This document shows, one piece after another, positions 1-64,000 of a stretch of 64,000 bases of DNA. How positions within the stretch are numbered: position 1 is the first letter of the stretch; the number at the start of each line of letters is the position of its first letter. This DNA comes from Escherichia coli (GTDB lineage Bacteria; Pseudomonadota; Gammaproteobacteria; Enterobacterales; Enterobacteriaceae). The translations under genes were made by a program, and so were the position numbers. The stretch lies in the NCBI RefSeq assembly GCF_013122565.1, contig NZ_CP053258.1. One strand, given 5' to 3'. A model generated the notes under the pieces. That model ran no database searches, was not told the DNA's origin, and was given only the letters and a program-made list of their open reading frames with translations.

Positions 1-1345
1 CGCAAGCGACGTTTAACCCGTGCGCACGAAAATCCAGGTATTCCCGCGCCTGCTGCGCGTAATTCAACAGTTTATGCGCGGCAGATCGCAGAGCACACAA
101 CGAGGCGTTAGCGTAAGCGGCATGAAGCAACGCCTGAATTGGCTTGGCGAACAGCGAATCTTCCCACAACTGATCGGCAGCATGATGAATATGTTCGAGG
201 TCCGCCAGATCGGCATGACGCCAGCGCCTGCCGAGCGCGGCATGGGCAAAATCTTCCACCCAGCGTTGTTGCTCTGGCGGTGGTAACTTACCGTTGTTGG
301 CTAACTCATGGCGCGCCCGATTCGCCAGGTAGCCCCACATCGACGACACCGGAAATATCTGCTGTGGCGTAATACAGCCTTTCATCAGCGTCCCGGAAAT
401 CAGTGCCCGCACCTGGTCGGCGTCGTCACTGTTACGATCCTGTTGATCGAACTTATTGACCAGCACATACAGCGGCACCGATTGCCCCACCGCCAAAATC
501 GCCTCACGGACCTCTTCATCGGAGATCGATTTCAGTTGCGTATAATCCAGCACCGCCAGTACCGCCGAGGCGCGTGCCAGCTGCTGGTTAAGCATTTTTT
601 GCAGATGCGGTTGCCCGGCTTCATTTGGCCCGGGGGTATCCAGTAACGTCAATTGACCGGGATAACTCTCCAGCCCCGCCAGATGGACAAACTCCACTTC
701 AATCACGGGAATATGCTCAATGGCGGCGTAAGCAGAAAAAGGAAAATCGACGTCCAGCGCCTTCGCCAGTCGCACCAAATCATTCAAACTTTTCAGACAA
801 TGAAAAATAGGCTGGGCACCCAGATAATATTTTTCGAAAGCGACGCCATTTTCGATCCGCTGCATAAGCGCACGCATATCTTTATCTATTTCCAGCACAT
901 CGGTCAGATGCTTAATATCGCAATCACGCAGACGCTGTTGTAATTTTTGAATTAAACAATCGATTGGCGCGACATGTGAAAAATGCAGTACCGGTTCCTT
1001 TTGCCCGGGCGTATGGCGAATAAGCGTCGGCAGCGCAGTCATTGGGCGATTGCGATTAGGCAGAACCTCCGTACCAACAATGGCATTAATGGTGGTTGAT
1101 TTCCCTGCTTTCATGGTACCGACAATTGCCAGCACCATTTCCAGTCGGGAAATTTTACGCAACTCATTATTCAGCATCGCGTGACGCTCGGCGATATTAG
1201 GCTGACTCCAGGGTAAAGCCAGTTGTGGCGCATCGTCTCCGGGTACAGAGAGAGGCATTTTTTCCAGTAACTGCAACTGTTGGCGAGAAAGCTGTAACAG
1301 CCGTTCAGCCTCCTGACTTAACTCATACAGGGTCTGTGTGTACAT
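1..1345 (-). CDS. crfC: Dynamin-like GTPase CrfC/YjdA, N-terminal part; the gene runs off the window start
   Basis: Minus-strand translation from ATG at 1343-1345 (RBS AAGGAAG upstream) gives a P-loop GTMKAGKSTTINAIVG; position next to phnA matches E. coli synteny. Not in the ORF track because it is open at the window edge. Confidence 0.7.
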   Translation of the reverse strand, partial: MYTQTLYELSQEAERLLQLSRQQLQLLEKMPLSVPGDDAPQLALPWSQPNIAERHAMLNNELRKISRLEMVLAIVGTMKAGKSTTINAIVGTEVLPNRNRPMTALPTLIRHTPGQKEPVLHFSHVAPIDCLIQKLQQRLRDCDIKHLTDVLEIDKDMRALMQRIENGVAFEKYYLGAQPIFHCLKSLNDLVRLAKALDVDFPFSAYAAIEHIPVIEVEFVHLAGLESYPGQLTLLDTPGPNEAGQPHLQKMLNQQLARASAVLAVLDYTQLKSISDEEVREAILAVGQSVPLYVLVNKFDQQDRNSDDADQVRALISGTLMKGCITPQQIFPVSSMWGYLANRARHELANNGKLPPPEQQRWVEDFAHAALGRRWRHADLADLEHIHHAADQLWEDSLFAKPIQALLHAAYANASLCALRSAAHKLLNYAQQAREYLDFRAHGLNVAC

Positions 1346-1650
1346 AGAAAATTCTTCCTTAAAGCAAATTTTGTTACTTTTATTTAGCCAGATTGTTTTT
1401 GAGTTCTGTTTTCGGCTTTTATAATTACTGCAAGAAATAATTTTATATTTAGCGTATTGTTTTTTATTAGAATAAATAACGTCTTCCGATACGTTTAAAA
1501 CGTCAGAAAGATAAAAATATCACGTGAATTAAAAAAAGAACAAGTAGAGCATTAACCTTATCTTAAATAATAAATAGAGGCAAAAAGATTATTTTCTTTT
1601 TGCGTTTTCTTTCAAATGAAAACGATCGTCGTCTAAAATCAGCAGTACCC

Positions 1651-1680
1651 CCGACAAACTCAGGGATTTTGTGTATAATT
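1651..1680 (+). promoter_or_regulatory. Candidate sigma70 promoter for phnA with extended -10 (TGTGTATAAT)
   Basis: TGn-TATAAT at 1671-1680 with a weak -35-like CGACAA about 17 bp upstream, in an AT-rich leader about 70 bp before the phnA ATG. Confidence 0.35.
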
Positions 1681-1746
1681 GCGGCCTTTTTCGGCAATCT
1701 GCCGTTTTTTGGCGCTTTTGCCCTGCTGACTTTTGAGGAAATCCAC

Positions 1747-2082
1747 ATGTCATTACCACACTGCCCAAAATGCAACTCCGAATACACCTACGAAGATAAC
1801 GGCATGTACATCTGCCCGGAATGTGCCTACGAATGGAACGACGCAGAACCTGCACAGGAAAGCGACAAGCTGATCGTTAAAGATGCTAACGGCAATCTGC
1901 TGGCTGACGGCGACAGCGTTACCATCATTAAAGATCTGAAGGTGAAGGGTAGCTCTTCGATGCTGAAAATTGGCACCAAAGTGAAAAACATCCGCCTGGT
2001 TGAAGGCGACCATAACATCGATTGCAAAATCGACGGTTTTGGTCCGATGAAACTAAAATCTGAGTTTGTGAAAAAGAACTGA
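1747..2082 (+). CDS. phnA: PhnA, zinc-ribbon protein (111 aa)
   Basis: [30 protein letters not shown] zinc-ribbon N-terminus; ATG checked at 1747. The track ORF 1600-2082 is an upstream extension. Confidence 0.85.
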
Positions 2083-2094
2083 TTGTATTGTGAT

Positions 2095-2285
<191 letters not shown>

Positions 2286-2347
2286 AATCTCAACTGTTCA
2301 AATTTCGAACTACACTTAACTGGCTTCTCTTAACTGAGGTCATCATC

Positions 2348-2782
2348 ATGCCGTTAAGTCCCTACCTCTCTTTTGCCGGTAACTGTTCCGACGCGATTGC
2401 CTATTATCAACGTACGTTGGGCGCGGAACTGCTCTATAAAATCAGCTTCGGCGAAATGCCAAAATCAGCGCAGGACAGCGCCGAGAACTGCCCTTCCGGA
2501 ATGCAATTTCCCGATACCGCCATCGCTCATGCCAACGTGCGCATTGCCGGAAGCGACATCATGATGAGCGATGCTATACCGTCAGGAAAAGCTAGCTACT
2601 CCGGCTTTACGCTGGTGCTCGATTCGCAACAGGTCGAAGAAGGAAAACGCTGGTTTGATAACCTTGCCGCTAACGGAAAAATCGAAATGGCCTGGCAGGA
2701 AACTTTCTGGGCGCATGGCTTCGGCAAAGTCACCGATAAATTTGGCGTACCGTGGATGATTAATGTCGTTAAACAACAATAA
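2348..2782 (+). CDS. phnB: PhnB, glyoxalase/VOC-fold protein
   Basis: 144 aa from ATG at 2348 (MPLSPYLSFAGNCSDAIAYYQ...); the track ORF is an upstream extension. Confidence 0.8.
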   Translation: MPLSPYLSFAGNCSDAIAYYQRTLGAELLYKISFGEMPKSAQDSAENCPSGMQFPDTAIAHANVRIAGSDIMMSDAIPSGKASYSGFTLVLDSQQVEEGKRWFDNLAANGKIEMAWQETFWAHGFGKVTDKFGVPWMINVVKQQ

Positions 2783-2832
2783 TAGCTACCTGCTGCGCCC
2801 ACTGGCGTTAATTCCCAAAAAGGAGAAATACC

Positions 2833-3267
2833 ATGCCTGCTTGTGAGCTTCGACCGGCCACGCAGTACGACACCGACGCGGTTTACGCACTGATTTGTGA
2901 GCTAAAACAGGCGGAGTTTGACCACCACGCGTTTCGCGTGGGCTTTAACGCCAACCTGCGCGACCCAAACATGCGCTACCATCTGGCGCTGCTGGATGGC
3001 GAAGTTGTCGGCATGATCGGCCTGCATTTGCAGTTTCATCTGCATCATGTCAACTGGATCGGCGAAATTCAGGAACTGGTGGTGATGCCGCAGGCACGCG
3101 GTTTGAACGTTGGTAGCAAGTTGCTGGCGTGGGCGGAAGAGGAAGCCCGTCAGGCCGGGGCCGAAATGACCGAGCTTTCTACCAACGTGAAGCGCCACGA
3201 CGCGCACCGTTTTTATCTGCGCGAAGGCTATGAGCAGAGCCATTTCCGTTTCACTAAGGCGCTGTAA
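2833..3267 (+). CDS. phnO: GNAT-family N-acetyltransferase, PhnO-like (144 aa)
   Basis: 144 aa with a GNAT acetyl-CoA binding motif ([19 protein letters not shown]); sequence recalled as PhnO-like. Strong RBS AAAGGAGAA upstream. Confidence 0.55.
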
Positions 3268-3279
3268 GATGAGCCTACC

Positions 3280-3609
3280 TCATCGCCCATACTCATCTTC
3301 CATTCTCCGCTCTTCATCTTCTAGCTGCCGACGCTCCTGATCAAGCTGGCGCTGGCGATCGTCCAGTTGCCTGCGGCGATCTTCAAACTGGCGGCGGCGA
3401 TCGTCATATTGTCTGCGACGATCGTCGCTCACTTCACGCTGCCAGCTGTCGTCGCGCGAATCTTCATAGTCTCGCCCACGGTCAGGGTTATAAGCGTCGT
3501 TAATCGCCTGCTGAATATTGCCAATGGTGTCGTCGATAATATCGGCCTGGGCCGGAACGGTGGACAGCGTGAGCAGGGTGAAAAGAAAGAGCGTGGAGTG
3601 GTGTTTCAT
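3280..3609 (-). CDS. yjdP: Secreted low-complexity protein YjdP-like (109 aa)
   Basis: Signal peptide MKHHSTLFLFTLLTLSTVPAQA followed by charged DDRRRQ/EDRRRQ repeats. Confidence 0.7.
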   Translation of the reverse strand: MKHHSTLFLFTLLTLSTVPAQADIIDDTIGNIQQAINDAYNPDRGRDYEDSRDDSWQREVSDDRRRQYDDRRRQFEDRRRQLDDRQRQLDQERRQLEDEERRMEDEYGR

Positions 3610-3677
3610 AAACTCAGCCTCGCAACAAAGTTAATACAAGGTAGGCAAAGGTACCTGTCGCGAGTAGCGGAGGATTC

Positions 3678-5939
3678 TCAATTCTCTTGCCCCAGAACCT
3701 GCGCCAGCTGCGCGCGGGTAAAAGGTTTGCGCAACAGCGCTACGTCTGGCAGCGCGGGGTTATGGCTGGGGCGTAAATCCTGGCCGCTGATGAGTAGCAG
3801 CGTCAGATGCGGGTAAAGTTCGCGGGCCGCATTGACCACTTCTGCGCCGCTCATGCCGCCTGGGAGCATTAAATCGCTGATAAAAATATCGATTTCCGCT
3901 GATGCCGCCAGCAGGTCCAGCGCCTGTTCGCCGCTGCTCGCTTCCAGCGTCAAATAGCCCAGCAGGTGTAACTGCTCGCAGATGGTCTGGCGCACCGCGG
4001 CTTCATCTTCCAGCACGAGCACCAGTTTATCGCCGCTGACGGCTGTCTGTTCTACCGCCGCTGGCGATAGGTTTTTCGCCGCCGTCAGCGCGCGGGGAAG
4101 CTGTAATCTGACCGTTGTCCCCTGCCCCGGCGCGCTTTCAATTTCTACACGCCCACCGGACTGGCGCACAAAACCATAGACCATCGACAAGCCCAGCCCG
4201 CTGCCACTCCCCGTCTGTTTGGTGGTAAAGAACGGCTCAAAGACCTGGCTTTTCACCGCCTGCGACATACCGCTGCCATGATCGATGACCTCCAGCGCCA
4301 CCATGTCCTGACGCTGCCCACTGCTGCGGGTAACGCGCTGATTCCAGGTACGAATTTTGATAATTCCCGTCAGCCCTTCCATCGCATCGCGGGCGTTCAT
4401 CACCAGATTGATGATGGCATTTTCCAGCTGGCTGACATCAATCCACGCGGGCCATGCCGGAGACTGCGCTTCAATCTCAATCGTCAGCGTCGCCGGTAAG
4501 GAGTGGCGCATTAATTCGCTTAACTCTTCCAGCAGTGTTTTTAGCTCAACGGCTTGCGGATGTAAGGACTGCTTGCGGGAAAACGCCAGTAGTCGCTGGG
4601 TCAGTAGCGCGCCACGTTCGGCAGCTTGCTGCGCCCGCTGTATTCGCGGCGCGTCGGGTGAGTCCGTGTTCACCAGTTCCAGGCTGCCAATAATTACCGC
4701 CAACAGATTATTAAAATCATGGGCCAGCCCACCCGTCAATTGCCCAACCGCTTTCAGTTTCTGGCTGTGTAATAGCGCCTCTTCCAGCCCCTGCCTCTCG
4801 GTTTGGGCAATCTCCATCTGCGTGGTTTTCTCTTTCAACAGCCTTGACGTTCGTTCGAGTGACGCGGTATTGCGGGCAAAAACGTTAAAGGCGCGCGCCA
4901 GTTCACCCAACTCATCGCGCCGCTGTAACGCCGGAAAAGTGACGTCCGCTTCGCCGTGCGCCAGGCGGCTCATAGCGCGGGAAATCGCCGTCAGGTTAGA
5001 GCCGAGATTGCGATAGATATACCAACCTGCAAATGCGGTGATCACCACCGCTAACAGAGCGAAAATCATGATCACCCTCTCGCCGGAGCGCAAATCCTGG
5101 TAACTTTGCGCCACCCGCTGACCGGAGAGCATCGCCACCTGTTCGGCGTAACGGTTGATGTCGCCATTAAGGATCGCCACCAGCGCTTTGATGTGAAACA
5201 TATACCAGCTGATTGCCAGATCGCTTTGCTCCAGAGCGGCAGAAAGCGGCGCGAGTTTACGCAGTTCATCATTGAAATCATTGAGTAGCGTATTAACCAA
5301 TGGCGTATCGCTGTGGGTCGGCAACGCAGACATTACCCCGACCAGTTGATGAATAATCGCCTGCGGCGCGGGGGTGGCAATAGCGGCAACAATCAGTCGG
5401 TTCATCTCGTTAAGCAAAATATCATCTTGCGCATTAGTGACTTTTTGCAGATGCCGCAGATAACTTAAGTTTTGATACAGCGAACTTAACAGCGCGTTGC
5501 GCTCCAGATGTCGCCTTTGCCCGCGCTCCAACATTCCGCCGACGCTGGTTTGCAGTTCGTTGCTACGCGTGATGATGCGCGCCACCAGCCCGGCCTCCTG
5601 CTGCGCTAACGGCGCGTTCGCCAGTTGTGCAAGCGAGCTTTTTAATGCCCGCTGTGTCTCCTGCAATCGCTCGGCTTCGCCTTTATATTCCAGCGCTCCC
5701 ACCACTTGTGACAATCGCACCGCCGCCGTCGCCACATTTGCCGTGTCGCGCGCCAGATTCAGGCTGCCGGTCATATCATCCACCGTTTGCTGCTGTACCA
5801 GCTCCTGCATCTGGCTGGCATGACGAAAGCCCATTACCGCCACGCCGCTGACCATCAGCGTCACCGCTACCACCAGCAAATTCAAAAGCAGCAATCGCCC
5901 GCGCGCGCTGGCAAAAAAGTGACGTCCGGGGTGCGCCAT
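3678..5939 (-). CDS. Hybrid sensor histidine kinase (periplasmic sensor domain, HisKA, HATPase, C-terminal receiver; no Hpt)
   Basis: ATG at 5937-5939 (MAHPGRHFF...); two TM segments flank a roughly 290 aa periplasmic domain; H-box GGLAHDFNNLLAVIIGSLEL; G-boxes; C-terminal REC (LVLVLEDEAAVR...DLMLPGG). Confidence 0.8.
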   Translation of the reverse strand: MAHPGRHFFASARGRLLLLNLLVVAVTLMVSGVAVMGFRHASQMQELVQQQTVDDMTGSLNLARDTANVATAAVRLSQVVGALEYKGEAERLQETQRALKSSLAQLANAPLAQQEAGLVARIITRSNELQTSVGGMLERGQRRHLERNALLSSLYQNLSYLRHLQKVTNAQDDILLNEMNRLIVAAIATPAPQAIIHQLVGVMSALPTHSDTPLVNTLLNDFNDELRKLAPLSAALEQSDLAISWYMFHIKALVAILNGDINRYAEQVAMLSGQRVAQSYQDLRSGERVIMIFALLAVVITAFAGWYIYRNLGSNLTAISRAMSRLAHGEADVTFPALQRRDELGELARAFNVFARNTASLERTSRLLKEKTTQMEIAQTERQGLEEALLHSQKLKAVGQLTGGLAHDFNNLLAVIIGSLELVNTDSPDAPRIQRAQQAAERGALLTQRLLAFSRKQSLHPQAVELKTLLEELSELMRHSLPATLTIEIEAQSPAWPAWIDVSQLENAIINLVMNARDAMEGLTGIIKIRTWNQRVTRSSGQRQDMVALEVIDHGSGMSQAVKSQVFEPFFTTKQTGSGSGLGLSMVYGFVRQSGGRVEIESAPGQGTTVRLQLPRALTAAKNLSPAAVEQTAVSGDKLVLVLEDEAAVRQTICEQLHLLGYLTLEASSGEQALDLLAASAEIDIFISDLMLPGGMSGAEVVNAARELYPHLTLLLISGQDLRPSHNPALPDVALLRKPFTRAQLAQVLGQEN

Positions 5940-6052
5940 ATCACGCTCCGTGAAGAAAAATCGCAATATGACAAATATGAACGGCTTCTGACATTTTGCA
6001 TTTACTTTCCTGTGATGGAGTGCTGATATCGACAACCTCGCAGGAGTCCACC

Positions 6053-7573
6053 ATGAACAGCACGCCGGTTCTGGAGATGCGCAATATTGCCAAAGCTTTT
6101 GGCAAATTTTATGCGCTCAAAGGGGTGGATTTGACGGTCTACCCAGGAGAGATCCACGCCCTGATGGGGGAAAACGGCGCCGGAAAAAGCACGCTGATGA
6201 AGGTGCTGGCGGGGGCGTATACCGCCACCAGCGGCGAGATCCTGATAGACGGCAAGCCCTTTCACATTCGCACGCCGAAAGATGCCTTAAGCGCCGGTAT
6301 TACCCTGATTTATCAGGAGATGCAGCTGGCACCCAATTTGACGGTGGCAGAAAATATTTTTCTCGGCAGCGAGCTTTCCCACGGCGGGCTGGTGCAGCGT
6401 AAAGAGATGCTGGTGCAGGCGCAAAAAGTGATCGACCGCCTCGGCGCGCAGTTTAACGCCAGCGATAAGGTCATGACGCTGACCATTGCCGAGCAACAAC
6501 AGGTCGAAATCGCCCGGGCGCTGCATCGCAACAGCCGCATTCTGGTGATGGACGAACCCACCGCAGCCCTCTCCTCGCGTGAAACTCACCGCCTGTTTGA
6601 ATTAATCATGCGGCTGCGCGATGAAGGGATGGCGATTATCTACATTAGCCACCGCATGGCGGAAGTGTATGAGCTTTCCGATCGCGTCAGCGTGCTGCGC
6701 GACGGGCAATACGTTGGCAGCCTGACCCGCGACAACCTCAACGCCGGGGAGCTGGTGCGGATGATGGTCGGCAGGCCACTGAGCGATCTGTTCAATAAAG
6801 AGCGCGATATCCCGCTCGGTAAAGCCCGCCTGAACGTTCACCACCTGACCGACGGCGGCAAAGTCCAGCCGAGTAGCCTGCTGGTGCGTTCCGGCGAAAT
6901 TGTTGGCCTCGCCGGACTGGTGGGTGCCGGACGTTCCGAACTGGCGCAGTTGATCTTCGGCGTGCGCAAAGCGACAGGCGGAATGATTGAAGTCGATGGC
7001 GAACCGGTGGTGATCCACTCCCCGCGCGAAGCCATCGATCTTGGCATTGGCTTTCTCACCGAAAACCGCAAAGAACAAGGCTTATTCCTTGAAATGGCGG
7101 CAGCCGAAAACATCACCATGGCAACCCTGGAGCGCGACGCCCGCTGGGGAATGCTCAATCGCAAAAAAGCGCAAACCATTTCCGATGACGCCATTAAGTT
7201 GCTCAACATTCGCGTGCCTCATGCCCAGGTGCGCGCGGGCGGGCTTTCCGGCGGCAATCAGCAAAAACTGTTGATCTCCCGCTGGGTGGCGATTGGCCCG
7301 CGCATTTTACTGCTCGATGAACCCACCCGCGGCGTGGACGTTGGCGCAAAAAGCGAGATCTACCGGATCATGAACGAGATGGCACGCAAGGGCGTGGCGA
7401 TCCTGATGATCTCCAGCGAACTGCCGGAGATAGTGGGAATGAGCGATCGCGTCTATGTGATGCGTGAAGGCAGCATTGCCGGTGAGTTAAACGGCAAAAA
7501 CATCACCCAGGAAAACATTATGACCTTAGCGACCGGAGTTAACGACGCCCATTCCCAGGCGGTGACCTCATGA
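6053..7573 (+). CDS. Sugar ABC transporter ATP-binding protein (two fused ABC domains, RbsA/AlsA-like)
   Basis: Walker [10 protein letters not shown], signature LSGGNQQK, second ABC domain; ATG at 6053 with RBS CAGGAG. Confidence 0.85.
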
Positions 7574-8544
7574 CGACCTCTGCAAAAACCTCTGCCAAAA
7601 AAATGCTGATGAGCGATCTGATGCAAACGGTCGGCATCTTGCCCATTTTGATTCTGATCGTGGCGGTATTTGGCTTTATCGCGCCAAACTTTTTTAACGA
7701 AAGCAACCTGCTAAATATTACCCGCCAGGCGTCGATCAACATTGTGCTGGCGGCGGGAATGACCTTCATCATTTTGACTGGCGGGATCGATCTTTCTGTA
7801 GGTTCAATTCTCGGCACCACGGCGGTGGCGGCGATGGTCGTCTCCCTTAGCCCTGAGTTCGCCATGCTGTCGATCCCGGCGGCGCTGATGCTCGGTCTGC
7901 TGCTGGGGCTGTTCAACGGCGCGCTGGTGGCCTTTGCCGGATTGCCGCCGTTTATCGTCACGCTTGGCACCTATACGGCGCTGCGCGGGGCGGCGTATCT
8001 GCTGGCGGACGGCACCACGGTTATCAACTCCAACATTAATTTCGAGTGGATAGGCAATAACTATCTCGGGCCGGTCCCGTGGCTGGTGGTGATTGCGCTG
8101 GCGGTGATCGTGGTGTGCTGGTTTATTCTGCGCCGCACCACGCTTGGTGTTCATATCTACGCCGTCGGCGGCAATATGCAGGCGGCGCGTCTTACCGGCA
8201 TTAAGGTCTGGCTGGTGCTGCTGTTTGTTTATGGCATGAGCGGCCTGCTTTCAGGGCTTGGCGGGATTATGAGCGCCTCGCGGCTGTACAGCGCCAACGG
8301 CAACTTAGGCATGGGTTACGAACTGGACGCCATTGCGGCGGTGATCCTCGGCGGCACCAGTTTTGTCGGCGGCATCGGCACCATCACCGGCACGCTGGTC
8401 GGGGCGCTAATTATCGCCACGCTCAACAATGGCATGACCTTAATGGGCGTCTCTTACTTCTGGCAACTGGTGATCAAAGGGGCGGTGATCATCATTGCGG
8501 TGCTGATCGACAAATACCGTACCCGACACCATCAAAGTGCATAA
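7570..8544 (+). CDS. Sugar ABC transporter permease (RbsC-like)
   Basis: Polytopic membrane protein; ATGA start overlap with the upstream ATPase gene. Confidence 0.8.
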
Positions 8545-8562
8545 ACACATGAGGAATACAGC

Positions 8563-9504
8563 ATGAGATTGAAGCCCTTAGTGACCGCGCTCTGTGCAGG
8601 CGCGCTGCTGGCCGCAGCACCGTTCGCCCAAGCGAAAGAACTGAAATCGATAGGCGTAACGGTGGGCGATCTGGCGAACCCGTTCTTCGTGCAGATCACC
8701 AAAGGCGCGGAGCTGGAAGCACGCAAACTGGCAGGCGATAACGTCAAAGTGACGCTGGTTTCCAGCGGCTACGATCTGGGCCAGCAGGTGTCGCAGATAG
8801 ACAACTTTATCGCCGCTAACGTCGATATGATTATCCTCAACGCTGCCGATTCAAAAGGGATCGGCCCGGCGGTGAAACGGGCGAAAGATGCCGGGATCGT
8901 GGTCGTCGCGGTTGACGTGGCGGCAGAAGGTGCCGATGCCACTATCACTTCCGATAACACCCAGGCAGGCGAAATGGCCTGTAAATACATCACCGATCGC
9001 CTGAAAGGCAAAGGCAATGTGGTGATCATCAACGGCCCGCCGGTGTCCGCCGTGCAAAACCGCGTTGAAGGATGCCAGACTGAATTTAAACGCCATCCTG
9101 ACATCAAGGTACTCTCTGACAACCAGAACGCGAAAGGCAGTCGTGAAGGCGGGCTGGAGGTAATGACCGGACTGCTGGCGGCAAATCCGAAGATCGACGG
9201 TGTATTTGCGATTAACGATCCGACAGCGATCGGTGCCGATCTGGCAGCAAAACAGGCGCAACGTAACGAGTTCTTTATTGTCGGCGTAGACGGAAGCCCG
9301 GACGCCGAAGAGGCGCTAAAACGTGAGAACTCGTTGTTTGTCGCCACTCCAGCACAAGATCCCCAGGTGATGGCAGCAAAAGCGGTTGAGATCGGTTATG
9401 ACATTTTGCAGGGCAAACCCGCGCCGAAAGAGCCGGTGCTGATCCCGGTGACGATGATCGATAAAAACAACGTCGGCAATTACAAAGGCTGGACGGTGAA
9501 ATAA
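8563..9504 (+). CDS. Periplasmic sugar-binding protein (RbsB/LacI-type periplasmic binding fold)
   Basis: Signal peptide MRLKPLVTALCAGALLAAAPFAQA; PBP type I features. Confidence 0.8.
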   Translation: MRLKPLVTALCAGALLAAAPFAQAKELKSIGVTVGDLANPFFVQITKGAELEARKLAGDNVKVTLVSSGYDLGQQVSQIDNFIAANVDMIILNAADSKGIGPAVKRAKDAGIVVVAVDVAAEGADATITSDNTQAGEMACKYITDRLKGKGNVVIINGPPVSAVQNRVEGCQTEFKRHPDIKVLSDNQNAKGSREGGLEVMTGLLAANPKIDGVFAINDPTAIGADLAAKQAQRNEFFIVGVDGSPDAEEALKRENSLFVATPAQDPQVMAAKAVEIGYDILQGKPAPKEPVLIPVTMIDKNNVGNYKGWTVK

Positions 9505-9558
9505 GCCCACACGCCGGGCGGCGCAGCTGCCCGGTCACCGCTAAGGAGAACGCTTTCG

Positions 9559-10242
9559 ATGAAACGCTCCGCTATAAACGACATTCTCGGCCATACACGG
9601 CAATTCTTTTCGCAACATGACGTACATCTGCCGCCCTTTGCCAGTTTCTCGCCTGCTCAATGGCAGCAGCTCGACACCGCCGCGTGGGAGGAGGTTTTTG
9701 ATCTCAAACTCGGCTGGGATGTTACCGCTTTTGGTGGCAACAACTTTGCAGCACAGGGGCTGACGCTGTTTACCCTACGTAACGGCTCAGCAAAAGGAAT
9801 GCCGTATGTGAAATGTTACGCCGAGAAGATCATGCATGTGCGCGATGCGCAGGTCACGCCAATGCATTTTCACTGGCGTAAGCGTGAGGACATTATCAAT
9901 CGCGGCGGCGGTAATTTAATTGTTGAACTGTGGAATACCGATAGTAACGAGCAAACGGCTGATAGTGACGTTACGGTGGTGATAGACGGCTGCCGCCAGA
10001 AACATACTGCAGGCACTCAGTTGCGCCTGTCTCCCGGCGAAAGTATCTGCCTGCCGCCCGGCCTGTATCACAGCTTTTGGGCGGAAACCGGTTTTGGCGA
10101 TGTACTGGTTGGCGAAGTCTCTTCTGTCAATGACGACGACCACGATAACCACTTTTTACAGCCACTGGACCGCTACAACCTGATTGACGAAGACGAACCT
10201 GCACAGTTGGTGTTGTGTAACGAATACCGCCAGTTCCGCTGA
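9559..10242 (+). CDS. Cupin-fold sugar isomerase, D-lyxose/D-mannose isomerase-like (227 aa)
   Basis: 227 aa with His-rich cupin motif (HFHWRKRED); resembles the D-lyxose isomerase described from pathogenic E. coli (recalled, not searched). Confidence 0.55.
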   Translation: MKRSAINDILGHTRQFFSQHDVHLPPFASFSPAQWQQLDTAAWEEVFDLKLGWDVTAFGGNNFAAQGLTLFTLRNGSAKGMPYVKCYAEKIMHVRDAQVTPMHFHWRKREDIINRGGGNLIVELWNTDSNEQTADSDVTVVIDGCRQKHTAGTQLRLSPGESICLPPGLYHSFWAETGFGDVLVGEVSSVNDDDHDNHFLQPLDRYNLIDEDEPAQLVLCNEYRQFR

Positions 10243-10256
10243 ATAAGGAGAACGTT

Positions 10257-11117
10257 ATGTCATTGATTTCTCTCGCTGAAGGGCTGGCTCATGCCCGCGA
10301 ACATCGCTATGCGTTAGGTGCGTTTAATGTACTGGACTCGCACTTTTTACGCGCCTTGTTTGCTGCTGCCAGACAAGAACGTTCGCCCTTTATTATCAAC
10401 ATTGCCGAAGTACATTATAAATATATCTCGCTGGAATCCCTGGTCGAGACAGTGAAATTTGAAGCGGCGCGCCATGCCATTCCGGTGGTATTAAATCTCG
10501 ATCACGGGCTGCATTTTGAGTCGGTGGTGCAAGCGTTGCGGCTGGGATTCAGCTCGGTAATGTTTGATGGCTCCACGCTGGGGTATGAAGAAAATGTCCG
10601 CCAAACGCGGGAAGTGGTGAAAATGTGCCATGCCGTTGGCGTATCGGTAGAAGCTGAACTGGGCGCGGTGGGTGGCGACGAAGGCGGTGCGCTCTATGGT
10701 CATGCCGATGAATCCCTGTTTACCGATCCGCAACTGGCGCGTGATTTTGTCGACCGTACCGGCATTGACGCGCTGGCCGTGGCGATTGGCAATGCACACG
10801 GCAAATATCGCGGCGAACCGAAACTCGATTTCCTACGCCTCGACGCTATCCGCCAGCAGGCTGCTATCCCGCTGGTATTACACGGCGGCTCAGGGATTAG
10901 CGATGCCGATTTCCGCCGCGCCATCGAACGGGGTATCCACAAAATCAATTTCTACACTGGCATGTCGCAAGCGGCGCTGGCTGCCGTTGAGGCCCGAATG
11001 GCGCACCGTCAGCCGATGTATGATGAGTTTGCCGAGTTACTACTAGCAGTGGAAGCCGCCATCAGCGATACGGTTGCACAACAGATGCGTATTTTCGGCA
11101 GTGCGGGGCAGGCATGA
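10257..11117 (+). CDS. Class II ketose-bisphosphate aldolase (FbaA/GatY/KbaY family)
   Basis: 286 aa; conserved NLDHG, HGGSG motifs of class II aldolases. Confidence 0.75.
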   Translation: MSLISLAEGLAHAREHRYALGAFNVLDSHFLRALFAAARQERSPFIINIAEVHYKYISLESLVETVKFEAARHAIPVVLNLDHGLHFESVVQALRLGFSSVMFDGSTLGYEENVRQTREVVKMCHAVGVSVEAELGAVGGDEGGALYGHADESLFTDPQLARDFVDRTGIDALAVAIGNAHGKYRGEPKLDFLRLDAIRQQAAIPLVLHGGSGISDADFRRAIERGIHKINFYTGMSQAALAAVEARMAHRQPMYDEFAELLLAVEAAISDTVAQQMRIFGSAGQA

Positions 11118-12115
11118 TGGAACGTAGAGGGATTATCGCCGCAGGCAATATGTTGGTTGACCACGTCCATCAGATTATCCAGTGGCCAGAGCGCGGCTGG
11201 CTGGCGGAGATTACCCACAGCGAACGCTCCACCGGCGGCGCGCCGCTTAATGTCCTGCTGACACTGGCGAAAATGCGCACCGGGTTGCCGTTACAGGCGG
11301 TTGGGCTAATCGGTCAGGACAGCGACGGCGATTACATCATGGCGATGCTTGAGCAATATCACGTCAATCGTCAGCATGTGCAGCGCACTACCTTTGCCCC
11401 GACGTCGATGTCACAGGTGATGACCGACCCAAGCGGGCAGCGGACGTTTTTCCATTCGCCGGGTGCAAACAGACTTTTGGATCTTCCGGCGTTCGATCAG
11501 CTCGATAACACCATGAAGATTTTCCATCTCGGCTATTTACTGTTGCTCGACAGCCTGGATATGCCGGACGATGTTTACGGCACCCGTAGCGCACGACTGC
11601 TGGCGCAAATGCGTGATACTGGCTTTGAAACCTCACTCGACCTGGTCTCCCGCAAGGGCGATCCGCGTTATCAGCCGCTGGTGCTGCCCGCGTTGCGCCA
11701 TCTGGATTATCTGGTAATTAACGAACTGGAGGCCGGGGAGTTTAGTGGGCTGGAAATTCGGTTACCCAACGGCGAACCGCATATCGCGCATATTGCTGCC
11801 GCCGCGCGTGAACTGTTAGATGCGGGCGTGCGCCAGCGTGTGGTGATCCACTGCCCGGAAGGGGCCTGGGGAGAAACCCCGGAACAGGGCGGCGTGTGGA
11901 TCCCTTCGCAAAAGTTAGAACAACGGGAAATTATCGGCAGCGTCGGTGCGGGCGATGCATTTTGTGCCGGATTTTTATATGGCTGCCATGAGTGCTGGGC
12001 GCTAACTGAGAGCATAAAACTGGCACATGCCTGCGCGCGGGCAAGCCTGTTATGCGCTAATGCCATCGACGGGGCAAAAACGCTGGAAGAGTTGCAAACA
12101 GAAATGTCAGATTAA
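11114..12115 (+). CDS. PfkB-family carbohydrate kinase
   Basis: 333 aa; C-terminal GAGDAFCAGF motif; start overlaps the aldolase stop (ATGA). Confidence 0.7.
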   Translation: MMERRGIIAAGNMLVDHVHQIIQWPERGWLAEITHSERSTGGAPLNVLLTLAKMRTGLPLQAVGLIGQDSDGDYIMAMLEQYHVNRQHVQRTTFAPTSMSQVMTDPSGQRTFFHSPGANRLLDLPAFDQLDNTMKIFHLGYLLLLDSLDMPDDVYGTRSARLLAQMRDTGFETSLDLVSRKGDPRYQPLVLPALRHLDYLVINELEAGEFSGLEIRLPNGEPHIAHIAAAARELLDAGVRQRVVIHCPEGAWGETPEQGGVWIPSQKLEQREIIGSVGAGDAFCAGFLYGCHECWALTESIKLAHACARASLLCANAIDGAKTLEELQTEMSD

Positions 12116-12819
12116 TGCACGTCGGCAGCGAAGACATACCCCAGGCCGCGCAGAGTTTTAATCAACATCGGCTGATGCGGATTGAGTTCGATTTTGCGTC
12201 GTAAGCGCATGATTAAGACGTCGATGGTGCGATCAAACACTTCCACGCTATCGCTATGAGTGAACGCCAGCAGCTGCTCGCGGCTTAATACCCGACGGGC
12301 ATTTTGTGCCAGGGCCAGTAACAAGCCATATTCGCCCTGAGTCAGCTCGACATGTTGTTGTAGCGGACTATGCAGTTGACAGCGAATGGTATCGAGATAC
12401 CAGCCATTGAATGACAGCCCGGCGTTTTTCTCCTCGTTAACCGCCAGCGCGCCAACCCGTCGCAACACCGCTTTCAGTCGTGCGACCACCACCCGCGGGG
12501 TGAACGGTTTGCAGATGTAATCATCCGCGCCCATTTCCAGCCCGACCACCACATCAGACTCACTGCCCATGCCGGTCAACATCACCACCGGCAATGTCGG
12601 ACGCAGTTTCTGGATTTGCTGCAATATCCTCAGGCCGTTGGTATCGGGTAGCATCATATCCAGCACCACCAGCGCAATGTCAGGATCGCCCTCAATACGC
12701 AATATGGCCTCCTGTCCGGTATGGCAGACTGAAACCGTAAAGACATGTTCACTTAACACGTCCTGCAGCAGTGCGCAGATAGCCGTGTCATCATCCACCA
12801 CCAGCACGACGGGTTTCAT
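12112..12819 (-). CDS. OmpR-family response regulator (REC plus winged-helix)
   Basis: MKPVVLVVDDD... receiver domain, C-terminal LRGLGYVF winged helix; convergent 4-bp overlap with the kinase gene. Confidence 0.8.
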   Translation of the reverse strand: MKPVVLVVDDDTAICALLQDVLSEHVFTVSVCHTGQEAILRIEGDPDIALVVLDMMLPDTNGLRILQQIQKLRPTLPVVMLTGMGSESDVVVGLEMGADDYICKPFTPRVVVARLKAVLRRVGALAVNEEKNAGLSFNGWYLDTIRCQLHSPLQQHVELTQGEYGLLLALAQNARRVLSREQLLAFTHSDSVEVFDRTIDVLIMRLRRKIELNPHQPMLIKTLRGLGYVFAADVH

Positions 12820-13109
12820 GGTTACACTCCGCATCATTCATCTGATTAATCATTGTGCGTACTTCTTGTCGAAGTGAAAGCTGAAAGTAATATAAATAAT
12901 AAAAATATAAGTCAGGTCACATTATTGATGATAGTAATAAATATGCCGTACTTTTCCCTCTTCAGCACAAATGCCTAATAAAATGGCGCGTTCCGCTCAC
13001 ACTTCCGCTTATTAAAGTCGCAAATTCCCAATTATGATAACCCCAGCTTTAAATGACGTATTTTGCATGGATTACATATTTACGACATAAATGATAAATG
13101 GAGATTTAT

Positions 13110-15095
13110 ATGAATAACTCTCGGTTATTCCGTTTGAGCAGAATTGTTATTGCGTTAACTGCCGCCAGCGGCATGATGGTAAATACCGCTTACGCGAAAG
13201 AGGAAGCGAAAGCCGCCACTCAATATACCCAACAGGTTAACCAGAATTACGCCAAATCATTACCGTTTAGCGATCGTCAGGATTTTGACGATGCCCAGCG
13301 TGGATTTATCGCCCCGCTGCTGGATGAAGGTATTCTGCGTGATGCGAACGGTAAAGTTTACTACCGCGCGGACGATTACAAATTTGATATTAATGCCGCA
13401 GCGCCGGAAACCGTAAACCCCAGCCTGTGGCGTCAGTCGCAGATCAACGGCATTTCTGGCCTGTTCAAAGTCACCGATAAAATGTATCAGGTGCGCGGCC
13501 AGGATATCTCTAACATTACGTTCATTGAGGGCGAGAAAGGCATTATTGTTATTGACCCGCTGGTGACGCCGCCTGCCGCAAAAGCCGCACTTGACCTTTA
13601 CTTCCAGCATCGTCCGCAAAAACCGATTGTTGCCGTTATCTACACTCACAGCCACACCGACCACTATGGTGGCGTGAAAGGCATTATCTCTGAAGCCGAT
13701 GTTAAATCCGGCAAAGTTCAGGTGATTGCCCCTGCTGGCTTTATGGACGAAGCCATCAGCGAAAACGTGCTGGCGGGTAACATCATGAGCCGCCGTGCGC
13801 TCTACTCTTACGGTCTGTTACTGCCGCACAACGCACAAGGCAACGTGGGTAATGGTCTTGGCGTGACGCTGGCAACGGGTGACCCGAGCATTATTGCACC
13901 GACTAAAACTATCGTCAGAACTGGCGAGAAGATGATTATCGACGGCCTGGAGTTTGACTTCCTGATGACCCCAGGTAGCGAAGCGCCAGCCGAAATGCAC
14001 TTCTATATTCCGGCCCTGAAAGCCCTGTGTACCGCCGAGAACGCCACGCATACCCTGCACAACTTCTACACTCTGCGCGGCGCGAAAACCCGCGACACCA
14101 GCAAGTGGACCGAGTATCTGAACGAAACGCTGGATATGTGGGGTAACGACGCGGAAGTATTGTTTATGCCGCACACCTGGCCGGTCTGGGGCAATAAGCA
14201 TATCAATGATTATATTGGTAAATATCGCGATACTATCAAGTACATTCACGACCAGACCCTGCACCTGGCGAACCAGGGCTACACAATGAATGAAATCGGC
14301 GACATGATTAAGCTGCCGCCTGCGCTTGCCAATAACTGGGCCAGCCGCGGCTATTACGGCTCTGTCAGCCACAACGCCCGCGCGGTGTATAACTTCTATC
14401 TTGGCTATTACGACGGTAACCCGGCTAACCTGCATCCGTATGGTCAGGTGGAGATGGGTAAACGTTACGTGCAGGCGCTGGGCGGTTCTGCCCGCGTCAT
14501 CAACCTGGCGCAAGAAGCGAACAAGCAAGGTGATTACCGCTGGTCGGCAGAACTGCTGAAACAGGTGATTGCCGCCAACCCGGGTGACCAGGTCGCGAAG
14601 AATCTGCAAGCGAATAACTTTGAACAGCTGGGCTATCAGGCCGAGTCCGCCACCTGGCGCGGTTTCTACCTGACCGGCGCGAAAGAGCTGCGCGAAGGGG
14701 TGCATAAGTTCAGCCACGGCACCACCGGTTCCCCGGACACCATTCGCGGAATGTCGGTCGAAATGCTGTTCGACTTTATGTCCGTTCGCCTCGATAGCGC
14801 GAAAGCCGCGGGTAAAAATATCAGCCTGAACTTCAATATGAGCAACGGCGATAACCTCAACCTGACGCTGAACGATAGCGTGCTTAACTACCGTAAAACG
14901 CTGCAATCCCAAGCTGACGCCTCTTTCTACATCAGCCGTGAAGATCTGCACGCCGTGCTGACCGGACAAGCCAAAATGGCGGATCTGGTAAAAGCGAAGA
15001 AAGCCAAAATTATTGGCAATGGCGCGAAACTGGAAGAAATTATTGCTTGTCTGGATAATTTCGATTTGTGGGTGAATATCGTAACCCCAAATTAA
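13110..15095 (+). CDS. yjcS: Alkyl/aryl sulfatase with metallo-beta-lactamase domain (YjcS-like)
   Basis: Signal peptide; [13 protein letters not shown] motif; about 661 aa. Confidence 0.8.
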
Positions 15096-15104
15096 TGTCA
15101 CTCA

Positions 15105-15132
15105 CTTTTGGGGGCGCTTAAGCCCCCAAAAG
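15105..15132 (+). terminator. Hairpin terminator after yjcS
   Basis: CTTTTGGGGGCGCTTAAGCCCCCAAAAG perfect stem-loop right after the stop; weak T tract. Confidence 0.5.
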
Positions 15133-15303
15133 CATTTATTATAAAAATACATACAACCAATTAATACATAAAATATATAAGTTATGAATGCGGTGGCTGA
15201 ATAAAGCTATTTTTATTCATCAAGAAAATAGCCATACTGACGCCTTCAATGGATATTGATATTCACTACAGATATTGTTCGCAGCAGACAGGATGTATTT
15301 AAT

Positions 15304-15579
15304 ATGCCAACAGTTCTCTCTCGCATGGCGATGCAACTCAAAAAAACAGCCTGGATAATTCCCGTCTTCATGGTTTCGGGATGCTCATTATCTCCGGCAA
15401 TCCCGGTGATCGGCGCTTATTATCCCAGCTGGTTTTTCTGCGCCATTGCCAGCCTTATTTTGACGCTCATCACGAGGCGAATTATTCAGCGGGCAAATAT
15501 CAATCTGGCATTTGTCGGAATTATTTATACCGCTCTTTTTGCTCTCTACGCCATGCTGTTCTGGCTGGCATTTTTCTAA
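15304..15579 (+). CDS. ytcA: Small membrane lipoprotein YtcA-like (91 aa)
   Basis: Lipobox-like MVSGC; two hydrophobic segments; lies upstream of mdtN. Confidence 0.6.
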   Translation: MPTVLSRMAMQLKKTAWIIPVFMVSGCSLSPAIPVIGAYYPSWFFCAIASLILTLITRRIIQRANINLAFVGIIYTALFALYAMLFWLAFF

Positions 15580-15597
15580 TCTATTTGAGACGCGCTC

Positions 15598-16629
15598 ATG
15601 GAAAGTACGCCGAAAAAAGCTCCTCGCAGTAAATTCCCTGCTCTGTTAGTGGTTGCGTTGGCGCTGGTTGCCCTTGTTTTCGTTATCTGGCGCGTAGACA
15701 GTGCGCCGTCAACTAATGACGCTTACGCGTCAGCAGATACCATTGATGTGGTGCCGGAAGTCAGCGGTCGCATTGTAGAACTGGCGGTCACCGACAACCA
15801 GGCGGTGAAACAGGGCGATTTGCTGTTCCGCATCGACCCGCGCCCGTATGAAGCCAATCTGGCGAAAGCTGAAGCCTCCCTCGCGGCGCTGGATAAACAA
15901 ATTATGCTCACCCAGCGTAGCGTTGACGCGCAACAGTTTGGTGCCGACTCGGTTAATGCCACGGTAGAAAAAGCCCGTGCCGCCGCGAAACAGGCCACAG
16001 ATACATTACGCCGCACCGAGCCATTACTGAAAGAAGGTTTTGTCTCAGCGGAAGATGTTGACCGTGCAAGAACGGCGCAGCGCGCCGCAGAAGCGGATCT
16101 TAATGCCGTATTGTTACAGGCGCAGTCAGCCGCCAGCGCCGTCAGCGGCGTCGATGCGCTGGTGGCGCAACGTGCGGCGGTCGAAGCGGATATTGCCCTG
16201 ACCAAACTGCATCTGGAAATGGCGACCGTTCGCGCGCCGTTTGATGGCCGGGTCATTTCCCTCAAAACCTCCGTCGGGCAATTTGCTTCTGCCATGCGCC
16301 CTATTTTTACCCTAATCGACACTCGTCACTGGTACGTGATCGCCAACTTCCGCGAAACCGATCTGAAAAATATTCGCTCAGGTACACCCGCAACGATTCG
16401 CCTGATGAGTGACAGCGGCAAAACCTTCGAGGGTAAAGTGGATTCGATTGGCTACGGCGTGCTACCAGATGACGGCGGCCTGGTGCTGGGCGGCCTGCCA
16501 AAAGTGACTCGCTCTATTAACTGGGTCCGCGTTGCCCAGCGTTTTCCGGTCAAAATCATGGTCGATAAACCTGACCCGGAAATGTTCCGCATCGGCGCTT
16601 CGGCAGTCGCTAATCTTGAGCCGCAATAA
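15598..16629 (+). CDS. mdtN: Efflux pump membrane fusion protein MdtN
   Basis: HlyD/AaeA-like periplasmic adaptor, 343 aa. Confidence 0.85.
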   Translation: MESTPKKAPRSKFPALLVVALALVALVFVIWRVDSAPSTNDAYASADTIDVVPEVSGRIVELAVTDNQAVKQGDLLFRIDPRPYEANLAKAEASLAALDKQIMLTQRSVDAQQFGADSVNATVEKARAAAKQATDTLRRTEPLLKEGFVSAEDVDRARTAQRAAEADLNAVLLQAQSAASAVSGVDALVAQRAAVEADIALTKLHLEMATVRAPFDGRVISLKTSVGQFASAMRPIFTLIDTRHWYVIANFRETDLKNIRSGTPATIRLMSDSGKTFEGKVDSIGYGVLPDDGGLVLGGLPKVTRSINWVRVAQRFPVKIMVDKPDPEMFRIGASAVANLEPQ

Positions 16630-18680
16630 TGAGCGCGCTCAACTCCCTGCCATTACCGGTGGTCAGGCTGCTGGCGTTCTTTCATGAAGAGTTAAGCGAG
16701 CGGCGACCAGGCCGCGTGCCGCAGACCGTGCAACTCTGGGTAGGCTGCCTGCTGGTGATTCTGATCTCGATGACTTTTGAGATCCCTTTTGTGGCGTTAT
16801 CGCTGGCAGTGCTGTTTTACGGTGTTCAGTCGAACGCGTTTTACACCAAATTTGTGGCGATCTTGTTTGTGGTTGCCACGGTGCTGGAGATCGGCAGCCT
16901 GTTTTTGATCTACAAATGGTCATACGGCGAACCGTTGATCCGATTGATCATCGCCGGACCGATCCTGATGGGCTGCATGTTTTTGATGCGCACCCATCGG
17001 CTGGGACTGGTCTTTTTCGCCGTCGCCATTGTCGCCATTTACGGGCAAACCTTCCCCTCCATGCTCGACTATCCGGAAGTGGTCGTGCGCTTAACGCTGT
17101 GGTGTATCGTTGTTGGCCTCTACCCGACGTTATTGATGACGTTAATCGGGGTGCTGTGGTTTCCCAGTCGTGCCATTTCGCAAATGCATCAGGCGCTTAA
17201 TGATCGGCTTGATGATGCCATTAGCCACCTGACGGACAGCCTCGCACCGCTACCCGAAACGCGGATTGAAAGAGAGGCGCTGGCGCTGCAAAAACTCAAT
17301 GTCTTTTGCCTCGCGGACGATGCCAACTGGCGAACTCAAAGCGCATGGTGGCAAAGCTGTGTGGCAACGGTAACCTACATTTACTCGACGCTGAATCGCT
17401 ACGATCCCACCTCTTTTGCTGATTCTCAGGCAATTATTGAATTCCGACAAAAATTAGCTTCAGAAATCAACAAGCTGCAGCATGCCATTGCCGAAGGTCA
17501 GTGCTGGCAAAGCGACTGGCGGATCAGTGAAAGTGAAGCGATGGCAGCACGGGAATGTAACCTGGAGAATATCTGCCAGACGTTGTTACAACTGGGTCAG
17601 ATGGACCCGAATACGCCGCCAACGCCCGCAGCCAAACCGCCATCAATGGCCGCCGATGCTTTTACCAATCCAGACTATATGCGCTACGCGGTAAAAACAC
17701 TGCTCGCCTGTTTGATCTGTTACACCGTCTACAGCGGCGTGGACTGGGAAGGCATTCACACCTGTATGCTGACCTGCGTGATCGTCGCTAATCCAAATGT
17801 CGGTTCGTCGTACCAGAAGATGGTGCTGCGTTTTGGCGGGGCCTTTTGCGGCGCGATTCTGGCGCTGTTATTCACGTTATTGATCATGCCCTGGCTGGAC
17901 AATATTTTCGAATTGCTGTTTGTGCTGGCACCGATTTTCCTGTTGGGCGCATGGATTGCCACCAGCTCTGAACGCTCTTCTTATATCGGCACACAGATGG
18001 TGGTTACCTTCGCGCTCGCCACGCTCGAAAACGTTTTTGGCCCGGTGTACGACCTGGTGGAAATTCGCGATCGCGCCCTGGGTATCATCATTGGTACCGT
18101 GGTGTCCGCGGTGATTTACACCTTTGTTTGGCCTGAAAGTGAAGCGCGCACACTGCCGCAAAAACTGGCTGGCGCGCTGGGTATGTTAAGTAAAGTAATG
18201 CGGATCCCACGCCAGCAGGAAGTCACGGCTCTGCGCACTTATCTGCAAATTCGTATAGGTCTGCATGCGGCGTTTAATGCCTGTGAAGAGATGTGCCAAC
18301 GCGTGGCGCTGGAGCGTCAACTGGACAGCGAAGAACGCGCCTTACTGATTGAACGTTCGCAAACGGTTATTCGTCAGGGCCGCGATATTCTTCACGCCTG
18401 GGATGCCACCTGGAATTCGGCGCAGGCGCTGGATAACGCACTACAGCCGGACAGAGCAGGTCAGTTTGCCGATGCCCTGGAGAAATACGCTGCCGGTCTG
18501 GCAACCGCACTCAGCCGTTCTCCTCAAATAACGCTCGAAGAAACACCCGCTTCGCAGGCCATCCTGCCCACCTTATTAAAACAGGAGCAACACGTCTGCC
18601 AGCTTTTCGCCCGCTTGCCAGACTGGACAGCCCCGGCATTAACGCCCGCCACGGAACAGGCACAAGGAGCCACGCAATGA
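16629..18680 (+). CDS. mdtO: Efflux pump inner-membrane component MdtO (FUSC family)
   Basis: 683 aa polytopic protein; TAATG overlap with mdtN. Confidence 0.85.
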   Translation: MSALNSLPLPVVRLLAFFHEELSERRPGRVPQTVQLWVGCLLVILISMTFEIPFVALSLAVLFYGVQSNAFYTKFVAILFVVATVLEIGSLFLIYKWSYGEPLIRLIIAGPILMGCMFLMRTHRLGLVFFAVAIVAIYGQTFPSMLDYPEVVVRLTLWCIVVGLYPTLLMTLIGVLWFPSRAISQMHQALNDRLDDAISHLTDSLAPLPETRIEREALALQKLNVFCLADDANWRTQSAWWQSCVATVTYIYSTLNRYDPTSFADSQAIIEFRQKLASEINKLQHAIAEGQCWQSDWRISESEAMAARECNLENICQTLLQLGQMDPNTPPTPAAKPPSMAADAFTNPDYMRYAVKTLLACLICYTVYSGVDWEGIHTCMLTCVIVANPNVGSSYQKMVLRFGGAFCGAILALLFTLLIMPWLDNIFELLFVLAPIFLLGAWIATSSERSSYIGTQMVVTFALATLENVFGPVYDLVEIRDRALGIIIGTVVSAVIYTFVWPESEARTLPQKLAGALGMLSKVMRIPRQQEVTALRTYLQIRIGLHAAFNACEEMCQRVALERQLDSEERALLIERSQTVIRQGRDILHAWDATWNSAQALDNALQPDRAGQFADALEKYAAGLATALSRSPQITLEETPASQAILPTLLKQEQHVCQLFARLPDWTAPALTPATEQAQGATQ

Positions 18681-20143
18681 TCAATCGTCAACTTTCACGT
18701 CTGCTGTTGTGCATCATTCTCGGCAGCACGACGCTGATTTCCGGCTGTGCCCTGGTACGTAAGGATTCTGCGCCTCATCAACAGCTCAAACCGGAACAAA
18801 TCAAACTGGCCGATGATATTCATCTTGCCAGCTCCGGCTGGCCGCAGGCGCAGTGGTGGAAACAACTCAATGACCCGCAGTTGGATGCCCTGATCCAACG
18901 GACGCTAAGTGGTTCACACACCCTCGCCGAAGCGAAACTGCGGGAAGAAAAAGCGCAGTCCCAGGCCGATTTGTTAGATGCTGGTTCACAGTTGCAGGTG
19001 GCAGCGTTAGGGATGCTTAACCGCCAACGTGTCTCGGCGAACGGCTTTTTAAGCCCTTATGCGATGGATGCGCCCGCACTGGGGATGGACGGGCCGTACT
19101 ATACGGAAGCCACAGTAGGTTTGTTTGCCGGATTGGATCTCGATTTGTGGGGTGTGCATCGCTCAGCGGTTGCCGCCGCCATTGGCGCGCATAATGCCGC
19201 GCTGGCAGAAACCGCAGCAGTAGAGCTATCGCTGACCACGGGCGTAGCGCAGCTTTATTACAGTATGCAGGCCAGCTATCAGATGCTCGATCTGTTAGAA
19301 CAAACTCGCGATGTGATTGATTACGCGGTAAAAGCGCACCAGAGTAAAGTGGCGCACGGTCTGGAAGCGCAAGTGCCTTTCCACGGCGCGCGGGCACAGA
19401 TTCTGGCGGTCGATAAACAAATTGCTGCCGTTAAAGGGCAAATCACCGAAACGCGAGAATCTCTGCGCGCATTGATTGGCGCGGGAGCCAGCGATATGCC
19501 GGAGATCAAACCGGTGGCATTACCACGAGTCCAGACCGGCATTCCGGCGACACTCTCTTATGAGTTGCTCGCCAGACGCCCGGATCTGCAAGCGATGCGC
19601 TGGTATGTTCAGGCGTCATTAGATCAGGTGGATTCCGCGCGGGCGTTGTTCTACCCGAGCTTTGATATCAAAGCGTTTTTCGGCCTTGATGCCATCCACC
19701 TGGATACCTTATTCAAAAAAACCAGTCGCCAGTTCAACTTCATCCCGGGTCTGAAATTGCCGCTGTTTGACGGTGGACGGTTGAATGCCAATCTCGAAGG
19801 CACTCGCGCCGCCAGCAACATGATGATTGAACGTTACAACCAGTCAGTACTGAACGCGGTGCGTGACGTTGCCGTCAACGGCACGCGTCTGCAAACGCTC
19901 AACGACGAGCGAGAAATGCAGGCTGAACGCGTGGAAGCCACGCGCTTCACCCAGCGCGCAGCCGAGGCCGCCTATCAACGCGGCTTAACCAGCCGCTTAC
20001 AGGCTACCGAAGCCCGGTTGCCAGTGCTTGCCGAAGAGATGTCATTACTGATGCTGGACAGCCGCCGGGTGATCCAAAGCATTCAGTTGATGAAATCGCT
20101 GGGCGGCGGGTATCAGGCAGGTCCCGTCGTCGAGAAAAAATAA
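18677..20143 (+). CDS. mdtP: Outer-membrane efflux lipoprotein MdtP (TolC/OprM family)
   Basis: Lipoprotein signal (LISGC); 488 aa; ATGA overlap with mdtO. Confidence 0.85.
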   Translation: MINRQLSRLLLCIILGSTTLISGCALVRKDSAPHQQLKPEQIKLADDIHLASSGWPQAQWWKQLNDPQLDALIQRTLSGSHTLAEAKLREEKAQSQADLLDAGSQLQVAALGMLNRQRVSANGFLSPYAMDAPALGMDGPYYTEATVGLFAGLDLDLWGVHRSAVAAAIGAHNAALAETAAVELSLTTGVAQLYYSMQASYQMLDLLEQTRDVIDYAVKAHQSKVAHGLEAQVPFHGARAQILAVDKQIAAVKGQITETRESLRALIGAGASDMPEIKPVALPRVQTGIPATLSYELLARRPDLQAMRWYVQASLDQVDSARALFYPSFDIKAFFGLDAIHLDTLFKKTSRQFNFIPGLKLPLFDGGRLNANLEGTRAASNMMIERYNQSVLNAVRDVAVNGTRLQTLNDEREMQAERVEATRFTQRAAEAAYQRGLTSRLQATEARLPVLAEEMSLLMLDSRRVIQSIQLMKSLGGGYQAGPVVEKK

Positions 20144-20150
20144 AATGTCT

Positions 20151-20180
20151 GCCGCGTGATGGCTGTCACGCGGTATTTCG
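20151..20180 (+). terminator. Hairpin terminator after mdtP
   Basis: CCGCGTGATGGCTGTCACGCGG inverted repeat followed by a T-rich stretch. Confidence 0.4.
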
Positions 20181-20273
20181 TTTCGTCACGTCAAAACTGA
20201 CGACAGCCTGTTTTTCGTCAGAGTTTTGAATAAATAGTGCCCGTAATATCAGGGAATGACCCCAAATAAAATG

Positions 20274-20289
20274 TGGCATAAAAGATGCA
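20274..20289 (+). promoter_or_regulatory. Sigma54 (-24/-12) promoter of fdhF
   Basis: TGGCAT-N6-TGCA with GG and GC at the canonical 11-bp spacing, about 50 bp upstream of the fdhF ATG. Confidence 0.65.
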
Positions 20290-20340
20290 TACTGTAGTCG
20301 AGAGCGCGTATGCGTGATTTGATTAACTGGAGCGAGACCG

Positions 20341-39018: not shown

Positions 39019-40668
39019 TTACTGATTTTCCTCAATCAACAACGCTTCAAGCAAATCGAGATCGTGCAGTAATTTTTGCAGCGTTTCGTTGCTGATCTCC
39101 CGCGTGGCGCGCAGGTGGTACAGTTCAGCACGTTCAGAACGCAATGCCGTCAGACGGAAGCGACGCTCAAGGTTCTCTTCCTGCACGGAACTTTCAACGT
39201 CGTTACGTCCATCGGCGCGACGACGCAGGTTACCAATGACGCGAGAACTGACCTCCGTAAGCAGCTGGTTATCGATATTCTCTTCGGTATCCGCCGCCAG
39301 ACGCTCCTCCATTTTCTGGATCGCCACAATCGCCACTTCTGCCGTTGCCGCTCGCGCAATACGTTCCTCTTTCAATTGTTGCGAATGGTCCGCGACTTCA
39401 ATGTGTTGTAGCAGAATAGGCAACATCACCACGCCGACAAACAGCGAGAAGAGAATGACGCCAGCCGCCAGGAACACCAGCTCATAGCGCGCCGGGAAGA
39501 CGTTACCATCCGGCAAGAGCAGCGGGATTGAGAGCACACCGGCCAGAGTGATCGCCCCACGCACCCCGGCGAAAGACGCGATCAGGATTTCTCGTGTGGT
39601 CCACGAACCAAACTCCATCGGCTTCTTCTTCAGGAAGCGGTTGCTGAACTTTTTCATCGTCCACAGCCAGCCGAAACGGACCAGCATCAGCGCCGCATAT
39701 ATCAGAATAATATCGGTAAACAGCATCCAGATTTCGACGTTAGGGTCGATTTCTGCCGCCATCAGCGACGTCTCCAGAATACCCGGTAACTGCAGACCTA
39801 ACAGCAGGAACACCATGCCGTTAAAGACAAATTCCAGCATCGCCCAGGTGCTGTTTGCACGCAGGCGCATTGCCAGCGGCGCACGGCGCATAACACCGGA
39901 GCGGGTGATGGTCATCCCGGCGGCAACCGCAGCGAGGATGCCGGAAACGCCAATATGTTCCGCAATCAGATAAGAAGCGAATGGCAGCAGGAACAGCAGG
40001 ACGATCTGCGTCGCGGGTTCATCACCGCCCCAGCGGCTGAGGAATCGCAGCGAGCGACCGTACAGCCAGCTCACCACAAAACCGGCGAGAATACCGCCAA
40101 TGGCTACTTTCATAAATTCGACCGTCGCACCGCCAACGGTGAAGATCATCGTCCCCATCGCCACTGCTACGGCAAACTTCAACGACACCAGGCCGGAGGC
40201 GTCATTCATCAACGCTTCGCCCTGCAAAATGCCCATGATTTTTTTCGGGATGCGCCCTTCGCCAACAATCCCGGAGAGCGCCACAGCATCGGTCGGAGAA
40301 AGCACCGCCGCCAGCGCAAAGGCGGGGATCAGCGGAATGCCCGGCACCACCCAGTAAATAAGGAAGCCAATACCGACCACGGTGACCACCACCAGCGCCA
40401 GCGCGAGGCCGAAAATCTCTCGACCATGTTCGAGAAATTCACGGGTCGGCGTTTTCCAGCCATCAGCGAACAGCAACGGCGGGATAAACAAGACTAAAAA
40501 GAGTTCAGGATCAAACTCCACATGCAAACCAAACGTCGGCCACGCCAGTAGCGCACCGATGGCGATTTGCATAAGCGGAAGCGGGATCTGAAAGGGCATG
40601 ACACGAGTGACCACCCCGGACAGCGAGACCACGAGGGTCATTATCAGTATGGTGAAGAAGATTTCCAT
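39019..40668 (-). CDS. yjcE: Na+/H+ exchanger family protein YjcE (CPA1)
   Basis: 549 aa; polytopic N-terminus plus charged cytoplasmic tail. Confidence 0.85.
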   Translation of the reverse strand: MEIFFTILIMTLVVSLSGVVTRVMPFQIPLPLMQIAIGALLAWPTFGLHVEFDPELFLVLFIPPLLFADGWKTPTREFLEHGREIFGLALALVVVTVVGIGFLIYWVVPGIPLIPAFALAAVLSPTDAVALSGIVGEGRIPKKIMGILQGEALMNDASGLVSLKFAVAVAMGTMIFTVGGATVEFMKVAIGGILAGFVVSWLYGRSLRFLSRWGGDEPATQIVLLFLLPFASYLIAEHIGVSGILAAVAAGMTITRSGVMRRAPLAMRLRANSTWAMLEFVFNGMVFLLLGLQLPGILETSLMAAEIDPNVEIWMLFTDIILIYAALMLVRFGWLWTMKKFSNRFLKKKPMEFGSWTTREILIASFAGVRGAITLAGVLSIPLLLPDGNVFPARYELVFLAAGVILFSLFVGVVMLPILLQHIEVADHSQQLKEERIARAATAEVAIVAIQKMEERLAADTEENIDNQLLTEVSSRVIGNLRRRADGRNDVESSVQEENLERRFRLTALRSERAELYHLRATREISNETLQKLLHDLDLLEALLIEENQ

Positions 40669-40819
40669 GCGTTCCCTGTTTGCGATGTTTTTTTATGACC
40701 TGAGAAAGGCGTTATGCCTGAATCCTCATTTTTTCAGAATATCGCAAAAGCTCACACAATGTGCGGAGAAAATAAAAACGGGCAGCCATTGCCACCCGTT
40801 TTCAGAATCATATGAAAGA

Positions 40820-42169
40820 TTAGATAGCCCAGCCACCCGCATAGAAGGTCACCAGCGCCACGGCGATAACGACCGTACCGATGTTCAACTTGCGCCATTC
40901 GCCGGAAACCAGACGACCAATCACCAGAGTCGCGAAGCCGATCATAATGCCTGTTACGATGTTACAGGTCAGCACGATGAATACCGCCGTAACCAGCCCC
41001 GCCATCGCATCAACAAAATCAGCAAAGTCGATTTTCGCCACGTTACTCAGCATTAGCAGGCCAACGTACATCAGCGCCGGAGCCGTTGCGTACCCCGGAA
41101 CGAGGTAAGAGAGCGGAGAGAGGAACAGAATCAGCAGGAACAGCACGCCAACGGTGATAGCCGTCAAACCGGTTTTACCGCCCGCCGCCGTACCCGCCGC
41201 AGACTCGATGTATACCGCTGCCGGAGCTGCACCCACCAGGCCAGAGAAAACGCTGCTCATGGAGTCAGTGGTCAGGGCTTTCCCGCCGTCGATGATCTGC
41301 CCATCTTTATCCAGCAGGTTCGCCTGGCCGGCGACGGCGCGGATAGTTCCGGTGGCATCAAATACTGCCGTCATCACCAGCGCCAGAACGCTTGGCAGGA
41401 CTACAGGATTCAGCGCGCCCATAATGTCCAGGCTGCCAATCAGTGAATTGCCGTTTTCATCGCTCAATGAAGGCATGGCGAAAACGCCGGAGAAATGGAC
41501 GTTAGGATCGAAGATCAAACCGACAATTGAGATACCGATAATGGTCAGCAGAATGCCACCAGGGACTTTCAGTTTTTCCAGGCCGATGATCACCGCCAGA
41601 CCTACCAGTGACATAATCACCGGGAAGGTCGCGAAATCACCCAGCGCAACGGGCAGACCATCAAGCGGGTTTTTAATCACCAGACCGACACCATTAGCAG
41701 CAATGAGCAGCAGGAACAGACCGATACCGATCCCCGTGCCGTGCGCCACACCGTGCGGCAAGTTGCGCAAAATCCAGCTACGGATACCCGTGGCAGAAAT
41801 GACCGTAAATAGCACACCCATCAGGAACACGGCACCCAGTGCGACAGGTACGCTAATATGTTGCCCCAGCACCAGGCTGAATGCGGTAAACGCCGTCAGG
41901 GAGATGGCGCAACCAATCGCCAACGGCAGATTAGCCCACAGACCCATCACGATAGAACCGAGTCCGGCAACCAGACAGGTCGCAACGAAAACTGCCGCAG
42001 GCGGGAAGCCCGCTTTACCCAACATGCCTGGAACGACGATAACCGAGTAGACCATCGCCAGAAACGTTGTTAACCCGGCAACCACTTCCTGACGGACAGT
42101 GCTTCCACGTTGTGAAATTTTAAACCAGGCGTCGAGTGAACCGCCGGTACGCGCTGATGGCGTAGACAT
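40820..42169 (-). CDS. ghxP: Guanine/hypoxanthine permease GhxP (NCS2/AzgA family)
   Basis: 449 aa polytopic transporter. Confidence 0.85.
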
Positions 42170-42589
42170 AAGAGAACATCCCCTGAGAGTTTAATTTGCG
42201 TCAAGATGCGTGGCGGACAATCCCCTGCCAGCGAAACGTTATCTTCCTGCTCCAGGTTTGCGACAATTTGCTGCGTCGCAAAAAAGCAAACGTTTAGCTC
42301 CGCGCATACAAAACGGGTGGTAAAAAAAAGCAAACGATTATCCGGCGATCATAGCGGCTTTTTCAACCGAAGTTTGCTGCTTTTTTCTCTTTTATTGTCT
42401 TGACGATGAAAAACCAGGCAATTGATGCGCAAACGTTATCGTCGATGCGCAAGATTGCAGCGTTATCGAGCCATATACCGTTCAGGATTGCGATAAAAAA
42501 TCGTCTGAGATGACAAAAATATTGCGGCTAAAAAGTATACTTTTACACTGGCGAAGAAACGCCGGTGACATACAATTAAAGCATCAACA

Positions 42590-42727
42590 CCAACCGGAAC
42601 CTCCACCACGTGCTCGAATGAGGTGTGTTGACGTCGGGGGAAACCCTCCTGTGTACCAGCGGGATAGAGAGAAAGACAAAGACCGGAAAACAAACTAAAG
42701 CGCCCTTGTGGCGCTTTAGTTTTGTTC
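42590..42727 (+). ncRNA. ryjA: Candidate small RNA (RyjA-like) ending at a bidirectional terminator; 5' end approximate
   Basis: Plus-strand intrinsic terminator (CTAAAGCGCCC-TTGTG-GGCGCTTTAG then TTTTGTT) at 42695-42727 with no plus-strand CDS upstream; K-12 has ryjA between ghxP and soxR. Confidence 0.3.
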
Positions 42728-43180
42728 ATCTTCCAGTAAGCGTGCGCCGGTACCTTCTTCTCCTAAGCGGTCGCCCGGGTTACGCAACGGGCAATCACTG
42801 CGCGAAAGGCAGCCACAACCAATACATCCGTCCAGTTCGTCACGCAGCGCCACTAAGGTATGAATGCGCCGATCCAACTCTTCTCGCCATTGGGACGAAA
42901 GCTGTTTCCACTCTTTCGCACTTAACGTATGCCCTTCGGGCAACACGCCAAACGCTTCACCAATGGTCGCCAGTGGAATGCCAATACGCTGAGCAATTTT
43001 GATAATTGCGACATATCGCAACACATCACGTTTATATCGTCGCTGATTGCCGCTATTACGGATACTGGTAATCAACCCTTTGCTTTCATAGAAATGCAGC
43101 GCCGATACCGCCACACCGCTGCGTTTCGCCACTTCGCCGGGGGTTAGCAGCGCTTTAATGCGGGGTAATTTCTTTTCCAT
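42716..43180 (-). CDS. soxR: Redox-sensing MerR-family activator SoxR
   Basis: MerR HTH; C-terminal [12 protein letters not shown] [2Fe-2S] motif; 154 aa. Confidence 0.95.
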
Positions 43181-43191
43181 AAATCGCTTTA

Positions 43192-43209
43192 CCTCAAGTT
43201 AACTTGAGG
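43192..43209. promoter_or_regulatory. SoxR operator (perfect 18-bp palindrome) within the soxS promoter
   Basis: CCTCAAGTTAACTTGAGG in the soxR-soxS divergent intergenic region. Confidence 0.85.
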
Positions 43210-43265
43210 AATTATACTCCCCAACAGATGAATTAACGAACTGAACACTGAAAAGAGGCAGATTT

Positions 43266-43589
43266 ATGTCCCATCAGAAAATTATTCAGGATCTTATCGC
43301 ATGGATTGACGAGCATATTGACCAGCCGCTTAACATTGATGTAGTCGCAAAAAAATCAGGCTATTCAAAGTGGTACTTACAGCGGATGTTCCGCACGGTG
43401 ACGCATCAGACGCTTGGCGATTACATTCGTCAACGCCGCCTGTTACTGGCCGCCGTTGAGTTGCGCACCACCGAGCGTCCGATTTTTGATATCGCAATGG
43501 ACCTGGGTTATGTCTCGCAGCAGACCTTCTCCCGCGTTTTCCGTCGGCAGTTTGATCGCACTCCCAGCGATTATCGCCACCGCCTGTAG
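43266..43589 (+). CDS. soxS: AraC-family superoxide-response activator SoxS
   Basis: 107 aa, two HTH motifs. Confidence 0.95.
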   Translation: MSHQKIIQDLIAWIDEHIDQPLNIDVVAKKSGYSKWYLQRMFRTVTHQTLGDYIRQRRLLLAAVELRTTERPIFDIAMDLGYVSQQTFSRVFRRQFDRTPSDYRHRL

Positions 43590-43591
43590 TT

Positions 43592-45178
43592 TTATTGCCC
43601 GCGCGTTAACTCCCGCGCGGGTAATTGCTCCATCCATTGCATAAACACCTGCGGCGGCATCGCCTTCGCAAAGAACCATCCCTGGCAATAGCGCACGCCG
43701 CGTTTGCGCAGCCAGTCAACCTGCTCCTCAGTTTCGACGCCTTCAGCGATCGTTTTTAACCCCAGGCTGTGCGCCAGCTCGATGATATGTTCCGCAATCA
43801 AATGACTGGTTTTATGGGTGGTCAGCGTCTCAACAAACGATTTATCGATTTTCAAAATATCGACATTCAATGATTTAAGGTTATGCAAGTTAGAGTAGCC
43901 AATACCAAAATCATCAATTGCCACTTCGTAACCGGCCTGGCGGAAAGCCAGAATAATCGGCGTCATTTTGTCAACATCAAGAAATGCATGTTCAGTCACT
44001 TCAAATTTAATTTGCTGCGGGCGCACCGCGTATTGCTCTGTTTTCTGATTAGTTCGCGCTATCAACCGTGACGTATGAAAATCGGAGGCCGACAGGTTAA
44101 TAGAAACATAGCGATCGGCATGTGTTGCCAGGTACGCGCCCAGATCGCGGAAGACATTATCAATAACATAATCAGTTACCTGTTCTATCATCCCCTCCTT
44201 TTCTGCCAGCGGAATAAACTCTGCCGGATTCATAACTTGCTCCTGCTCACCAGGCCAACGTAATAACGCTTCAGCACCGATACATTTTTCTGTTTTGATA
44301 TCGATTATTGGCTGGTAATAAAGACAAAGTTGATGTTTTTCGAGGGCGCGTTGCAATTTGCGTTTGGGAGACAAATAGTTTTGTCGAATACGTAGCCAGA
44401 GTAATAGCAGAACAAGACTCCCCAAAATACCGGCGGGTAACGCAAAAATAAGATGATTATAAAAATGGGTTATAAGACGTTGATATGAAGTCGCAACAAT
44501 GGCCGCAATTGGGCGTTTTGTCGAATAAACTGTCGCATATAAATAGCCATTTCGTTGTACGGTTAAATCCTTCAAATGAATCAGCGGAGAAAACGTTGCT
44601 GCCGAGGCCTCGTTGCTTAACGAGAAAAAGGTTTTCGTCACCGTATCATACACACCCCATTGCAATGTCGGGTCATCAGACATCACTTCACTCCAGAAGA
44701 GAGGGTTGATAACCGCCACATAATTTCCCCGCTGCATATAGGTCATTTTATAGCCAGAGAAAAAAGGCGTATCGCGGTAATAATAGATAGAAACGTTAGG
44801 TTCACGCTTATAATCGGCCGGTGCAATCGTATAGCCGTTTACAGGCGCTATCAGCGATGAGCATAAAAAATGGTTATCACGGGCATAGATCAATTCATTA
44901 ATATAAAGATAGCCACGAATAATATTTAACATTCGCTTTTGATGGGCTGGAGAGCAAACTTGCCCCTGATAGCGTTCTGCTGCATCGCTCACTAAATCTG
45001 CCTGGCGAATGACCAGCTCGGATTTATCCAGTGCCAGTTGAGCAAAGGTTCGGAGCTGATTATTCACTTCTGATTTTGCCCAAAGGAAGGCAATCCATAG
45101 CGAAAGAATGATGGGAAAGAGAACTAAAAAGATAATGCCCGGCAACGCCAGTAATTGGTGTCGTGCACGATGACTCAT
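43592..45178 (-). CDS. pdeC: CSS-motif membrane c-di-GMP phosphodiesterase (EAL) PdeC/YjcC
   Basis: N-terminal TM and periplasmic domain; C-terminal EAL domain (EALLRWP); ATG at 45178. Confidence 0.85.
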
Positions 45179-45604
45179 TGCTATCAATTTCCTGCCTGTT
45201 TATACCCGGCCATTGCAAGGTGAAAACCCTGGGCACCGACGTCTTTAGATAAATCTTACGGTATAAATAGCACTTTTTCCTGATTTGAAATTGATACCTT
45301 TTTAATCGTCATCTGGATAAAAATAATTCATTGATATTCAAATTAATTTTCTTCAGGAATGCAGGGCGGCGGGAAGATATGCCCTTAATGCCACAGAAAA
45401 ACCACATAATCTGTACAGCAATAAAAGTCACGACCTAATCTGGCTAACAAACAATCAATTGTGATATAGTTCACAAATTAATGAAACAAACAGAGTGTTT
45501 CATTTTTGTGTTCTGCAAGCCCCGCGATAGCCAGAGTGTACCACGCCTCCCGTGAACAACGCCGCGCTGTCCAGGGCATCGGCTCTTTTCAGAGGAATTG
45601 TTTG

Positions 45605-45886
45605 ATGGCTACCCTCACCACTGGCGTGGTTCTTCTTCGCTGGCAACTTCTTAGTGCCGTAATGATGTTTCTGGCCAGCACACTCAACATCCGTTTTCGT
45701 CGGTCTGATTATGTCGGGCTTGCAGTGATCAGCAGCGGTCTGGGCGTGGTTTCCGCCTGCTGGTTCGCAATGGGGTTGCTTGGCATCACAATGGCGGACA
45801 TCACCGCCATCTGGCACAACATCGAGTCGGTGATGATAGAAGAGATGAATCAGACACCGCCACAGTGGCCAATGATTTTGACCTGA
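45605..45886 (+). CDS. yjcB: Small membrane protein YjcB (93 aa)
   Basis: MATLTTGVVLLRWQLL...; two TM helices. Confidence 0.6.
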   Translation: MATLTTGVVLLRWQLLSAVMMFLASTLNIRFRRSDYVGLAVISSGLGVVSACWFAMGLLGITMADITAIWHNIESVMIEEMNQTPPQWPMILT

Positions 45887-46157
45887 TTTCACTTTCTTGA
45901 CTTTTATCCCTTCACAAGCGGTCGATAAATAGCTTCCTCGGCCGCCCTATCATCACATATCGCATTTTCTTTTAATCAACGCTTGAAGGTGTTGTACGCT
46001 TAGCATCTTCACTATCTTCGCCACCTCCTTGCTGAATTTTATACAAATGAGCAATTTTTGATAGTTCAAAATTTGATTAAGGCTAGGATGAAAACAAATA
46101 AACTGCACTACCTAACGTCCAACGTAATGTTCTCAATAAATTATAAAGGAGAAGATC

Positions 46158-46739
46158 ATGACGATATATAATAATAATATAGGAACTCAAAATACAAAAA
46201 CACTGGAGCAATTTCAGAATGACCTGGTTAAAGCAGATAAAAAATTTGCAAATTCATCAAAATTAAACGCAGTTATTTATAAAAAGATTGATGGCTTTAC
46301 AAATCTTTTGAAAGATCTTATTCATTTCATCACGCATGGGAAAGTCGAGTTTAATTCGCAGCGAGTATCTAAACTCATGGCAGAAGTAACCTCTTTCGAG
46401 TCCAATATTGATGGAACCCCCAAAGATATAAATTTTATTTCTCAAAATGATTATTTACGCCAAACTGTATCCATCAGACAAGATGGGCTAGGCACAAAAA
46501 TAATATTCAGTGTAGAGGAAACCCATTTTAATATAGACCATGGCGTTTTTTTACACGGAAAAAAATGGAGTGAAACAAGATCGCTTCCTGAAGAATTAAA
46601 TATGGCTATTGTTGTTGAAAACCTTAGAAAATTGACCACACAGTTAAACAAAGCCGAGCGACACGAAGTAGAAAGAGAGTATAAAGAATATAAACTGGTA
46701 CAAAGTGCAAAACTGAATATTTTGTATAACCCGGAATAA
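46158..46739 (+). CDS. Hypothetical protein (193 aa), AT-rich orphan
   Basis: Clean ORF with RBS AAAGGAGAAG about 6 bp upstream of the ATG; no recognisable motif; AT-rich by eye. Confidence 0.5.
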   Translation: MTIYNNNIGTQNTKTLEQFQNDLVKADKKFANSSKLNAVIYKKIDGFTNLLKDLIHFITHGKVEFNSQRVSKLMAEVTSFESNIDGTPKDINFISQNDYLRQTVSIRQDGLGTKIIFSVEETHFNIDHGVFLHGKKWSETRSLPEELNMAIVVENLRKLTTQLNKAERHEVEREYKEYKLVQSAKLNILYNPE

Positions 46740-46850
46740 TAAAATAATGAGAGGAACAATCCTTGACTATTTCAGGAGCCGAAATTCATTTTCGACTCCT
46801 GTACGCATATGTTTCGCGTTAAAAGATCTCAATACAAAAGATGCATATCC

Positions 46851-47387
46851 TTAGAACGGAATGTCGTCATCAAAGTCCATCGGCGGCTCGTTAGACGGCG
46901 CTGCCGGAGCGGACTGCTGCGGGCGAGACTGCGCGCCGCCGCTGAACTGATTGCCACCCTGCGGCTGCTGAGGCTGACCCCAACCGCCCTGCGGCTGACC
47001 ACCACCGATATTGCCACCTGCCGGAGCGCCACCACCCTGACGACCACCCAGCATCTGCATGGTGCCGCCAACGTTCACCACGACTTCTGTGGTGTAGCGA
47101 TCCTGACCGGATTGATCGGTCCATTTACGGGTACGCAGCTGACCTTCGATATACACCTGAGAACCTTTACGCAGATATTCGCTGGCTACTTCTGCCAGTT
47201 TGCCGAACAGCACAACGCGGTGCCATTCAGTCTGCTCTTTCATCTCGCCGGTCGCTTTATCACGCCAGGATTCGGAAGTAGCCAGCGTAATGTTGGCAAC
47301 AGCGCCACCATTTGGCATGTAGCGTACTTCCGGGTCCTGACCCAGATTACCAACGAGAATAACCTTGTTTACGCCTCTGCTGGCCAT
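46851..47387 (-). CDS. ssb: Single-stranded DNA-binding protein
   Basis: [28 protein letters not shown]...; Gly/Gln-rich tail ending DFDDDIPF; 178 aa. Confidence 0.95.
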
Positions 47388-47537
47388 GTTCGTGTCTCCT
47401 GAAAAAAATCGTTCTGAATAAGTGTAAACGCGCGATTGTACCATTACCAATAGCGCTTTTACTATGTTGTGACCTCGGTTCCGGGAAACAAACCTGGCCA
47501 GACATTGTTACACAACACTCCGGGTAATGCATTCCAA

Positions 47538-47557
47538 TACTGTATATTCATTCAGGT
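47538..47557. promoter_or_regulatory. LexA (SOS) box in the ssb-uvrA divergent region
   Basis: TACTGTATATTCATTCAGGT, CTG-N10-CAG. Confidence 0.8.
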
Positions 47558-47640
47558 CAATTTGTGTCATAATTAACCGTTTGTGATCGCCGGTAGCACC
47601 ATGCCACCGGGCAAAAAAGCGTTTAATCCGGGAAAGGTGA

Positions 47641-50463
47641 ATGGATAAGATCGAAGTTCGGGGCGCCCGCACCCATAATCTCAAAAACATCAACCTCGTT
47701 ATCCCCCGCGACAAGCTCATTGTCGTGACCGGGCTTTCGGGTTCTGGCAAATCCTCGCTCGCTTTCGACACCTTATATGCCGAAGGGCAGCGCCGTTACG
47801 TTGAATCCCTTTCCGCCTACGCGCGGCAGTTTCTGTCACTGATGGAAAAGCCGGACGTCGATCATATTGAGGGGCTTTCTCCTGCCATCTCAATTGAGCA
47901 GAAATCGACGTCTCATAACCCGCGTTCTACGGTGGGGACAATCACCGAAATCCACGACTATTTGCGTTTGTTGTTCGCCCGCGTTGGCGAGCCGCGCTGT
48001 CCGGACCACGACGTCCCGCTGGCGGCGCAAACCGTCAGCCAGATGGTGGATAACGTGCTGTCGCAGCCGGAAGGCAAGCGTCTGATGCTACTCGCGCCAA
48101 TCATTAAAGAGCGCAAAGGCGAACACACCAAAACGCTGGAGAACCTGGCAAGCCAGGGCTACATCCGTGCTCGTATTGATGGCGAAGTCTGCGATCTTTC
48201 CGATCCGCCAAAACTGGAACTGCAAAAGAAACATACCATTGAAGTGGTGGTTGATCGCTTCAAGGTGCGTGACGATCTTACCCAACGTCTTGCCGAGTCA
48301 TTTGAAACCGCGCTGGAGCTTTCCGGTGGTACCGCGGTAGTTGCGGATATGGACGACCCGAAAGCGGAAGAGCTGCTGTTCTCCGCCAACTTCGCCTGCC
48401 CAATTTGCGGCTACAGTATGCGTGAACTGGAGCCGCGACTGTTTTCATTTAACAACCCGGCAGGTGCCTGCCCGACCTGTGACGGCCTTGGCGTACAGCA
48501 ATATTTCGATCCTGACCGCGTGATCCAGAATCCGGAATTGTCGCTGGCAGGTGGTGCGATCCGTGGCTGGGATCGCCGCAACTTCTATTATTTCCAGATG
48601 CTGAAATCGCTGGCAGATCACTATAAGTTCGACGTCGAAGCGCCGTGGGGCAGCCTGAGCGCGAATGTGCATAAAGTGGTGTTGTACGGTTCTGGCAAAG
48701 AAAACATTGAATTCAAATACATGAACGATCGTGGCGATACCTCCATTCGTCGTCATCCGTTCGAAGGCGTGCTGCATAATATGGAGCGCCGCTATAAAGA
48801 GACGGAATCCAGCGCGGTACGCGAAGAATTAGCCAAGTTTATCAGTAATCGTCCGTGCACCAGCTGCGAAGGGACGCGTCTGCGTCGGGAAGCGCGCCAC
48901 GTGTATGTCGAGAATACGCCGCTGCCCGCTATCTCCGACATGAGCATTGGTCATGCGATGGAATTCTTCAACAATCTCAAACTCGCAGGTCAGCGGGCGA
49001 AGATTGCGGAAAAAATCCTTAAAGAGATCGGCGATCGTCTGAAATTCCTCGTTAACGTCGGCCTGAATTACCTGACACTTTCCCGCTCGGCAGAAACGCT
49101 TTCTGGCGGTGAAGCACAGCGTATCCGTCTGGCGAGCCAGATTGGTGCGGGCCTGGTTGGCGTTATGTATGTACTGGACGAGCCGTCTATCGGCCTGCAC
49201 CAGCGCGATAACGAGCGCCTGTTGGGTACGCTTATCCATCTGCGCGATCTCGGTAATACCGTGATTGTGGTGGAGCACGACGAAGACGCGATTCGCGCCG
49301 CTGACCATGTGATCGACATTGGCCCAGGCGCAGGTGTTCACGGCGGTGAAGTGGTCGCAGAAGGTCCGCTGGAAGCGATTATGGCGGTGCCGGAGTCGTT
49401 GACCGGACAGTACATGAGCGGTAAACGCAAGATTGAAGTACCGAAGAAACGCGTTCCGGCGAATCCGGAAAAAGTGCTGAAGCTGACAGGCGCACGCGGC
49501 AACAACCTGAAGGACGTGACGCTGACGCTGCCAGTCGGTCTGTTTACCTGCATCACCGGGGTTTCAGGTTCCGGTAAATCGACGCTGATTAACGACACGC
49601 TGTTCCCTATTGCCCAACGCCAGTTGAATGGTGCGACCATCGCCGAACCGGCACCGTATCGCGATATTCAGGGACTGGAGCATTTCGACAAAGTGATCGA
49701 TATCGACCAAAGCCCAATTGGTCGTACTCCGCGTTCTAACCCGGCGACCTATACCGGCGTGTTTACACCTGTGCGCGAACTGTTTGCGGGCGTACCGGAA
49801 TCCCGTGCGCGTGGTTATACGCCAGGACGTTTCAGCTTTAACGTCCGTGGCGGACGCTGCGAAGCCTGTCAGGGCGACGGTGTGATCAAAGTGGAGATGC
49901 ACTTCCTGCCGGACATTTACGTACCGTGCGACCAGTGTAAAGGTAAACGCTATAACCGTGAAACGCTGGAAATTAAGTACAAAGGCAAAACCATCCACGA
50001 AGTGCTGGATATGACCATCGAAGAGGCGCGTGAGTTCTTTGATGCCGTACCTGCACTGGCGCGTAAGCTGCAAACGTTGATGGACGTTGGCCTGACGTAC
50101 ATTCGCCTGGGGCAGTCCGCAACCACCCTTTCTGGTGGTGAAGCCCAGCGCGTGAAGCTGGCGCGTGAGCTGTCAAAACGCGGCACCGGGCAGACACTGT
50201 ATATTCTCGACGAGCCGACCACCGGTTTGCACTTCGCCGATATTCAGCAACTGCTCGACGTGCTGCATAAACTGCGCGATCAGGGCAATACCATTGTGGT
50301 AATTGAGCACAATCTCGACGTGATTAAAACCGCTGACTGGATTGTCGACCTGGGACCGGAAGGCGGCAGTGGCGGCGGCGAGATCCTCGTCTCCGGTACG
50401 CCAGAAACCGTCGCGGAGTGCGAAGCTTCGCATACGGCGCGCTTCCTCAAGCCGATGCTGTAA
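47641..50463 (+). CDS. uvrA: Excinuclease ABC subunit A
   Basis: 940 aa; two ABC ATPase modules; zinc-finger Cys motifs. Confidence 0.95.
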
Positions 50464-50468
50464 TCGTT

Positions 50469-50497
50469 AAGGCCGCTTTCTGAGCGGCCTTTTCCTT
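50469..50497. terminator. Bidirectional terminator between uvrA and yjbR
   Basis: AAGGCCGCT-TTCTG-AGCGGCCTT followed by T-rich sequence. Confidence 0.7.
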
Positions 50498-50854
50498 TCA
50501 GAGTTGCACCAGCAATTTACGTTTTTCTTCCGGTAGCAAATTCACCGCCTGCTGATAAGACGCATCCACCAGATAATAGATTTGCGAATCTGGCAGCGAA
50601 CCGTCGAGATACACGGTGCTCCAGTGCGCTTTATTCAGATGGCGGCTTGGACGCACATCGCTGTGCTGCTGACGTAGCAGCTCCGCCAGCTCCGGGCTGG
50701 TTTTCAGCGAAACAGCTGGGCGATTTTCTACTTCTTTCACCATCGCAAACAGTACATCTTCCACTTTGATCTGCGTCGCTTTCCAGTCGTTATGCACGCT
50801 CTGTTCTGCGCCTGGTTTTGCCATGCAATATTGTAGCAACTCCGAAATGGTCAT
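50498..50854 (-). CDS. yjbR: YjbR (DUF419) protein
   Basis: 118 aa; conserved synteny. Confidence 0.7.
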   Translation of the reverse strand: MTISELLQYCMAKPGAEQSVHNDWKATQIKVEDVLFAMVKEVENRPAVSLKTSPELAELLRQQHSDVRPSRHLNKAHWSTVYLDGSLPDSQIYYLVDASYQQAVNLLPEEKRKLLVQL

Positions 50855-50857
50855 TTT

Positions 50858-64000: not shown

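Follow-up and report, generated by a model that had tools for sequence, protein, structure and literature searches.

A degenerate phn locus with an intact and probably still selected phnO in Escherichia

In a stretch of Escherichia coli DNA of 64 kb (contig NZ_CP053258.1; hereafter, the window), the phn locus consists of yjdM, yjdN, and phnO, flanked by scars of the genes that once surrounded phnO. Taken as a whole, the evidence makes it very probable that this degenerate locus arose by a deletion of ~9.7 kb between two CAACAA motifs and by erosion of phnP, and that it has kept an intact phnO, maintained by selection, that provides stand-alone aminoalkylphosphonate acetylation.

Gene content of the reduced locus

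The features found in and around the locus are listed below, with the profile or comparison that identified them.

1747..2082, plus strand: yjdM (historical name phnA), zinc-ribbon protein, 111 aa, intact (TIGR00686, 209.6 bits)
2100-2176 and 2200-2276, plus strand: two REP/BIME-type repeats, in tandem between yjdM and yjdN (Rfam naRNA4, RF02564)
2348..2782, plus strand: yjdN (historical name phnB), VOC-family metalloprotein, 144 aa (NF007537, 319.1 bits)
2774..2779, plus strand: CAACAA microhomology, left deletion junction, phnB codons 143-144 / phnN 3' end
2780..2832, plus strand: decayed phnN remnant (last ~70 bp of the gene), as read from an allelic series
2833..3267, plus strand: phnO, aminoalkylphosphonate N-acetyltransferase, 144 aa, intact (NF007530, 314.7 bits)
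3269..3276, plus strand: phnP start remnant ATGAGCCT, joined directly to the yjdP 3' end (alignments)
3280..3609, minus strand: yjdP, DDRRRQL-repeat protein, 109 aa, convergent with phnO (NF041443, 148.5 bits)
3681-5942, minus strand: hybrid histidine kinase

The ORF listing and direct reading gave exactly the layout described in the first-pass annotation, with yjdN ending at 2782, a 50-bp spacer, a ribosome-binding site proper to the acetyltransferase gene, and convergent stops at 3267 and 3280 that lie 12 bp apart. The yjdM product shares 99% amino acid identity with E. coli copies, and the two repeats score 88 and 102 bits, above the gathering score of 59.5. The yjdN gene runs from an ATG at 2348 to a TAA at 2780-2782, and its product matches positions 1-144 of the 147 in the NCBIfam profile NF007537. 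The spacer that follows carries AAGGAG at 2820-2825, 7 nt ahead of the phnO ATG at 2833, and phnO ends with a TAA at 3265-3267. The gap between the phnO and yjdP stop codons (3268-3279) reads GATGAGCCTACC, and yjdP, which lies directly after phnP in full-operon strains, marks the right-hand edge of the former operon. This gap is spanned by a perfect 6-bp inverted repeat made by the deletion, GATGAG-CCTAC-CTCATC at 3268-3284; since it is too weak and AT-rich to be called a terminator, the phnO and yjdP transcripts probably overlap. Beyond yjdP, the hybrid histidine kinase gene is followed by a sugar ABC transporter (3681-8544 and beyond), and comparison with annotated E. coli loci also placed D-lyxose/mannose isomerase, aldolase, and kinase genes there. 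This region is variable in E. coli, MS 16-3 and other strains carrying rpiB-alsR-alsB-alsA after yjdP instead.

The acetyltransferase, described at first pass as a GNAT protein resembling PhnO, proved to be a PhnO orthologue. It scored 314.7 bits with the PhnO equivalog profile NF007530, more than twice the cut-off of 142, with residues 1-144 covering profile positions 1-144 of 144, and the protein is identical (100% of amino acids; 96.3% of nucleotides at the gene level) to that encoded between phnN and phnP in the full-operon strain E. coli PS10-3. Remnants of these same two neighbors flank the gene in the window. The translation contains E78 and Y128 (...VNWIG-E78-IQE... and ...HRF-Y128-LRE...), both of which were needed for PhnO acetyltransferase activity in mutagenesis experiments (PMC6199490). 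Together with the NCBIfam matches of YjdM and YjdN, these data bear out the suggested reduction of the locus to phnA, phnB, and an acetyltransferase gene, phnO being both intact and constrained. When the 14 Phn proteins of a full-operon E. coli, PhnC to PhnP, were compared by tblastn with the whole 64-kb window, no homologue of phnC-N or phnP was detected, and this covers both the C-P lyase core phnG-phnM and the transporter genes phnCDE; the sole other matches were generic ABC-ATPase similarities of 22-33% identity. The C-P lyase core and phnP are thus missing at the locus, as had been claimed. Since yjdM/phnA and yjdN/phnB were reportedly found dispensable for phosphonate use by Metcalf and Wanner in 1993, in practice phnO alone survives.

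Deletion scars on both sides of phnO

The locus was aligned with that of PS10-3, in which phnCDEFGHIJKLMNOP lies between the same flanks as in the window, i.e., crfC, yjdM, and yjdN on one side, and yjdP, the hybrid histidine kinase, and the sugar ABC transporter on the other. Relative to this strain, the window lacks ~9.7 kb and ~0.84 kb, and its yjdN is three codons shorter. In the full operon, phnB ends with ...AAACAACAACCAACGCAATAA, and this is followed by a GC-rich hairpin, a 132-bp intergenic region, and phnC. In the window, phnB ends with ...AAACAACAA, immediately followed at the junction by TAA, so that the final three codons of the normal 147-aa protein are replaced and codon 144 is fused at CAACAA to the decayed 3' end of phnN. 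The CAACAA motif is found in the PS10-3 locus at 4245-4250, within phnB, and at 13943-13948, within phnN, which corresponds to a deletion of 9,698 bp that covers the phnB hairpin, the whole 132-bp phnB-phnC intergenic region, and the sequence from phnC to most of phnN. The motif CTGTTAGTCAC...AAATCGTCAC, which lies upstream of phnC in PS10-3 and which we take to be the pho box of the Pho-regulated promoter, was absent from the window when up to 3 mismatches were allowed.

The 53 bp after the phnB junction correspond to the final ~70 bp of phnN, which became clear only via intermediate alleles. When the spacer of the window was aligned with the phnN 3' end alone, the result was marginal, 2 of 2,000 shuffles reaching the same score, and the alignment failed when the last 13 nt were left out; the claim of phnN homology therefore stands on the multi-allele series and not on the window alone. 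This series runs from the full operon through MS16-3 and R32_14_1F, then E1V33, then C9, to the window. Strains MS 16-3 and R32_14_1F keep the whole phnN remnant, labeled by the NCBI pipeline as a truncated ribose 1,5-bisphosphokinase pseudogene; E1V33 retains CAACAATGACAGCAGCCTGCGC, with 21 of 22 bases identical to phnN, and has lost 15 bp; and C9 and the window have this 15-bp loss in common with E1V33, plus more substitutions. In the window, the remnant at 2780-2832 has lost 15 bp, gained 3 bp, and accumulated several substitutions, and the yjdN stop codon (2780-2782) now lies in it, as does the native Shine-Dalgarno sequence of phnO (2820-2825), the native translation start region of phnO having been preserved through the left deletion. 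The CAACAA junction is common to the window, C9, E1V33, MS16-3, R32_14_1F, and MOD1-EC7003.

On the right-hand side, the window reads GATGAGCCT joined to ACCTCATCG after the phnO stop codon. Here, ATGAGCCT represents the first 8 bases of phnP, which are all that remains of this gene, and the rest is the yjdP 3' end, so that ~843 bp (phnP plus spacer) are missing with respect to PS10-3. Other alleles are less eroded and keep 52 to ~640 extra bp: R32_14_1F has phnP bases 1-64 and 331-499, MS 16-3 has bases 1-64, and E1V33 and C9 have the phnP start CCGGCGGCGCAC plus phnP 3'-end sequence and the spacer beyond. In R32_14_1F and MS16-3, both phnN and phnP are called pseudogenes by the NCBI annotation pipeline. 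These two strains also carry, in place of phnP, a gene for a 112-aa product that the annotation assigns to the 'low molecular weight protein tyrosine phosphatase family' (4069-4407 of the MS 16-3 locus, L069, and 4282-4620 of the R32_14_1F locus, L068); the MS 16-3 copy had no NCBIfam match at E <= 1e-10.

Alignment with the full operon thus located the deletion end points on both sides of phnO as phnN and phnP scars. Because phnO sits between remnants of the phnN 3' end and of the phnP start, phnC-phnN and phnP were deleted rather than never present, in agreement with the deletion posited in the first-pass annotation. One deletion of ~9.7 kb between the two CAACAA motifs removed the genes for transport, regulation, and the C-P lyase core, together with most of phnN, and phnP was then worn down by further deletions to its first 8 bases. 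The possibility of an assembly artefact was rejected, as the junction recurs in 11 complete E. coli chromosomes and in two other Escherichia assemblies.

Distribution in Escherichia and parallels in other genera

A contiguous phnB-phnO-yjdP arrangement was found in 11 of 5,426 complete E. coli genomes. Strains C9, PT62, LP5-1, ET201, MB53, VE-T9, XJ5.2, LHM10-1, and CP52E carry the orphan-phnO haplotype, MS 16-3 and R32_14_1F carry variants of it, and RefSeq annotates the orphan gene as phnO in the E. coli genomes with the haplotype. The left junction was also present in two unclassified Escherichia, E1V33, which has the phnB-phnO-yjdP arrangement too, and MOD1-EC7003, in which most of phnO and ~9.6 kb downstream have been lost. 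In the latter (locus L064, ~5950-6135), a further deletion took phnO codons 1-13, and another extends from about codon 59 of phnO to the equivalent of ~12866 in the window, with yjdP, the histidine kinase, and the sugar ABC cluster gone. The orphan-phnO haplotypes of these E. coli strains and of E1V33 have a left junction identical to that of the window, and their nucleotide identity to it is just ~96%. The loss is an old and shared haplotype and not a recent event in this strain. No paper on the Escherichia orphan-phnO haplotype was found in the literature searched, where absence is not proof.

The phnIJ genes were detected in 5,395 of the 5,426 E. coli genomes, with a median of one copy. A composite query made of the junction plus phnJ matched one place on each orphan-haplotype chromosome versus three in full-operon genomes, and with it no phnJ was found elsewhere on the 11 orphan-haplotype chromosomes, which serve as a proxy for the genome of this strain beyond the 64-kb window. 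The 20-kb core stretch at 30000-50000 (uvrA, acs, actP, yjcE, and pdeC) showed at most 97.8% identity to any of the 5,426 complete E. coli genomes; given this value over core genes, the window comes from a lineage at or just outside the E. coli edge that is unrepresented among complete E. coli assemblies, possibly a cryptic clade. Synonymous divergence from three E. coli alleles (loci L001, L002, and L006) increased along the locus, with values of 0.03-0.06 for phnA, 0.07-0.11 for phnB, 0.18-0.33 for phnO, and 0.14-0.17 for the histidine kinase gene, and phnIJ is just ~94-96% identical among E. coli strains. This pattern across 1747-5942, along with the phnIJ variation, suggests old, mosaic haplotypes in the region.

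Other genera were surveyed among GTDB representative genomes by exact-peptide seeding with PhnO, a procedure whose seeding limit left out E. coli, E. fergusonii, E. albertii, and S. enterica subsp. enterica; Salmonella was reached by a second protein search and contig look-up. The usual enterobacterial order among the representatives was phnG...N-phnO-phnP, frequently with yjdP and the same kinase behind it. Reduced loci were also observed: two Siccibacter loci have only phnO, which lies between gltP and the gene for a PAS-domain chemoreceptor, and two Franconibacter loci have phnF-phnH-phnO-phnP without phnI-N. Complete operons with proteins 93-100% identical to those of E. coli, and PhnO up to 100% identical, were detected in three Pseudocitrobacter loci (L003-L005) and in a metagenome-assembled 'Citrobacter sp.' genome. 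In the Pseudocitrobacter loci, phnO is ~94% identical to the window at the DNA level, and other matched regions are 76-80% identical; from these comparisons, it looks as if the whole C-P lyase operon was recently transferred between Escherichia and Pseudocitrobacter.

The closest parallel is S. enterica subsp. enterica, which, like the window, has lost the C-P lyase genes and carries phnA-phnB-phnO at the same chromosomal position, by proP, yjdM, and yjdN. Its PhnO is ~77% identical to that of Escherichia and falls in a protein cluster, built at 90% identity, with 1,020 members. The Salmonella protein is also said to have been studied as an aminoalkylphosphonate N-acetyltransferase by Errey and Blanchard in 2006. 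A 'phnOAB' pattern has been described for S. bongori and S. enterica, in which only phnA, phnB, and phnO are kept along with phnN remnants and, in S. bongori, phnP remnants too; in Salmonella subsp. enterica, the phosphonatase pathway is present instead (Fookes et al. 2011, PMC3158058). The window shows the same pattern, with only phnA, phnB, and phnO kept and remnants of both phnN and phnP. The details differ, however: S. enterica has a complete phnB (147 aa), keeps the hairpin, and retains ~100 bp of phnN, whereas the junction of the window lies inside phnB, and the genes downstream of phnO are not the same. Because the junctions differ and full operons persist in S. arizonae, S. diarizonae, S. 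salamae, and most E. coli, the Salmonella and Escherichia losses are independent deletion events.

The recurrence of the three-gene arrangement in Salmonella, Escherichia, and, in part, Siccibacter might also be read as ancestry, with phnA-phnB-phnO as the original state and with the C-P lyase genes arriving later, on either side of phnO, in other strains. We regard this as extremely improbable: it needs two precise insertions, one on each side of phnO, and is contradicted by the phnN 3'-end and the phnP 5'- and 3'-end pseudogene remnants that flank the orphan gene. Moreover, many enterobacterial genera normally carry the full operon followed by yjdP and the same histidine kinase, and within Salmonella itself the subspecies salamae, arizonae, and diarizonae carry the full operon, at a locus where the Salmonella and Escherichia junctions are not alike.

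Constraint on the orphan phnO and its proposed role

Five orphan phnO alleles from Escherichia were compared, and all of them are intact. Pairs of copies showed 19-32 synonymous versus 2-8 nonsynonymous differences, with dS of 0.22-0.43 and dN/dS of 0.025-0.07, and over the same alleles the non-coding phnN and phnP remnants beside the gene gathered indels and substitutions. Such low dN/dS values at this degree of synonymous divergence indicate that the orphan phnO has probably remained under strong purifying selection. The copies do not group according to haplotype: the window phnO has a dS of 0.18 to the full-operon PS10-3 copy versus 0.22-0.33 to the other orphan copies, and that of C9 is nearest to a full-operon Pseudocitrobacter copy. 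Recombination with operon-bearing alleles is therefore likely; it may have refreshed the orphan gene, and some of the constraint may date from times when the gene sat beside a complete operon. Retention of phnO is not obligatory, because in MOD1-EC7003 this gene was destroyed too.

These last observations, along with the rarity of the haplotype (11 of 5,426 genomes), could be accommodated by a neutral loss, in which phnO has not yet decayed because it is small, has been re-imported intact by recombination, and is functionless in this background. This reading is unlikely. The five alleles stayed intact while the adjacent phnN and phnP remnants decayed repeatedly, and the independent orphan copies of S. 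enterica, with the 1,020 sequences of its cluster, and of Siccibacter are also intact. In addition, the Salmonella orphan gene gave no sign of relaxed constraint, its dN/dS to the full-operon S. salamae copy being 0.10 versus 0.14 for full-operon copies among themselves. We therefore favor the retention of phnO by selection.

Concerning expression, a consensus scan of 2464-2926 found no terminator-like site between yjdN and phnO, and a similar scan gave a promoter-like site, with 9 of 12 positions matched, at 2655-2682, inside yjdN. From these scans, phnO transcripts would probably arise by read-through of yjdN or yjdM, or at the weak promoter-like site in yjdN, and the gene would have escaped control by the phosphate-starvation promoter that precedes phnC. 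C-P bonds would not be cleaved by this route, and PhnO would still be made.

The E. coli enzyme acetylates aminomethylphosphonate and 1-aminoethylphosphonate (Hove-Jensen et al. 2012, PMC3463581), and detoxification of the D-alanine analogue (S)-1-aminoethylphosphonate depends on it even with phosphate available; this compound can enter as the dipeptide alaphosphin via peptide transport, which offers a rationale for a PhnO that needs neither PhnCDE nor C-P lyase (PMC3463581). The physiological function of the Salmonella enzyme was noted as unknown in the same work. On this basis, PhnO alone is predicted to acetylate 1-aminoalkylphosphonates with acetyl-CoA and would neutralize toxic D-alanine analogues such as (S)-1-aminoethylphosphonate, entering as phosphonopeptides via peptide permeases; a minor acetyltransferase activity on protein lysines is also possible. 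The retained gene is thus likely to serve, on its own, in acetylating and detoxifying 1-aminoalkylphosphonates. With PhnCDE gone, free aminoalkylphosphonates may hardly enter the cell, and this weakens the detoxification rationale save for peptide-borne forms.

The absence of the phosphonate transporter from the 64-kb window would also suit a PhnO kept mainly for protein lysine acetylation, or for some other small amine unrelated to phosphonates, and ~10 proteins were acetylated by overexpressed PhnO in a strain without known acetylation routes, through an activity that depends on E78 and Y128 (PMC6199490). We consider this very unlikely as the main reason for retention, given that the same study reported few substrates and no phenotype, and that the measured activity and phenotype of PhnO concern aminoalkylphosphonates (PMC3463581).

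A broader extension of the favored role is that the haplotype is an old polymorphism across E. coli proper, the divergent lineage of the window, E1V33, and MOD1-EC7003, which has persisted beside the full operon because yjdN-phnO, freed from the phosphate-starvation promoter, constitutes a phosphate-independent resistance unit against natural phosphonopeptide antibiotics; the Salmonella and Siccibacter reductions would then reflect selection for this unit and not mere decay. As a whole, this proposal is speculative and rather unlikely.

The finding is otherwise a routine gene loss, in which phnO was already correctly annotated in RefSeq genomes and the state was already known in Salmonella; what it offers, to a modest degree, is a case of independent, convergent phnO retention and a clear series of decay intermediates. 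The lineage is predicted to be unable to grow on methylphosphonate, aminomethylphosphonate, and glyphosate-type compounds via C-P lyase. Collectively, the persistence of phnO after loss of the other operon genes, already published for Salmonella, is joined here by an independent case in Escherichia, which strengthens the view that PhnO has a role independent of C-P lyase, most plausibly the detoxification of 1-aminoalkylphosphonates.

Follow-up and report, generated by a model that had tools for sequence, protein, structure and literature searches.

The DDRRRQ-repeat protein YjdP of Escherichia coli as a predicted exported charged single alpha-helix under putative Rcs control

The window analysed here, a stretch of 64,000 nucleotides of Escherichia coli DNA (contig NZ_CP053258.1), carries on its minus strand a gene of 109 codons, running from ATG to TGA at 3280..3609 with its stop codon at 3280..3282, that is the orthologue of yjdP in E. 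coli K-12 (b4487). We propose that its product is exported to the periplasm, that the heptad repeats making up its C-terminal half would fold as a charged single alpha-helix, and that it may serve as a stress protein under Rcs control; to this picture as a whole we would give an even chance. yjdP is a known enterobacterial gene with no function attached to its name, and the window feature is already catalogued, since it matches an NCBIfam model, has an orthologue in K-12 and occupies a locus at which yjdP is annotated, so that no new kind of element is added. What is new is a testable picture of an uncharacterised but conserved envelope protein, in which a fixed-length helix stabilised by salt bridges takes the place of a disordered tail, together with a putative operator of RcsB type that is phylogenetically conserved. 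An earlier note on this DNA had placed a DDRRRQ-repeat protein at 3280-3609; the list of open reading frames gives exactly these limits on the minus strand, and the peptide quoted there, RRRQYDDRRRQFEDRRRQLDDRQRQLDQERRQLEDEERR, corresponds to residues 64-102 of the translation.

The identity of the gene is established by its sequence, its architecture and its position. The window protein scores 148.5 bits (cutoff 90, E 5.5e-44) on NF041443, the NCBIfam equivalog model 'DDRRRQL repeat protein YjdP', and the match spans profile positions 1-101 of 101. Proteins named YjdP are 94-96% identical to it, and the DNA on either side is 95-96% identical to E. coli chromosomes that are annotated with yjdP at this place. 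When set against 21 family members it shows the same parts in the same order, that is, a signal peptide, the block DIIDDxIGNIQQAINDAY, an acidic linker and DDRRRQL heptads, and the gene lies between the als/OI167 region and the phn/yjdM region, as expected for members of NF041443. PF28054 (YjdP) is precomputed by the protein database for every YjdP match; our Pfam-A profile search of the window protein returned sub-threshold noise only, PF28054 being newer than the library searched, and a search of Rfam gave no match at yjdP in the window. Two other candidate identities were dismissed as the kind of resemblance that charged helices produce: the flagellar collar protein FlbB (NF047368), at 17.5 bits against a cutoff of 110, and PbeC, the lone weak match in PADLOC (E 0.008).

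K-12 YjdP has the same length (109 aa), the same six heptads and the same chromosomal position as the window protein, and the two mature sequences differ at a single residue, which is S55 in the window and G55 in K-12. The signal peptide exists as distinct alleles, beginning MKHHSTLF in the window and MKRFPLFL in K-12, and the proximal 5' region differs too. The neighbours also differ: upstream there is a hybrid kinase of an OI167-type island where K-12 has rpiB, and downstream phnP is deleted in the window, unlike K-12. The spacer between yjdP and phnP in K-12 holds a G-quadruplex/hairpin element (PMC5100583), and this spacer is likewise deleted in the window. As regards published work, induction of CsiR represses yjdP (0.28-fold) with a ChIP peak inside the gene (PMC5217608), and a 68.5-kb deletion in the reduced-genome strain DGF-298 takes in yjdP (PMC10652928), which indicates that the gene is dispensable in the laboratory. 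A literature search on b4487 found nothing relevant, and yjdP was not found in the supplements of three published iModulon studies.

yjdP is a real gene under strong purifying selection. Comparison with the Citrobacter and C. rodentium orthologues gives dN/dS of 0.08-0.11 in the annotated frame at saturated dS (>1), as against at least 1.2 in four of the five other frames; the fifth, the antisense frame matched in codon phase, gives 0.16-0.22, which is above the annotated frame. The same frame-specific comparison led us to reject an antisense open reading frame at 3367..3816 (+), two of the three antisense frames reaching at least 1.25 and the phase-matched one staying at 0.16-0.22. Within the protein, constraint is strongest in the repeats (dN 0.05-0.09).

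The family is small: out of 1.84 billion cluster representatives only 56 match at E <= 0.001, and several fragments or unrelated charged repeats are among these; the distant representatives P0155, P0160 and P0174, for instance, have EERRRQ-type repeats or are long coiled-coil proteins, and were rejected as unrelated. Named members occur in Escherichia, Shigella, Citrobacter, a Klebsiella MAG, Buttiauxella, Entomohabitans and Cronobacter dublinensis. All have in common a fixed order of parts: a signal peptide ending in x-A, a helix of the form D-x-(I/L)-D...QA(I/L)N(D/E)A(Y/W), a D/N/G-rich linker containing Trp, and the heptads.

Export by the Sec pathway to the periplasm, with cleavage after residue 22, is the best reading of the N-terminus, and is what we infer from it. 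The predicted signal peptide (MKHHSTLFLFTLLTLSTVPAQA, residues 1-22, 3544..3609 on the minus strand) opens with a basic n-region, followed by a hydrophobic core of 13 residues (mean Kyte-Doolittle 1.94) and a c-region with Ala at -3 and -1, which places the predicted cleavage between A-Q-A and D; no twin-arginine motif is found in the N-terminus of the window sequence. No Cys occurs anywhere in the window protein and hence there is no lipobox, and we rejected a bacterial lipoprotein of the Lpp kind because the predicted cleavage site lacks the lipobox Cys at +1. The signal peptide is the fastest-evolving segment of YjdP (dN 0.22-0.44), as expected for a cleaved leader, and all family members keep its architecture, ending in x-A before D or N, while its sequence drifts. 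The earlier note had read the product as secreted, with a signal peptide followed by a part of extreme D/E/R/Q content; the first agrees with the best reading of the sequence, and the second is borne out by the predicted leader and by the composition described below.

The gene most likely has its own promoter, to judge from elements that recur upstream of its start codon, all of them on the minus strand. A Shine-Dalgarno sequence, GAGG, can be read at 3618..3621, 8 nt upstream of the ATG, and GAGG or GAGA stands at the same place in most orthologous loci. A candidate -10 hexamer, TACCTT, of the family form TAnnnT, lies at -34..-29 (3638..3643) and is suggested by invariant T, A and T columns in eight upstream regions. 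Further upstream, 71..58 nt from the ATG (3667..3680), is a motif resembling an RcsB box, TGAGAATCCTCCGC. A consensus promoter scan of the region upstream of yjdP returned no sigma-70 site, and two 'terminators' from the consensus scan, which lie inside the coding sequence on the wrong strand, were rejected as by-products of the 21-bp repeat.

The box of the RcsB homodimer, TN(G/A)GAN4TC(T/C)NA, has been defined structurally in Salmonella (PMC7913699), and TGAGAATCCTCCGC fits it at 13 of 14 positions, the final A being replaced by C. When the 110 nt upstream of the ATG were aligned for eight yjdP loci, the core of the motif lay at -70..-73 in all eight, from six genera and with four different upstream neighbours (rpiB, the hybrid kinase, an unrelated 771-aa gene and a divergent transporter), forming a conserved block TTG(A/G)GA(A/T)Tnn-TCC(G/A)CT within upstream sequence that is otherwise unalignable. 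Taking the conserved TAnnnT as the -10 would put the box at about -49..-36 relative to the start of transcription, a position comparable to that of the boxes of ytfK (-50..-36) and yciG (-55..-41) (PMC7913699 Table 2). The core pattern is degenerate, with 15 matches in the 64-kb window against 19 expected by chance, and so the argument for Rcs rests on conservation and position and not on the match itself. The bdm-osmC intergenic region of E. coli, used as a control, contains one box-like candidate site, TAAGATTAGTCCTG, which is also without the final A.

Expression, on which the earlier note had made its reading depend, is seen in published RNA-seq of K-12, in which yjdP RNA rises 9.5- and 10.6-fold on inhibition of LolCDE, from about 10.6 to 100-112 expression units (PMC5105897). 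The top responders to this inhibition are Rcs genes (osmB, bdm, wca, ivy, mliC, yjbEFGH and rcsA), and genes of the RpoS and Cpx responses also react to the inhibitor (PMC5105897). Our literature search found no report on RcsB dependence of yjdP. We regard direct control of yjdP by Rcs as rather probable.

Mature YjdP comprises 87 residues, 67% of which are D, E, R or Q (20 R, 19 D, 10 Q, 9 E); Lys is absent. Charged residues make up a fraction of 0.55, with a net charge of -8 and a mean hydropathy of -2.29. The charges are well mixed (kappa about 0.14), and the repeat part is a polyampholyte rather than the polyelectrolyte suggested in the earlier note. Four parts follow the leader on the minus strand. 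Residues 23-40 (3490..3543), DIIDDTIGNIQQAINDAY, correspond to a conserved N-terminal amphipathic helix, which was recognised from the alignment and is predicted helical at pLDDT 66-71; they contain the most invariant block of the family (D23, I24, D26, I29, G30, N31, I32, Q33, A35, D38 and A39) and, read from the sequence, Ile and Ala spaced at 3-4. The acidic linker NPDRGRDYEDSRDDSWQREVS, residues 41-61 (3427..3489), is predicted to be non-helical at 41-54, where pLDDT dips to about 53; across genera its sequence is variable, yet it is always rich in D, N and G and conserves a Trp. Six heptads occupy residues 62-103 (3301..3426), and an acidic C-terminal tail, EDEYGR, residues 104-109 (3283..3300), ends the translation, with E104 and R109 conserved.

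The repeat, which the earlier note described as low-complexity, has a strict periodicity of 7 residues, or 21 bp, which is not a chance effect of composition. This is evident from the register of the heptads and from the repeats in the DNA, for which Tandem Repeats Finder gives period 21 (score 83, at 3354..3426) and period 42 (score 110, at 3341..3426). In order, the window heptads are DDRRRQY, DDRRRQF, EDRRRQL, DDRQRQL, DQERRQL and EDEERRM, and the family follows the logo [D/E][D/E][R/E][R/Q]-R-Q-[L/Y/F/M]. Across genera Arg stands at position 5 in 77 of 86 heptads, and position 7, the sole hydrophobic position, is hydrophobic in all 86. Among the same 86, R fills position 3 in 46, with E in 25 and Q in 7; at position 4 the counts are 50 for R, 18 for Q and 12 for E.

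The number of heptads is as regular as their sequence. Thirteen of the 14 members whose register could be traced, from unrelated genera, have six heptads (Escherichia, Citrobacter, Buttiauxella, Entomohabitans and metagenomic members), Cronobacter having seven. A probe of 66 nt across heptads 1-3, counted at a coverage of at least 80%, finds the six-heptad junction in 5380 of 5426 complete E. coli genomes (about 99%). Repeat-length variants among 120 close homologues are mostly of 102, 116 and 123 aa, that is, shorter by one or longer by one or two whole heptads, and reflect at least six independent events in which different units were lost or duplicated; indels of 1-5 residues inside the repeats are rare (for example, a one-residue deletion in P0002). 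The commonest 102-aa allele occurs in only about 16-19 complete E. coli genomes. A megablast count of 173 genomes for this allele was discarded, because 154 of them were ungapped alignments to the 109-aa 'RKQYN' allele. The earlier note had suggested looking at variation in repeat number across strains; what is found is the contrary of a free-running repeat, for six heptads are the rule, and the rare variants mostly change by whole units.

In an AlphaFold model of the YjdP monomer, built with an alignment of 22 sequences, residues 55-108 form an uninterrupted single helix at pLDDT 84-98, and the signal peptide and N-terminal helix together form a helix at residues 4-40 with pLDDT of about 60-70, the two being separated by the non-helical residues 41-54. 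The overall pTM of 0.36 is as expected for a rod on a tether. Residues 55-108 contain 35 attractive charge pairs at i/i+3 and i/i+4, compared with 20.3 +/- 3.4 in shuffled sequences, and 4 repulsive pairs compared with 19.3 +/- 3.3; none of 5000 shuffles preserving composition reaches either value. Such an excess of opposite charges at these spacings, with like charges avoided, is the signature of a charged single alpha-helix (CSAH). On a helical wheel the Arg at position 5 meets Asp or Glu at positions 1 and 2, both within its heptad and in the one that follows, which we read as a salt-bridge ladder that would be continuous along one face of the helix; the opposite face would carry a stripe of Y68, F75, L82, L89, L96 and M103 with the arginines of positions 3 and 4 alongside. 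Two points weigh against the helix: Asp favours helices less than Glu does, and charged repeats are easily modelled as helical by AlphaFold. A search of PDB sequences with YjdP gave no match at E <= 1, and Foldseek against the PDB returned nothing significant for either the monomer or a tandem model. With one hydrophobic core position per heptad, a charged single alpha-helix fits the repeat part better than a canonical coiled coil, and we hold that fold to be about evenly balanced between right and wrong.

Hydrophobic residues spaced strictly by seven over six heptads, and indels that are mostly of whole heptads, would also suit a homo-oligomeric coiled coil resembling a leucine zipper. On this view two or three parallel chains of YjdP would make up a rod in the periplasm, with the hydrophobic stripe at d, Arg at g paired with Asp at e', and the N-terminal helix, given its 3-4 pattern of Ile and Ala, possibly nucleating assembly. 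A model of two mature copies fused in tandem through a 30-residue Gly/Ser linker, made with a paired alignment, has a pTM of 0.47 against 0.36 for the monomer, but pLDDT falls to 75-91 in the helix, from 84-98, and below 40 in the N-terminal helix, so that the model itself points neither towards self-association nor away from it; Foldseek retrieved no coiled-coil structure. Moreover, a canonical coiled coil has hydrophobic residues at both a and d, whereas in YjdP the second core position is never hydrophobic, positions 3 and 4 being mostly R, E or Q in the 86 heptads, so that a parallel homodimer would stack Arg on Arg in every heptad. We consider such a zipper unlikely, though it is the chief alternative to the single helix; of the coiled coil proposed in the earlier note, the heptad basis stands, and the second hydrophobic position is taken by Arg, Glu or Gln. 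That note had also thought of disorder, and mature YjdP might indeed be an intrinsically disordered polyampholyte acting through its bulk charge, as a counter-ion buffer or non-specific shield. A charged fraction of 0.55, a mean hydropathy of -2.29 and the lack of a globular core would be in keeping with this, as would the non-helical linker and a pTM of just 0.36. However, the order of the charges is far from random and is matched by none of the 5000 shuffles; selection has conserved the exact repeat sequence, beyond its composition, at saturated dS; heptad number and register are kept across genera; and the high pLDDT of the helix at 55-108 leaves only residues 41-54 of the linker as non-helical. 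For these reasons we judge a disordered YjdP improbable.

A different reading takes CpxP and CpxA as its precedent and would make YjdP a periplasmic accessory or modulator of the LmvK-like hybrid sensor kinase encoded immediately upstream. Such a kinase is indeed the upstream neighbour in Entomohabitans, in a Citrobacter genome and in the window; it lies on the same strand and ends 68-83 bp before yjdP, and the kinases are orthologous, with 82% identity, or 73% over the transmitter/receiver half. Yet yjdP is kept without the kinase in K-12, C. rodentium and E. fergusonii, where rpiB lies upstream, in Cronobacter, where an unrelated pair of large genes takes this place, and in Buttiauxella, which has a divergent transporter; the gene carries its own conserved upstream motif, and the study of the kinase names yjdP only as the border of the island (PMC10128022). 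This seems to us barely plausible. Having no constant partner gene, yjdP behaves as a monocistronic unit, although in the loci compared it always stands at the border of the phn/yjdM region, and adjoins phn or yjdM remnants in Cronobacter, Buttiauxella, Citrobacter and Entomohabitans. A functional link with the phn operon was considered and rejected, because yjdP and phn are convergent, and because genomes that lack some or all of phn still have yjdP.

Returning to the charged single helix as the preferred reading, we envisage yjdP as a stand-alone gene whose own promoter would have an RcsB box in place of the -35 region, so that YjdP would be made when the Rcs envelope-stress phosphorelay fires. 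The Sec pathway would take the small protein to the periplasm, where it would be cleaved at Ala22. Residues 23-40, an acidic amphipathic helix, would probably provide a specific surface for binding or assembly, and a flexible acidic linker would join it to a rigid helix some 54 residues, or about 8 nm, long. Along that helix the Arg at position 5 would bridge Asp/Glu pairs both in its own heptad and in the following one, leaving one face self-neutralised by salt bridges at i/i+3 and i/i+4, and the other face, with its stripe of Tyr, Phe, Leu and Met between two columns of Arg, would present a cationic-hydrophobic binding ridge. For its biochemical role we offer a guess: a stress protein of the periplasm, not an enzyme, whose task would be to bind, shield or space a client or some anionic component of the envelope. 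A more specific version, which we regard as very unlikely, would have YjdP as a strut of fixed length (six heptads, ~6-8 nm), acting as an Rcs-induced periplasmic spacer, ruler or feedback element; the Arg-Leu-Arg ridge would contact an Rcs component or an anionic envelope polymer, and the N-terminal helix would dock elsewhere. Were the strut reading true, it would be the first functional role of a charged single alpha-helix in the bacterial envelope.

The predicted structure of YjdP has analogues among known proteins, none of which it matches throughout. Charged single alpha-helix (CSAH or ER/K) segments occur, for example, in myosins VI and X, and YjdP is predicted to share with them a long isolated helix that is poor in hydrophobic residues and dense in opposite charges at i/i+3 and i/i+4; it differs in using Asp and Arg instead of Glu and Lys, in its strict heptad with one conserved hydrophobic residue, and in being putatively exported to a bacterial periplasm. 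Spy, CpxP and ZraP are periplasmic stress proteins of the LTXXQ family, and YjdP resembles them in being small, exported and all-helical (both as predicted), highly charged and rich in Gln and Arg, and in that they and yjdP are induced together by envelope stress. It is set apart from them by its repeat architecture, and neither a Pfam family of this kind at E <= 1 nor an LTXXQ motif was found in YjdP. Braun's lipoprotein, Lpp, has a hydrophobic a position as well as a hydrophobic d, carries a lipobox Cys and is attached to peptidoglycan through its C-terminal Lys; YjdP is like it in being, as predicted, a small helical rod of the periplasm that is based on heptads, with its length counted in heptads, and unlike it in having no Cys, one hydrophobic core position and an acidic tail. 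If our picture is true, yjdP can be counted with those genes of the Rcs envelope-stress regulon whose products are small and periplasmic, and YjdP becomes a simple bacterial model for an exported single alpha-helix.

The surroundings of yjdP bear several marks of rearrangement. In the window phnO is followed by the convergent yjdP (2833..3282), the two stop codons being just 12 bp apart; phnP and the phnP-yjdP spacer are cleanly deleted, so that about the first 8 nucleotides of phnP (ATGAGCCT, 3269..3276) are joined to the sequence immediately preceding the yjdP stop codon, and the stretch from yjdN to phnO lacks phnC-phnN as well. The layout recurs in ten complete E. coli genomes at about 96% identity. 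Two tandem copies of naRNA4, a REP-derived element (Rfam RF02564), lie between yjdM and yjdN at 2100..2176 and 2200..2276; their scores, 88 and 102 bits, exceed the gathering score of 59.5.

On the other side of yjdP the window has an OI167-type island (PMC10128022). It contains the LmvK-like hybrid histidine kinase/response regulator at 3678..6035 (-) and a divergent sugar ABC transporter from 5996 (+). The TTG start of the kinase at 6035 is probably too far upstream, since the Citrobacter homologue starts at MAHPGRHFF, which corresponds to an ATG near 5939. The first three bases of TGAGAATCCTCCGC, the TGA that opens the TGAGA..TCC box, are the stop codon of the kinase gene in the window (3667..3680) and of rpiB in K-12 (locus L002, 4798..4811); with two unrelated stop codons falling on the TGA of the box, the als/OI167 exchange ends exactly at the yjdP regulatory motif. 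In Cronobacter dublinensis (L003, 723..4894) the pair of genes upstream of yjdP encodes a 618-aa HATPase_c_3/HSP90-like protein and a 771-aa protein without a Pfam match, a layout reminiscent of a defence-type insertion. A Citrobacter sp. (L009, 4486..5156) has a HigB-like toxin and HTH antitoxin pair between yjdP and phnP, which is another sign of an insertion hotspot at this junction. Finally, the Entomohabitans kinase (L010, 2085..3917) is 73% identical to the LmvK-like kinase in its transmitter/receiver half, but its sensor region, which includes a PAS_7 domain, is shorter and of another kind.

Follow-up and report, generated by a model that had tools for sequence, protein, structure and literature searches.

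Which sugar system occupies the slot between yjdP and yjcS in this Escherichia coli chromosome, how is it controlled, and did it arrive from outside or descend with the family? The stretch of DNA analysed (the window) is 64,000 nucleotides long and carries eight intact genes at 3678-12819, with yjdP on one side and yjcS on the other.

The locus is an allele of OI-167

A first-pass annotation had placed at this site, where K-12 has rpiB-alsR-alsBACEK, a sugar-utilisation locus made of a sensor kinase, an ABC transporter, a cupin isomerase, an aldolase, a PfkB kinase and a regulator. The placement was borne out when the flanking genes were located and K-12 was compared, and all these genes were found intact at the expected positions. 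The parts are the following.

3280-3609, minus strand: yjdP, left flanking core gene (NCBIfam NF041443, 148 bits against a cut-off of 90)
3678-5939, minus strand: lmvK / rbfS, hybrid sensor histidine kinase of 753 aa (z5692 orthologue; Pfam domains)
5940-6052: divergent lmvK-lmuX control region, 113 nt (sequence read directly)
5966-5980, plus strand: LmvR operator ATATGA-CAA-ATATGA (exact match, identical to the published footprint repeat)
5988-6016, plus strand: putative lmuX core promoter (read from the sequence and fitted to the published footprint)
6053-7573, plus strand: lmuX, ABC ATPase with two fused nucleotide-binding domains, CUT2 type (NCBIfam)
7570-8544, plus strand: lmuY, ABC permease (RbsC-like and AlsC-like, below NCBIfam cut-offs)
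8563-9504, plus strand: lmuZ, periplasmic sugar-binding protein with signal peptide (RbsB-like, below cut-off)
9513-9535, plus strand: stem-loop after lmuZ (RNA fold)
9559-10242, plus strand: lmuI, cupin D-lyxose/D-mannose isomerase (PF07385, NF051472, PDB 3KMH/3MPB)
10257-11117, plus strand: lmuA, class II metal-dependent ketose-phosphate aldolase (PF01116, NF005284)
11114-12115, plus strand: lmuK, PfkB-family sugar kinase (PF00294)
12112-12819, minus strand: lmvR / rbfR, OmpR/PhoB-family response regulator of 235 aa (z5684 orthologue)
12820-13097: lmvR-yjcS intergenic region (blastn against K-12)
13098-15095, plus strand: yjcS, alkyl sulfatase, right flanking core gene (annotated yjcS in matched E. 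coli genomes)

Homology to K-12 stops at 3593, within the 5' end of yjdP, and picks up again at 12889, 70 nt upstream of the lmvR start (blastn); yjcS itself is 95.7-98.6% identical at the nucleotide level to E. coli genomes. The lmuX and lmuY genes overlap by 4 nt, as do the 3' ends of the convergent lmuK and lmvR. Both regulatory genes had been described as convergent with the operon. This holds for the regulator gene, but the kinase gene is divergent, head to head with the operon across 5940-6052.

The regulator z5684, the kinase z5692 and the isomerase LmuI have been published as part of OI-167, between yjcS and yjdP (PMC10128022, PMC9860305). The two-component system was named RbfS/RbfR in PNAS 2022 (PMC9860305) and LmvK/LmvR in mBio 2023 (PMC10128022), and the operon is known as lmuXYZIAK (PMC10128022). 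The window locus matches EDL933 OI-167 (z5684-z5692) over its full length of 9.1 kb with 96.7% nucleotide identity at the same chromosomal site, and shares with it the eight genes, their order and orientation, the operator repeat and the phospho-site residues His407, Asp689 and Asp54. The two are nevertheless distinguishable: the window kinase gene is 95.1% identical at the nucleotide level and 3 codons shorter, and most of the phn operon is also absent from the window's lineage. We therefore hold with high confidence that 3678-12819 is a divergent allele of O157:H7 OI-167, with LmvK/LmvR, lmuXYZIAK and the published core mechanism. Function is carried over from the EDL933 orthologue, to which each protein is 95-100% identical, and would be expected to be the same here.

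The earlier reading is thus supported, nearly every element having been shown experimentally for the orthologous EDL933 locus; the reading is correct and not new, the locus and its role in D-lyxose and D-mannose use being already published. What is added here is a count of carriage among complete E. coli genomes and the cross-genus conservation of the locus, its operator and its flanks.

The LmvK/LmvR two-component system and signal perception

The raw open reading frame of the kinase extends to 6035, and the RefSeq start of its orthologues corresponds to 5939. A transmembrane scan placed TM1 at about residues 15-38 and TM2 at about 288-308, on either side of a helical periplasmic domain (about 40-285). 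The cytoplasmic part comprises HAMP (309-357), HisKA (399-458, with His407), HATPase (501-616) and receiver (640-748, with Asp689) domains, and the Pfam domain search found no HPt domain in LmvK. LmvR is 98% identical in amino acids to its EDL933 counterpart, with the phospho-acceptor Asp54 in context, and its NCBIfam matches to OmpR, VirG and PhoB all fall under their cut-offs.

In EDL933, mannose and lyxose induce the operon via the two-component system, kinase and regulator both being required (PMC10128022), and the kinase transfers its phosphoryl group directly to the regulator in vitro (PMC9860305). The LEE virulence island is the published second target of the regulator. The two papers differ in the signal, riboflavin in one (PMC9860305) and mannose in the other (PMC10128022). 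In the proposed mechanism, periplasmic D-mannose or D-lyxose would act on the membrane kinase LmvK and cause its autophosphorylation on His407, riboflavin being a further LmvK signal according to the second published study; the phosphoryl group would then pass to Asp54 of LmvR. Sensor-kinase control of such a pathway had been called unusual; it is indeed uncommon, but was already known for sugar pathways.

Comparison suggests one way in which the sugar may be sensed. TorT docks onto TorS, and ChvE onto VirA. Like LmvK/LmvR, the TMAO-sensing TorS/TorT/TorR and the Agrobacterium sugar-sensing VirA/ChvE/VirG systems combine a hybrid kinase carrying a C-terminal receiver with an OmpR-family regulator, and here also a ribose-binding-protein-like periplasmic protein, LmuZ, is encoded beside the two-component genes. 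Sugar-loaded LmuZ could likewise dock on a TorS-like periplasmic domain of LmvK, the kinase itself binding no sugar. We consider this a tentative alternative, less likely than not. It would make the C-terminal receiver of LmvK modulatory, as in VirA, and a separate HPt protein thereby unnecessary; LmvK resembles VirA in having a receiver and no HPt domain, whereas TorS has one, and the direct phosphotransfer observed in vitro (PMC9860305) is in line with this.

An AF2 model of LmvK residues 1-345 (pLDDT 80.7) had as its best PDB match the TorS sensor domain (3I9Y), both by itself and complexed with TorT, and thus suggests a shared helical periplasmic fold. The match is however modest (14% identity, with TM scores of 0.48 for the query and 0.70 for the target), and McpS and PilJ, with the same helical bimodular fold, bind small ligands directly. 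The top NCBIfam matches include a VirA-like model for the LmvK cytoplasmic part and VirG for LmvR, but the VirA-like, TorS, VirG and TorR models all score far under their curated cut-offs (for LmvK, VirA-like 217 against 647 and TorS 135 against 677). LmuZ is weakly similar to TorT (5.7e-11, NCBIfam), and transporter and two-component genes occur together in all loci but one. Against docking, riboflavin was reported to act on the purified kinase with no binding protein present (PMC9860305).

LmuZ has a close homologue of solved structure (PDB 4RWE, E = 3.7e-167) and is 95-97% identical in amino acids in Citrobacter, Enterobacter and Kosakonia. Its gene is followed at 9513-9535 by a G+C-rich stem-loop with a perfect 10-bp stem and no T-run, as judged by RNA folding. 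A strong hairpin or REP-like element, of unrelated sequence, follows lmuZ in all 67 loci examined. The window stem-loop is probably an intra-operon mRNA stabiliser or a partial barrier. That a hairpin recurs at this position in each genus points to selection for strong expression of LmuZ, which would fit docking.

The lmvK-lmuX control region

Control had been predicted to act at 5940-6052. This region corresponds to the lmuX promoter region mapped in EDL933, where the regulator binds; the LmvR DNase I footprint there covers ATATGA-N3-ATATGA, from -41 to -62 (PMC10128022). In the window this repeat is found exactly once in 64 kb, at 5966-5980, and begins 87 nt before the lmuX ATG. The form [A/C]TATGA-CAA-[A/T]TATGA is kept in 58 loci of 12 or more genera, at 85-92 nt from the ATG in all but one, where the distance is 106 nt.

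A candidate core promoter for lmuX can be read downstream of the operator, with a -35-like CTGACA (5988-5993) and a -10-like TGTGAT (6011-6016) separated by a 17-nt spacer; the operator would then span about -58 to -44. A consensus promoter scan missed this candidate, which is no surprise for a promoter that depends on an activator. Phosphorylated LmvR, probably as a dimer, would bind ATATGA-CAA-ATATGA beside the lmuX -35 and switch the operon on. No convincing second LmvR box was found in the lmvR-yjcS intergenic region (12820-13097).

Transport, enzymes and the natural substrate

The first-pass annotation had proposed uptake of an aldose, possibly D-lyxose or D-mannose, isomerisation to a ketose, phosphorylation and aldol cleavage. 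The order of steps agrees with the published EDL933 model (PMC10128022, Figure 3A), and the choice of sugars with the isomerase activity, induction and lyxose growth described for EDL933 (PMC10128022). The three Pfam families expected for the enzymes, PF07385, PF01116 and PF00294, were all matched.

The aldose would be imported by LmuXYZ. LmuX is about 100% identical in amino acids to its EDL933 counterpart, and its best NCBIfam matches, AraG, XylG and RbsA, are all under their cut-offs. LmuI (PF07385, 3.6e-92; NF051472, 439 bits, cut-off 350) would yield D-xylulose from D-lyxose and D-fructose from D-mannose. It belongs to the same Pfam family, Lyx_isomer, as the crystallised EcSI/Z5688 (3KMH, 3MPB), from which it differs by a handful of substitutions (about 97% identity over all 227 residues, E = 2.7e-157). 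D-lyxose and D-mannose isomerase activity of this EDL933 orthologue is cited in PMC10128022, with a high Km for mannose (19.8 mM). Xylulose would enter the pentose phosphate pathway via the host xylulokinase, whereas fructose would be phosphorylated by LmuK and the phosphorylated ketose presumably cleaved by LmuA.

These last steps, including the carbon phosphorylated by LmuK and the substrate of LmuA, are less firmly placed. LmuA is a clear class II aldolase (PF01116, 1.1e-91; NF005284, 573 bits, cut-off 406), about equally related to the solved FBA-II, KbaY/AgaY and YdjI enzymes. LmuK (PF00294, 1.2e-34) has only distant PDB relatives, and no NCBIfam equivalog above cut-off was found for it. 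Its EDL933 orthologue shows fructose kinase activity (PMC10128022), in an assay whose sole readout, ADP formation, is blind to the carbon phosphorylated.

Loss of the kinase, the regulator, lmuI or lmuZYX reduces growth of EDL933 on lyxose, while lmuK and lmuA are not needed for it, and on mannose the operon brings little benefit to growth, except in a manA mutant overexpressing lmvR (PMC10128022). The physiological substrate may therefore differ. D-lyxose and D-mannose could be mere side substrates or gratuitous inducers, the real substrate being another aldose, or the route could pass through a ketose 1-phosphate, with LmuK as a 1-kinase and LmuA splitting fructose-1-P or xylulose-1-P to DHAP and an aldehyde. 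YdjH and YdjI act on ketose 1-phosphates. This E. coli pair, a PfkB kinase and a class II aldolase, is likewise encoded side by side; the YdjI aldolase (3e-53) is as near to LmuA as true bisphosphate aldolases are, whereas YdjH is only remotely similar to LmuK (2.2e-7), which has no match above cut-off to any characterised kinase family. The high mannose Km of LmuI also points away from mannose. However, both sugars induce the operon through LmvK/LmvR, lyxose growth requires lmuI and lmuZYX, a Herbaspirillum transporter annotated for mannose is about 60% identical to LmuXYZ (PMC10128022), and no alternative substrate has been proposed. We regard a different natural substrate or route as rather unlikely.

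Distribution and history of the lmu locus

Carriage across the E. coli pangenome agrees with the accessory status first given to the locus: it is present in 410 of the 5,426 complete genomes (7.6%). About 70% of these carriers have the O157:H7/O55:H7 allele, and among representatives of other Escherichia species only sp. E1V33 scored in a cross-species scan that used a single genome for each species and looked for exact peptide patterns. Published work regards OI-167 as horizontally acquired and essentially specific to EHEC (O157:H7, O55:H7, O145:H28), and sees its acquisition as one of the steps by which these pathogens arose. The patchiness of the island and the prevalence of this allele fit such a view, and a strictly vertical history would need many independent losses.

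Several observations nevertheless make acquisition improbable. Many carriers bear no O157, O55 or O145 label, and come from pigeon, frog, baboon, horse, deer, goat, poultry and wastewater. Alleles within E. coli differ by up to about 3.5-6.5%, and the window allele is 3.3% diverged from that of EDL933, at least as much as the flanks. No repeats, IS elements, integrase or other mobility genes were found at the locus borders, and the GC content of the island (56.2%) is like that of adjacent core genes, while that of als is lower.

The same eight-gene order was found in at least 60 loci, in Citrobacter, Enterobacter, Lelliottia, Leclercia, Kosakonia, Pluralibacter, Buttiauxella, Cedecea, Serratia and Yersinia. 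Most Enterobacteriaceae loci are flanked by phnMNOP-yjdP and fdhF-yjcO-gltP, flanks and operator being syntenic across at least 10 genera of the family; in Serratia and Yersinia, gene order and operator are shared but neither flank was seen. Mean identity to other genera is 86.1% for island proteins versus 85.1% for flank proteins, and the nearest copies outside Escherichia, found in Citrobacter with about 78-86% nucleotide identity, have diverged to the same extent as the core genes on either side.

Since locus, operator and both flanks are conserved across genera, and GC content and divergence match those of the neighbours, the locus looks ancestral and differentially lost, and not like foreign DNA that EHEC took up recently. 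The presence allele has likely spread within E. coli by homologous recombination, which fits either history.

The locus is described as replacing als (mBio 2023, PMC10128022). In K-12, rpiB-alsR-alsBACEK fills the same yjdP/yjcS slot, also with a CUT2 ABC transporter, a sugar kinase and a sugar-converting enzyme. The two differ in control (an RpiR-type repressor in als, a two-component activator in lmu) and in enzymes (an epimerase and a 6-phosphate isomerase versus a cupin isomerase and an aldolase), and their DNA shares one 120-nt match at 75% identity. They look like alternatives at one site in E. coli, and yet adjoin in seven loci, from Enterobacter, Huaxiibacter, Kosakonia, Phytobacter, Lelliottia and a MAG. 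The first-pass annotation had considered that its locus might prove ancestral and als the insertion. The first part is favoured, because many other genera have the locus at the corresponding syntenic position, in these seven cases beside the als operon; als, for its part, is not obviously the insertion.

Taken together, these results make it probable that lmu is an old Enterobacteriaceae locus at a conserved site, differentially lost and kept by about 8% of E. coli. Both als and lmu look old, E. coli lineages having kept one, the other or neither.

Gene content of the locus and comparison with OI-167

All eight genes claimed by the first-pass annotation between yjdP and yjcS were found intact at 3678-12819:

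3280-3609, yjdP, left flank gene
3678-5939, minus strand, hybrid histidine kinase, lmvK
6053-7573, plus strand, ABC ATPase, lmuX
7570-8544, plus strand, permease, lmuY
8563-9504, plus strand, periplasmic binding protein, lmuZ
9559-10242, plus strand, cupin isomerase, lmuI
10257-11117, plus strand, class II aldolase, lmuA
11114-12115, plus strand, PfkB kinase, lmuK
12112-12819, minus strand, OmpR-type regulator, lmvR
13098-15095, yjcS, right flank gene

The sensor kinase gene, previously described as convergent to the operon, is actually divergent from it. Neighbouring plus-strand genes (6053-12115) are separated by -4 to 54 nt, a spacing that fits a single operon. lmuK and lmvR are convergent and their 3′ ends overlap by 4 nt (12112-12115) with no terminator in between; read-through of the induced operon past lmuK would generate RNA antisense to lmvR. 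This overlap is not conserved, since the two genes lie ~25 nt apart in Citrobacter. A perfect 10-bp G+C-rich stem-loop without T-run (9513-9535) is located 3′ of lmuZ, in the lmuZ-lmuI spacer. A strong hairpin or REP-like element occupies the same position in 67 of 67 related loci, with unrelated sequences, a pattern suggestive of selection for transporter and enzyme genes to be expressed at different levels.

The gene order, kinase (minus), ATPase, permease, binding protein, isomerase, aldolase, sugar kinase and regulator (minus), is that of OI-167, the O-island 167 of E. coli O157:H7 EDL933, and the eight products are 97-100% identical in amino acids to those of the EDL933 locus, as judged by ORF comparison and tblastn. 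The position is also shared. OI-167 sits between yjcS and yjdP, where it replaces the als locus (PMC10128022). In the window, the locus replaces rpiB-als between yjdP and yjcS with K-12 junctions at 3593 and 12889; as the first-pass annotation had proposed for this site, K-12 carries rpiB-alsR-alsBACEK between the same pair of genes. The phospho-acceptors are conserved within their motifs: His407 and Asp689 in the kinase (His410 and Asp692 in EDL933 numbering, the kinase here being 3 residues shorter) and Asp54 in the regulator.

The z5692 kinase and z5684 regulator of EDL933 were named RbfS/RbfR in one study (PMC9860305) and LmvK/LmvR in another, in which the six genes between them received the names lmuXYZIAK (PMC10128022); a review treats both studies (PMC11644481).

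A single operator upstream of lmuX

The published LmvR footprint covers -41 to -62 of the lmuX promoter and includes the repeat ATATGA-N3-ATATGA, to which the regulator binds directly beside the -35 region (PMC10128022). The window contains this repeat exactly once (5966-5980), its start lying 87 nt before the start codon of lmuX; the repeat of the published footprint is present where OI-167 has it. It was kept as [A/C]TATGA-CAA-[A/T]TATGA in all of the 58 intergenic regions recovered (58/58), with a distance to the start codon of 85-92 nt, except for one locus with 106 nt. No second operator was found before lmvR or lmvK when 0-1 mismatch was allowed. Matches with 3 mismatches at 12888-12910 were rejected as A/T-rich background. 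The consensus promoter scan did not detect the lmuX promoter, and we infer its -35 and -10 elements only by eye, from the published footprint.

The locus belongs to OI-167 by all sequence criteria tested, gene order, position and operator included. Given the identity, the single operator and the conserved phospho-acceptors, the window carries a functional-looking divergent allele of an experimentally characterised system. The functional interpretation of the first-pass annotation was thus correct, but it describes what is already known: the locus matches the published OI-167 system, characterised in EDL933.

Enzymes and transporter

Profile searches returned all three Pfam families predicted beforehand for the enzymes (PF07385, PF01116 and PF00294). 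LmuI scored 439 bits with NCBIfam NF051472 (cut-off 350) and 3.6e-92 with PF07385, both along its full length, and shares ~97% identity with EcSI/Z5688, a sugar isomerase of proven activity with solved crystal structures (PDB 3KMH, 3MPB); as judged by these profiles, it is a member of the D-lyxose/D-mannose isomerase (Lyx_isomer) family. LmuA, with 573 bits for NF005284 (cut-off 406) and a full-length PF01116 match at 1.1e-91, is assigned to the class II ketose-bisphosphate aldolase family (PF01116), whether its substrate is a mono- or a bisphosphate, and is related to YdjI and to true bisphosphate aldolases at roughly equal distance. LmuK belongs to the PfkB family (PF00294 at 1.2e-34), and scored far below the cut-off of all NCBIfam equivalogs for a specificity class (ribokinase, 1-PFK, fructokinase, tagatose kinase and others; best 71 bits against 300). 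Equivalog-level matches to the CUT2 systems Rbs, Ara, Xyl, Als and Mgl were likewise not obtained for the transporter (AraG 561 against 689; RbsC 269 against 398), nor for LmuZ among CUT2 binding proteins (RbsB 150 against 337; AlsB 106 against 335). LmuXYZ is thus classed by its profiles as a CUT2 sugar ABC transporter, but a distinct member.

In EDL933, the isomerase converts lyxose to xylulose and mannose to fructose, the six genes are co-transcribed, and the operon is induced by mannose and lyxose via LmvK/LmvR (PMC10128022). Growth on D-lyxose suffers when lmvK, lmvR, lmuI or lmuZYX is deleted but does not require lmuK or lmuA; LmuK showed fructose kinase activity in an assay that measured ADP only (PMC10128022). 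The induction and the locus-dependent growth on lyxose were demonstrated for EDL933 only (PMC10128022). Since LmuK falls outside the characterised kinase classes, LmuA is about equally YdjI-like and the assay followed ADP only, a ketose-1-phosphate route is possible for the LmuK/LmuA chemistry.

Sensing and phosphotransfer

RbfS shows riboflavin-stimulated autophosphorylation, direct phosphotransfer to RbfR in vitro and activation of LEE virulence genes (PMC9860305), while an additional HPt protein was postulated in the phosphotransfer route of LmvK/LmvR (PMC10128022). In the window, LmvK has Pfam HAMP, HisKA and HATPase domains and a receiver that extends to residue 748 of 753, and no HPt domain of the TorS type was detected by Pfam after this receiver. 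The periplasmic part (~245 residues, 40-285) had no Pfam match, and in a sequence search against solved structures only the cytoplasmic part was matched, from residue 341 onwards. Because neither search gave a match for the sensor domain, residues 1-345 were modelled from an alignment of 42 orthologues (pLDDT 80.7). The top PDB match of the model in Foldseek was the TorS sensor 3I9Y (probability 1.00, TM 0.70 on the target, 14% identity), a modest match. TorS-TorT complexes were also retrieved, followed by the helical domains of PilJ and McpS, which bind their ligands directly. A TorS-like periplasmic helical fold is accordingly suggested for LmvK by the model, at the modest level of this match.

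LmuZ is encoded together with LmvK and has weak similarity to TorT. As the best structural match is the TorS sensor, alone and with TorT, sensing mediated by the binding protein LmuZ is plausible; direct sensing is equally possible. The likeness to known kinases is partial. LmvK resembles VirA in domain order, and the VirA model was among the better matches yet far below its cut-off; it resembles TorS in periplasmic fold but lacks the HPt of TorS. Since LmvK scored under the curated thresholds of both TorS and VirA and has no HPt, it would at most work like them, as a member of neither family.

Alleles of the island within E. coli

The comparison of presence and absence at yjdP/yjcS proposed in the first-pass annotation detected the island in 410 of 5,426 complete E. 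coli genomes as a full-length 9.1-kb match, in all cases single copy, chromosomal and at the same site. EDL933 is among them (96.7% identity to the window segment). Three states were distinguished at this site: complete rpiB-als (3,367 genomes), an rpiB remnant only (~1,600) and lmu (410). In E. coli, als and lmu may exclude each other, as these counts are compatible with it (410 genomes with lmu and 4,988 carrying als or only the rpiB remnant, of 5,426). In strain CI5 (L084 5821-6138), a truncated rpiB is all that is left between yjcS and yjdP, als and lmu both being absent, and yjcS is frameshifted too.

In 387 of the 410 carriers the island is at least 99% identical to that of EDL933, and at least 99.8% in ~70% of carriers, as estimated from an evenly spaced sample of the ranking. 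The remaining carriers include O145 and many strains from horse, frog, pigeon, poultry, goat, deer, baboon, wastewater and humans without EHEC label, with alleles down to 96.4% identity and one at 93.5%. About 100 or more carrier genomes have no O157 or O55 label. The island of the window diverges from that of EDL933 by 2.5-4.9% per segment, compared to 2.2-2.7% for the flanking yjcS and mdtNO. Its best identity among complete E. coli genomes is at most 98.5%, and that of the flank at most 98.6%, the window flanks being 96-98.6% identical to E. coli genomes; Escherichia sp. E1V33 is 96.2% identical. On the strength of the flank identities, an origin of the window outside E. coli, which a band of 90-95% matches had first suggested, was rejected.

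The genome closest to the window is that of VE-T9, where annotation gives the sensor kinase gene as a frameshifted pseudogene (L001 5733-7992), and in a few other carriers (including matches H48 and H135) the kinase is annotated only as 'ATP-binding protein'. The lmvKR system may be decaying in some lineages.

Several features were observed in the flanks. At 2249-3276, yjdN (2249-2782) is directly followed by phnO (2833-3267), then yjdP; relative to K-12, phnP and ~9.8 kb from phnC to phnN are absent, phnO being intact. The same arrangement occurs in the closest island-bearing E. coli (VE-T9, PT62, C9 and others) and in Escherichia sp. E1V33. Between yjdM and yjdN, 2093-2279 holds a 100-nt tandem repeat (1.9 copies) with REP-like palindromic content, the copy number of which varies between strains, as K-12 matches it at about six successive 100-nt steps. 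Inside yjdP, a 21/42-nt tandem repeat (3341-3426) encodes DDRRRQL protein repeats; across genera YjdP is 43-83% identical, much less conserved than its neighbours. Finally, an ORF of 326 aa at 23539-24519, between yjcO and gltP, encodes an IS110-family transposase (NF033542, 253 bits, cut-off 140) with no counterpart in any of the fetched comparison loci.

Conservation in other genera and origin of the locus

The system has been called laterally acquired and essentially restricted to EHEC O157:H7, O55:H7 and O145:H28 (PMC9860305, PMC10128022, PMC11644481). The patchy distribution within the species (410/5,426) is what a horizontal island would give, and is equally expected from differential loss. 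Against acquisition, neither mobility genes nor a tRNA insertion site were found among the ORFs, and no repeats at the borders. Base composition does not deviate from that of the neighbours: GC is 56.2% for the island, 55.8% for yjdP, 54-56% for mdtNOP and 56-61% for the K-12 phn genes, als being lower.

A scan for the isomerase, run with exact peptide patterns on a single genome of each bacterial species, returned 79 loci. In ~60 of them the eight genes are ordered and oriented as here; the genera include Citrobacter, Enterobacter, Lelliottia, Leclercia, Kosakonia, Pluralibacter, Phytobacter, Pseudescherichia, Buttiauxella, Cedecea, Serratia and Yersinia. The left neighbour in most Enterobacteriaceae loci is phnMNOP-yjdP, as in E. 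coli, and the right neighbour there is fdhF-yjcO-gltP, which corresponds to the E. coli order minus yjcS-ytcA-mdtNOP. Both flanks are the same in ten or more Enterobacteriaceae genera, and neither was seen at the Serratia and Yersinia loci. Absence from related genera or a different placement there, as expected for a horizontal island, was thus not the pattern found. Mean identity to other genera is 86.1% for island proteins and 85.1% for flank proteins. Identity falls from Citrobacter to Enterobacter/Kosakonia, then Buttiauxella/Cedecea, then Yersinia/Serratia, which is the order of relatedness.

In seven loci (L022, L025, L030, L032, L034, L036 and L045, ~1-6300 in each), from Enterobacter soli, Huaxiibacter, Kosakonia oryziphila, Phytobacter ursingii, Lelliottia and others, one MAG included, alsA-alsC-alsE-alsK adjoins the sensor kinase gene; als and lmu therefore coexist there as neighbours and are not alternatives. 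In a Pluralibacter MAG (L037, ~3770-13000), isomerase, aldolase and kinase lie between rpiB and yjcS without ABC transporter or two-component system. The lmu catabolic module is apparently able to exist alone.

Taken together, the conserved locus, operator and flanks, the carriers not labelled O157 or O55, and the matching divergence and composition fit poorly with an acquired, EHEC-restricted virulence regulator. Most simply read, this is an old locus that stayed at its ancestral site and was lost by most Escherichia lineages, the presence and absence alleles being swapped by homologous recombination. The main argument against such vertical descent is the number of losses required; Escherichia sp. 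E1V33 was the only representative of another Escherichia species to score in the scan, which used exact peptide patterns and one genome per species. Evolution is the sole point where the evidence here departs from the literature, the remaining finding being already known.

A tentative joint reading, on the doubtful side as a whole, would make OI-167 an ancient Enterobacteriaceae sugar regulon at its original site and not EHEC-specific, in which LmuZ presents the sugar to the TorS-like domain (as in VirA/ChvE and TorS/TorT) and the kinase receiver is modulatory. With a modulatory receiver, the 'unknown Hpt' postulated in the literature would no longer be needed. With an ancient resident regulon, EHEC would merely have co-opted a resident regulator for virulence.

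Beyond what is known, the locus keeps a residual value from its family-wide synteny and from the sensing and pathway steps. A lyxose/mannose cluster under two-component control is also used by EHEC to switch on type III secretion genes. Published accounts describe a virulence regulator gained by lateral transfer and confined to EHEC, and caution that it is spreading or may spread, and here the comparative picture matters modestly: if this is an old metabolic regulon lost by most E. coli, the virulence link would be a later co-option.

Follow-up and report, generated by a model that had tools for sequence, protein, structure and literature searches.

In the Escherichia coli DNA analysed here, a stretch of 64,000 nucleotides which we call the window, the gene for a hybrid histidine kinase and the first gene of a sugar transporter operon are transcribed away from each other across a short gap, and the question that this locus raises is what control element lies in the gap, which regulator acts on it and whether it serves one of the two genes or both. 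The first-pass annotation had described a 113-bp gap at 5940-6052 between the divergent kinase and the transporter operon; these coordinates hold, and the RefSeq annotation of other E. coli gives the same two divergent genes with the same 113-bp gap. The locus is flanked by yjdP on one side and by yjcS on the other. Besides the hybrid histidine kinase it contains a three-gene sugar ABC transporter, a D-lyxose/D-mannose isomerase, a ketose-bisphosphate aldolase, a PfkB-family kinase and a convergent OmpR-family response regulator, and it is the genomic island OI-167 of E. coli O157:H7. Its two-component system has been published under two names, as RbfS/RbfR (Z5692/Z5684), a riboflavin sensor which activates ler (Liu et al. 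2022, PNAS; PMC9860305), and as LmvK/LmvR, with the operon named lmuKAIZYX (Yang et al. 2023, mBio; PMC10128022). The lmuXYZIAK operon serves the uptake and catabolism of mannose and lyxose (PMC10128022). The genes and translation signals on which the argument rests are as follows.

3678-5939, minus strand: lmvK/rbfS, hybrid histidine kinase with HAMP, HisKA, HATPase and REC domains
5940-6052, no strand: divergent control region of 113 bp, from lmvK/rbfS to lmuX (open reading frames; identity to EDL933)
5946-5949, minus strand: Shine-Dalgarno GGAG of lmvK, 6 nt ahead of the lmvK ATG
6042-6046, plus strand: Shine-Dalgarno AGGAG of lmuX (column conservation 0.94)
6053-7573, plus strand: lmuX, sugar ABC transporter ATPase, gene 1 of lmuXYZIAK (open reading frame, annotation)
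12112-12819, minus strand: lmvR/rbfR, OmpR/PhoB-family response regulator which binds the site (domains; PMC10128022; PMC9860305)

The ATG of lmvK is the complement of 5939-5937, and that of lmuX begins at 6053. In LmvR, as encoded by 12115-12819 on the minus strand, the Pfam domains Response_reg (1.3e-25) and Trans_reg_C (1.8e-22) were found, which means that a cognate winged-helix regulator is encoded in the locus itself.

On alignment, the spacer proved to be identical to that of strain EDL933 at 113 of 113 positions, with the flanks also identical, and it is likewise 100% identical in O157:H7 DEC4E and in two non-O157 strains, VE-T9 and C9. The EDL933 promoter PlmuX agrees with the window in its spacer, its flanking genes and its ATATGA-N3-ATATGA repeat, and is thus the same element; since the spacer is identical at all 113 positions, the results published for EDL933 transfer directly to the window. 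Taken as a whole, with the promoter that we infer below, the region is very probably the lmvK-lmuX divergent promoter region of OI-167, with LmvR as its regulator. The control element is therefore real but already known, having been published on an identical sequence. The suggestion that the gap is the binding region of an OmpR-family regulator is borne out by EMSA, footprinting and ChIP-seq of LmvR on the identical EDL933 sequence (PMC10128022), and the footprinting, EMSA and 5' RACE which had been proposed as checks were all done in EDL933 by Yang et al. 2023, who found that LmvR binds (PMC10128022). As a sugar-sensing element it ties the detection of gut sugars to a catabolic operon, a connection which is relevant to pathogen biology and is already published; in EHEC, LmvR/RbfR has been reported to connect to type III secretion genes as well.

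The published binding data are specific as to position. In EDL933, phosphorylated LmvR binds a 22-bp site and activates lmuXYZIAK with mannose or lyxose; LmvR protects the lmuX promoter from DNase I at -62 to -41, a region which contains ATATGA-N3-ATATGA; it shifts a 240-bp probe in EMSA, and deletion of the 22 nt abolishes the shift (PMC10128022). Both LmvR and LmvK are required for mannose induction, which is lost in the lmvR and lmvK deletion mutants (PMC10128022). When we placed the EMSA primers on the window they fell at 5822-5839 and 6044-6061, which gives a product of exactly 240 bp, 5822-6061. The ChIP-seq summits of LmvR in EDL933 lie at 5215274/5215275, with a modest enrichment of 2.4- to 3.1-fold (PMC10128022); mapped by way of the alignment of EDL933 with the window and of the lmvK start, annotated at 5215319, they correspond to window positions 5984 and 5983 (5982 if the summit is 0-based). 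On overproduction of LmvR, RNA-seq recorded a 695-fold rise of lmuX and a 408-fold rise of lmuY (PMC10128022 Table S3). The published fold-change falls within this one operon, from 408-fold at lmuY to 24-fold at lmuZ and the later genes, and a terminator search at the lmuY-lmuZ junction (8545-8562; region 8400-8700) found no terminator-like hairpin.

The first-pass annotation had held that no direct-repeat box could be called with confidence in the gap. The sequence contradicts this: two copies of AATATGA, spaced 9 bp apart, stand at 5965-5971 and 5974-5980. The direct-repeat search that had been recommended was run and returned a single repeat family in 5900-6100, which is AATATGA, lying 30 to 45 bp upstream of CTGTGATGGAGTGCTGATATCGACA, with its half-sites direct and not inverted. 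Furthermore, ATATGA-N3-ATATGA at 5966-5980 is the sole exact match in the 64-kb window. By our own estimate, a 7-mer repeated once in 113 bp has a chance of about 0.006 for one fixed spacing, which is only modestly unlikely, and it is the conservation together with the published binding data that places the repeat beyond chance. The period of the half-sites depends on how they are read: the perfect heptamers stand 9 bp apart, and the minus-strand GT of (C)GTTCA and (T)GTCA (5982 and 5972) stand 10 bp apart. A repeat period of 9 bp is unusual for OmpR/PhoB-family regulators.

5965-5971, plus strand: LmvR half-site 1, AATATGA; direct repeat, part of the published footprint; minus strand TCATATT within TTGTCATATTG
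5974-5980, plus strand: LmvR half-site 2, AATATGA; direct repeat; minus strand 5984-5975 reads CCGTTCATAT
5959-5987, plus strand: envelope of the 22-nt DNase I-protected region (-62 to -41), derived from PMC10128022; the exact ends depend on the start site within 6021-6028, and the 22-nt region must hold 5966-5980

The lmuX start site was mapped by 5' RACE in EDL933 (PMC10128022). Because a 22-nt region at -62 to -41 must include 5966-5980, the start of lmuX falls at 6021-6028 on the window. From this footprint geometry together with conservation, we consider it most likely that PlmuX consists of CTGACA, a 17-bp spacer and TGTGAT, as set out here.

5988-5993, plus strand: probable -35 hexamer CTGACA of PlmuX; TGACAT at 5989-5994 invariant, outside the footprint, 17 bp from TGTGAT
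5994-6005, plus strand: TTTTGCATTTAC, conserved block in the putative promoter spacer (conservation 0.93; TTTA at 6001-6004 invariant)
6011-6016, plus strand: probable -10 region TGTGAT of PlmuX, which includes TGTGA (footprint geometry; conservation 0.90; G6014 and T6016 invariant)
6021-6028, plus strand: interval holding the published 5' RACE start of lmuX, by arithmetic from -62 to -41, which must include 5966-5980

The TGTGA to which the first-pass annotation had drawn attention as a half-site is indeed present, at 6011-6015 within CTGTGATGGAGTGCTGATATCGACA (6010-6034), but it does not stand as a regulator box, as the footprint places it over the -10 and start-site region. With the start at 6021-6028, TGTGA would be part of the -10 region and not a half-site for a regulator or for CRP. 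TGTGAT is non-canonical owing to the G at its second position, where sigma-70 -10 hexamers nearly always carry A. A possible alternative for the -10 is that TGT acts as an extended -10 motif ahead of GATGGA. A sigma-70 consensus scan of 5800-6200 on both strands returned no promoter, and a weak promoter consensus is normal for activator-dependent promoters. PlmuX would be such a weak, activator-dependent promoter, with LmvR sitting directly upstream of its -35 element.

Other readings of the same letters were tried and set aside. The published footprint geometry ruled out both an ATGACA-N17-GACATT promoter (start near 6002) and a TTTACT-N17-TGATAT promoter (start near 6036). The candidate third half-site ATGTCAGAAGC (5994 to 5984) is not covered by the published footprint, and the -35 hexamer accounts for it better; CTGACATTTTGCA was rejected as a sigma-54 promoter on account of its wrong spacing and the absence of GG. 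A terminator scan of 5800-6200 gave one terminator-like hairpin, inside lmuX and at chance level, and an Rfam scan of 5700-6300 gave no match. The sequence GATATCG directly after the lmuX start site is moderately conserved. An inverted repeat, GGAGTGCTG / CAGCACGCC at 6017-6025 and 6058-6066, is 89% complementary and encloses both the Shine-Dalgarno sequence and the start codon of lmuX; it probably forms no RNA hairpin, because most of its left arm precedes the inferred start.

To place the element in its family, the kinase sensor domain was searched against 1.84 billion representative proteins, which yielded a narrow family of 104 hits, and a one-genome-per-species scan gave 80 loci. The genera include Escherichia, Citrobacter, Enterobacter, Leclercia, Kosakonia, Raoultella, Buttiauxella, Cedecea, Atlantibacter, Phytobacter and Franconibacter, among others, and the layout is near-universal in these loci, with the kinase and ABC genes divergent and the gene for the regulator at the distal end of the operon. 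The alignment took in 79 sequences, namely the window, 77 loci and the metagenomic relative L004, each represented by the 130 nt that precede the ABC start codon; nearly all of them come from different Enterobacteriaceae species. Across these 79 sequences mean column conservation was 0.95 in the LmvR repeat (5965-5982), 0.985 in the -35 element CTGACA, 0.93 in the first 12 nt of the spacer (TTTTGCATTTAC), 0.90 in TGTGAT and 0.94 in the Shine-Dalgarno sequence; it was 0.70 at the third codon positions of lmuX and 0.61 in the kinase-proximal part of the spacer. TGACAA (5969-5974), TGAA (5978-5981), TGACAT (5989-5994) and TTTA (6001-6004) are invariant. At position 5966, 38 sequences carry A and 40 carry C, and for this reason the perfect hexamer repeat is found in only 32 of the 80 spacers. 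Judged from the alignment, what the family as a whole retains is (A/C)TATGACAAATATGAAC and, at -35, an invariant TGACA, and not a perfect hexamer repeat. In a strict form the site is present in 73 of the 80 orthologous spacers and occurs nowhere else in the 1.57 Mb of those loci.

The distances of the site to the two flanking genes behave differently. In 73 of 80 spacers the site stands 84-92 nt from the ABC start codon. Its distance from the start codon of the kinase gene is 25 nt in Escherichia, Citrobacter and Pseudescherichia and exceeds 300 nt at the other extreme of the spacers read; it is longer still in five further spacers of up to 3.5 kb. In Enterobacter, Leclercia, Phytobacter, Cedecea and Buttiauxella (L060, L087, L085, L049, L024 and others), the stretch from the LmvR site to the kinase gene carries inserted GC-rich palindromic units of the form CCCTCTCCC..GGGAGAGGG..GGGTGAGGG, from one to about five in tandem; in the spacers read, no such unit separates the LmvR site from the ABC start codon. 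Since the distance to the ABC gene is fixed, that to the kinase gene is variable and insertions occur on the kinase side only, we assign the LmvR site to the ABC promoter, to which, by this spacing, it belongs structurally. In most genera (most of L020-L088) a conserved block ATGAATAGTTAAC-N4-5-(G)ATCACA(T/G)T directly follows the LmvR site in the direction of the kinase gene. Escherichia, Citrobacter and Pseudescherichia, which have spacers of 113-114 bp, lack it, and it is absent from 5940-5964 of the window. This block may hold the ancestral kinase promoter.

There are also indications that the site acts on the kinase gene. On overproduction of LmvR, lmvK falls to 0.26-fold of the vector control (adjusted p 2.7e-16; PMC10128022 Table S3), being one of only two genes that go down, a result on which the authors do not comment, and neither mannose nor lyxose induces lmvK (PMC10128022). 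In the window only 25 nt remain from the end of the LmvR site to the lmvK start codon. With so little room, any lmvK promoter must either share bases with the site or be located upstream of it, within PlmuX. The 4-fold drop of the lmvK transcript in the published data, which was measured by RNA-seq under artificial overproduction of LmvR, is thus explicable by the geometry of the site. We give close to even chances to the proposal that LmvR bound at the site, or RNA polymerase at PlmuX, lowers lmvK transcription. The site would then serve as an operator or roadblock on lmvK when LmvR is bound; alternatively, a fully active PlmuX would take priority for RNA polymerase over an overlapping lmvK promoter. 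The outcome would be a negative feedback loop, as with TorR on torR. That the single LmvR site is a two-way switch, turning lmuX on and the divergent lmvK down, is put forward tentatively, its chances being somewhat short of even. Evidence against repression of lmvK comes from riboflavin, which raises z5692 3.0-fold and z5684 9.1-fold (PMC9860305). Such two-way coupling may be specific to the lineage of Escherichia, Citrobacter and Pseudescherichia, with its 113-114 bp spacers that are without ATGAATAGTTAAC...ATCACA.

These observations have to be weighed against three other explanations of the gap, one of which concerns TGTGA and two the repeats. Were TGTGA at 6011-6015 half of a CRP-cAMP site, catabolite repression would be the main control of the operon. 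Such a left half matches CRP at 5 of 5 positions, TGTGATG(A/G)A(C/G)TGC is fairly conserved among the spacers, and the lmu operon is on with mannose or lyxose and off with glucose, which fits catabolite control or, equally, the absence of inducer. The right half, however, reads GCTGA against TCACA (2 of 5), so that TGTGATGGAGTGCTGA carries 3 mismatches in 10, all in the right half, and in the spacers where it is listed this half reads GCTGA or GCAGA and never TCACA. Other 16-mers in the same spacer reach an equal CRP score by chance, and the conservation of TGTGA is equally explained by the -10 and start-site region. The centre would lie at about 6018.5, 2 to 10 bp upstream of the start interval 6021-6028, which is a repressing and not an activating position; activating CRP positions are about -41.5, -61.5 or -72.5. 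We therefore regard the CRP reading as very unlikely. Still less probable is that the repeats are tor boxes at which TorR, the TMAO response regulator, binds or cross-regulates the region, even though CCGTTCATAT (minus strand, 5984-5975) matches the K-12 tor box CTGTTCATAT at 9 of 10 positions, the bases after this tor-like unit resemble those after torC box 4 (CCGTTCATATTTGTCAT vs CTGTTCATATTTGCTCAT), the recognition helices are similar (LmvR RTIDVLIMRLRRKI vs TorR RTVDVLIRRLRHKL) and the divergent gene adjoins the boxes in a tor-like layout. The torR-torCAD region of K-12 is likewise a compact divergent region in which an OmpR-family regulator occupies tandem decamer-like repeats adjoining a divergent regulatory gene. 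Moreover, TorR at tor boxes 1-2 represses torR, which parallels the drop of lmvK. But the K-12 torR-torC spacer has four tor boxes, in the order CTGTTCATAT twice, CCGTTCATCC and CTGTTCATAT, and its divergent gene encodes the regulator, whereas here there are two units and the divergent gene encodes the kinase. Only one decamer is good, the adjacent unit TTGTCATATT fitting a tor box only with a 1-base gap; about 6 decamers with at most one mismatch are expected per window by chance; and the boxes point away from the activated operon, opposite to torC. LmvR is 36% identical to K-12 TorR and scores 162.8 against a cut-off of 275 in the NCBIfam TorR model. It passes none of the NCBIfam equivalog cut-offs (OmpR 192 vs 331, VirG 183 vs 344, TorR 163 vs 275), with its scores for the OmpR, VirG and PhoB models all above that for TorR. 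LmvR is thus not a TorR orthologue, and it is LmvR itself that footprints the site (PMC10128022).

The likeness to pho boxes raises the reverse expectation for the kinase gene, namely that the repeats form a PhoB-type activating box for lmvK and bring about positive autoregulation. The core of a pho-box half-site is TGTCATA, and the pho box at pstS reads CTGTCATA(A/T)A(A/T)CTGTCA(C/T). The TGTCATA core with its AT-rich tail is also found on the minus strand here (TTGTCATATTG), and the regulators are of the same family. On the kinase strand the repeats read (C)GTTCATATT-TGTCATATT, an orientation relative to lmvK that fits pho boxes; the rise of the kinase and regulator transcripts z5692 (3.0-fold) and z5684 (9.1-fold) with riboflavin (PMC9860305) agrees with positive autoregulation; and the ATGAATAGTTAAC...ATCACA block, kinase-side in most other genera, could carry a -10 element. 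In the window, however, the 25 nt from the site to the lmvK start contain no -10-like hexamer at the required distance, lmvK is not induced by mannose or lyxose and goes 4-fold down on LmvR overproduction (PMC10128022), and the distance of the LmvR site is constant to the ABC gene and not to the kinase gene. An activating PhoB-type box for lmvK is hence highly improbable. As to lmuX, pho boxes are 18 to 22 bp long, take the place of the -35 and read CTGTCAT with transcription; the LmvR site reads against lmuX and stands ahead of a -35-like hexamer, at -62 to -41. In the PhoP regulon of Salmonella, some activated promoters carry reverse-orientation boxes upstream of the -35. PhoP promoters thus offer a likeness in arrangement, a reverse OmpR-family dimer site which lies upstream of the -35 and activates, although half-site, regulator and signal differ. 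What the minus-strand CCGTTCATAT-TTGTCATATTG has in common with tor and pho boxes is resemblance and not membership.

With the repeats taken as the LmvR site of PlmuX, similar sites were sought elsewhere. Upstream of lmvR no paired half-sites were found in the window, and a pair of any kind occurs there in only 10 of 64 species. Binding of LmvR at the lmvR promoter, and autoregulation, have nevertheless been reported (PMC10128022), and since no strict site exists outside the spacer, the LmvR site at the lmvR promoter must be more degenerate. At 12838-13097 of the window there is a 260-bp AT-rich region common with yjcS, which shows no clear ATATGA-type pair. In genera other than Escherichia (L011, L026, L028, L052, L068, L085), CTGACGAAAAACAGGnnTCGTCAnnnnTGACGTGnCGA...TGTGAC is common upstream of the regulator gene. 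The ler footprint TCTCACATAATTTATATCATT was rejected as a like site, its resemblance to the lmuX site being weak and going little beyond a CAT(A) core.

The distribution of the island bears on how old the module is. The window is not O157, and its kinase is slightly shorter than the O157 one (753 and 756 aa). Identity to the best complete E. coli genomes is 97-98% for the island, and the core genes (acs-nrf) are 99% identical to E. coli. In the closest complete genome, that of E. coli VE-T9 (L091), the kinase gene is annotated as frameshifted; in the window it is intact. We found the island in 410 of 5,426 complete E. coli genomes, including O169:H41 and isolates from pig, pigeon, cow and frog, and orthologous clusters in about 75 further Enterobacteriaceae species. 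Island and control region are thus distributed more widely than the 'EHEC-associated' range given in the literature, and the control module appears to be an old Enterobacteriaceae-wide element and not an invention of EHEC. Two distant metagenomic relatives, L004 (7394-7534) and L005 (5316-5472), encode kinases of 870-872 aa with an extra PAS domain; their sensor domains are 58% and 41% identical, and both retain TTGTCATATTG in the divergent spacer. L005 carries, as far as its contig reaches, an FGGY kinase in place of the isomerase in the operon, and its spacer contains the palindrome CTGTTCATGATGATGAACCG.

Follow-up and report, generated by a model that had tools for sequence, protein, structure and literature searches.

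The 197-bp spacer between mdtP and fdhF of E. coli in all likelihood holds four elements, two of which are interleaved: a terminator for mdtP, a CRP site, an FhlA enhancer and the sigma-54 promoter of fdhF. The stem of the putative terminator and the CRP site occupy the same 16 bp. The sigma-54 promoter and the FhlA enhancer of fdhF are already known, and because both are textbook material their confirmation adds little, while a terminator stem that overlaps a CRP site is a small new observation of modest weight. The locus lies in a 64,000-nucleotide stretch of E. coli DNA, which as a whole is called the window here. The 601 bases at 19900-20500 are found with at least 95% identity in 5419 of 5426 complete E. 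coli genomes, where mdtP and fdhF are annotated, and the spacer shows a single-base difference, at 20265, from both K-12 MG1655 and ETEC H10407. The features to which the text refers are as follows, negative positions being counted from the predicted fdhF start.

18677-20143, plus strand: mdtP coding sequence, 488 aa, from the open reading frame list and annotated as mdtP in those 5419 genomes
20141-20143, plus strand: mdtP stop codon TAA, from the open reading frame list
20150-20175, plus strand: putative mdtP intrinsic-terminator hairpin TGCCGCGTGATGGCTGTCACGCGGTA, from the terminator scan (RNA fold -18.1 kcal/mol, z -2.9)
20155-20170 (centre about -137.5), no strand assigned: CRP-type palindrome CGTGATGGCTGTCACG, from the identical 16-mer in a CRP ChIP-seq table and a position weight matrix (PWM)
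20176-20186, plus strand: T-rich tail of the putative terminator, TTTCGTTTCGT, from the terminator scan; the first TTTCGTCA repeat of the enhancer begins in its 3' part
20181-20204 (-119 to -96), no strand assigned: distal FhlA enhancer TTTCGTCACGTCAAAACTGACGAC, 80-99% conserved, holding TCGTCA/TGACGA and the palindrome CGTCA-N4-TGACG
20206-20229 (-94 to -71), no strand assigned: proximal FhlA enhancer GCCTGTTTTTCGTCAGAGTTTTGA, 70-99% conserved, with the second TTTCGTCA copy
20241-20253 (-59 to -47), no strand assigned: conserved block CCGTAATATCAGG, a possible bending-protein site, 70-90% conserved across genera
20273-20289, plus strand: sigma-54 promoter GTGGCATAAAAGATGCA, equal to ChIP-seq site OS41, with support from genomic SELEX and Salmonella ChIP-chip and at least 90% conservation
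20300-20340, plus strand: predicted fdhF 5' UTR, from a published start prediction; its segment TTGATTAACTGGAGC is conserved
20329-20332, plus strand: Shine-Dalgarno sequence GGAG within the predicted 5' UTR
20341-22488, plus strand: fdhF coding sequence, annotated as fdhF and split in the open reading frame list at an in-frame TGA
20758-20760, plus strand: the fdhF selenocysteine codon (UGA in the RNA), the in-frame TGA that splits the reading frame
20753-20807, plus strand: fdhF SECIS element, Rfam SECIS_2, 87 bits

The original prediction had placed inverted TCGTCA/TGACGA repeats inside a hairpin right after mdtP, which would then serve as a terminator and an activator site at once. The location given for these repeats was refuted, as the terminator-like hairpin is formed by another inverted repeat, with the perfect arms CCGCGTGA (20152-20159) and TCACGCGG (20166-20173). 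This hairpin begins 7 nt past the mdtP stop codon and has an 11-bp stem, in which 20150-20160 pairs with 20165-20175 around the loop GGCT, followed by the tail TTTCGTTTCG, whose T-tract is broken by CG. It shares with intrinsic terminators a GC-rich 11-bp stem, a 4-nt loop and a T-rich tail, but unlike the usual ones its stem doubles as a palindrome for a transcription factor, and its tail enters the enhancer of the next gene. For comparison, 80 fdhF loci from different species were fetched and 78 distinct Enterobacteriaceae upstream regions were scored for conservation. The mdtP gene lies immediately 5' of fdhF in only 11 of the 80 loci (Escherichia, Salmonella arizonae, Kluyvera, Superficieibacter and Pseudocitrobacter), and in 3 further loci it is found 5' as a remnant or at a greater distance; the remaining loci have other neighbours, in many cases a response-regulator gene that runs divergently from a start about 256 bp ahead of fdhF. 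In all 12 mdtP-adjacent sequences, that is the window and the 11 loci, the hairpin at this position folds with -15.7 to -20.1 kcal/mol, whereas one of -15.7 kcal/mol or stronger was found in just 1 of 60 other loci, whose median is -6.4. Hairpin strength thus differs with mdtP adjacency (Mann-Whitney p = 3e-8), although the statistics of this and the other species comparisons of hairpin, CRP site and mdtP adjacency ignore kinship. The hairpin also covaries across species, with 91% of cells pairing compared to 18-58% in controls with a slid partner; both members are changed in 4 pairs, a compensatory example being CCGCATGA/TCATGCGG in Kluyvera cryocrescens. The T-richness of the spacer after the stem is 0.40 in the mdtP-adjacent species and 0.31 elsewhere. 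A published Term-seq supplement, in which mdtP 3' ends were sought, holds no mdtP or fdhF entries. We infer that the hairpin at 20150-20175 with its T-tract is the intrinsic terminator of mdtP.

The idea that the TCGTCA/TGACGA inverted repeat at 20183-20203 is itself both the mdtP terminator hairpin and the FhlA site is highly improbable. Its arms, 20183-20188 and 20198-20203, are perfectly complementary according to the repeat finder, as had been claimed, and they lie 40 bp past the mdtP stop codon. However, the RNA fold of this repeat is at the level of shuffled sequence (-9.8 kcal/mol, z -0.65), CAGCCTG and not a T-tract comes next, the terminator scan found the upstream hairpin with its tail as the sole terminator-like site, and about 60 species that have no co-directional upstream gene conserve the repeat as well. 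Even less credence can be given to the idea that the conserved blocks are not protein-binding DNA but structured RNA, for example a small RNA or an element of the mdtP 3' UTR. An 87-nt stretch does fold as two hairpins with a z of -2.7, but the conservation does not depend on which gene lies upstream or on its direction, the arms are conserved in sequence rather than covarying, and Rfam matches the SECIS alone.

According to published ChIP-seq, CRP binds the DNA of the hairpin core in vivo. In that study, which was done in the one strain ETEC H10407, CGTGATGGCTGTCACG was assigned to fdhF and is among 111 high-confidence targets. When CGTGATGGCTGTCACG was located in the RefSeq record of the H10407 genome, the published peak centre was 206 bp off the motif; as an offset of 160-206 bp was seen in all 6 ChIP sites checked, this is a matter of coordinate convention and does not contradict the assignment. 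On a PWM made from the other 106 sites in the table, whose median is 12.9 bits, CGTGATGGCTGTCACG scores 12.97 bits and ranks 3 of 63,985 window positions. Of the 63 loci without an adjacent mdtP, 54 have conserved the pentamer GTCAC of the hairpin's 3' arm at a distance of 19-24 bp upstream from the enhancer core, and therefore it is not simply a part of the terminator. Among 62 loci that have neither an adjacent mdtP nor the hairpin, 35 have their best CRP-PWM match at the same offset. The CRP-like sites in these 35 loci comprise 22 distinct sequences with the consensus TTYAAYC-NNN-GTCACA and score 6.5-11.7 bits, compared to a 95th percentile of 5.9 for the background. The distal GTCAC was also considered as the start of the divergent gene in Enterobacter and Kosakonia, but this was rejected since that gene begins about 94 bp further upstream. 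In Citrobacter (L017, L019, L020, L036 and L040) there is a second GGTCACA 14 bp upstream of the distal GTCAC and about 36 bp ahead of the enhancer core, which makes a direct repeat in this genus.

What CRP does at this site is a separate question from its binding. It is rather unlikely that the hairpin is a terminator only and that the occupancy by CRP is incidental, with no role in the control of fdhF. Such a reading draws on the count of mismatches of CGTGATGGCTGTCACG to the CRP consensus, which is at the chance level, and on several mdtP-adjacent species that keep the hairpin and have lost the CRP match, with scores of -2.0 to 4.7 bits (3.2 in L027; also L015, L028 and L049). Against it stand the high-confidence ChIP peak at the site, the CRP-like 16-mers at the same offset in the 35 loci described above, the same layout at hyf, and the report that a cya crp strain has fdhF among its most strongly down-regulated genes, an effect which the authors of that report attribute to supercoiling. 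A different reading of the conserved distal GTCAC(G/A), at 20165-20170, is that it is an additional FhlA half-site rather than a half-site for CRP. GTCACG is indeed repeated directly at 20165 and 20185, 20 bp or two helical turns apart, with the second copy in the FhlA core, and half-sites of the GTCA type are characteristic of upstream regions that depend on FhlA. Nevertheless, the species without the hairpin conserve a full 16-bp CRP-like frame with TCACA as its right half, and it is CRP to which ChIP-seq assigns this 16-mer, so that we regard an extra FhlA half-site as quite unlikely. The conservation and the parallel with hyf suggest instead that CRP may have a co-activating or architectural role at fdhF, a role that we hold as possible and at best on a par with its absence.

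The parallel with hyf is as follows. At hyf, whose sigma-54 promoter likewise depends on FhlA/HyfR, a CRP site listed in the ChIP-seq table lies 16 nt upstream of a CGACAC half-site, and at fdhF this distance is 13 nt. The two sites differ in that the one at hyf is near-consensus, scores 19 bits and is outside any terminator, whereas the one at fdhF, with 13 bits, makes up the stem of the putative mdtP terminator. In the K-12 hyfA upstream region (L004 1504-1552), the CRP site CGTGATCAAGATCACA comes 16 nt before the palindrome GCGACAC-GG-GTGTCGAAT.

The enhancer had been predicted at the TCGTCA repeats, and here the prediction was supported by a conserved block, by its fixed distance from the promoter and by a half-site that is common to the hyc-hyp, hydN and hyf regions. 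The sequence quoted in the prediction, TTTCGTCACGTCAAAACTGACGAC, is present at 20181-20204, with TGGCAT 70-93 bp further downstream. The conserved block TCG[T/A]CACGTCA-N4-TGACGA-N9-TTTTCGTCAG-GTTTTG corresponds to 20183-20228 and is 80-99% conserved in the 78 distinct Enterobacteriaceae upstream regions, and it is kept whichever gene lies upstream, be it mdtP, the divergent response regulator or another. Among 74 loci, 63 have 87 bp between the enhancer core and the -24 element, and in 8 the interval is shorter by roughly one helical turn, at 78-79 bp. Since the block is conserved whatever its neighbour and keeps a fixed distance from the promoter, it belongs to fdhF and its helical phase with the promoter is kept, which gives it the appearance of an enhancer for a sigma-54 activator. 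Within the enhancer region TTTCGTCA occurs twice, 32 bp apart, TCGTCAG and AGTTTTGA of the proximal enhancer are inverted against 20191-20203, and the repeat finder gave CTGACGA/TCGTCAG and TCAAAACT/AGTTTTGA as further inverted pairs. The hexamer TCGTCA is present three times in the enhancer, and a hexamer occurring three times is not beyond chance (593 of 2000 shuffles). Across the whole spacer there are 12 inverted 6-mers compared to 1.7 expected, a number that was reached in 1 of 1000 shuffles.

A half-site PWM built from the fdhF orthologues (TTTCG[A/T]CAC) found its best matches in the K-12 hyc-hyp, hydN and hyf upstream regions with empirical P values per region of 0.026, 0.008 and 0.015, respectively, and in hydN and hyf the matches are in inverted pairs. 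Smith-Waterman alignments of the fdhF enhancer with these three upstream regions were at the shuffle level. Like fdhF, the divergent hyc-hyp, hydN and hyf regions of E. coli combine a sigma-54 promoter with TCG[A/T]CAC and GTCA-type motifs on its upstream side. Their arrangement differs, however: the palindromes of hydN and hyf read TCGWCAC-N2-GTGWCGA, while in fdhF TCGTCAC precedes CGTCA-N4-TGACG, and the second TTTCGTCA is 32 bp away. The published PWM for FhlA, derived from 13 characterized sites, has its best match in the spacer at 20189-20202 with 8.0 bits, but the window contains over 25 sites with higher scores. The consensus CATTTCGTACGAAATG, attributed to Leonhartsberger 2000, is matched at 9 of 16 positions, which is no better than at irrelevant positions, and its left half TTTCGT has three occurrences. 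Because the site models fit only weakly, the assignment to FhlA is based on position, conservation and the literature and not on motif scores.

The block at 20181-20229, whose centre is about 107 bp upstream of the predicted start, fits the known upstream activating sequence (UAS) of FhlA, and its centre agrees with the UAS at about -110 that the 1989 deletion work of Birkmann and Bock reportedly found at fdhF. The binding of FhlA to this UAS and the need of the UAS for formate induction are established. The description of the fdhF sigma-54 promoter with its FhlA-dependent UAS, at this very locus, is said to go back to Birkmann and Bock in 1987-1989, Schlensog in 1994 and Leonhartsberger in 2000.

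A -24/-12 element before fdhF was found as claimed, with TGGCAT-N6-TGCA at 20274-20289 and the TGCA end 51 bp before the ATG at 20341. The 16-mer TGGCATAAAAGATGCA at these positions on the plus strand has the GG/GC spacing of TGGCAC-N5-TTGCA and is oriented towards fdhF, with GG at 20275-20276 (-25/-24) and GC at 20287-20288 (-13/-12). The pattern is no rarer than chance, with 1 match in the window compared to 0.9 expected, and on a sigma-54 PWM the promoter scores 13.4 bits and is third in the window, while the best score in shuffled windows averages 15.9. As neither the pattern count nor the PWM is beyond chance, the support for the promoter is taken from conservation, which is at least 90% for the element in the 78 distinct Enterobacteriaceae upstream regions, and from published binding data. 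The 17-mer at this locus is identical to site OS41 of a sigma-54 ChIP-seq study, which the table of that paper gives as experimentally confirmed in EcoCyc, and so the sigma-54 reading was upheld. The study places the OS41 motif upstream of fdhF with a FAT score of 41, and in the extract of its table OS41, listed for fdhF, is among the stronger peaks. The published start prediction is 41 bp before fdhF, which is window position 20300, 19 bp past the motif centre. The mdtP-fdhF spacer was also selected in genomic SELEX (gSELEX) with the RpoN holoenzyme, and in Salmonella the fdhF orthologue was bound in ChIP-chip and is 29-fold dependent on sigma-54. The CCGTAATATCAGG block in the interval between enhancer and promoter is missing from the clade in which the enhancer-to-promoter distance is 9 bp shorter. 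This block has a loose likeness, by eye only, to the IHF consensus. Downstream of the promoter, a conserved 5'-UTR segment GCGCGTATGCG(C/T)GA at 20303-20316, within 20296-20324, can form a small hairpin, the fold of which has a z of -0.79 and is at the shuffle level.

The claim of dual use stands only in a modified form, supported by a stem that is also the CRP site and by a tail that runs into the FhlA enhancer; what did not stand was the hairpin named and the protein assigned to it. The overlap of the FhlA block with the terminator is confined to the T-tract, where the first TTTCGTCA begins with TTTCGT (20181-20186).

A probable sequence of events at this locus would be that transcription of mdtNOP stops at the hairpin at 20150-20175 and the T-tract that extends to about 20186, and that this termination would insulate fdhF and hold the elongating polymerase off the enhancer. 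As double-stranded DNA, the hairpin core CGTGA-N6-TCACG at 20155-20170 is occupied by CRP at about -137.5, from where it might affect fdhF. The sigma-54 holoenzyme is bound at the -24/-12 promoter at 20273-20289, and FhlA, which published work has established as the formate-responsive activator of fdhF, binds 20181-20229 upon activation by formate and, using ATP, remodels the closed complex of this holoenzyme; transcription would start near 20300. The remodelling step follows from the established literature on fdhF together with the conservation described here. We tentatively propose that the 26-bp element could work in two forms, as RNA in the terminator of mdtNOP and as DNA in a conserved CRP site that aids the FhlA enhancer at fdhF. 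A CRP-like site (TTYAAYC-NNN-GTCACA) is present at this position across Enterobacteriaceae, and in those lineages where mdtP abuts fdhF its left half may have been remodelled to pair with the right half, thereby creating the terminator. That some lineages, such as Kluyvera cryocrescens and Pseudocitrobacter, would then have kept the pairing and given up recognition by CRP suggests a trade-off between the two functions.

The arrangement would be an instance of compact, overlapping signals, in which a terminator insulates the tightly controlled anaerobic fdhF gene from the efflux operon upstream, and its stem is a global regulator's site that abuts the enhancer. If CRP acts here, fdhF would join hyf as a promoter of the sigma-54/FhlA type under catabolite control, and the series of species would offer a natural separation of terminator function from CRP function. 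If the layout with CRP beside the enhancer is truly shared with hyf, CRP would be a general co-regulator of sigma-54 promoters that depend on FhlA or HyfR.

Some other sites were seen in the window. An exact 11-nt direct repeat, AAATAAAATGT, at 20138-20148 and 20264-20274 brackets the segment with terminator and enhancer, one copy being across the mdtP stop codon and the other abutting the -24 element; since E. albertii has only 9 of the 11 bases of this repeat, it is probably a chance occurrence in A-rich sequence. The top match to the sigma-54 PWM in the window is TGGCAGACGTGTTGCT at 18586-18601 on the minus strand, with 15.0 bits, which is antisense at the end of the open reading frame 16629-18680 that precedes mdtP and is presumably mdtO; this site is absent from the main text and tables of the published sigma-54 ChIP-seq paper. 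The sequence TGGCATGATTCTTGTA at 60140-60155 on the minus strand is the same, base for base, as the motif published for the pspG promoter (OS40) from sigma-54 ChIP-seq. A perfect CRP-type core is present in the strong site TGTGATATAGTTCACA at 45460-45475 in the yjcB-pdeC region, and it is absent from the ETEC CRP table. Strong CRP-type sites that are listed in the ETEC CRP ChIP-seq table are TGTGATCATCCGCACA at 59841-59856 (pspG-qorA) and TGTGATCTTGCGCATA at 52084-52099 (aphA).

Follow-up and report, generated by a model that had tools for sequence, protein, structure and literature searches.

The RyjA (SraL) small RNA gene between ghxP and soxR of Escherichia coli, its putative σS-type promoter, conserved fold and terminator hairpin

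The stretch of DNA analyzed here, hereafter the window, comprises 64,000 nucleotides of the Escherichia coli contig NZ_CP053258.1 (assembly GCF_013122565.1). Within it, ghxP and soxR both lie on the minus strand, and the interval between them holds a small RNA gene on the plus strand, together with a putative promoter and a terminator hairpin that reaches into the end of soxR (Table 1). The first-pass annotation of this DNA, made without database searches, had proposed a short plus-strand, "RyjA-like" small RNA of about 140 nt at 42590-42727, had pointed out that no plus-strand coding sequence lies upstream, and had named an Rfam search as a way to check the proposal; the orientation of the two flanking genes agrees with the second of these points.

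Table 1. Features of the ghxP–soxR interval; positions count from the first nucleotide of the window.
Feature	Position	Strand	Details and basis
ghxP	40820-42169	-	ORF list
-35-like hexamer CTGGCG	42548..42553	+	Read from sequence; 17-nt spacer to -10
-10 hexamer TACAAT with TAA	42571..42579	+	Putative σS-type core promoter; TACAAT (-12..-7) at 42571-42576, TAA (-6..-4) at 42577-42579
RyjA / SraL small RNA	42583..42723	+	141 nt; Rfam RF01408 sraL and identity to K-12 ryjA
5′ stem-loop domain	42583..42632	+	Outer helix 42583-42589 with 42626-42632; inner CCUC/GAGG 42600-42603 with 42620-42623
Predicted tig-pairing site CACGUGCUCG	42607..42616	+	sRNA nt 25-34; geometry of Silva 2013
Central domain	42633..42677	+	Closing helix GUC/GAC 42633-42635 with 42675-42677; Rfam consensus, MFE, RNAalifold
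Central-domain hairpin GGG/CCC	42636-42638 with 42644-42646	+	Rfam consensus, MFE, RNAalifold
Central-domain hairpin UCCUG/CGGGA	42647-42651 with 42660-42664	+	Rfam consensus, MFE, RNAalifold
A/G-rich single-stranded linker UAGAGAGAAAGACAAAGACCGGAAAACAA	42665..42691	+	Conserved
U-tract, soxR direction	42687..42694	-	UUUGUUUU after the 10-bp core, 7 U in 8; reverse complement
Terminator hairpin	42692..42722	both	13 perfect bp, 5-nt loop
soxR coding sequence	42716..43180	-	ORF list; overlaps RyjA by 8 nt
U-tract of the RyjA terminator	42720..42727	+	UUUUGUUC after the 10-bp core stem; read from sequence

When the whole window was scanned against Rfam 15 at gathering thresholds, the interval returned a match to RF01408 (sraL) of 153.3 bits (gathering score 39, E = 1.1e-34) that spans model positions 1-142 of 142 and is thus untruncated. 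The same segment, 42583-42723 on the plus strand, is identical at 141 of 141 positions to the annotated K-12 ncRNA ryjA (b4459). It is the gene for RyjA (SraL), a known small RNA of E. coli; what had been put forward as a candidate resembling RyjA is RyjA itself, a described gene. The proposed interval was close, although the 5′ end lies at 42583, 7 nt upstream of the start given there, and no evidence contradicting the identification as RyjA was found. In the K-12 MG1655 record, ryjA occupies 4277926-4278066 and soxR 4277469-4277933, an overlap of 8 nt as in the window, and the two loci further share the position between ghxP and soxR, the terminator, the σS-type promoter elements and the predicted 7 + 3 bp pairing with tig. 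They do not differ inside the RNA, whereas the 413-nt intergenic region upstream holds seven differences, one of which (42562) falls in the promoter spacer. The RNA is present in 5420 of 5426 complete E. coli genomes, with at least 99% identity in 5400 of them, whereas a 401-bp segment including the RNA flanks reaches at least 99% identity in only 1401 genomes.

RyjA/SraL is already known: its discovery in E. coli dates from 2001, it accumulates during stationary phase (PMC3753932), Rfam has a family for it, and the K-12 record carries it as an annotated gene. RefSeq E. coli records annotated with PGAP, such as NZ_CP091026.1, list only soxR under the match and no ryjA, which explains why the gene could look unannotated. 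The discovery value is accordingly small, but since most automatically annotated RefSeq E. coli records omit ryjA, its rediscovery from sequence was sensible.

The RNA ends in a Rho-independent terminator consisting of a 13-bp stem, a 5-nt loop and a U-tract, and the annotated 3′ end of K-12 ryjA maps to 42723. The 10-bp core of the hairpin at 42695-42719, CTAAAGCGCC-CTTGT-GGCGCTTTAG, encloses a 5-nt loop and grows with its flanks to the perfect 13-bp stem. A perfect hairpin had been claimed here and is present, although the form quoted for it, CTAAAGCGCCC-TTGTG-GGCGCTTTAG, has one extra G and is absent from the window; the extra G is a transcription slip that leaves the conclusion unaffected. 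The A-runs on its left and the T-runs on its right, which had also been noticed, are seen in the flanks GGAAAACAAA and TTTTGTTCATCTT, respectively. Just 7 distinct perfect hairpins in the whole window have stems of 10 bp or more. The one at 42692-42722 is the longest of them, and since 30 dinucleotide shuffles held a mean of 0.4 hairpins of at least 10 bp and none of at least 13 bp, it is beyond chance. On the minus strand it folds with -26.1 kcal/mol (z = -6.2), and 0 of 200 shuffles folded as well. Features of a bidirectional intrinsic terminator, a stable stem followed by a U-tract, are present on both strands; a simple terminator scan gave a hit at the hairpin on the plus strand only, because the minus-strand tail past the 13-bp stem has 4 U in 8.

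To compare the RNA across species, one genome per species was scanned with an exact pattern (CCGGAACCTCC, 24-40 nt, GGGGGAAACCC), which retrieved 99 loci from other species of Enterobacteriaceae, including Escherichia, Salmonella, Citrobacter, Enterobacter, Klebsiella, Raoultella, Kosakonia, Buttiauxella, Cedecea, Leclercia and others. The two segments of the search pattern are invariant by ascertainment, GGGGGAAACCC being invariant because it is part of that pattern, and the remaining positions were free to vary. The alignment comprised 91 distinct sequences, and its consensus fold as given by RNAalifold consists of an outer 5′ helix, an inner CCUC/GAGG pairing, a small central domain and the terminator, in agreement with the Rfam consensus and the single-sequence minimum free energy (MFE) structure except in the apical part of the 5′ domain.

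Over the alignment, 98.6% of the cells were paired, compared with 36-57% when the partners were slid by 1-3 columns, and nine pairs changed on both sides against a shuffle mean of 4.5, a number that 0 of 500 shuffles attained. In the outer helix, which is also found in the Rfam consensus, four of the seven pairs covary (AU/GC in 72/17 sequences, GC/AU in 60/25, CG/UA in 76/6 and AU/GC in 60/18), and three of the five pairs of the UCCUG/CGGGA hairpin changed on both sides. The secondary structure is therefore conserved and supported by covariation, with the two pattern-fixed segments invariant by ascertainment. Hardly any sequence variation is seen among the 91 orthologues in the terminator stem or in the purine-rich linker (GAAAGACAAAGACCGG). 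The linker lay outside the search pattern, is unpaired in all predicted structures, and its GAAAGAC.AAGACCGG is invariant or nearly so in the 91 sequences; it could possibly serve as an Hfq-binding or target-pairing region.

An open frame of 26 codons runs through the same RNA from an ATG at 42618 to a TAA at 42696-42698 on the plus strand, so that a dual-function RNA that also encodes the peptide MRCVDVGGNPPVYQRDREKDKDRKTN might be considered. The frame stays open for at least 23 codons in 74 of the 91 orthologues, but a start codon (ATG, GTG or TTG) occurs in only 43 of the 91, the others having CTG, ACG or CCG, and the sequence upstream (GUGCUCGA) has no purine-rich Shine-Dalgarno element. 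The ATG also lies within a conserved helix, some orthologues carry frame-breaking indels (not multiples of three) in the variable loop, and the apparent conservation of the peptide follows from a nucleotide invariance that the RNA structure already explains. A coding role is thus very improbable, and the ORF at 42618-42698 was rejected for its missing Shine-Dalgarno element, the start codon in 43 of 91 orthologues and the frame-breaking indels.

The putative promoter of RyjA was compared in 97 distinct upstream sequences of the related loci, anchored at the 5′ end of the small RNA; the search pattern that retrieved the loci did not extend to the -10 and TAA positions. The A at -11, the A at -9 and the T at -7 are invariant (97 of 97), the T at -12 occurs in 85 of 97, and T, A and A at -6, -5 and -4 occur in 83, 95 and 80 of the 97, respectively. 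The consensus at -35 to -30 is CTGGCA, with an invariant G at -32 and a T at -34 in 86 of 97. The -35 element of the window matches TTGACA in only three of six positions, and because it is this weak, a simple σ70 scan missed the ryjA promoter; weak resemblance to TTGACA has been reported for σS promoters (PMC3753932). The same conserved -10 and A/T-rich discriminator were described by Silva et al. 2013 as an arrangement characteristic of RpoS promoters, and in Salmonella an rpoS mutant loses SraL, promoter-lacZ activity is rpoS-dependent, and RpoS ChIP enriched the SraL promoter more than 100-fold (PMC3753932). These elements suggest that RyjA has its own σS-type promoter, conserved across Enterobacteriaceae, with RpoS dependence measured in Salmonella.

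With the fold and the promoter in view, the simplest objection to an RNA gene at this locus can be weighed, namely that the hairpin is merely the terminator of soxR and that any plus-strand RNA is noise from read-through and not the product of a gene. The position of the soxR stop in the stem, the very stable fold of the minus strand and the PGAP-annotated RefSeq genomes that list only soxR here would all suit this explanation. However, a curated RNA family is matched over the entire 110 nt that precede the hairpin, compensatory base changes occur in this part of the RNA, a conserved -10/TAA promoter stands at a fixed distance from the 5′ end, and the expression and function of RyjA are published. 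The family match, the covariation and the conserved promoter led us to reject the explanation, whose probability we regard as negligible. A RyjA/SraL gene with its own σS-type promoter, a three-part fold and an intrinsic terminator is almost certainly the best overall explanation of the locus.

As a working model, RyjA would be transcribed from the TACAAT and TAA elements at 42571-42579 with the weak -35 element at 42548-42553, and its transcription would end at the hairpin 42692-42722 and the following U-tract, acting as an intrinsic terminator. The transcript would fold in three parts: a 5′ stem-loop would present the bases that pair with tig, a small central domain would follow, and a single-stranded, purine-rich linker would lead to the terminator. 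It would function as a trans-acting small RNA that represses tig by pairing just upstream of the Shine-Dalgarno sequence, as published, and its decay would be initiated by polyadenylation, likewise as published. In E. coli, RNA-seq detects full-length, polyadenylated RyjA, and few transcripts are up-regulated as strongly as this one in a pcnB mutant (PMC5389530); RyjA is also starvation-induced and listed as RpoS-regulated (bioRxiv 10.1101/2024.06.20.599902). Overexpression of RyjA gave no biofilm or motility phenotype, and a literature search for RyjA together with RIL-seq found no papers.

The experiments on RpoS control and on the tig and rho targets come from Salmonella SraL, an orthologue that shares its fold, its promoter elements and a convergent soxR with the E. 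coli RNA. It differs from the present locus in its upstream flanking gene, which is STM4267 and not ghxP directly, and in the soxR stop, which lies about 31 nt past the end of the small RNA, as opposed to inside the hairpin here. Salmonella SraL represses tig through 7 bp + 3 bp of pairing just upstream of the Shine-Dalgarno sequence, and this pairing was validated by compensatory chromosomal mutations and gel shifts (Silva 2013, PMC3753932). In a local duplex scan of the E. coli tig leader, 7 + 3 bp could be formed between sRNA nt 25-34 and CGAGCAC-U-GUG; since a chance complement of at least 7 nt arose in 335 of 1000 shuffles, this complementarity is consistent with the published site and is not significant alone. 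Whole-length duplex prediction against the tig and rho leaders gave long duplexes no better than shuffles.

SraL also pairs with the rho leader in Salmonella and prevents premature Rho-dependent termination, according to the accounts of Silva 2019 given in reviews (PMC6582626, PMC12360218). A windowed scan of the rho leader found 17 of 40 shuffles as good as the real small RNA, and the best duplex of the purine-rich linker with this leader (-152 to -128, -17.5 kcal/mol) was equalled by 39 of 300 shuffles, so that a specific rho-pairing site could not be located by these scans. We infer that tig and rho would be targets in the present strain as well, as has been demonstrated in Salmonella. Hfq affects the stability of SraL, and Hfq co-immunoprecipitation in Salmonella at early stationary phase yielded 0 SraL reads, so that the stability data are the basis for labelling the Rfam family as "Hfq binding".

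The overlap with soxR, which had also been remarked upon in the first-pass annotation, is real: the 3′ arm of the hairpin contains 42716-42718, whose reverse complement is the TAA stop of soxR. As a perfect palindrome with A-rich and U-rich flanks, the hairpin most likely terminates the convergent soxR transcript in E. coli, too. With the stop codon inside the stem, a terminating ribosome could hinder formation of the hairpin on translated soxR mRNA. Among the related loci, a convergent soxR follows immediately downstream of the small RNA in 98 of 99, and, measured from the 3′ end of the small RNA, its stop falls at -11 to +16 nt in 64 of these 98 loci and at a distance of at least 17 nt in 29. 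Because soxR is convergent and its stop lies at or near the end of the small RNA, the hairpin very probably ends both transcripts, as judged from sequence features only. The curated E. coli Term-seq 3′ ends of Adams et al. 2021 list neither ryjA nor soxR and include no end at K-12 42779xx on either strand, so that this dataset confirms termination in neither direction.

The upstream side is more variable in arrangement, with ghxP 413-570 nt upstream of the small RNA in 18 loci (all Escherichia, many Citrobacter and a few other genera) and more than 1 kb (about 1.1-1.3 kb) upstream in 57 others, a distance that points to an extra gene in between, called STM4267 in the Salmonella papers. As a separate observation, the stem (ACTAAAGCGCC / GGCGCTTTAGT) keeps almost the same sequence in many genera, including loci in which tens of nucleotides separate it from the soxR stop, and its conservation is therefore not explained by the overlap with soxR coding sequence.

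A class of bidirectional terminators that lie between convergent genes has been described in E. coli (Ju et al. 2019, as cited in bioRxiv 10.1101/2022.10.23.513370), and the same preprint reports collision-assisted termination at such terminators. The ryjA/soxR hairpin resembles this class, as there described, in being one hairpin between convergent units, from which overlapping complementary 3′ ends would be expected. However, the class was described as not resembling intrinsic terminators, whereas the hairpin studied here looks like a canonical intrinsic terminator in both directions, with a GC-rich stem and 6-7 U in 8.

This geometry raises the question of whether RyjA might act mainly in cis on soxR, in that convergent σS-driven transcription or the approximately 30 nt of complementary 3′ ends would modulate the termination, mRNA stability or level of soxR. 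The convergent arrangement in 98 of 99 species with the soxR stop at -11 to +16 nt in 64, the unusual sequence invariance of the terminator stem, and the collision-assisted termination described at E. coli bidirectional terminators (bioRxiv 10.1101/2022.10.23.513370) would be compatible with such a role. Nevertheless, the annotated overlap with soxR coding sequence is just 8 nt, validated trans targets exist, the synteny may represent plain vertical inheritance, the stop lies at least 17 nt from the sRNA end in 29 of 98 loci, and no cis effect is reported in the literature found. A mainly cis-acting RyjA is thus unlikely. The related proposal that two stress systems may be linked in cis through the shared hairpin, with σS-driven stationary-phase RyjA colliding or forming duplexes with soxR transcripts and thereby tuning SoxR levels, is given an equally low probability.

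One genetic observation touches on the cis proposal. Constitutive soxR alleles cluster at the C-terminus, and Nunoshiba and Demple (1994) reportedly found that C-terminal truncations of SoxR lead to constitutive activity. SoxR G143D is constitutive, and our search of the literature for SoxR C-terminal truncations giving constitutive activity found only this G143D statement. In the genome-reduced strain DGF-298, removal of ryjA together with a soxR shortened by 8 codons coincides with a constitutively active SoxS regulon, which would favor an effect of RyjA on soxR in cis but is confounded by the truncation of SoxR, and the authors of that work dismissed a link between the ryjA deletion and the SoxS regulon (PMC11481515). 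Whichever way soxR is affected, the terminator of the small RNA overlaps the soxR stop, so that a clean deletion of ryjA is impossible without touching soxR, a point relevant to genome reduction (PMC11481515).

Some further features of the window were recorded beside the RyjA gene. The region upstream of ghxP (42230-42440) holds a cluster of GCAAACGTTT-like motifs. The motif is present in exact form at 42286-42295, its sole exact occurrence in the window; copies with one mismatch stand at 42330 and 42429, and the minus strand has overlapping copies at 42234, 42288 and 42431. We take the GCAAACGTTT motif to resemble a PurR operator half-site, which would presumably fit the purine transporter gene ghxP. 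Five Rfam matches to naRNA4 (RF02564), which are REP-type repeats, scored 71-102 bits (2100-2276, 23276-23346, 24667-24737 and 35272-35343). Finally, SECIS_2 (RF01988) was matched at 20753-20807 on the plus strand with 87.1 bits against a gathering score of 70; the family comprises bacterial selenocysteine insertion elements, and the one here presumably belongs to a selenoprotein gene, for example that of a formate dehydrogenase.

Follow-up and report, generated by a model that had tools for sequence, protein, structure and literature searches.

The soxR-soxS intergenic palindrome of an Escherichia coli genome as the SoxR operator of the bidirectional soxS/soxR promoter

The stretch of Escherichia coli DNA analysed here (64,000 nucleotides, hereafter the window) carries soxR and soxS as a divergent gene pair, separated by a short intergenic region in which promoter elements for both genes overlap. 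The features of the locus, in window coordinates, are the following:

42716-43180, minus strand: soxR, 154 aa, MerR-family [2Fe-2S] redox sensor; its start codon reads as CAT at 43178-43180 of the plus strand
43181-43265, both strands: soxR-soxS intergenic region, 85 bp, carrying the bidirectional PsoxS/soxR promoter
43188-43193, plus strand: soxS -35 hexamer TTTACC, 4/6 matches to TTGACA (hexamer-pair scan)
43192-43209, both strands: SoxR operator, 18-bp palindrome CCTCAAGTTAACTTGAGG, dyad centre between 43200 and 43201
43194-43212, plus strand: soxS -35/-10 spacer, 19 bp, overlong and of the MerR type (hexamer-pair scan)
43203, minus strand: approximate soxR transcription start, inside the palindrome (Table S2 markup of PMC12825309, K-12 sequence; exact base uncertain)
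43211-43216, minus strand: soxR -10 hexamer TATAAT, consensus, with 4 bp (43213-43216) in common with the soxS -10 (scan)
43213-43218, plus strand: soxS -10 hexamer TATACT, 5/6 matches to TATAAT (hexamer-pair scan)
43224-43227, plus strand: approximate soxS transcription start, most likely G43227 (Table S2 markup of PMC12825309, K-12 sequence; exact base uncertain)
43235-43240, minus strand: soxR -35 hexamer TTCGTT, 18 bp upstream of TATAAT (Table S2 of PMC12825309)
43253-43258, plus strand: soxS ribosome-binding site AAGAGG, 7 nt 5' of the ATG (read from the sequence)
43266-43589, plus strand: soxS, 107 aa, AraC/XylS-family activator, with its ATG at 43266

The identity of both genes is firm. 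The predicted SoxR protein scores 248 bits against the NCBIfam model TIGR01950 (SoxR, cut-off 116.9), aligns over residues 1-154 with the PDB chain 2zhg_A (the chain common to entries 2ZHG and 2ZHH; E=2.5e-101) and carries the CX2CXCX5C motif of the [2Fe-2S] cluster, while SoxS reaches 228 bits against NF007584 (cut-off 174). Both proteins are identical to those of K-12 MG1655 (soxR b4063, soxS b4062). The first-pass annotation, whose span of 43181-43265 is precisely the 85 bp that separate the soxR start codon from the soxS ATG, had taken the palindrome in this gap as an anchor confirming an intact soxRS divergon. The divergon is indeed intact, with SoxR and SoxS full length, equal to their K-12 counterparts and above the equivalog cut-offs, but it is this comparison of the open reading frames, and not the palindrome, that shows it. 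The palindrome itself serves as an annotation anchor only, which fixes the orientation and identity of soxRS in the window.

The surroundings of the pair hold some further elements. An Rfam scan detected a single RNA family, the Hfq-binding sRNA sraL/ryjA (RF01408, 153 bits, gathering score 39) at 42583-42723 of the plus strand, and none in the soxS promoter. Encoded on the strand opposite to soxR, this sRNA shares 8 nt with the 3' end of soxR, and a hairpin of 13 pairs at 42692-42722 could terminate transcription in both directions. At the other end, soxS and pdeC are convergent, with stop codons 2 bp apart (43592-43650, minus strand; 43590-43640, plus strand), and a GC-rich hairpin seen by eye, CCCGCGCG...CGCGCGGG, lies just past the soxS stop in the 3' coding sequence of pdeC, where it may be a candidate soxS terminator. 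An 8-nt inverted repeat, CATAAATC/GATTTATG, flanks the intergenic region itself (43178-43185 and 43261-43268); the start-codon context GATTTATG is common to soxR and soxS and the repeat is lost beyond close relatives, so that it probably reflects alike start-codon contexts and is incidental.

The SoxR operator CCTCAAGTTAACTTGAGG is a perfect 9+9 inverted repeat with ungapped arms, which occurs once in the 64-kb window, also when three mismatches are permitted, and not at all in 100 dinucleotide-preserving shuffles. It agrees at 18 of 18 positions with the E. coli SoxR box, quoted as 5'-CCTCAAGTTAACTTGAGG and placed between the soxS -35 and -10 elements (PMC4411124). A perfect SoxR palindrome at exactly these positions, acting as a MerR-type operator between the two hexamers, was also the claim of the first-pass annotation, and the hexamers and their spacing bear it out. 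In our scan for hexamer pairs (43150-43300, spacers of 15-21 bp) the top plus-strand pair was TTTACC-19-TATACT, and the palindrome fills the spacer of this pair, overlapping the -35 by 2 bp and ending 3 bp short of the -10. As in a MerR-type activatable promoter, the operator thus lies inside the spacer between a recognisable -35, here a weak one, and a recognisable -10, and the spacer, at 19 bp against the usual ~17 bp, falls within the overlong range of 19-20 bp that marks such promoters. The soxS promoter went unreported in a generic scan for sigma-70 promoters and terminators (42150-43700), as expected, because that scan covered only spacers of 16-18 bp; the two results are not contradictory.

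Perfect palindromes of 18 bp are seen three times in the window, against 0.24 expected under uniform composition, which could suggest that this one is there by chance or plays a purely structural part, as a cruciform, an RNA hairpin or terminator, or an HpaI site (GTTAAC) with symmetric flanks, and has no regulatory role. A perfect 18-bp palindrome per se is not very rare; the presence of CCTCAAGTTAACTTGAGG at the soxS promoter is, however, far beyond chance. The sequence, absent from all shuffles, equals an experimentally defined binding site (PMC4411124, PMC12825309), and mutation of this site abolishes SoxR binding (PMC12825309). As for a hairpin or terminator, the palindrome is not followed by a T-run, and neither transcript would carry the whole hairpin, because the soxS mRNA starts downstream of the palindrome and the soxR mRNA inside it. 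We therefore regard a chance or structural origin as extremely improbable.

The two other perfect 18-bp palindromes lie far from soxRS. One of them, GTTATTGGTACCAATAAC (20719-20736), is found within fdhF, about 22 nt upstream of an in-frame TGA (20758-20760), presumably the selenocysteine codon, which splits the mechanical open reading frame; of the 5420 matching E. coli records, 5415 show at least 99% identity across this region. The other, ATTATTAAATTTAATAAT (52998-53015), sits at the 3' end of a hypothetical 180-aa open reading frame (52463-53005) adjoining tyrB, in a region that is more variable in E. coli, with only 90-95% identity in 1496 records.

On the minus strand, the consensus TATAAT and its -35 partner form the soxR promoter, which overlaps the soxS promoter and diverges from it. 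The sequence identical to ours has been dissected experimentally (Warman et al., NAR 2026; PMC12825309) as a bidirectional promoter whose -10 region is shared, and Table S2 of that work gives the 18-bp soxR spacer, the TATAAT and the start sites by cappable-seq. We read the soxS and soxR starts from the cappable-seq underlining in this table, part of whose formatting did not survive in the text version; so read, they lie about 23 bp apart, with the exact bases uncertain. Our own scan favoured for the soxR -35 the adjacent register TCGTTA with a 17-bp spacer. The mutants of the same table fit these assignments on both strands, as 'soxS down' destroys the -35 TTTACC and 'soxR up' turns TTCGTT into TTGACA (PMC12825309, Table S2). 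Overlapping -10 elements on opposite strands and divergent starts 10-23 bp apart are the marks of the Warman/Grainger class of bidirectional promoters, and both are found here.

The same work describes how SoxR acts on the two promoters. In gel shifts SoxR formed one complex, which was abolished by mutation of the complete site. A second SoxR site, predicted as a partial half-site between the shared -10 and the soxR -35 (probably CCCCAAC, 43219-43225), was mutated with no effect on SoxR binding and can be set aside (PMC12825309). In vitro, SoxR strongly activated soxS and simultaneously blocked soxR, by covering the start site of soxR together with a portion of the soxR -10, and the soxS core elements were described as 'a sub-optimal 19 bp' apart (PMC12825309). 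The 19-bp soxS spacer, with untwisting of the spacer in the MerR manner, is also reported in PMC9303308 (citing Hidalgo & Demple 1997), and the crystal structure of SoxR with DNA, as summarised in PMC4551924, reveals a bent and twisted DNA in which the distance from -10 to -35 is shortened.

Could the palindrome be an operator for soxR autorepression only, with no role in soxS activation? Such a role would agree with the minus-strand TATAAT (43216-43211), which puts the soxR start inside the palindrome, and with the persistence of soxR repression by SoxR in vitro when the soxS -35 is destroyed (PMC12825309). The very same in vitro experiments show, however, the strong activation of soxS, and an operator for autorepression alone would not need the soxS hexamers and their 19-bp spacing to stay invariant in 58 of 58 species among the matches listed (see below). 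Autorepression is an additional function of the site and not an alternative to activation, and we consider it very unlikely that it is the only one. The palindrome is dual-purpose: the activation site of soxS and the autorepression operator of the overlapping soxR promoter, the second of these roles being absent from the first-pass annotation.

A different reading keeps the operator and changes the protein, so that another MerR-family regulator (CueR, ZntR) or SoxS itself, and not SoxR, would bind here. The architecture is common to operators of the MerR family, and SoxS had a modest repressive effect on both transcripts in vitro (PMC12825309). Nonetheless, the sequence is the SoxR box (PMC4411124), mutation of the complete site leaves no SoxR binding (PMC12825309), and the adjoining divergent gene encodes SoxR by the equivalog model, with the CueR, ZntR and MerR models far below their cut-offs (40 bits for the MerR model). 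Regarding SoxS, the Mar/Sox box consensus AYNGCACNNWNNRYYAAAY had no match with up to three mismatches in a scan of 43120-43330. Binding by a regulator other than SoxR thus deserves next to no weight, and SoxR stands as the protein that would occupy the palindrome.

How far does the evidence from K-12 extend to this genome? Around the promoter, 165 bp match both K-12 MG1655 and the O157:H7 strain TR01 at 100% identity, so the alignment to a characterised soxS promoter that the first-pass annotation had called for leaves no differences, and the 85-bp intergenic region has an exact copy in K-12 MG1655. The 874 bp bounded by the soxR and soxS stops carry 11 substitutions relative to K-12, all of them synonymous and none intergenic, and K-12 MG1655 keeps the same gene order (ghxP, ryjA/sraL, soxR, soxS, pdeC). 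The soxS/soxR promoter described here is the K-12 promoter itself, already known, and adds no new biology. Within the species, 5406 of 5426 complete E. coli genomes match the 165-bp promoter region at 99% identity or more. For a 901-bp query spanning the promoter, soxR, soxS and the 3' end of pdeC, the identity in complete E. coli genomes is mostly 95-99%; the promoter is therefore more constrained than the flanking coding sequence.

Two observations within E. coli concern the background of this sequence and a natural variant of the locus. The 20-kb stretch from 30000 to 50000 keeps its gene order, and its best identity to any of the 5426 complete E. coli genomes is 97.8%; the source appears, from the sequence, to be a somewhat divergent Escherichia lineage, absent from the complete genomes. 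In one complete genome, that of E. coli E138 (NZ_AP022351.1, a human isolate), the SoxR box and the soxS -10 are split apart by an IS1X4 copy (L123 2700-3510, approximately window 43205-43214), which is flanked by a 9-bp target duplication, GAGGAATTA, and moves the -35 and the operator roughly 0.8 kb away from the -10. Judged by its sequence, this insertion is a case in which the soxS promoter has been disrupted or rewired in nature.

Beyond E. coli, an exact scan for the 18-mer, with one genome per species (298 Gb), returned at least 120 loci. This set was selected on the exact 18-mer, and conservation of the palindrome is then given by construction, so that the flanks alone are informative. 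Among the matches listed, a soxR homologue lies divergently within 250 bp in 94 of the 120 loci, against about four matches expected by chance in 298 Gb (our own arithmetic, uniform base composition), a further argument against a palindrome that is there by accident. The remaining 26 of the 120 loci listed, with no soxR within 250 bp, include a Bombilactobacillus genome and a genome bin of Candidatus Berkelbacteria, where the 18-mers may be chance matches or contamination. The exact 18-mer also extends, unchanged, to very distant lineages, among them Nonomuraea, Streptomyces and MAGs of Acidobacteriaceae, Opitutaceae and Flavobacteriaceae.

The flanks are highly constrained wherever soxS accompanies soxR. 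Among the matches listed, 58 loci are soxR-soxS pairs of Enterobacterales (Escherichia, Citrobacter, Enterobacter, Klebsiella, Pantoea, Erwinia and others), and all 58 have TTTACC, the 19-bp spacer and TATACT without variation. From the C that precedes the -35 (CTTTACC) to TATACT the listed loci are essentially invariant, while the flanking columns drop to 30-70% identity; the whole 32-bp block CTTTACCTCAAGTTAACTTGAGGAATTATACT, which takes in the AAT linker of 3 bp and the base preceding the -35, shows one substitution in one of these 58 loci. The columns of the soxR -35 are only moderately conserved across Enterobacterales (loci among the matches listed). It is conceivable, but in our opinion unlikely, that the invariance of CTTTACCTCAAGTTAACTTGAGGAATTATACT points to an as yet undescribed constraint, such as a joint demand of the overlapping -10 elements and the distortion induced by SoxR; more probably, it is already accounted for by the published architecture of the bidirectional promoter.

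A second group of loci carries soxR only (36 among the matches listed), in genomes of Shewanella, Vibrio, Pseudomonas, alphaproteobacteria, an Acidobacteriaceae MAG and others. Among these, TTGACC or TTTACC stands in register in 35 of 36. In 30 of 36, TAnnnT follows with the 19-bp register, and moving the register by 1-3 bp lowers this count to 0-1.

Taken together, the palindrome is almost certainly the operator of a single SoxR homodimer in a bidirectional soxS/soxR promoter that is switched by oxidation and would operate in the source strain as it does in K-12. Identity of the sequence, geometry, intact genes and conservation are observed here; for binding, activation, autorepression and DNA distortion we rely on the papers on K-12, and we infer from them how the promoter would work in this strain. 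The minus-strand promoter (TTCGTT, 18 bp, TATAAT) would supply a low level of SoxR, which would sit on the dyad in every redox state. Because they are 19 bp apart, TTTACC and TATACT would be out of phase for the sigma-70 RNA polymerase, and basal transcription of soxS would therefore be low. Redox-cycling drugs, superoxide stress or nitric oxide would oxidise the [2Fe-2S] clusters of SoxR, and the oxidised dimer would then bend and untwist the operator, effectively shortening the spacer and realigning the hexamers, so that soxS transcription would rise sharply. The SoxS protein would in turn switch on its regulon (sodA, fumC, acrAB and others); to our knowledge, soxS is the only direct SoxR target in enterics. 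Since the soxR start and part of the soxR -10 would lie under the bound dimer, the same binding event would repress soxR.

Certain mutations in the promoter or in SoxR have been associated with constitutive expression of soxS and with resistance to multiple drugs. By its sequence, the superoxide and redox-drug switch of this genome is wild type, with no changes of the constitutive-soxS kind in either the promoter or SoxR.

The arrangement has well-known relatives. The founding example of the family is MerR at the mer promoter of Tn501/Tn21, where, as at soxS, a dyad operator occupies an overlong 19-bp spacer and the regulator gene is divergent; like SoxR, MerR remains on its site and activates through untwisting of the DNA (PMC9303308, PMC4551924). 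The two systems differ in the operator sequence and in the signal, which is the binding of Hg(II) for MerR and the oxidation of [2Fe-2S] for SoxR. Closer in sequence is the mfsA-soxR region of Stenotrophomonas maltophilia, in which the SoxR box lies between the -35 and the -10 of a promoter with a 19-bp spacer, and the divergent soxR is autorepressed via the same site (PMC4411124). The non-enteric species with a SoxR box differ from the enterics in that they are without soxS, and SoxR directly controls a gene for an efflux pump or an oxidoreductase; in these loci TTGACC is the usual -35, and the box often carries a few deviating positions, with 14 of 18 matches in S. maltophilia.

Follow-up and report, generated by a model that had tools for sequence, protein, structure and literature searches.

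The LexA box between the divergent ssb and uvrA genes of Escherichia coli: matrix score, conservation and promoter context

The divergent ssb and uvrA genes and their surroundings

We analysed a stretch of 64,000 nucleotides from Escherichia coli (contig NZ_CP053258.1), referred to below as the 64-kb window, and within it the region that separates two genes transcribed away from each other, ssb and uvrA. The genes and the gap between them are as follows.

46851..47387, minus strand: ssb coding sequence, 178 aa (MASRGVNK...DDDIPF) plus stop; annotated ssb1 in K-12
47388..47640, no strand: ssb-uvrA divergent intergenic region, 253 bp, GC 0.44
47641..50463, plus strand: uvrA coding sequence, 940 aa, ATG at 47641; annotated uvrA in K-12

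The start of ssb is the annotated ATG at 47387 (complement of 47385..47387); the list of open reading frames extends this frame to an upstream TTG at 47450. A 461-bp query spanning the gap matches E. coli K-12, with which the RefSeq annotation agrees, at 100% identity and is present in 5425 of the 5426 complete E. coli genomes. The span 47388-47640, which a previous sequence-only reading had taken as the region between divergent ssb and uvrA, is thus exactly the gap between these genes, and the identity of both was verified by the 100% DNA match to K-12. A permissive Rfam scan of the intergenic region matched no RNA family. Positions 47479..47637 correspond to a fragment already cloned in a plasmid, where it serves as the uvrA promoter of a reporter fusion.

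Two further features of the surrounding DNA were recorded. Between yjcB and the 3' end of ssb (45900..46850) lies an islet of approximately 870 bp with a GC content of 0.29-0.35, where the gap in K-12 is 98 bp. The islet occurs in only 22 of the 5426 complete E. coli genomes (best identity 97.7%, most around 87%), and it carries an open reading frame (46158..46739, plus strand) for a 193-aa protein that is always annotated as 'hypothetical protein' and for which searches of Pfam, NCBIfam and PADLOC returned no match. At the right end of the window, 63406..64000 holds yjbJ and the last 141 nt of dinF, an SOS gene located downstream of lexA in K-12. The lexA gene itself was looked for in the 64-kb window and is absent from it, since the window ends inside dinF; lexA lies about 1.3 kb past the window end, approximately 17.7 kb from the ssb-uvrA box described below.

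Sequence and score of the LexA box

The intergenic region contains a sequence of the type bound by LexA in gammaproteobacteria (operator TACTGTATATATATACAGTA), in which CTG and CAG triplets stand 10 bp apart within a 20-bp imperfect palindrome.

47538..47557, no strand: LexA (SOS) box TACTGTATATTCATTCAGGT, with CTG at 47540..47542 and CAG at 47553..47555; read towards ssb, ACCTGAATGAATATACAGTA

The sequence TACTGTATATTCATTCAGGT occurs a single time in the 64-kb window, on the plus strand. It departs from the perfect palindrome TACTGTATATATATACAGTA at five positions, and a search of the window for that palindrome with up to three mismatches (<=3) found nothing; this threshold was too strict for a box with five, and a matrix score was therefore used instead. 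The core CTGT-N9-CAG matches six times in the window against 5.6 matches expected, a chance rate that makes the core alone uninformative.

For scoring we utilized a heterology index (HI) matrix after Berg-von Hippel and Lewis, generated from the 18 E. coli LexA boxes in Table 4 of PMC3009722 and held out with respect to the site under study, the 18-box training list being without uvrA. The held-out HI of the box is 8.53 when read towards ssb and 9.2 when read towards uvrA, which falls inside the range of 0.27-9.29 spanned by the training boxes (n = 18), and no other site on either strand of the 64-kb window scores as well. The published HI of the E. coli uvrA/ssb box, 6.98 (Fernandez de Henestrosa et al. 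2000, as quoted in PMC9505508), derives from a matrix that includes the uvrA/ssb box itself. Dinucleotide shuffling of the window gives an equal or better score 14 times in 300 (approximately 5%), so the score alone is not decisive at that scale; shuffles of the 253-bp intergenic region reach it in 2 of 5000 cases. The sequence-only reading had proposed a single LexA box at this place and had named a low matrix score as evidence against it. Both points fall in its favour, as the score of 8.5-9.2 lies within the range of established boxes and the runner-up 20-mer in the intergenic region has an HI of only 16.4, compared with 8.5 for the box.

The second-best matrix site in the window (22518..22537, HI 10.77) was rejected as a LexA site, since it has the form CTG-N10-CAT and lies within the fdhF terminator, in the hairpin and T-run cagcctccttccggaggctgttttttta that follow this gene. 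The fdhF open reading frame (formate dehydrogenase H, 20809..22488) measures 559 aa in the list of frames and matches profile positions 146-672, a shortness that fits the known selenocysteine codon, an in-frame UGA further upstream, which would split a mechanically called frame.

Conservation of the box and proposed geometry of the two promoters

To place the box in the context of its relatives, species-representative genomes were scanned with the first 291 residues of UvrA, which yielded 80 gammaproteobacterial loci. A divergent ssb lies within 600 bp (<=600 bp) of uvrA in 45 of the 80, and these 45 include every Enterobacterales and Pasteurellaceae locus with a contig that reaches far enough upstream. 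Loss of the box from relatives would, according to the sequence-only reading, have counted against a LexA operator; a CTG-N10-CAG box was instead found upstream of uvrA in all 36 Enterobacterales loci (HI 6-12), and a box with HI <=12 in each of the 45 loci with an adjacent divergent ssb, a link between divergent ssb and the uvrA LexA box that has no exception among these 45. More broadly, 70 of the 80 gammaproteobacterial uvrA loci carry an upstream site with HI <=12; in a control on the 2.8 kb uvrA coding sequence, the best HI was never below 11.97, with a median of 16.2. A LexA-like site within 400 bp of uvrA is lacking in the remaining ten loci (L046, L049, L052, L059, L067-L069, L072, L076 and L080), which belong to Pseudoalteromonas, Alteromonas, Shewanella, Idiomarina and Aliiglaciecola.

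At closer range, E. albertii and species of Kluyvera, Superficieibacter and Enterobacter have an unaltered box, as does the most divergent E. coli record, whose identity across the region is 94.8%. An alignment of the intergenic region from 22 species of Enterobacterales shows invariant columns at ACTG-ATAT----TCAG, with flanks that diverge freely, and the box together with the TGnCATAAT that follows it forms the longest run of invariant columns in the region.

Two other observations arose from the same scan. The Vibrio loci (L038, L043, L050-L077) carry a strong box, TACTGTTTTTTTATCCAGTA, with an HI of about 2.5 and located about 65 nt upstream of uvrA; no ssb lies within 2 kb of uvrA in these genomes, and the box is closer to the E. 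coli uvrB box than to the E. coli uvrA box. A 2.9-kb contig labelled as a Hyphomicrobiales MAG (L028, JAATFR010000166.1) encodes a UvrA N-terminus 95% identical to that of E. coli, and its LexA box, TACTGGATATTCGTTCAGCT, is that of Acerihabitans arboris; the entry is probably a case of bin contamination by an Enterobacterales contig.

The promoter elements assigned around the box are the following.

47565..47573, plus strand: extended -10 of the uvrA promoter, TG-T-CATAAT (hexamer CATAAT at 47568..47573), assigned from conservation
47545..47550, plus strand: presumed weak -35 of the uvrA promoter, TATTCA, inside the LexA box, with a 17-nt spacer
47531..47570, minus strand: zone of the LexA-controlled distal ssb promoter P1, with two candidate hexamer pairs read from the sequence
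47570..47565 and 47546..47541, minus strand: P1 candidate pair 1, ATGACA-N18-TATACA
47560..47555 and 47536..47531, minus strand: P1 candidate pair 2, TTGACC-N18-TGGAAT
47435..47440, minus strand: candidate -10, TACAAT, of a proximal, LexA-independent ssb promoter, assigned from conservation

A scan of 47300..47720 for consensus sigma-70 promoters and terminators returned nothing at its thresholds (9-of-12 rule), so that the promoter elements are assigned from conservation and published work; in the case of uvrA, a weak -35 and reliance on an extended -10 would account for the promoter being missed. On the uvrA side, T47565, G47566 and ATAAT at 47569..47573 are invariant in the 22-species alignment, and among the 36 Enterobacterales loci there are 31 in which the box is followed at exactly 10 nt by TGnNATAAT. 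The hexamer at 47545..47550 is presumed to be the -35 from its spacing to this -10, and its location inside the box agrees with the statement in PMC9505508 that the SOS box overlaps the uvrA -35 region. From the position of the -10, uvrA transcription is predicted to start near 47580, which would place the box at about -42..-23. A position of the box over or beside core promoter elements of uvrA is thereby supported.

On the ssb side, the box is 151-170 nt from the ssb ATG in this window, comparable to the distance of about 170 nt between it and the coding sequence of ssb given in PMC9505508. As Brandsma 1985 is cited in that paper, ssb has three promoters, of which LexA can repress only the most distal. 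The hexamers that form this promoter, P1, may be one of the two candidate pairs listed above, and either would put the box across the core promoter. Closer to the gene, TACAAT (47440..47435, minus strand) is a good candidate for the -10 of a constitutive ssb promoter, its T1, A2 and T6 (47440, 47439 and 47435) being invariant across the 22 Enterobacterales.

The conservation extends to positions at which the box departs from its consensus. The right half reads ATTCAGGT, compared with ATACAGTA in the consensus, and the non-consensus bases are widely retained, with C at position 12 in 31 of 36 and T at position 15 in 35 of 36 Enterobacterales loci. This fixation of C12 and T15 across the order suggests an additional constraint from overlapping promoters. 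A right half that is off consensus would also be expected to give intermediate LexA affinity, and with it substantial basal expression of both genes and a modest induction ratio. We tentatively propose, at somewhat less than even confidence, that the deviations (C12, T15 and G/T at 19) are held by selection and not by drift, likely doubling as elements of the uvrA -35 and of ssb P1, and that they would fix LexA affinity at an intermediate level, setting an induction of both genes from a high basal level and by a low ratio. If true, such a constraint would represent a modest refinement of a known system and not a new one.

Regulation of uvrA and ssb and relation to known SOS operators

Several explanations of the box were considered besides a LexA operator. 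A chance resemblance in an AT-rich intergenic region, with no LexA binding, could draw on the chance frequency of the CTGT-N9-CAG core in the window, on the five mismatches to the perfect palindrome, and on the equal scores that occur somewhere in about 5% of 64-kb shuffles; however, shuffling the intergenic region itself 5000 times gave the score just twice, an extensive literature treats the site (PMC9505508, PMC8072944, PMC3009722), and all 36 Enterobacterales loci keep both triplets unchanged amid intergenic sequence that diverges freely. This conservation effectively refutes chance, to which we give almost no credence. Scarcely more probable is that the block is conserved as promoter sequence (the uvrA -35 and ssb P1), or as the site of another regulator, with an incidental likeness to a LexA box. 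The block does overlap the presumed promoter elements, and the retention of the non-consensus C12 (31/36) and T15 (35/36) suggests constraint beyond that imposed by LexA. Nevertheless, the invariant positions are exactly those of the two triplets that LexA contacts (CTG and CAG, with 10 nt between them), together with ATAT of the left half, and the sequences upstream of uvrA in Vibrio, Pasteurellaceae and Aeromonas are quite different and yet again contain a CTG-N10-CAG box, a recurrence in distant lineages that fits LexA recognition and not one particular promoter sequence.

The sole rival with real weight, although we regard it as unlikely, is that the operator functions for uvrA only and is shared merely in its geometry, with any effect on ssb made negligible by the dominance of its proximal constitutive promoters. 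For uvrA, SOS control as put forward by the sequence-only reading is borne out, and made direct, by the location of the box over the -35 region, documented in the literature and reflected in the conserved spacing to the -10; induction is approximately 3.5-4-fold (PMC9505508), and tiling arrays placed the same 18-mer motif upstream of the UV-induced uvrA transcript (PMC3009722). Induction of ssb, in contrast, has long been disputed. PMC9505508, which describes a single SOS box common to uvrA and ssb, lists several radioimmunoassay studies and three microarray studies in which it was absent, and also reports that ssb shows no SOS dependence during undisturbed growth. In Salmonella, ssb belongs to the group of genes that are expressed independently of LexA as long as they are not induced by damage (PMC8072944). 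A distance of at least 150 nt between the box and the ssb ATG and the presence of a well-conserved proximal -10 (TACAAT) point in the same direction. Against this, RT-qPCR (2022) detected a LexA-dependent rise of ssb after both UV and gamma irradiation, ssb is overexpressed in a constitutive-SOS mutant (PMC9505508), and the gene fusions of Brandsma 1983, as they are cited in PMC9505508, were inducible. The presence of the box in all 45 loci with divergent ssb also speaks for a role in ssb expression, although control of uvrA alone would explain it equally well. The earlier wording, which named ssb only as a possible second target, agrees with a literature in which LexA acts on only one of three promoters, the most distal, and in which induction was disputed until RT-qPCR showed a LexA-dependent rise.

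Together these analyses make it very probable that the SOS operator of E. coli uvrA and ssb lies at 47538..47557, where one LexA dimer would bind between two diverging promoters. The site, its score and uniqueness, its conservation and its spacing to the -10 were computed in this work, and LexA binding (Brandsma 1983 and 1985 and Fernandez de Henestrosa 2000, as cited in PMC9505508), LexA-dependent induction and the three ssb promoters are taken from the literature; the divergent genes and the one box are observed, overlap with the uvrA promoter is supported, ssb P1 enters as two candidate pairs, and exact transcription starts are inferred. For uvrA, the box would occupy about -42 to -23 of a promoter dependent on its extended -10 (TGTCATAAT), such that bound LexA would cover the -35 region and exclude RNA polymerase. 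In the direction of ssb, whose ATG is about 150-170 nt away, the same box would overlie the core of the distal promoter P1. Following DNA damage, RecA filaments would stimulate the self-cleavage of LexA and the operator would be vacated, whereupon uvrA would rise a few-fold and a P1 transcript would join those made constitutively from the proximal ssb promoters. Since ssb would keep these proximal promoters throughout, its induction would be expected to be small.

The operator is already known, having been described since 1983, and is a textbook SOS operator of E. coli. The DNA analysed here has the same box, genes, orientation and distances as the uvrA/ssb SOS box of E. coli K-12, with a 100% identical intergenic region; the sole nearby difference from K-12 is the islet of about 870 bp past the 3' end of ssb, which leaves the regulatory region untouched. 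The K-12 box was reportedly described by Brandsma et al., in Nature (305:243) in 1983 and in NAR (13:5095) in 1985. As one of the founding examples of an SOS operator common to divergent genes, it serves here mainly as a positive control for the reading of regulatory sites from sequence alone, to which our comparison makes a small addition: Enterobacterales as a group have a fixed box, with a weak right half, at a fixed spacing of 10 nt to the extended -10 of uvrA.

In Salmonella enterica, the orthologous site in another genus, divergent ssb and uvrA likewise have one common box (HI 6.99), about 80 nt from the uvrA start, and damage induces both genes (PMC8072944). The box-to-ssb distance given in that study is 24; it disagrees with the spacing between box and ssb ATG in E. 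coli and was presumably measured from another reference point. The operators of recA, sulA, umuDC, uvrB and lexA share the general design of the ssb-uvrA box, namely a CTG-N10-CAG palindrome that binds one LexA dimer, overlaps the core promoter and is derepressed when RecA stimulates the cleavage of LexA. Unlike these operators, the ssb-uvrA box serves two diverging transcription units, and its match is poorer than those of the recA, sulA and umuDC boxes (held-out HI 8.5 compared with 0.3-5.2), a weakness that accompanies a high level of basal expression and a low ratio of induction (PMC9505508).
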